The notes: generated by a model not told the origin, from the sequence alone. Positions 1 through 16,926 are shown, numbered from the stretch's first letter. The stretch: DNA of 16,926 nt from Candidatus Hermodarchaeota archaeon (GCA_048885535.1 JBHLLO010000067.1:1-16926); one strand, 5' to 3'. Numbers and translations: made by a program.

Positions 1-63
1 ATTACAATCAGGAGAATCTATTTCTAAAATTTTTGCTAATTTTCCAAAAAAGGAAGTAGACAT
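1..63 (-). CDS. 5' end of a hypothetical protein running off the left edge (MSTSFFGKLAKILEIDSPDCN...)
   Basis: Manual translation: ATG at 63 followed by 20 more open codons to the window edge, divergent from the MFS gene. Too short to assign a family. Confidence 0.45.
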   Translation of the reverse strand, partial: MSTSFFGKLAKILEIDSPDCN

Positions 64-153
64 TTTTTTATAAAGGAAATTTAAGAAAAAATTCAAGAAC
101 CATTCATTATTTTAATTTTTTATATTTTAATCTATGTTTTTGAAGGAAGTAAA

Positions 154-1437
154 TTGGGATTAAATAATATTAAGAAAAGCATAACAAAGACATTTCTAGA
201 ACTAACCTCTTTTCAAATGTTGGCAATGTTCAGAAGAGGCTTATTTTACACTTATTTATCAATGTATATGAGAAATTTTTTGTTACTTCCTATGACTATA
301 GTTTCACTTTATGCAACTTTCCCCATGTTAATGAGTGTATTCTTCCAAAATGTAGTATGGGGACCTATTAGTGATAAATTTCAGAAACGGAGAACATTGA
401 TAATCTTAGGAGAAATTTTAGCTGGAATCGGAACAATTATCGTTTGGTTTATTCATTCTGGATTCAATAATTTTCTTTTTGCAGGTTGGGTGATTATCAT
501 CGGTTTAACTTGTATCGAAGCCTTTTGGTCAATGTCAAACATTGGTTGGAGTGCTCTTATAAGTGATATTTATCCATCAAAGGATAGAAGCCGAATTATG
601 GGTCAATTAACTAGTTTTGGAGGGCTTGGTAGAATAATTGGAGTACTTATAGGAGGTTATCTTTATGATAATGGTTTCGGTTTCAGAAATGGATCCCTAT
701 TTTTTATAGCTTCATTTGTAATGTTTATATCGACTTTACCTATGTTTTGGGCTCCTGAAGGGGGAATTAATAATTCAATTGTGGATGAACAAAAAGAAGA
801 TATGATAAATGAGAATAAAGCAAACACCAAATTCAAGCGTATATTCGCCGTATTTATAATCTCTTTAGTTTTCATTAATTTCGGCAGAAATTCAATAGCT
901 ACAACATATAGTCCATTCCTTTCTTTATCTTCAGGTTTTGATCTTGATCCTGTTATAATAGGTTATATTGCAAATACACGCTCAATAGCAGTTATAATCA
1001 TTGGATTTTGTGCCGCATTTTTAAGTAGAAAATTAGGACATTCCAAAACATTAATTTTTGGGATCTTTTTAGCAATTGCAGCTTTAATTATCACTGCTTT
1101 AACATCGAGCGTATTTTTAATCTTTGTTGGTAGTTTTTTTATTGGAGCAGGTGAAGTAATAATTTATGCTTCTTCTTATACAATTGCATCGAATTTGATT
1201 CCAGAAAGAATACGAGCTAAACTATTTGGAGTTTATAATGCTACTTTTTTCCTTTCTTGGGGATTACCCTCCACAATTCTATTGGCACCTCTTATAGATA
1301 TACTTACACCTAGTGTAGGACAAAATTTTGCCTATCAAGTTTCATTTATTGTAGCAGCAATAATTACTGGATTAGGACTTTTAATATTTACTCTATTAGA
1401 AATCTGGATAAAAATTAAAAAAATTAAAAAAAAATAA
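154..1437 (+). CDS. Major facilitator superfamily permease
   Basis: 427 aa with about 12 hydrophobic segments. MFS motif A-like sequences WGPISDKFQKRR and LSRKLGHSK, plus SDIYPSKDRSRIMG and NLIPERIRAKLFG loop motifs. TTG start; substrate unknown. Confidence 0.9.
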   Translation: MGLNNIKKSITKTFLELTSFQMLAMFRRGLFYTYLSMYMRNFLLLPMTIVSLYATFPMLMSVFFQNVVWGPISDKFQKRRTLIILGEILAGIGTIIVWFIHSGFNNFLFAGWVIIIGLTCIEAFWSMSNIGWSALISDIYPSKDRSRIMGQLTSFGGLGRIIGVLIGGYLYDNGFGFRNGSLFFIASFVMFISTLPMFWAPEGGINNSIVDEQKEDMINENKANTKFKRIFAVFIISLVFINFGRNSIATTYSPFLSLSSGFDLDPVIIGYIANTRSIAVIIIGFCAAFLSRKLGHSKTLIFGIFLAIAALIITALTSSVFLIFVGSFFIGAGEVIIYASSYTIASNLIPERIRAKLFGVYNATFFLSWGLPSTILLAPLIDILTPSVGQNFAYQVSFIVAAIITGLGLLIFTLLEIWIKIKKIKKK

Positions 1438-1442
1438 AAATT
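1410..1442 (-). terminator. Putative U-rich archaeal terminator for copA, overlapping the Lys-rich 3' end of the convergent MFS gene
   Basis: After the copA TGA the minus strand reads AATTTTTATTTTTTTTTAATTTTTTTAATTTTT. The two convergent stop codons are only 5 bp apart. Confidence 0.45.
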
Positions 1443-4400
1443 TCAATCAACTAGATTCATGGGTTTTCCATGATGTTCAGGAATGGGTTGTGAACCACAG
1501 GAGCTACCCATCCAACATACTAATTGATTGCCTTCTTTATGCATAGGCTTACTACAATGCATTGGGATTTCTTGTTCAAATCCACACTCTTCACATACTA
1601 ATTTTCCCATTTTCTTATTTTCCTCCTTTAATTCTTTAATATTACCTTCAACGTGAGGGTTATTATTATTTTCTTTATTATAGATATATTTTTCTGGATT
1701 TTTTTTAAATTCTGTTAAGCAAGATTGATTACAAAAATAATATTTTTGACCTAAGTATTCATAATCAGTCCAATCTTCAGGTTTTCCTTGCATTCCACAT
1801 ACAGGATCAGTTACTAATTTTTCCTCTGAAATGGTTTTGTGCATCAATTTTGGATCAATATTTTCATAGGTCTTATACTTTTCAGGATCTCGTTTGAATT
1901 CCGCTTCGCAATTTGGATTACAAAAATAAAAACTCTCACCTTTATACTTATACTCAATTGCTTTACTAGGAACGACTTCCATGCCACATATTGGGTCAAT
2001 TGCTTTTTCTTCAAGTAATAACTTTTCTTCTCTCAACTGTTGCTCTGTTTTTGGCTCAAACCTCTTTAAAAACAGTGCATTAGTCACGACTGACACTGAA
2101 CTTGTAGCCATAAAGATTGCTGCAAGAAATGGAGGCAAAAAAAATCCTGTAATATAATATAGTACACCAGCAGCTATTGGAATACCAATTATATTATAAA
2201 TAAACGCCCAAAAAAGATTTGTAATCATCTTTTTATAAGTTTTTTTAGACAATTTAATTGCTGATACAACATTCCTCAAATCTCCCCTCATTAATACGAT
2301 GTCTGCTGTTTCAATCGCAACATCTGTGCCAGAACCAACCGCAATACCAACATTTGCCTGAGCTAAAGCAGGAGCGTCATTGATTCCATCTCCAACCATT
2401 CCTACTATTTTATCCTTTGAAGATTCTTGCAGATTCTTAATAGTCAACGCTTTCTCGTTAGGAAGTACTTCGGCCAAAATGTGCTCCTCATCAATATTTA
2501 ATTCATTACCAATAATTAAAGCAGTTTGCTTGTTGTCTCCTGTAAGCATATATATTTCTAACCCCATTTCTCTTAAAAGATCAAGAGCATAAGGTGCTTG
2601 ATCCTTTATTCTATCAGAGACTCCAATTATTCCCTTTACTTCTTTATCAATACTTATAAGAATAGTTGTTCTTCCTAATTGCTGAAAATGTTCAAATTTC
2701 TCAGAATATTCATTGAATTCAATATTGTTTTCAAATAATAATTTAGCATTTCCAATCATTACTTCTCGATTTTTTATAGTTGCAATGATTCCTTTCCCAG
2801 GAACCGCGTCAAACTCTCCTGGTGATTCTAGCTTTAAACCTCTTTGATTAGCTTCTTCAATAATCGCTAATCCAAGAGGATGTTCAGAGCCCATTTCAGC
2901 ACTGCCAGCATAAAATAGGAGATCCTTTTCATTAAGGCCTTCTCCTTTTAGATTCTCTTCTGTGAATATCCCAGAAACTTTTGGCTTCCCAATTGTTAAG
3001 GTTCCTGTTTTATCAAAAACGATTGTATTAATGTTATTGATGGATTCTAAAGAGTCACCTCCTTTAATCAACAAACCATTCTCAGCACCTTTTCCAGTGC
3101 CAACCATAACTGCAGTTGGAATTGCTAAACCTAATGCACATGGACAAGATATAACAACTATTGAAGTAAATACTAGTAATGACAATTCAAGACCAATTTG
3201 AGCTATAAAATACCAATATAATGATGAGATAATTGCGATTAATACAACTATAGGTACAAAGTAGTTGCTAACTTTATCTGCAAGTTGTTGTTTAGCAGCT
3301 TTTCTACTTTGAGCTTGTTTTACAAATTCAATTATTTGGAATAATAATGTATCTCGTCCAATTTTTTCTGTTTTTATATGGATTAAACCCGTTTGATTTA
3401 CAGTTGCTCCAATAACTTCATCATCTATAACTTTTTTCACATATTTACTCTCTCCGGTTATCATAGATTCGTCAACTTTAGTTTTACCTTTGATAACTTT
3501 ACCATCAACTGGAATTTTCTCTCCAGGTCTTACGATCAAAACGTCTCCAACCTCAATTTCCTCAATCGGAATTTCTATTTCTATTCCATCTTTAAGAAGA
3601 GTGGCAACCTTAGGTTGTAGCCCTATTAATTTTTTAATTGCTTCTGAGGTTTGACCTTTGGTTTTATGTTCAAAATATTTGCCTATAAGTAAAAACGTTA
3701 ATATCATGCTCATAGCTTCATAAAACGGTTTTCCTTCTATGAAAAATGTAGTTAATATTGAATAGACTAAAGCAGTAGTTGTACCTAAAGCTACTAATAC
3801 ATCCATATTTGCTGATTTATTTCTAAGTGATTTATAAGCTCCAATTAAAAAGAAAGAGCCTGCTATTGAAAAATTACCTGATGCTAAAAAAAATAGAACC
3901 AAATTTCTTATAAATGATTCTGGAACAAACCAACTAATTGGAGTAATTATAACCATGAAAATCATTGAAGATATAAGAATTCTCAAGCGATAACGCATTT
4001 CTTTTTTATGCTGTTCTATTTCTTTATCCATTACACCAGCGGATTTTTCTATATTATAGCCCAGTTTCTTTATTTTGGAGTACAGTTCATTTTCTCCGAT
4101 TTCAGCTTCATTGAATTCGATAAAGAGTTTAGATGCCGTAAAGTTTCCTCGTATATCATAAACTCCTTTGATTTCTTTAGCTCGATCGACCATATCGTTA
4201 AAATGACTTTCACTCACTGAGTCCTTAACAATTAAATCTATTTTAGATAACGATGCTTTATAGCCTAGATCCCTAATTGCCTTATTAAAATCATAATAAT
4301 TTGTAGTGTTAGAATCATATTCAACAGTAGCTTCCTCACTTGCAAAGTTAACCACTGAACTATTAACACCTTCTAAATTTTTCAATTTAGTTTCAATTTT

Positions 4401-4463
4401 TAATGCACACGATGCACAAGTCATTCCACTAAGCTTAATTTTTACTTTTTCTTGAGATTCCAA
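1443..4463 (-). CDS. copA: Cu(I)-translocating P1B-type ATPase with two N-terminal HMA folds, two C-terminal YHS/TRASH domains and a Cys/His-rich tail
   Basis: Motifs GMTCASC (HMA), [38 protein letters not shown]...P and MATSS, which are P1B-1 signatures. YHS domains DPICGM..YFCNPNC and DPVCGM..YFCNQSC. GGGTGA lies 6 nt before the TTG start. Confidence 0.95.
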
Positions 4464-4667
4464 CTAAATTCACCCATTAAGGAATGTCAATAATAAAAGA
4501 ATCGAATAGAACTATTATAAATAATGATTATAAATCTAAAATAAAATTTCTAAATTGCATATAATTTAAGAAATTATTCCTCAAATTGTATTTAAAATAT
4601 TAATCTTGAAATATTGTTTACGAAAATTAGAATATTTTATTTTTTAGAACATTGTTTTAGCAAATTT

Positions 4668-5060
4668 TCAAGATTGTTTATTTTTCTTCAGTTTCCTATA
4701 GTTTTCAATAGCATCATGTAAAGCATCAGCAGCTAGATTACTACAGTGTAATTTTATTGGAGGTAATCCATCTAATGAACTAGCTACATCGTCTCTAGTT
4801 ATCTTAATAGCCTCATCTAGGGTTTTTCCTTTCGCTAATTCTGTGATCATGGAGGAGGTAGCTATTGCAGCAGCACATCCAAAAGTTTGAAAAGATATAT
4901 CCTCTAAGATTTCTTTTCCACCTTCTTCTTTTACTTTAATATAAATATACATCAAATCACCACAGACGGGATTCCCGTGTTTTCCAATTGCATCAGCATC
5001 CTTCATTTCTCCCATATTTCGAGGATTTCTGAAATGATCCAATACTTTTTCTGAATAGAT
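4668..5060 (-). CDS. iscU: Fe-S cluster scaffold IscU/NifU-N (130 aa if started at ATC 5060; the track starts it at TTG 5042)
   Basis: GNPVCGD, FGCAAAIA and LPPIKLHCSNLA carry the three conserved Cys. The in-frame upstream sequence ATC TAT TCA GAA AAA GTA TTG GAT restores the family N-terminus (M)YSEKVLDHF. AAGGTGA at 5073-5067. Confidence 0.93.
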   Translation of the reverse strand: MYSEKVLDHFRNPRNMGEMKDADAIGKHGNPVCGDLMYIYIKVKEEGGKEILEDISFQTFGCAAAIATSSMITELAKGKTLDEAIKITRDDVASSLDGLPPIKLHCSNLAADALHDAIENYRKLKKNKQS

Positions 5061-5114
5061 TCTTAATCACCTTCTTCTAATTATGAATTATCAAATCTAC
5101 CTTTTAATGATTTT

Positions 5115-7490
5115 CTAGGAATTAATTTGTTCATTTAGTATCGAGAGTTTTCTTTTTTTAGGGAGAGATACTCTCTCAACCCCTAGCTCTTTTACATATT
5201 CAGCTACTTCGACTAAATTCTTAGCAGCTTGATGAAAAAAACATACATGTTTTGGTTCAAGATTCTTTATCATTTCTGTTAATTGATTCTTATCAGCATG
5301 CAGTTTTATCTTAAGAGAAGGAACAAAGGTATTGATCAGTAATGATCTAAATGGTACTTTCCATGTTTCTGAGAAAACAATCTCATTACTTCCATTAATT
5401 AAAGCCTCACCAGGTTTTTCATTTACAGATCCCGCCAAAAATACTAAATTATGAGGGTTGCGTCCAATTATATTTATAATGTTCCTAATAATTCCATAAG
5501 AAAGATCGGGAGGATGGGAAATAATAATATTATTTTTATCTCTTAAAAAATCTAAATCTTCAAGATCAAACCATCTAAATTTGATACTATTAAAGGGGTT
5601 TGCTTTTTCACGAATCAAGTTAGAGATAGGTCCGTATATATATTCATATCTATGATTAATGACTTGAATATTTTTTCGAATCATCATATCAACATAAATA
5701 TTCGGGCGTTTCTTGAAATTTCTTCTTAACTGTAATTTTCTAAAATATCTCCAAAAAATTAGCATAAAAGTTATTGCCAAACTAGAAGGATCTGCCCCAA
5801 TTAACACACTGTCCTCATATTCTGCTTTTTGTTCTAAAAACAGAATAAGGCTATGAAACTGATCAGATAAATTTCCAAAGTCTTCTCGAGCACTAGTTCC
5901 ATCAATTAATAAGTAATCAATAGGTCGAGAAATTTGTCCTAAAAATCTTTTTGTGCCTGCAAATGGTGTAATATCATAGTAAGTATAATCGCCAGTATAT
6001 AAAAATCGAAAATCTTTTACTTTCGCTAAAAACATTAAAGCTCCTGGCATATGACCCCCATGATAAAATGAGAGATAGCATTCTTTATTATTAAATTTTA
6101 ATTTTGTACCATTTTCCACATAAATTACATTTCTGATGATATTTCTATAATCCTCTTCTTCAATTTCATCATGAAACTCTTGTTTTAAAAAGTTAGAATC
6201 TCTAAGTAAATATAAATCTAGAGTAATTCTCGAACATAAAATTGGTACATCAGGATAACGTTTAATTAGCTCCTTTAAGCCAGATACATGATCATAATGA
6301 CTATGAGAAAGATAAATAGCATCAATTCTGGATTCATCAAAATTTTCAATGCTATTTTGTTGATCCTTTTCTATTTGTTCATCCACAAGATTTTCGAAAC
6401 TGTTATTGTTTTCAATAGAATCTTTAATGGAATTTTCAGACATAAAAACTTGATTTTCTACTGTTTTTTGGATTTCTCCTTTTATCAAATTTTGATAATT
6501 TTTTAGGTAAAATTCAATATATCTTAGATCTCCTTCAATTTCTTCCTTTTCATTAGGCTCTGTTAATCCACAGTCCAACAAAATATTTAATTTTCCCAGA
6601 CCCAAAATATGACAATTATGATTTGGTTTAAGTACAATTGGATAAATTGTTATTCGTATATTTTCTGAATCATCAGATCCATCTACAAGAGAAATATTAT
6701 TAAAATAAGTCTCATCATATCTTTTTTCGATTCGATCAATAGCTATAGATATTTCACTTTTACCTACTGGAACTCCAGTTATATAAAAGTACCAACCATA
6801 TCTTTTTACAAGTTCTTCAAGGTTTTCATACATTATATCTCCAATAAGAGATTTAAGGACGATAACTCTCTCTTCTTGATAATAAATTATTTTTTTTATA
6901 GATTTTTTCTCTTTAACGGGAATTTTTTCATTGTGAGGAAAAAAGTCATTTAGAACTTCTATTATTGGTAATTGGATTACATTTTCTGATTTTAAGAGTT
7001 TTTTATAAAAAAAATATTCTTTTGTATTATAAAGAGAACGCATATTACACTTTTCTTCGAGAATTATAGAATTATTATCGTAGATGTATGTATCAGTGCT
7101 AATCGTTTTTTCCTCTTTTTTGATTCCTTTTTTTTTTTGTTCTTTTTTCTTCTTTTCTAGCTTTTCAACATAGAAAAACCAACCATACATCTGTACTAAT
7201 TTATCTCGATTATAAATTATATCTTTTCCTGATTTAGTGATGATTATAATGATACGATCAGCGTGAGAGTAAATAATTTTCGTAATAGAATTTTTGGTTT
7301 TCTTAGAAATTAAATTATTTTTTAAGAAGAGGTGTTCAATAACTTCCTTTATTGCTTTTTGAGGAATCTTTTTTTGTTTTAGCAATTTTATTTTTTCTTT
7401 ATATGATTTTATTTTAAAAGAAGAAGGCAGCTTGTCTTTTTCTTGTAGTTTAATAGTTCTATCTAAAAATTTAAATTCCTCACTAGGCAT
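5115..7490 (-). CDS. Metallo-beta-lactamase/beta-CASP family nuclease, divergent aCPSF-like, with a duplicated N-terminal domain
   Basis: Motifs LLDCG (I), SHSHYDH (II, nt 6305-6288), GHMPGA (III), YTGDY (IV), IDGT (A), LHAD (B) and FFHQ (C). About 270-aa Lys-rich N-terminal extension containing two copies of a unit ending YGW(F/Y)FY. Confidence 0.8.
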   Translation of the reverse strand: MPSEEFKFLDRTIKLQEKDKLPSSFKIKSYKEKIKLLKQKKIPQKAIKEVIEHLFLKNNLISKKTKNSITKIIYSHADRIIIIITKSGKDIIYNRDKLVQMYGWFFYVEKLEKKKKEQKKKGIKKEEKTISTDTYIYDNNSIILEEKCNMRSLYNTKEYFFYKKLLKSENVIQLPIIEVLNDFFPHNEKIPVKEKKSIKKIIYYQEERVIVLKSLIGDIMYENLEELVKRYGWYFYITGVPVGKSEISIAIDRIEKRYDETYFNNISLVDGSDDSENIRITIYPIVLKPNHNCHILGLGKLNILLDCGLTEPNEKEEIEGDLRYIEFYLKNYQNLIKGEIQKTVENQVFMSENSIKDSIENNNSFENLVDEQIEKDQQNSIENFDESRIDAIYLSHSHYDHVSGLKELIKRYPDVPILCSRITLDLYLLRDSNFLKQEFHDEIEEEDYRNIIRNVIYVENGTKLKFNNKECYLSFYHGGHMPGALMFLAKVKDFRFLYTGDYTYYDITPFAGTKRFLGQISRPIDYLLIDGTSAREDFGNLSDQFHSLILFLEQKAEYEDSVLIGADPSSLAITFMLIFWRYFRKLQLRRNFKKRPNIYVDMMIRKNIQVINHRYEYIYGPISNLIREKANPFNSIKFRWFDLEDLDFLRDKNNIIISHPPDLSYGIIRNIINIIGRNPHNLVFLAGSVNEKPGEALINGSNEIVFSETWKVPFRSLLINTFVPSLKIKLHADKNQLTEMIKNLEPKHVCFFHQAAKNLVEVAEYVKELGVERVSLPKKRKLSILNEQINS

Positions 7491-7622
7491 TGTTTAATTG
7501 AATTTATCGTTAAAAAAAATAATTTCGATTTAGTGAAACTGAGATTAATCTTTTATTCAAGAAGAGACAAATTTAAAATGAAAAATTTTATCCAATACTA
7601 CATTTACTTTGGAATAATATAA

Positions 7623-7775
7623 TTAAGTTAAATCATCGTAATCATCCCAGTCTTCCTCTTCATCCTCATCTTCCCATTCCTCTTCATCTTCATCCTCATC
7701 CCAGTCTTCCTCTTCATCCTCATCTTCATCCCAATCTTCCTCTTCATCCTTTCCCAAATTTGTTGGATTGTTCAT
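7623..7775 (-). CDS. Unannotated 50-aa acidic Trp-repeat peptide, copy 1: MNNPTNLGKDEEEDWDEDEDEEEDWDEDEDEEEWEDEDEEEDWDDYDDLT
   Basis: Manual translation from ATG 7775 to TAA 7623; 34/50 residues are D/E. SD-like AGAGCTGA 5 nt upstream, TATA box upstream, and a paralogue at 11718-11849. Confidence 0.85.
   Translation of the reverse strand: MNNPTNLGKDEEEDWDEDEDEEEDWDEDEDEEEWEDEDEEEDWDDYDDLT
7642..7750. repeat. Imperfect 27-30 bp coding tandem repeats within acidic peptide 1
   Basis: tcatcccagtcttcctcttcatcctcatcttc occurs identically at 7642-7673 and 7696-7727. A third partial copy at 7727-7750 differs by a synonymous GAC/GAT change. Confidence 0.9.
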
Positions 7776-7818
7776 ATTTGTCAGCTCTAAATTACTTTTA
7801 AAATAATTTATTTATATT

Positions 7819-7865
7819 TTCAAATACCAAAAGAAATAAAAATCATTTATAAATGTTTCCAATTT
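7819..7865 (-). promoter_or_regulatory. Archaeal BRE/TATA promoter of acidic peptide 1 (47-bp duplicated element, copy 1)
   Basis: Minus strand AAATTGGAAACA-TTTATAAA-TGATTTTTATTTCTTTTGGTATTTGAA, with the TATA box at 7853-7846. 45/47 identical to 11907-11953. Confidence 0.75.
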
Positions 7866-8014
7866 AATCGAGAATTAATATAAATATATACGTTTTAGTC
7901 ATTCTCATTCTAAAGGAATAAACATTTGTTGAGTGGGTTCTCAATTTACAATAATATAGTAATTCCTATTGACAATTTCGATTTTAATGAAATCCTGATT
8001 AATAAGCCTTAGAA

Positions 8015-9472
8015 TTATTTAATTATTATACTTCTTACTCTTGCTATTATTCTACTAATTCTCGAGGTTTCAACCTTTTTCGATGTGAATTTATGAATTA
8101 CATAGAGTATAACTAGTATAGAAAAAATACTTAGAAGCATCAGAATTCCTATGAAGACCTGATACATTAATATATAGTACAGAGATACAATTAATAATTG
8201 AAAATTTGTCGTAAAAAACCCTAATTTAAAGAATTTTTTCATACTAATTGGACGTTTATTTTGTTCAGCAATATTAGCAACAAGTATATTATCACCCATT
8301 GGAGTTAAATTATCACCCCAATTTGCACCCAAAGCCAAACTATAAAATGGTTGATTTATATTTCCAATAGAAGGGATTTTTGGCATGTTGTCTATAACAG
8401 GAATTAATACTTTAGTGATAGGGATATTATCGATATTACTGCTTAGATATCCAGAAAACCATATGATAATTAAAATTTGATTTAATGGATCTCCTCCTGT
8501 TAAACTTGAAATCAAGGACCCCAGTAAATCTAATATTCCTGTATATTCTAAAGCTCCAGAGATAATAAAGATTCCGAGAAGATAAAGTAGTAATTCAAAA
8601 TCAATCTTTCTAATTATTTCTTTTGCATTTAATCTGCTAGAAATTATCAATATTAAAGCCACTGTAAGAGCCACAATATCAATTGAAATAAAAGTTGGAG
8701 GGACAATAATGAAAAGAATAAGAGTAATCACTAAAGCGAATGCAGATTTATACAAAAGAATTCTATTTTGTACGAAATTCCAGATATTGATTTCTTTTAA
8801 AATTTCAAATCCAGCTGTGGGTGTTTCCAAATCTTTTTTATAAAGAAAAATAAAAAAGAGCAAAGTTAAAGGAAATGTTAATAGTGAAATTACCCCAACA
8901 TTCAAGAAAAAATCTATAAATGAAATTTTTGCATAACTCGTAATTAGAATATTAGGAATTGAGGAGATGGAAAAAAAAGTTCCTCCAATATTTACTAAGA
9001 TTGCTTGAGTGAGGATATATGGAGAGGGGTTTATATTTAAGATTCGAGAAACTGTAATTATCAGGGGAATTAATATGATAACCGTTAATATATTGTTTAA
9101 AATCGAAGAAAGGATAACTGTTATAACTGAAAAAATAATTAGAATATAAATTGGTCTCTCTCCAGTTAGTTTTATTAAACTTATAGATATAAATTGAAAT
9201 AATCCTGCTTCATGAGCGATTTGAACAATTATCATCATACTTAATATCAGGATAAGAGAATGCAAATTAACAAAATTATCTCCTCCTGGAGGCGGTGAAC
9301 CAAATAAAAATTCTACTATTAGTTGAAAACCTAAATTTTCAATGAAAACTAAAGTGAAAAAAGCGATTAATGCTCCTAATAAAGCGGCTATTGCTCTGTT
9401 CAACTTATTTGTTAAGATTAAAAGAACTACGCCTATAAAGCAACCTAATATAATGATATTAGTTATCCACAT
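8015..9472 (-). CDS. ArsB/NhaD (ion transporter superfamily, SLC13/CitMHS-like) permease
   Basis: 485-aa polytopic membrane protein with paired IT-superfamily motifs SSILNNILTV / SSNIDNIP and NIGGTFFSISSIPN / ANWGDNLTPMG. Confidence 0.85.
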   Translation of the reverse strand: MWITNIIILGCFIGVVLLILTNKLNRAIAALLGALIAFFTLVFIENLGFQLIVEFLFGSPPPGGDNFVNLHSLILILSMMIIVQIAHEAGLFQFISISLIKLTGERPIYILIIFSVITVILSSILNNILTVIILIPLIITVSRILNINPSPYILTQAILVNIGGTFFSISSIPNILITSYAKISFIDFFLNVGVISLLTFPLTLLFFIFLYKKDLETPTAGFEILKEINIWNFVQNRILLYKSAFALVITLILFIIVPPTFISIDIVALTVALILIISSRLNAKEIIRKIDFELLLYLLGIFIISGALEYTGILDLLGSLISSLTGGDPLNQILIIIWFSGYLSSNIDNIPITKVLIPVIDNMPKIPSIGNINQPFYSLALGANWGDNLTPMGDNILVANIAEQNKRPISMKKFFKLGFFTTNFQLLIVSLYYILMYQVFIGILMLLSIFSILVILYVIHKFTSKKVETSRISRIIARVRSIIIK

Positions 9473-9576
9473 TATAAATTTCCGTTTATAATTAATTTAA
9501 TTATCGAATTAAAGAATAATTGAAGATTAATGAATGAAGAATTTAAATATATTTTCATTTAAAATAGAAAAATTAA

Positions 9577-10209
9577 TTAATGTACAATTTCCTTTACTTT
9601 TTTCTTAAGAGTTTCAATTTGATTGCTGATTTCTTCGATCTGTGCTTTAATTTTCAAATATTCTTGATTATTTTCATGTAGTTTTTTAAAGATTTTTTTT
9701 GTCTCCTCTTCAGAAGCCGTACTTGTGGAATCCTTTAGCTTTTCATTTAAAATGTCAATTTCAGTTTGAAATTTTTGAAGTTCAGTATTTAATTTTTTTA
9801 AATCTTCTTCATTAGCTAGTATTTCTTGGAATAATATTTCATTTACATCCATATCCATGATATCTTCGATTCTTTTTAGGTATCTTCTGATAGCACTTAT
9901 TTTCAATTCTTTATCTTCTTCTTTCTTAAAAAATAATGCTATATTACTATCCTCTCCAAGCTTTAATATTATCGAGGACATATCTTCTGTTTCGAAAATA
10001 AGTTTTTTATATTCTTCAGCTTCTATTTTACAAAGTTCATATAACTTTTGCATATGATGTAATGCTTGAGCTAAATTTTCACCCAATTTTGGTATATTTA
10101 TTTCTGACCCAAAGGTTGTTTGAAAAATAGTTCCATTATTATAAAACATTACAATATGGATTACTTCTGGTAAGGCACTTTTTATTCGATTAAAATTTTT
10201 GAAAACTAT
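9577..10209 (-). CDS. Roadblock/LC7-like domain plus C-terminal coiled coil (210 aa if started at ATA 10209; the track starts it at ATG 10149)
   Basis: The frame stays open upstream of 10149 to give (M)VFKNFNRIKSALPEVIHIVMFYNNGTIFQTTF, a helix plus beta-hairpin pattern typical of Roadblock/MglB. Heptad-rich E/K/L C-terminal half. AAGGTGA at 10223-10217. The fold call is from pattern recognition only. Confidence 0.6.
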   Translation of the reverse strand: MVFKNFNRIKSALPEVIHIVMFYNNGTIFQTTFGSEINIPKLGENLAQALHHMQKLYELCKIEAEEYKKLIFETEDMSSIILKLGEDSNIALFFKKEEDKELKISAIRRYLKRIEDIMDMDVNEILFQEILANEEDLKKLNTELQKFQTEIDILNEKLKDSTSTASEEETKKIFKKLHENNQEYLKIKAQIEEISNQIETLKKKVKEIVH

Positions 10210-10258
10210 TTTTTAATCACCTTATATGTACAGTATTACTATAGCAAGTTAGATTTTA

Positions 10259-10702
10259 TCACTTTTCCTTATAGAAAGAGGCTTTTTTTAAAATATCTGT
10301 TAGTTCATTAATGGAATAGCCTTTATTTTCTAATCCTAATATCACATTTGTGAATCCAAGGGCACTAATAAGGTCTTTCTGATTTTCTTTTGATAATTCG
10401 ATACTAATCTCTGATGGTAAAGATATTTCACGATATACGATCTCATTAAGTTCTAAAAATCTAGGGAAAATAAACTTTTCTACTTTTTCACTAAATTTAG
10501 AAGATATTGAAGGAGAAACTGACATTAAATCTATTGCCTCTACAAATACGCTTATTTGTTGTTTTTTTACCTTTATAAGTCCGTATTCTTTCCCTTTTTT
10601 CTTGTGTTCGCTTTTTATAAAAATAGTGTCCCCTTTGAGTAAATTAAATTTGTATTCCTTGATTTCATTCATAATCACTTTGAAGTTAAACGGATATTTC
10701 AA
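10259..10702 (-). CDS. Hypothetical soluble protein
   Basis: 147-aa ORF co-oriented with its neighbours; no motif recognised. The start may instead be ATG at 10672. Confidence 0.7.
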   Translation of the reverse strand: MKYPFNFKVIMNEIKEYKFNLLKGDTIFIKSEHKKKGKEYGLIKVKKQQISVFVEAIDLMSVSPSISSKFSEKVEKFIFPRFLELNEIVYREISLPSEISIELSKENQKDLISALGFTNVILGLENKGYSINELTDILKKASFYKEK

Positions 10703-10744
10703 TTTTATTTGAAGATAATTCTTAATTATTTAATTGAGACTTAT

Positions 10745-10921
10745 TTATAATTTTAAACTTAAGCCCAAAAGAAAGATTAGAAGTAATAAGAACAGAAATC
10801 CCATTATAAAAAGTAAAAATTCATTCTCAGCTGATCGATTTTTCAATTGCTCAATGATTAGCTTTATTAATAAAACTGTTAAAATAAAAAATACTCCAAT
10901 AAACAAAAGAATTAAAAGAAT
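10745..10921 (-). CDS. Unannotated 58-aa two-TM membrane protein: (M)LLILLFIGVFFILTVLLIKLIIEQLKNRSAENEFLLFIMGFLFLLLLIFLLGLSLKL
   Basis: Manual translation: two hydrophobic stretches separated by a polar loop. It fills the gap between mobA and the 147-aa ORF in the same orientation. AGGGGTAA lies 6 nt before ATT 10921; alternative start TTG 10906. Confidence 0.7.
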   Translation of the reverse strand: MLLILLFIGVFFILTVLLIKLIIEQLKNRSAENEFLLFIMGFLFLLLLIFLLGLSLKL

Positions 10922-10942
10922 TGAAGATTACCCCTAATATAA

Positions 10943-11614
10943 TTACTCTTGATATAGTTTTGTTAATTTGAGTAGATCTATTGGACCTTTAATATTAAGT
11001 AAACTTAATAAATTTTTATCTAATGGTTGTAATTTCTCTTCGACAGAAATATAATTAATTTTCCAACTTTTATCGATCAAATTAAGTAATCCATAATTTT
11101 CAGTCAAAAGGATCTCTTTTGCTTTCTGAAAGCCTTTTTCTACTGGATATATGGCAAAATAAGGTTCTAAAAAACCATTCTTCCATCTTGGAATTAAACA
11201 TTCATAATCTACAGATTGCTTTACCATAAAATCTATTATTTCAGGTTTAATTATCGGCATATCGCAAGATAATACAAATGCTTTTTCAAAATTTTGGCGA
11301 TGTAATTCCTTAAATCCTGAATAAATGCCTAACATTGGTCGATAGATTTTAGGATGTTTAAAAATCTCACGATCATCAACAATAAAGCTAACTTCTCTTG
11401 GAAAATCGATTTCCTTACGATATTTAAAAATTTGTTCATCAGAATGAGCAACTAAGAATATATGTTGATCGAATTTAGACAATATTTCAATTTGGTGTAA
11501 TATTAGTGGCTTTCCAAATAATTCAATTACAGCTTTTTCAGTACCAAAACGAGTACTTTTCCCTCCAATAAGGATAAGGATAGCCAAATATTTTGGATCA
11601 TCTAATTTTGGCAT
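10943..11614 (-). CDS. mobA: Molybdenum cofactor guanylyltransferase (MobA-like NTP transferase)
   Basis: ILIGGKSTRFGTEKA nucleotide-binding loop, LSCDMP, LEPYFAIY and a C-terminal LNI..P.DL motif. Confidence 0.85.
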   Translation of the reverse strand: MPKLDDPKYLAILILIGGKSTRFGTEKAVIELFGKPLILHQIEILSKFDQHIFLVAHSDEQIFKYRKEIDFPREVSFIVDDREIFKHPKIYRPMLGIYSGFKELHRQNFEKAFVLSCDMPIIKPEIIDFMVKQSVDYECLIPRWKNGFLEPYFAIYPVEKGFQKAKEILLTENYGLLNLIDKSWKINYISVEEKLQPLDKNLLSLLNIKGPIDLLKLTKLYQE

Positions 11615-11717
11615 GTAATATCAGAATTCATATTGAAATTAAACTTTTATTCAAAAAATAATCCCATTTAAAAAAATCCTAATTTGATAAATTTTCTACC
11701 AATTTTAGATTAGCTTA

Positions 11718-11849
11718 TTAATCATCATCAAAATCGTCAAAATCTTCATCTTCATCCCAATCTTCCTCATCGTCAAAATCTTCATCTTCATCCCAGTCTT
11801 CCTCATCGTCATCCCAATCCTCATCTTCATCTTTTCCTAAATTATTCAT
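11718..11849 (-). CDS. Unannotated 43-aa acidic Trp/Phe-repeat peptide, copy 2: MNNLGKDEDEDWDDDEEDWDEDEDFDDEEDWDEDEDFDDFDDD
   Basis: Manual translation from ATG 11849 to tandem TAA TAA; 31/43 residues are D/E. SD-like GGAGCTGA 5 nt upstream. Shares the N-terminus MNN..LGKDE.EDWD with copy 1. Confidence 0.85.
   Translation of the reverse strand: MNNLGKDEDEDWDDDEEDWDEDEDFDDEEDWDEDEDFDDFDDD
11733..11810. repeat. 36-bp coding tandem repeat (about 2.2 copies) encoding EEDWDEDEDFDD
   Basis: 11733-11768 and 11769-11804 differ at one base, a synonymous GAT/GAC change. Confidence 0.9.
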
Positions 11850-11906
11850 ATTTCTCAGCTCCAATTTCGATTATTTTCAATATTAATTTAATATTATTGT
11901 TATATA

Positions 11907-11953
11907 TTCAAATACCAAAAGAAATAAAAATCATATATAAATGTTACCAATTT
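11907..11953 (-). promoter_or_regulatory. Archaeal BRE/TATA promoter of acidic peptide 2 (47-bp duplicated element, copy 2)
   Basis: Minus strand AAATTGGTAACA-TTTATATA-TGATTTTTATTTCTTTTGGTATTTGAA. Two mismatches versus 7819-7865; one falls in the W position of TTTATAWA. Confidence 0.75.
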
Positions 11954-12381
11954 GTTGGATAATTAATTATTGAAATTTGAGATTTTACTTGATAGTTGTA
12001 AATTTAGTAAAAAAGTAATAAATGCTTTATTCTGGTTTTATTTAATTAAACCTATATTAAGTGTGAGTTTAAGTTAAAACAATTAAATAAACACTACTAA
12101 TTATCGACTTTTGGAGATATTTGGGATCCAGAAATCAATTAAAGTTGTTTACTATTTAATAAGCCAAAATAAAAAATTTTAAATAATTGACATACTTCAT
12201 TTAAATCTAACATTTTACAAATTTTAAGTACTTTATAAACGTTAAGAAAAAAAGCAAATGAATAAAAATTCATCCACAGCTAATGAATTAACTATTTTTA
12301 ATGTTGATATTATTCAAAGCTTAGTTGTAAACTTTATAATAAAAACAGATCAACTAAATAAATCTAGATAAGATTATTAAA

Positions 12382-14307
12382 ATGTTAAAACAAAATAATT
12401 CAGGAATTAAAAAGTCATCTGGGACCAAAAAGGAGACCCTAAAACCCATTTGTCTTGGACCAGTTTCAAACTTAGAAGAATTTGTAAAAAAAGATTGGTG
12501 GAAAAATATCTTTAACGCTTATTACTTGAAGACCGACGGTGATGTAGTTGAGGACCAGAATATTACATCCACAGAAATAGATATATTTTCTAAAATTTTA
12601 GAAATTCGCCCTGAACAAAATATTTTAGATCTTTGCTGTGGGCAAGGTAGACATTCAATCGAATTAGCTAAAAGAGGGTATGAAAATGTGGAAGGGATTG
12701 ATCGATCACGATATTTGATACAAAAAGCTAAAAATACTGCTAAAAAATTTGGATTAATAGTAAAATTTCGAGAAGGAGATGCACGTAAATTAATTTATCC
12801 ACCAGATAGTTTTGATTTTATTACAATATTAGGAAATAGTTTTGGCTATTTTGAATCTATAAATGATGATTATCTAGTATTAAAAGAAACATTTCGGACA
12901 TTAAAACCATGGGGTAAAGTATTAATTGACATTACAGATGGAGAATATCTAAGGGATAATTTCCAACCACGCTCATGGGAATGGATTGATAAGAATTATT
13001 TTGTTTGCCGTGAACGTTCATTATCTTTAGATAAACAGAGGTTAATTTCTCGAGAGGTTATAAGTCATGTTAATAAAGGCGTGTTGGTAGATCAATTTTA
13101 TGCTGAAAGACTCTATTCTAAAGAAAATATTTCAAATATTTTGGAAAAAGCAGGTTTCAGCGATATTACATTTCATGGAACAATTACTCCAGATTCTCAA
13201 AGACAACAAGATTTAGGAATGATGGAAAGAAGAATAATTGTAACTGCCACTGCTAAAAAGGATTGGACAGAAACCACAAAAAAAGCATCAGCCACATTGA
13301 AGAATGTGGCAGTTATATTCGGTGATCCTAATAAACCAGATACATTAAAACCATCTACAATTTTTGATGATGATGATTTCTACACAATTGATCAATTAAA
13401 ATCCGCATTGAAACAATTAAAAGAATATAACTTTGTATATTTAAATAATCATGACACTTTAATTCATGATTTAGAGAAGTTGAGGGGAAAAGTTGATTAT
13501 ATCTTTAATTTGTGTGATGAAGGTTATTCTAATGACCCTCGGAAAGAATTACATATACCAGCACTCTTAGAAATTTTAAAATTTCAATATACTGGTTCTA
13601 ACCCTCAATGTTTAGCATTTTGTTATGATAAATCGTTAATTAGGGGTATTGCAAGGGATCTTGATATACCTGTACCAGAATCAATATTCGTAAAACCAGA
13701 AGAAAAAATCATAGACCTACCATTATATTTCCCTGCCATAGTCAAACCTAATTTTGGAGATTCTAGTTTCGGAATTACCCAAAATAGCGTAGTTGAAAAT
13801 GGTGAACAACTATTGAACGCAATAAGGGATATCAGAGATAAATTTGGATACGATAAACCAATTTTAATCGAACAATTTCTTCCTGGTAAAGATTTATCAG
13901 TAGGGATTATAGGAAATCCTCCATATGATTATATTATACTTCCGATAATAGAAGAAGATTATTCAAGCTTACCGCAAGACTTACCAAAGATATGTGGATA
14001 TGAAGCAAAATGGCTACCGGATTCTCCTTATTGGAATATTAAATCAGTTCCTGCTAAGCTTCCTGATGATGTAATCCAGATAATTGAGAACTCCTCTTTA
14101 AAGTTATTCATCCGATTGGAATGTAAAGATTATACGCGTTTTGATTGGAGGTTGGATGGTGATGGAAATCCAAAACTTTTAGAAGTAAATCCAAACCCAG
14201 GATGGTGTTGGGATGGACATCTAGCAAAGATGGCAAAGCTTGCAGGTCTTTCATATAAAGATATGTTAGCTAAAATCTTAACCTCTGCTGAAAAAAGATT
14301 TATATAG
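12382..14307 (+). CDS. Class I SAM methyltransferase fused to a D-Ala-D-Ala-ligase-like ATP-grasp amide ligase
   Basis: N-terminal half: ILDLCCGQGRH, GIDRS, GDARKL, GNSFGYF. C-terminal half: YTGS..CYDK, IVKPNFGDSSFGI, IEQFLPG, RFDWR, LEVNPNPG. Confidence 0.9.
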   Translation: MLKQNNSGIKKSSGTKKETLKPICLGPVSNLEEFVKKDWWKNIFNAYYLKTDGDVVEDQNITSTEIDIFSKILEIRPEQNILDLCCGQGRHSIELAKRGYENVEGIDRSRYLIQKAKNTAKKFGLIVKFREGDARKLIYPPDSFDFITILGNSFGYFESINDDYLVLKETFRTLKPWGKVLIDITDGEYLRDNFQPRSWEWIDKNYFVCRERSLSLDKQRLISREVISHVNKGVLVDQFYAERLYSKENISNILEKAGFSDITFHGTITPDSQRQQDLGMMERRIIVTATAKKDWTETTKKASATLKNVAVIFGDPNKPDTLKPSTIFDDDDFYTIDQLKSALKQLKEYNFVYLNNHDTLIHDLEKLRGKVDYIFNLCDEGYSNDPRKELHIPALLEILKFQYTGSNPQCLAFCYDKSLIRGIARDLDIPVPESIFVKPEEKIIDLPLYFPAIVKPNFGDSSFGITQNSVVENGEQLLNAIRDIRDKFGYDKPILIEQFLPGKDLSVGIIGNPPYDYIILPIIEEDYSSLPQDLPKICGYEAKWLPDSPYWNIKSVPAKLPDDVIQIIENSSLKLFIRLECKDYTRFDWRLDGDGNPKLLEVNPNPGWCWDGHLAKMAKLAGLSYKDMLAKILTSAEKRFI

Positions 14308-14494
14308 AAATAAAATTTGGTTGCTTGCCCTTTTTAATTTAATCTTCTCAATGCTAAAACAATACATTTATATATTCGAATTGTCTTGAAATACAAGTTT
14401 AGAAGGAAAAATTCCAACGTTTGATTGTTTAAAAATTAAACAATTCTAAATCAATTAAAATTAATTAATAAAACAAAGCAAAGTGAATAATAAC

Positions 14495-15532
14495 ATGACC
14501 GAATTAGAAGTAATCAAGAAACTTGCTACTCAAATTTTAAATTCAGATGGAATGGAAATAGTTGATCCAATTGTATTAGAAGAAATATCATTTGTCCCGA
14601 TTATCAAGCATGAAATTCCAAAAGAAGATAGAGATTATTTAACTCTTTCCGAAGCATTAGAAGTTGGAGTATGTGAAATTATAGATAAGGGTACTGAAGT
14701 ATCTCACATCCTTTTTAAAAATAATGGTGAATTTCCCATTCTCATTGAAGAGGGGGATATATTCTTAGGACAAGGAACACAAGATAGAATATCTGTAGGA
14801 ACTGTGATGGTTGAAGTCAAAGCCGTAGAAGAAATCAGTGTTAAATGTGTGCATGCCCCTCATTATCTTTCTCCAAATGCTAATTTTTCATATGGTGGAA
14901 AAGCCAGTCGTGGGATGTTATACGAGATGCGTTCACTCAAGTTCAATAGTGCCATTAAGGGTTATGGAGCTTCAGGTATAAATCAATCAAAAATATGGAA
15001 AAAAGTGAATGAGGAGATGTCAAGTGAAAAATCTGTTGAAGATCAAACTAAATATACTTCAGGTATATCTTCGAGAAGAAAAAAAGTGATGAAAAGAAGT
15101 AAGCAATTAAATTTTCCAAGAAACACTATTGGAGTTGTTGTTGTTGATTCTTTAGGAAAGATCAAAGGAGTAGAAATTCATAGATCTCCTAATAATTTCA
15201 ACGTCCGAAAAAATACAATCCTTGAATCTGTGGAAACTAATGTGAATTGGGAAGCAACTGGTAAGGGTCCATTCTCAAACGCTAAAGAAAAAGCGAAGAA
15301 ACTATTTCAGAAAATATCAAAACTCAAAAAAGGCAAGGATACGCTAAAACAAACTGAGTTGGAGGGATTAATCATCAATTCAGAAGGCCTTCAAGGAGAA
15401 GCGTTCACATCTGCCTTTTATTCAACAATGTGCCCATCATGCTATAAATCTAAACCAAGAACACAGGAATGTCCTAGTTGTGGATTTTTAGAAGAGGCAC
15501 CAGATGACTTTACTTACATGAGTCTTTTTTAA
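14495..15532 (+). CDS. ARPP-1 (DUF6569)-like domain protein with a C-terminal zinc ribbon
   Basis: YLTLSEAL, N..PILIEEGDIFLG..QDRI, VKCV and QSKIW..V resemble the ARPP-1/DUF6569 pattern (recognised from memory). CPSC..CPSCG near the C-terminus. The track's GTG at 14483 lies inside the SD-like AAGTGA, so ATG 14495 is preferred. Confidence 0.7.
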   Translation: MTELEVIKKLATQILNSDGMEIVDPIVLEEISFVPIIKHEIPKEDRDYLTLSEALEVGVCEIIDKGTEVSHILFKNNGEFPILIEEGDIFLGQGTQDRISVGTVMVEVKAVEEISVKCVHAPHYLSPNANFSYGGKASRGMLYEMRSLKFNSAIKGYGASGINQSKIWKKVNEEMSSEKSVEDQTKYTSGISSRRKKVMKRSKQLNFPRNTIGVVVVDSLGKIKGVEIHRSPNNFNVRKNTILESVETNVNWEATGKGPFSNAKEKAKKLFQKISKLKKGKDTLKQTELEGLIINSEGLQGEAFTSAFYSTMCPSCYKSKPRTQECPSCGFLEEAPDDFTYMSLF

Positions 15533-15580
15533 ATAAAGGAATTAACTAAAGTTAACTATTCTAAGTTTTTTTCCATATAT

Positions 15581-16690
15581 TCATTTAAAGAAATCTAAAA
15601 TTAGAAACACAAACTCCATTAAGAAAATAAAAGTTAATAATATCTCAACATATACAAGAAAACGCTCATTAGTATTTGTTTGAGCAACATTATAAATATT
15701 ACCAAAAGTTTCAATTCTTTGTCGAATAGATTCGCTCCATTGTTTCAATTCAAATAATTGAGCTAATTTTTTATAAATTTGAGCCAAAAAGTAGTCACCA
15801 ATAAATTTTGAGACATTTGCAATATTTTCTAAAACAAAAGTTAGATCGTAGCGTAATCTAAGTAAATTTCCTATTTTTCGGTTTAGTTTCCTACCTAAGG
15901 TCCTGCTTTTAAAATATATTTTGCGAATATCCTCTTCAACAATAGCTAAGCGTTTATCTAATAGATAATCTAAAGTTCTTAATTCAAGTAATTGATAATT
16001 AGCAATTTCTACAACTAATAAAATATCCTCATAATCGTGATTTGGATCAATGATTAATCCTCTATCGAAATCAAAAATTATTAGATCATTTTTTAAGAAA
16101 GAAAAAGTATGGCTTAAAGTAGAATCGACTTGATATCTATTAAGATTTAAATTAGGTTTTTCTCCCATTAAAAGATTTGCAAGGTAATTTTTGTTAATCT
16201 CTATAAATTCTTGGGGGTTTTCTATATCATCAAATAAACAATAAAGGACATATTTTTCTTGTTTGAAACTCTTAATCAAATAATCTTGTTCTTCAATATA
16301 ATTTTTAATTTGGTTATAGACTTTATTGAATTGAAACTCTAAAAATTGGTTAACTTTAAAATCCCCTTCATTAGTAGAAAATGAGGTTTTTCTCAGAATA
16401 TGTAAATTCTTTAATGGTATTTCTTTGAACTTAATTCTCGCAATAAGTGAAACTACACCATCTTCATACAATTTTATTTGAAGTTCGATTTCATTTATAT
16501 ATTTCGATTCTGAGTATATATCCTGAGTTAATTCTAATTTTAAAGGTTCAGGAACACTGACATAAGAAGGAGTATCTTTTGTTTTAATTGTTTGTTTATC
16601 TGGAATACCTGGAAATATCTTTTTGGCTTTATTTAGATCAATACTACGCCCTACGTCTGTTAACCTAAGAAAAATCACTTCTCCATTCAA
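15581..16690 (-). CDS. RMD1/DUF155-related protein with a single C-terminal TM helix
   Basis: DVGRSIDL, KLYEDGVVSL, EIANYQLLELRTLDYLLD, IGDYFLAQIY..L...FEL..W, and a terminal VEILLTFIFLMEF anchor. Family call is from pattern memory. TTG start. Confidence 0.6.
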   Translation of the reverse strand: MNGEVIFLRLTDVGRSIDLNKAKKIFPGIPDKQTIKTKDTPSYVSVPEPLKLELTQDIYSESKYINEIELQIKLYEDGVVSLIARIKFKEIPLKNLHILRKTSFSTNEGDFKVNQFLEFQFNKVYNQIKNYIEEQDYLIKSFKQEKYVLYCLFDDIENPQEFIEINKNYLANLLMGEKPNLNLNRYQVDSTLSHTFSFLKNDLIIFDFDRGLIIDPNHDYEDILLVVEIANYQLLELRTLDYLLDKRLAIVEEDIRKIYFKSRTLGRKLNRKIGNLLRLRYDLTFVLENIANVSKFIGDYFLAQIYKKLAQLFELKQWSESIRQRIETFGNIYNVAQTNTNERFLVYVEILLTFIFLMEFVFLILDFFK

Positions 16691-16831
16691 ATTAGTTCAA
16701 GTTCTTCTTCATTATATATATAATAAAATCTATACTTAGCATAAATTAGAATTTTTCCACAGCTTTAATTAAATAATTTTTTATTATTGATTAATTTCTA
16801 TATTTATTATTTATCTAAACAGTGATTCGCC

Positions 16832-16926
16832 ATAACTTTAGAAGATATTATCCTTTTAATAATAATTTTTAGCATTTTTGGGATTATATTAATTAGTTAT
16901 TCATCTAAAAGTATAGATTTTGTGGC
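16832..16926 (+). CDS. 5' end of a membrane protein running off the right edge ((M)TLEDIILLIIIFSIFGIILISYSSKSIDFV...)
   Basis: Open frame encoding a TM helix. AGTGA (16821-16825) lies 6 nt before ATA 16832, with an in-frame TGA immediately upstream. Divergent from the RMD1-like gene. Confidence 0.55.
   Translation, partial: MTLEDIILLIIIFSIFGIILISYSSKSIDFV

Follow-up and report, generated by a model that had tools for sequence, protein, structure and literature searches.

We identified two micro-genes, A and B, on the minus strand of a 16,926-nt stretch of DNA (the window, as we call the whole stretch analysed) from the metagenome-assembled genome of an Asgard archaeon of the Promethearchaeia (Lokiarchaeia). 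Comparison with relatives confirms that A, B and a third paralogue on contig C57 of the same genome are genuine protein-coding genes under selection, which are predicted to be translated, and supports A and B as members of a previously undescribed micro-protein family that appears to be spread through the Asgard archaea. The reading of their role that we prefer, with a probability of roughly 0.4, is that the micro-protein is a trans-acting polyanionic ligand, which would use aromatic anchors to bind basic protein surfaces. The host genome (G000; 3.09 Mb, 91.6% complete, GC about 30%) contains four actin-family genes; the initial annotation had considered the pair important if the host were an Asgard archaeon, which it is.

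Micro-genes A and B

7623-7775, minus strand: micro-gene A, 50 codons plus stop (by translation)
11718-11849, minus strand: micro-gene B, 43 codons plus stop (by translation)

Translation reproduced the ORF pair as first described (coordinates, minus strand, 50 and 43 aa). Product A (MNNPTNLGKDEEEDW...DWDDYDDLT) has 34 acidic residues (D/E) out of 50, with tryptophans at positions 15, 25, 34, and 43 and a tyrosine at 46; product B (MNNLGKDEDEDW...DFDDFDDD) has 31 out of 43, with tryptophans at 12, 19, and 31 and phenylalanines at 25, 37, and 40. The D/E content is about 70% in both products, and Trp, Phe, or Tyr occurs every 3-10 residues. The claimed aromatic spacing of 6-10 residues, narrowing to 3 toward the C-terminus, holds for both: it is 9-10 in copy A and 6-7 in copy B, shrinks to 3 near both C-termini, and leaves the last aromatic 4-5 residues before the end. 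The C-terminal residue is T in product A and D in product B; the translations contain no Cys, and the acidic cores of both lack Ser, Thr, and Lys. Several acidic-Trp paralogues are found per genome. Copy A probably arose by a recent duplication of copy B together with its promoter, since in the closest relative (G018) the interval between the CitMHS and beta-CASP genes is free of micro-ORFs (locus L296).

Upstream blocks and T-runs

7781-7787, minus strand: SD-like GAGCTGA of A, 5 nt ahead of ATG
11855-11861, minus strand: SD-like GAGCTGA of B, 5 nt ahead of ATG
7812-7865, minus strand: upstream block of A, BRE/TATA-like AACATTTATAAAT, then conserved GGTATTTGAAAATATAA about 25 nt downstream
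11900-11953, minus strand: upstream block of B, identical to the block of A at 51 of 54 positions (alignment)
7571-7590, minus strand: T-runs past the stop of A, possible archaeal oligo-T terminator
11651-11680, minus strand: T-runs (7 T and 6 T) past the stop of B, possible terminator before the MobA-like gene

Both copies have the GAGCTGA-N5-ATG arrangement that had been reported for them, GAGCTGA being one base off the GGAGGTGA-type SD of the relatives. A shared conserved promoter had also been proposed, and the 39-nt core of the upstream block, allowing up to three mismatches, occurs only at the A and B sites in the host genome. We take the block to be a promoter from the archaeal BRE/TATA consensus; GGTATTTGAAAATATAA would then be the transcription start region, and A and B would each have their own strong BRE/TATA-type promoter and SD. 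In relatives, 23 upstream stretches could be read, and by eye most of them repeat the layout GAAAcATTTAAATA ... cGTAaTTGAAAATAT. At 30% GC T-runs are frequent, and a terminator role for those after A and B is presumed.

Repeat structure, assembly and annotation

The tandem-repeat periods are 6, 24, 30, and 54 in ORF A and 6, 9, 18, and 36 in ORF B, all multiples of three, as stated initially. The further statement that the closest units differ synonymously is right for copy B, whose 36-nt units differ by a single base (GAC/GAT), and partly right for copy A, whose best 30-nt units differ at three bases, two of them in same-residue codons. Evidence that the second copy is an assembly artefact had been named as a ground for refutation. 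Assemblies of four runs were compared, all of one study and two of them possibly the source sample itself. In X2 and X4, contigs run through copy B and its unique flanks, so it is not an artefact; around copy A, every run has contigs that enter the repeat from both unique flanks and break at 7671-7698. One contig of run X2 carries an in-frame 3-nt deletion variant at 11796, in copy B. The description of the products as unannotated is mostly right: none of seven sequences (products A and B and five relatives) was found in a collection of 15 billion proteins, but the ESM Atlas holds a letter-for-letter copy of protein P0001.

Relatives, distribution and selection

The host family contains 43 distinct stand-alone ORFs of 31-74 aa (median 46 aa) at syntenic positions, among them orthologues of B between the MobA-like and MT/ATP-grasp genes (see below). 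At least two tryptophans are found in 42 of the 43, an SD (GGAGG/GAGGT, 4 nt or longer) 5-8 nt ahead of the start codon in 35, an N-terminal K/R cluster in 32, Tyr or Phe as the last residue in 31, and an N/D-D-G-x-aromatic motif in 15; products A and B have neither the terminal Tyr/Phe nor the NDG motif, both of which are common among these relatives. The relatives share an N-terminal motif ahead of the acidic tract ([IL]-G-[LP]-K-K or Phi-G-P-K/R), the tract itself differs in length among orthologues, and the last residue can be T, D, Y, F, M, N, or E. The reading frame is retained in all 43 despite these length changes, and the GAN codon periodicity is strict. Nei-Gojobori estimates, which rest on 8-21 synonymous sites and low-complexity alignments, gave pS of 0.24-1.00 versus pN of 0.00-0.04 for five orthologues of 26-27 aa, and pS of 0.23-0.70 versus pN of 0.07-0.17 for five of 44-45 aa. 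The claims of coding status and selection stand on 43 syntenic ORFs, mostly with an SD, on pS far above pN, and on the in-frame deletion variant.

An order-wide pattern search returned 30 loci (27 with a stand-alone small ORF and three with a large protein), with an almost empty reversed-pattern control. The DWD..DWD DNA pattern matched 101 of 400 Asgard genomes with one reversed-control match; in another archaeal phylum it matched 13 of 401 genomes, mostly not in D/E codon runs, with six reversed-control matches. HMMER-based searches found no significant relatives, and hmmscan of seven members against Pfam (E<=10), which covers the DSS1_SEM1 and eIF3j families, returned no family. These results agree with the proposal of a new small-protein family. 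Convergence had been raised as an alternative to homology: synteny and the shared N-terminal motif support homology within the host family, and phylum-wide either may apply.

A basic PaaX-like protein in other Asgard lineages

Among other Asgard families, the Thorarchaeota-type included, 47 of 50 loci (30/30 and 17/20 in two locus sets) have an acidic-Trp micro-ORF next to the gene of a very basic PaaX-like protein (pI 10.2-11.1); these loci were picked solely by the basic protein of ~280 aa and not by the acidic pattern. The two genes are divergent in one family (the Thorarchaeota-type) and co-directional in the others. The structure model of the basic protein has a pLDDT of 84.5, and its best Foldseek match is PaaX (E 4e-4, probability 0.97, TM 0.26). 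This protein is probably the partner of the micro-protein in these lineages; we found no pairing of an acidic-Trp micro-gene with a basic PaaX/Cas2-like gene in the published literature.

The module shares with A and B a stand-alone D/E-Trp ORF of 25-75 aa, an SD, and omission by gene callers. In contrast, the host-lineage members are longer, usually have an N-terminal Lys cluster, and lie beside MobA-like and MT/ATP-grasp genes, and an adjacent very basic protein was not detected for them: a 13-member profile of the PaaX-like protein matched none of 134 host-family genomes, nor anything in G000 at E<=10. A Lys-rich micro-gene is absent from the window. The DW-acidic tract also forms the tail of PCNA in one Asgard family and that of bacterial LysW-type carrier proteins, and from its presence on both we conclude that it is, judging by these sequences, a reusable and putatively protein-binding tail.

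Proposed role

The product has a short N-terminal Phi-G-(L/P)-K/R motif followed by D/E tracts punctuated by Trp, Phe, or Tyr, and would work in trans as a polyanion that is both disordered and multivalent. The acidic tracts may mimic the charge of nucleic acid or of an acidic tail, while the aromatic residues could dock into pockets on the surface of a basic partner; a basic, probably nucleic-acid-binding, protein would thereby be chaperoned, buffered, or competitively regulated. A multivalent acidic-aromatic ligand had been proposed from the outset, and it is still the best reading, with indirect support from the strict pairing of look-alike micro-genes with a very basic protein in other Asgard classes; because the basic partner went undetected in the host family and genome, the mechanism is carried over from look-alikes that are possibly convergent. 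Prothymosin-alpha and the acidic tails of HMGB1, SSB, and PCNA are polyanionic and disordered, and the basic surfaces to which they bind, or for which they compete, are nucleic-acid-binding ones. The fusion of the DW-acidic tract to PCNA brings the family close to them; the regular aromatic punctuation and micro-protein size set it apart, and there is no detectable homology.

A broader version, which we consider doubtful, would make these genes a phylum-wide Asgard class of free-standing nucleic-acid mimics that dock by Trp on basic DNA/RNA-binding proteins and regulate them, with the Lokiarchaeia module rewired to another partner. If true, the acidic-aromatic short linear motifs that eukaryotes have within DSS1, eIF3j, WASP, and histone chaperones would have stand-alone forerunners or analogues in these micro-proteins.

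Neighbouring genes and alternative explanations

5115-7490, minus strand: beta-CASP/MBL protein, 791 aa, Lys-rich duplicated N-terminal half, downstream of A
10943-11614, minus strand: MobA-like NTP transferase, the most regular gene just downstream of the micro-gene in the host family
12382-14307, plus strand: methyltransferase fused to a D-Ala-D-Ala-ligase-type ATP-grasp (MT/ATP-grasp), 641 aa, divergent neighbour of B

Of 13 genomes whose sequence covers the region upstream of MobA, in loci selected without the acidic pattern, 10 have a micro-ORF there; loci anchored on the beta-CASP gene have one directly upstream in 4 of 29. Neither the MobA-like protein (pI 7.7) nor the MT/ATP-grasp protein (pI 5.7) is notably basic.

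The micro-protein might instead be a carrier or scaffold peptide for the MT/ATP-grasp enzyme, the MobA-like NTP transferase, and a C26-like hydrolase, comparable to LysW with LysX or to the ribosomal peptides of peptide-ligating ATP-grasp enzymes. We regard this as unlikely, even though 17 of the 30 loci picked by the pattern have the MT/ATP-grasp gene as a neighbour, either divergent (genera g1/g12) or directly downstream and co-directional (g16/g17 and g13). When loci were anchored on the enzyme, the micro-ORF was found in only 10 of 40, and in none of 18 outside the host family, despite 60-89% enzyme identity across families; the link is loose, and paralogues A and C57 lie away from this gene. 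LysW/ArgW are likewise small and very acidic, with an acidic Trp-containing tail and an ATP-grasp gene nearby, and PF21344 scored above cut-off in three bacterial look-alike loci (LysW-type Zn-ribbon carriers with DW-acidic tails), so the test works; A and B, without Cys, a Zn-ribbon, or any Pfam match, are not LysW/ArgW. In place of a C-terminal Glu and a RimK/LysX-type partner they have variable ends and a Ddl-type ATP-grasp neighbour fused to a methyltransferase and acidic overall. They do not resemble graspetide precursors either, as their acidic cores offer no Ser, Thr, or Lys for ester or amide cross-links.

It is quite unlikely that the ORF is a cis-acting leader whose D/E run would destabilise the ribosome in the manner of MgtL. 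As a sensor of Mg2+ or of the state of the ribosome, such a leader would control how strongly the co-directional gene after it (MobA-like, beta-CASP, or MT/ATP-grasp) is expressed. In many loci such a gene does lie ~90-190 nt downstream of the micro-ORF, and N-terminal acidic runs are the context most prone to destabilisation, which bulky residues counteract (bioRxiv 10.1101/2021.02.02.429294; PMC9718836; PMC12673854). MgtL-type leaders share with the micro-genes their very short length and an acidic run that follows directly on the start codon. On the other hand, purifying selection acts on specific residues throughout the peptide, including the C-terminal aromatics, the Thorarchaeota-type micro-gene is divergent from its neighbour, and the downstream gene differs between loci. 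A and B also appear to have their own promoters and likely terminators, with T-runs after both stops, and the MobA-like gene has its own TATA-like box and no SD. The UTRs and post-stop stretches fold no better than shuffled sequences (z -0.33 to 0.70), no attenuator-like structure was found, and there is no Rfam match.

We consider it improbable that the family is the archaeal counterpart of a particular eukaryotic ligand, namely the WASP-type A motif for Arp2/3, DSS1/Sem1, or the eIF3j/Hcr1 motif with ABCE1, all of which the micro-proteins resemble in composition and in the acidic context of Trp; the Asgard host with its actin-family genes would suit such a role. DSS1/Sem1 is likewise acidic, disordered, and small (70-90 aa); it carries Trp/Phe anchors and binds to several partners in their basic grooves. 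The micro-proteins differ from it in having no C-terminal helix segment, far more D/E, and repeats of variable number; PF05160 matched none of seven members, nor anything in a six-frame search of the genome (E<=10), and we reject membership. The WASP A motif has Trp 2-3 residues from the end, while the last aromatic of A and B is farther away, and WH2 and C segments are missing; the ARPC2/ARPC4 profiles (PF05856 and PF04045) had no match in the genome, nor in any control genome. As for eIF3j/Hcr1, beyond the empty Pfam result, no acidic micro-ORF was found within about 3 kb of the ABCE1 gene (contig C30).

Equally improbable is a non-specific physical role without a dedicated partner, in which an abundant polyanion would buffer polyamines or divalent cations, or provide a solubility or charge shield. 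The extreme charge, variable tract length, and multiple paralogues would fit, as would the cation transporter genes nearby (CitMHS, Cu-ATPase); however, ion binding does not need the conserved Trp punctuation, N-terminal motif, or C-terminal Tyr/Phe, and in other classes the micro-gene is tightly paired with the gene of one basic protein, which suggests a specific partner.

Chance low-complexity ORFs or a purine-rich non-coding RNA, which the low complexity and the empty HMMER-based searches might suggest, are scarcely credible given the strict GAN periodicity, pS far above pN, SD and start codon in 35 of 43 ORFs, frame preserved through length changes, and nearly empty reversed-pattern control.

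Micro-Genes of the Window and the Host Genome

The window is an entire contig (C67) of a 3.09-Mb Lokiarchaeial (Asgard) genome (30% GC, 91.6% complete), and translation confirmed the two acidic-aromatic micro-ORFs that the initial annotation had reported on its minus strand. Eight D/E-rich frames were found genome-wide, and three of them are micro-ORFs: these two (copies A and B) and a third paralogue on another contig, C57.

Micro-genes of the host genome
7775-7623, minus strand: micro-gene A, encoding MNNPTNLGKDEEEDWDEDEDEEEDWDEDEDEEEWEDEDEEEDWDDYDDLT (50 aa)
11849-11718, minus strand: micro-gene B, encoding MNNLGKDEDEDWDDDEEDWDEDEDFDDEEDWDEDEDFDDFDDD (43 aa)
C57:14999-15199: third paralogue (67 aa), MANEELNDKDDEEDWDD...NDGEWDDD...DDDY, with a GGAGGT Shine-Dalgarno-like (SD) site

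In both copies GAGCTGA stands five bases ahead of the ATG. The proposed common promoter would correspond to a block some 45-100 nt ahead of the start codon, identical between A and B at 51 of 54 positions; even with 3 mismatches tolerated, no further copy of its 39-nt core turned up in the genome. Every tandem-repeat period in the two ORFs is divisible by three, as had been claimed. The further claim, that the closest units differ synonymously, holds for copy B, whose 36-nt units are one synonymous base apart, and in part for copy A, where three bases differ and two of these fall in codons for the same residue.

We also checked whether the second copy could be an assembly artefact. The stretch is present in four DNA runs, all from one study, and contigs of two of them (X2 and X4) span copy B together with its unique flanks; this speaks against an artefact, with little independent support from the runs since two of the four may be the source sample. 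At copy A, contigs from either unique flank run into the repeat and stop at 7671-7698, which is the behaviour expected when assembly uses short words. A variant of micro-gene B that lacks 3 nt at 11796, in frame, is present in one X2 contig.

Acidic extensions seem common in the host lineage: from sequence motifs, we take one protein (contig C106) to be TBP-like, extended at its N-terminus by an acidic/aromatic stretch (MSEEENDYDDLEDSEEEEYDEEEEFDY...), and another (C17) to be like ribosomal protein uS19, with poly-Glu added at the N-terminus.

A Micro-Protein Family in Asgard Archaea

A HMMER-based protein search of 40 relatives found nothing beyond the window's own two copies, and none of 528 word candidates from a search of 5.8 billion proteins scored at E<=0.01. 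Such searches fail because of the low complexity of the micro-proteins, so we searched DNA by codon pattern (a pair of W-D-[DE] codon triplets separated by 7-28 nt), with the reversed pattern as control; this strict pattern overlooks many family members. It was found in 52 of 151 genomes of the host order (control, 0) and in 101 of 400 genomes of the Asgard phylum (control, one match); in the phylum of an Archaeoglobales MAG it was found in 13 of 401 genomes (control, six), and the matches there were mostly other than D/E codon runs. Among the 30 loci listed for the order, the match is a stand-alone small ORF in 27 and part of a large protein in 3.

When all host-family loci are combined, they yield 43 distinct ORFs of 31-74 aa (median 46 aa). 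At least two Trp occur in 42 of these, an SD site of at least 4 nt in 35, at least two Lys/Arg ahead of the acidic tract in 32, a C-terminal Tyr or Phe in 31, and an N/D-D-G-x-aromatic motif in 15. Readings of the C-termini as HbYX, PIP-box, LIR or CAP-Gly EEY motifs were dropped, the fit of spacing and position being inconsistent. The selection on the protein that the initial annotation had argued from the repeats is seen between orthologues, which are under strong purifying selection: synonymous against nonsynonymous difference proportions (Nei-Gojobori) are 0.24-1.00 against 0.00-0.04 in five alignable orthologues of 26-27 aa, and 0.23-0.70 against 0.07-0.17 in five of 44-45 aa, with only 8-21 synonymous sites in both sets. 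A chance ORF is essentially excluded as an explanation.

The upstream stretches of 24 loci of relatives were compared by eye (23 readable, one N-masked), and most of the 23 are arranged like those of the window, with GAAAcATTTAAATA some 90 nt ahead of the start and, about 25 nt beyond it, a conserved cGTAaTTGAAAATAT. From the archaeal consensus, we take this layout to be a putative BRE/TATA element and start region. None of seven micro-proteins looked up in a collection of 15 billion proteins was present there; one of the window's own (P0001) is present in the ESM Atlas, where look-alikes of the micro-proteins scored at most 0.85 and none was named.

Synteny and the Origin of Copy A

The genes that accompany the micro-genes in the window are as follows; loci in other genomes were anchored on two of them, the MT/ATP-grasp and beta-CASP genes.

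Other genes of the window
1443-4463, minus strand: P-type Cu-ATPase, 1006 aa; HMA domain at the N-terminus, YHS/TRASH domains at the C-terminus; adjoins an IscU-like gene
5115-7490, minus strand: beta-CASP/MBL protein, 791 aa; in 111 of 134 genomes of the family
10943-11614, minus strand: MobA-like NTP transferase
12382-14307, plus strand: fusion of a methyltransferase and a Ddl-type ATP-grasp enzyme (MT/ATP-grasp), 641 aa; in 109 of 400 genomes at E<=1e-40
15581-16690, minus strand: C26/gamma-glutamyl-hydrolase-like protein

Copy B is at the ancestral position, where the order is MT/ATP-grasp (divergent), micro-gene, MobA-like gene and a 147-aa unknown. In three genera (g16, g17 and g13) the micro-gene lies directly upstream of MT/ATP-grasp on the same strand; in g16 and g17 a gene of about 190 aa, RHH-like by eye (L009-L011, L013, L017), lies upstream on the opposite strand, divergent from that pair, and its product has no homologue in the host genome. 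Among 29 loci anchored on the beta-CASP gene, four have a micro-ORF directly upstream of it, and in another five the micro-ORF stands ahead of a MobA-like gene close by. Counting from the enzyme- and beta-CASP-anchored loci, the micro-gene is found upstream of MobA in 10 of the 13 genomes in which that region is covered.

The closest relative (G018, with an MT/ATP-grasp enzyme 89% identical to that of the window) has a copy-B orthologue, LNNEITTDLGKDEDEDW..., and no micro-ORF between its CitMHS and beta-CASP genes (L296), the position of copy A; thus, the probable origin of copy A, whose promoter is almost identical to that of B, is a recent duplication. The orthologues within the genus have in common an N-terminal motif, [IL]-G-[LP]-K/E-K, and LGK in the window's proteins is what remains of it. 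Convergence had been put forward as an alternative to homology given the low complexity; within the host family, this motif and the synteny favour homology.

The Same Acidic Tract on Larger Proteins

In an all-GTDB scan with the pattern, 85 of the loci among the matches listed are larger proteins or proteins cut by a contig end, and 14 are small ORFs; in bacteria, again among the matches listed, the pattern falls chiefly within larger proteins, as a tail or a linker.

Larger proteins carrying the tract
L038-L041, L044, L047 and L048 (another Asgard family, f16): PCNA (PF00705), about 300 aa, the tract being its C-terminal tail, ending ...EDWDEDEDEDEDWDEDEE; an RFC subunit gene adjoins
L090, L105 and L175 (Anaerolineae/Chloroflexota and another bacterial MAG): carrier proteins of the LysW Zn-ribbon type (PF21344, score over the cut-off), with long DW-acidic tails

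The classical LysW tail, EDWGE, is much shorter than those of the three bacterial proteins. The occurrence of the tract on PCNA (seven f16 matches), LysW-type and other larger proteins suggests that it is a protein-binding tail available for reuse, in which case the micro-proteins of Asgard archaea would be essentially tail-only.

A Basic Protein Encoded beside the Micro-ORFs

In one Asgard family the pattern matches are ORFs of 25-40 aa with a GAGGTGA SD site, for example MVFDDEDTWDDDDEDWDDDDDWDDDDF, and thirteen such loci have in common a neighbour of about 280 aa, named "hypothetical protein, Thorarchaeota", with a pI of 10.2-11.1, 51-64 Lys+Arg and no Pfam family.

Candidate partner
L053, 2325-3182: basic PaaX-like orphan, annotated only as hypothetical (Thorarchaeota); also in 86 other Asgard genomes

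A profile of this protein matched 87 of 400 Asgard genomes and none of the 134 host-family genomes, and it was not detected in the host genome either. At loci picked by the basic protein alone, an acidic-Trp micro-ORF adjoined it in 30 of 30 cases, divergent every time; in more distant families 17 of 20 loci have the micro-ORF, in many cases co-directional, and of the three misses two are near a contig end. In the AlphaFold model of the basic protein (pLDDT 84.5, pTM 0.80), a three-helix bundle accompanies two alpha/beta units; the model's best Foldseek match is PaaX (E 4e-4, probability 0.97, TM only 0.26), and a wide VIA-align search was uninformative, mostly finding generic three-helix bundles (Z about 12). 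Since the pair survives rearrangement and the net charges are opposite (about 20-30), we infer that the evidence points to a direct interaction between the two proteins. Just downstream of the acidic micro-ORF of one locus (L239 421-471, minus strand) lies a Lys-rich micro-ORF of 17 aa, MPKKKKTGAKKTTKAKK, that has an SD site; no such ORF was found in the window.

Possible Functions

Our preferred reading, to which we assign a probability of roughly 0.4, is that the micro-protein is a trans-acting polyanionic ligand with aromatic anchors for basic protein surfaces, on which it would serve as a charge mimic or charge chaperone.

A carrier or scaffold role in the MT/ATP-grasp cluster would have a precedent in LysW. 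It is improbable, however, as a micro-ORF is linked in only 10 of 40 loci anchored on the enzyme (and in none of the 18 outside the host family, even though the enzyme is 60-89% identical across Asgard families); moreover, the ATP-grasp enzyme is Ddl-type and acidic, and the micro-protein C-termini are variable.

Slightly less probable still is a leader ORF acting in cis by destabilising the ribosome. As summarised in one preprint, N-terminal acidic runs have this effect and bulky residues counteract it (bioRxiv 10.1101/2021.02.02.429294), a counter-effect that may account for the Trp punctuation of the tract. A purely cis role is at odds with selection on the entire peptide, with the existence of divergent arrangements and with the variety of downstream genes; nor was RNA structure seen, the window containing no Rfam families and the UTRs of the micro-genes folding like shuffles.

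We consider a specific eukaryote-like ligand unlikely: DSS1 gave no profile match, ARPC2/4, relevant to a WASP A motif, were not found in a search that had no positive control, and eIF3j/ABCE1 are unlinked to the micro-ORF in the host genome. A non-specific ion buffer is equally doubtful.

Novelty and Implications

Our literature searches found no account of such proteins, and nothing relevant on Asgard archaea and DSS1; a deep-sea small-protein atlas (bioRxiv 10.64898/2025.12.15.694180) could list such ORFs. Acidic disordered ligands with aromatic anchors are already known from eukaryotes and LysW, and what is new is the stand-alone, repeat-built, Asgard-wide micro-protein form. The window contributes its Lokiarchaeial branch, with a synteny different from that of the other Asgard members, and a probable recent duplication of gene and promoter. 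Because gene callers skip these genes, comparative catalogues of the archaea nearest to eukaryotes lack a conserved, probably highly expressed protein class; the negative results are useful in that HMMER-type searches miss the family, and pattern and synteny methods are needed. If the micro-proteins are charge-mimic ligands with aromatic anchors, they would represent a eukaryote-style mode of regulation in archaea, and simple synthesisable peptides could be used as bait for basic proteins that act in Asgard chromatin, replication or translation.

Other Genes of the Window and Genome

The MobA-like and C26-like proteins are frequent companions of MT/ATP-grasp, and the three may form an undescribed small-molecule pathway. 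The beta-CASP protein bears only a distant likeness to aCPSF1 (80.6 bits, cut-off 580), and its N-terminal 380 residues are Lys-rich with an internal duplication (...YGWFFY / ...YGWYFY). The host genome also carries four actin-family genes, two of them with E about 1e-132.
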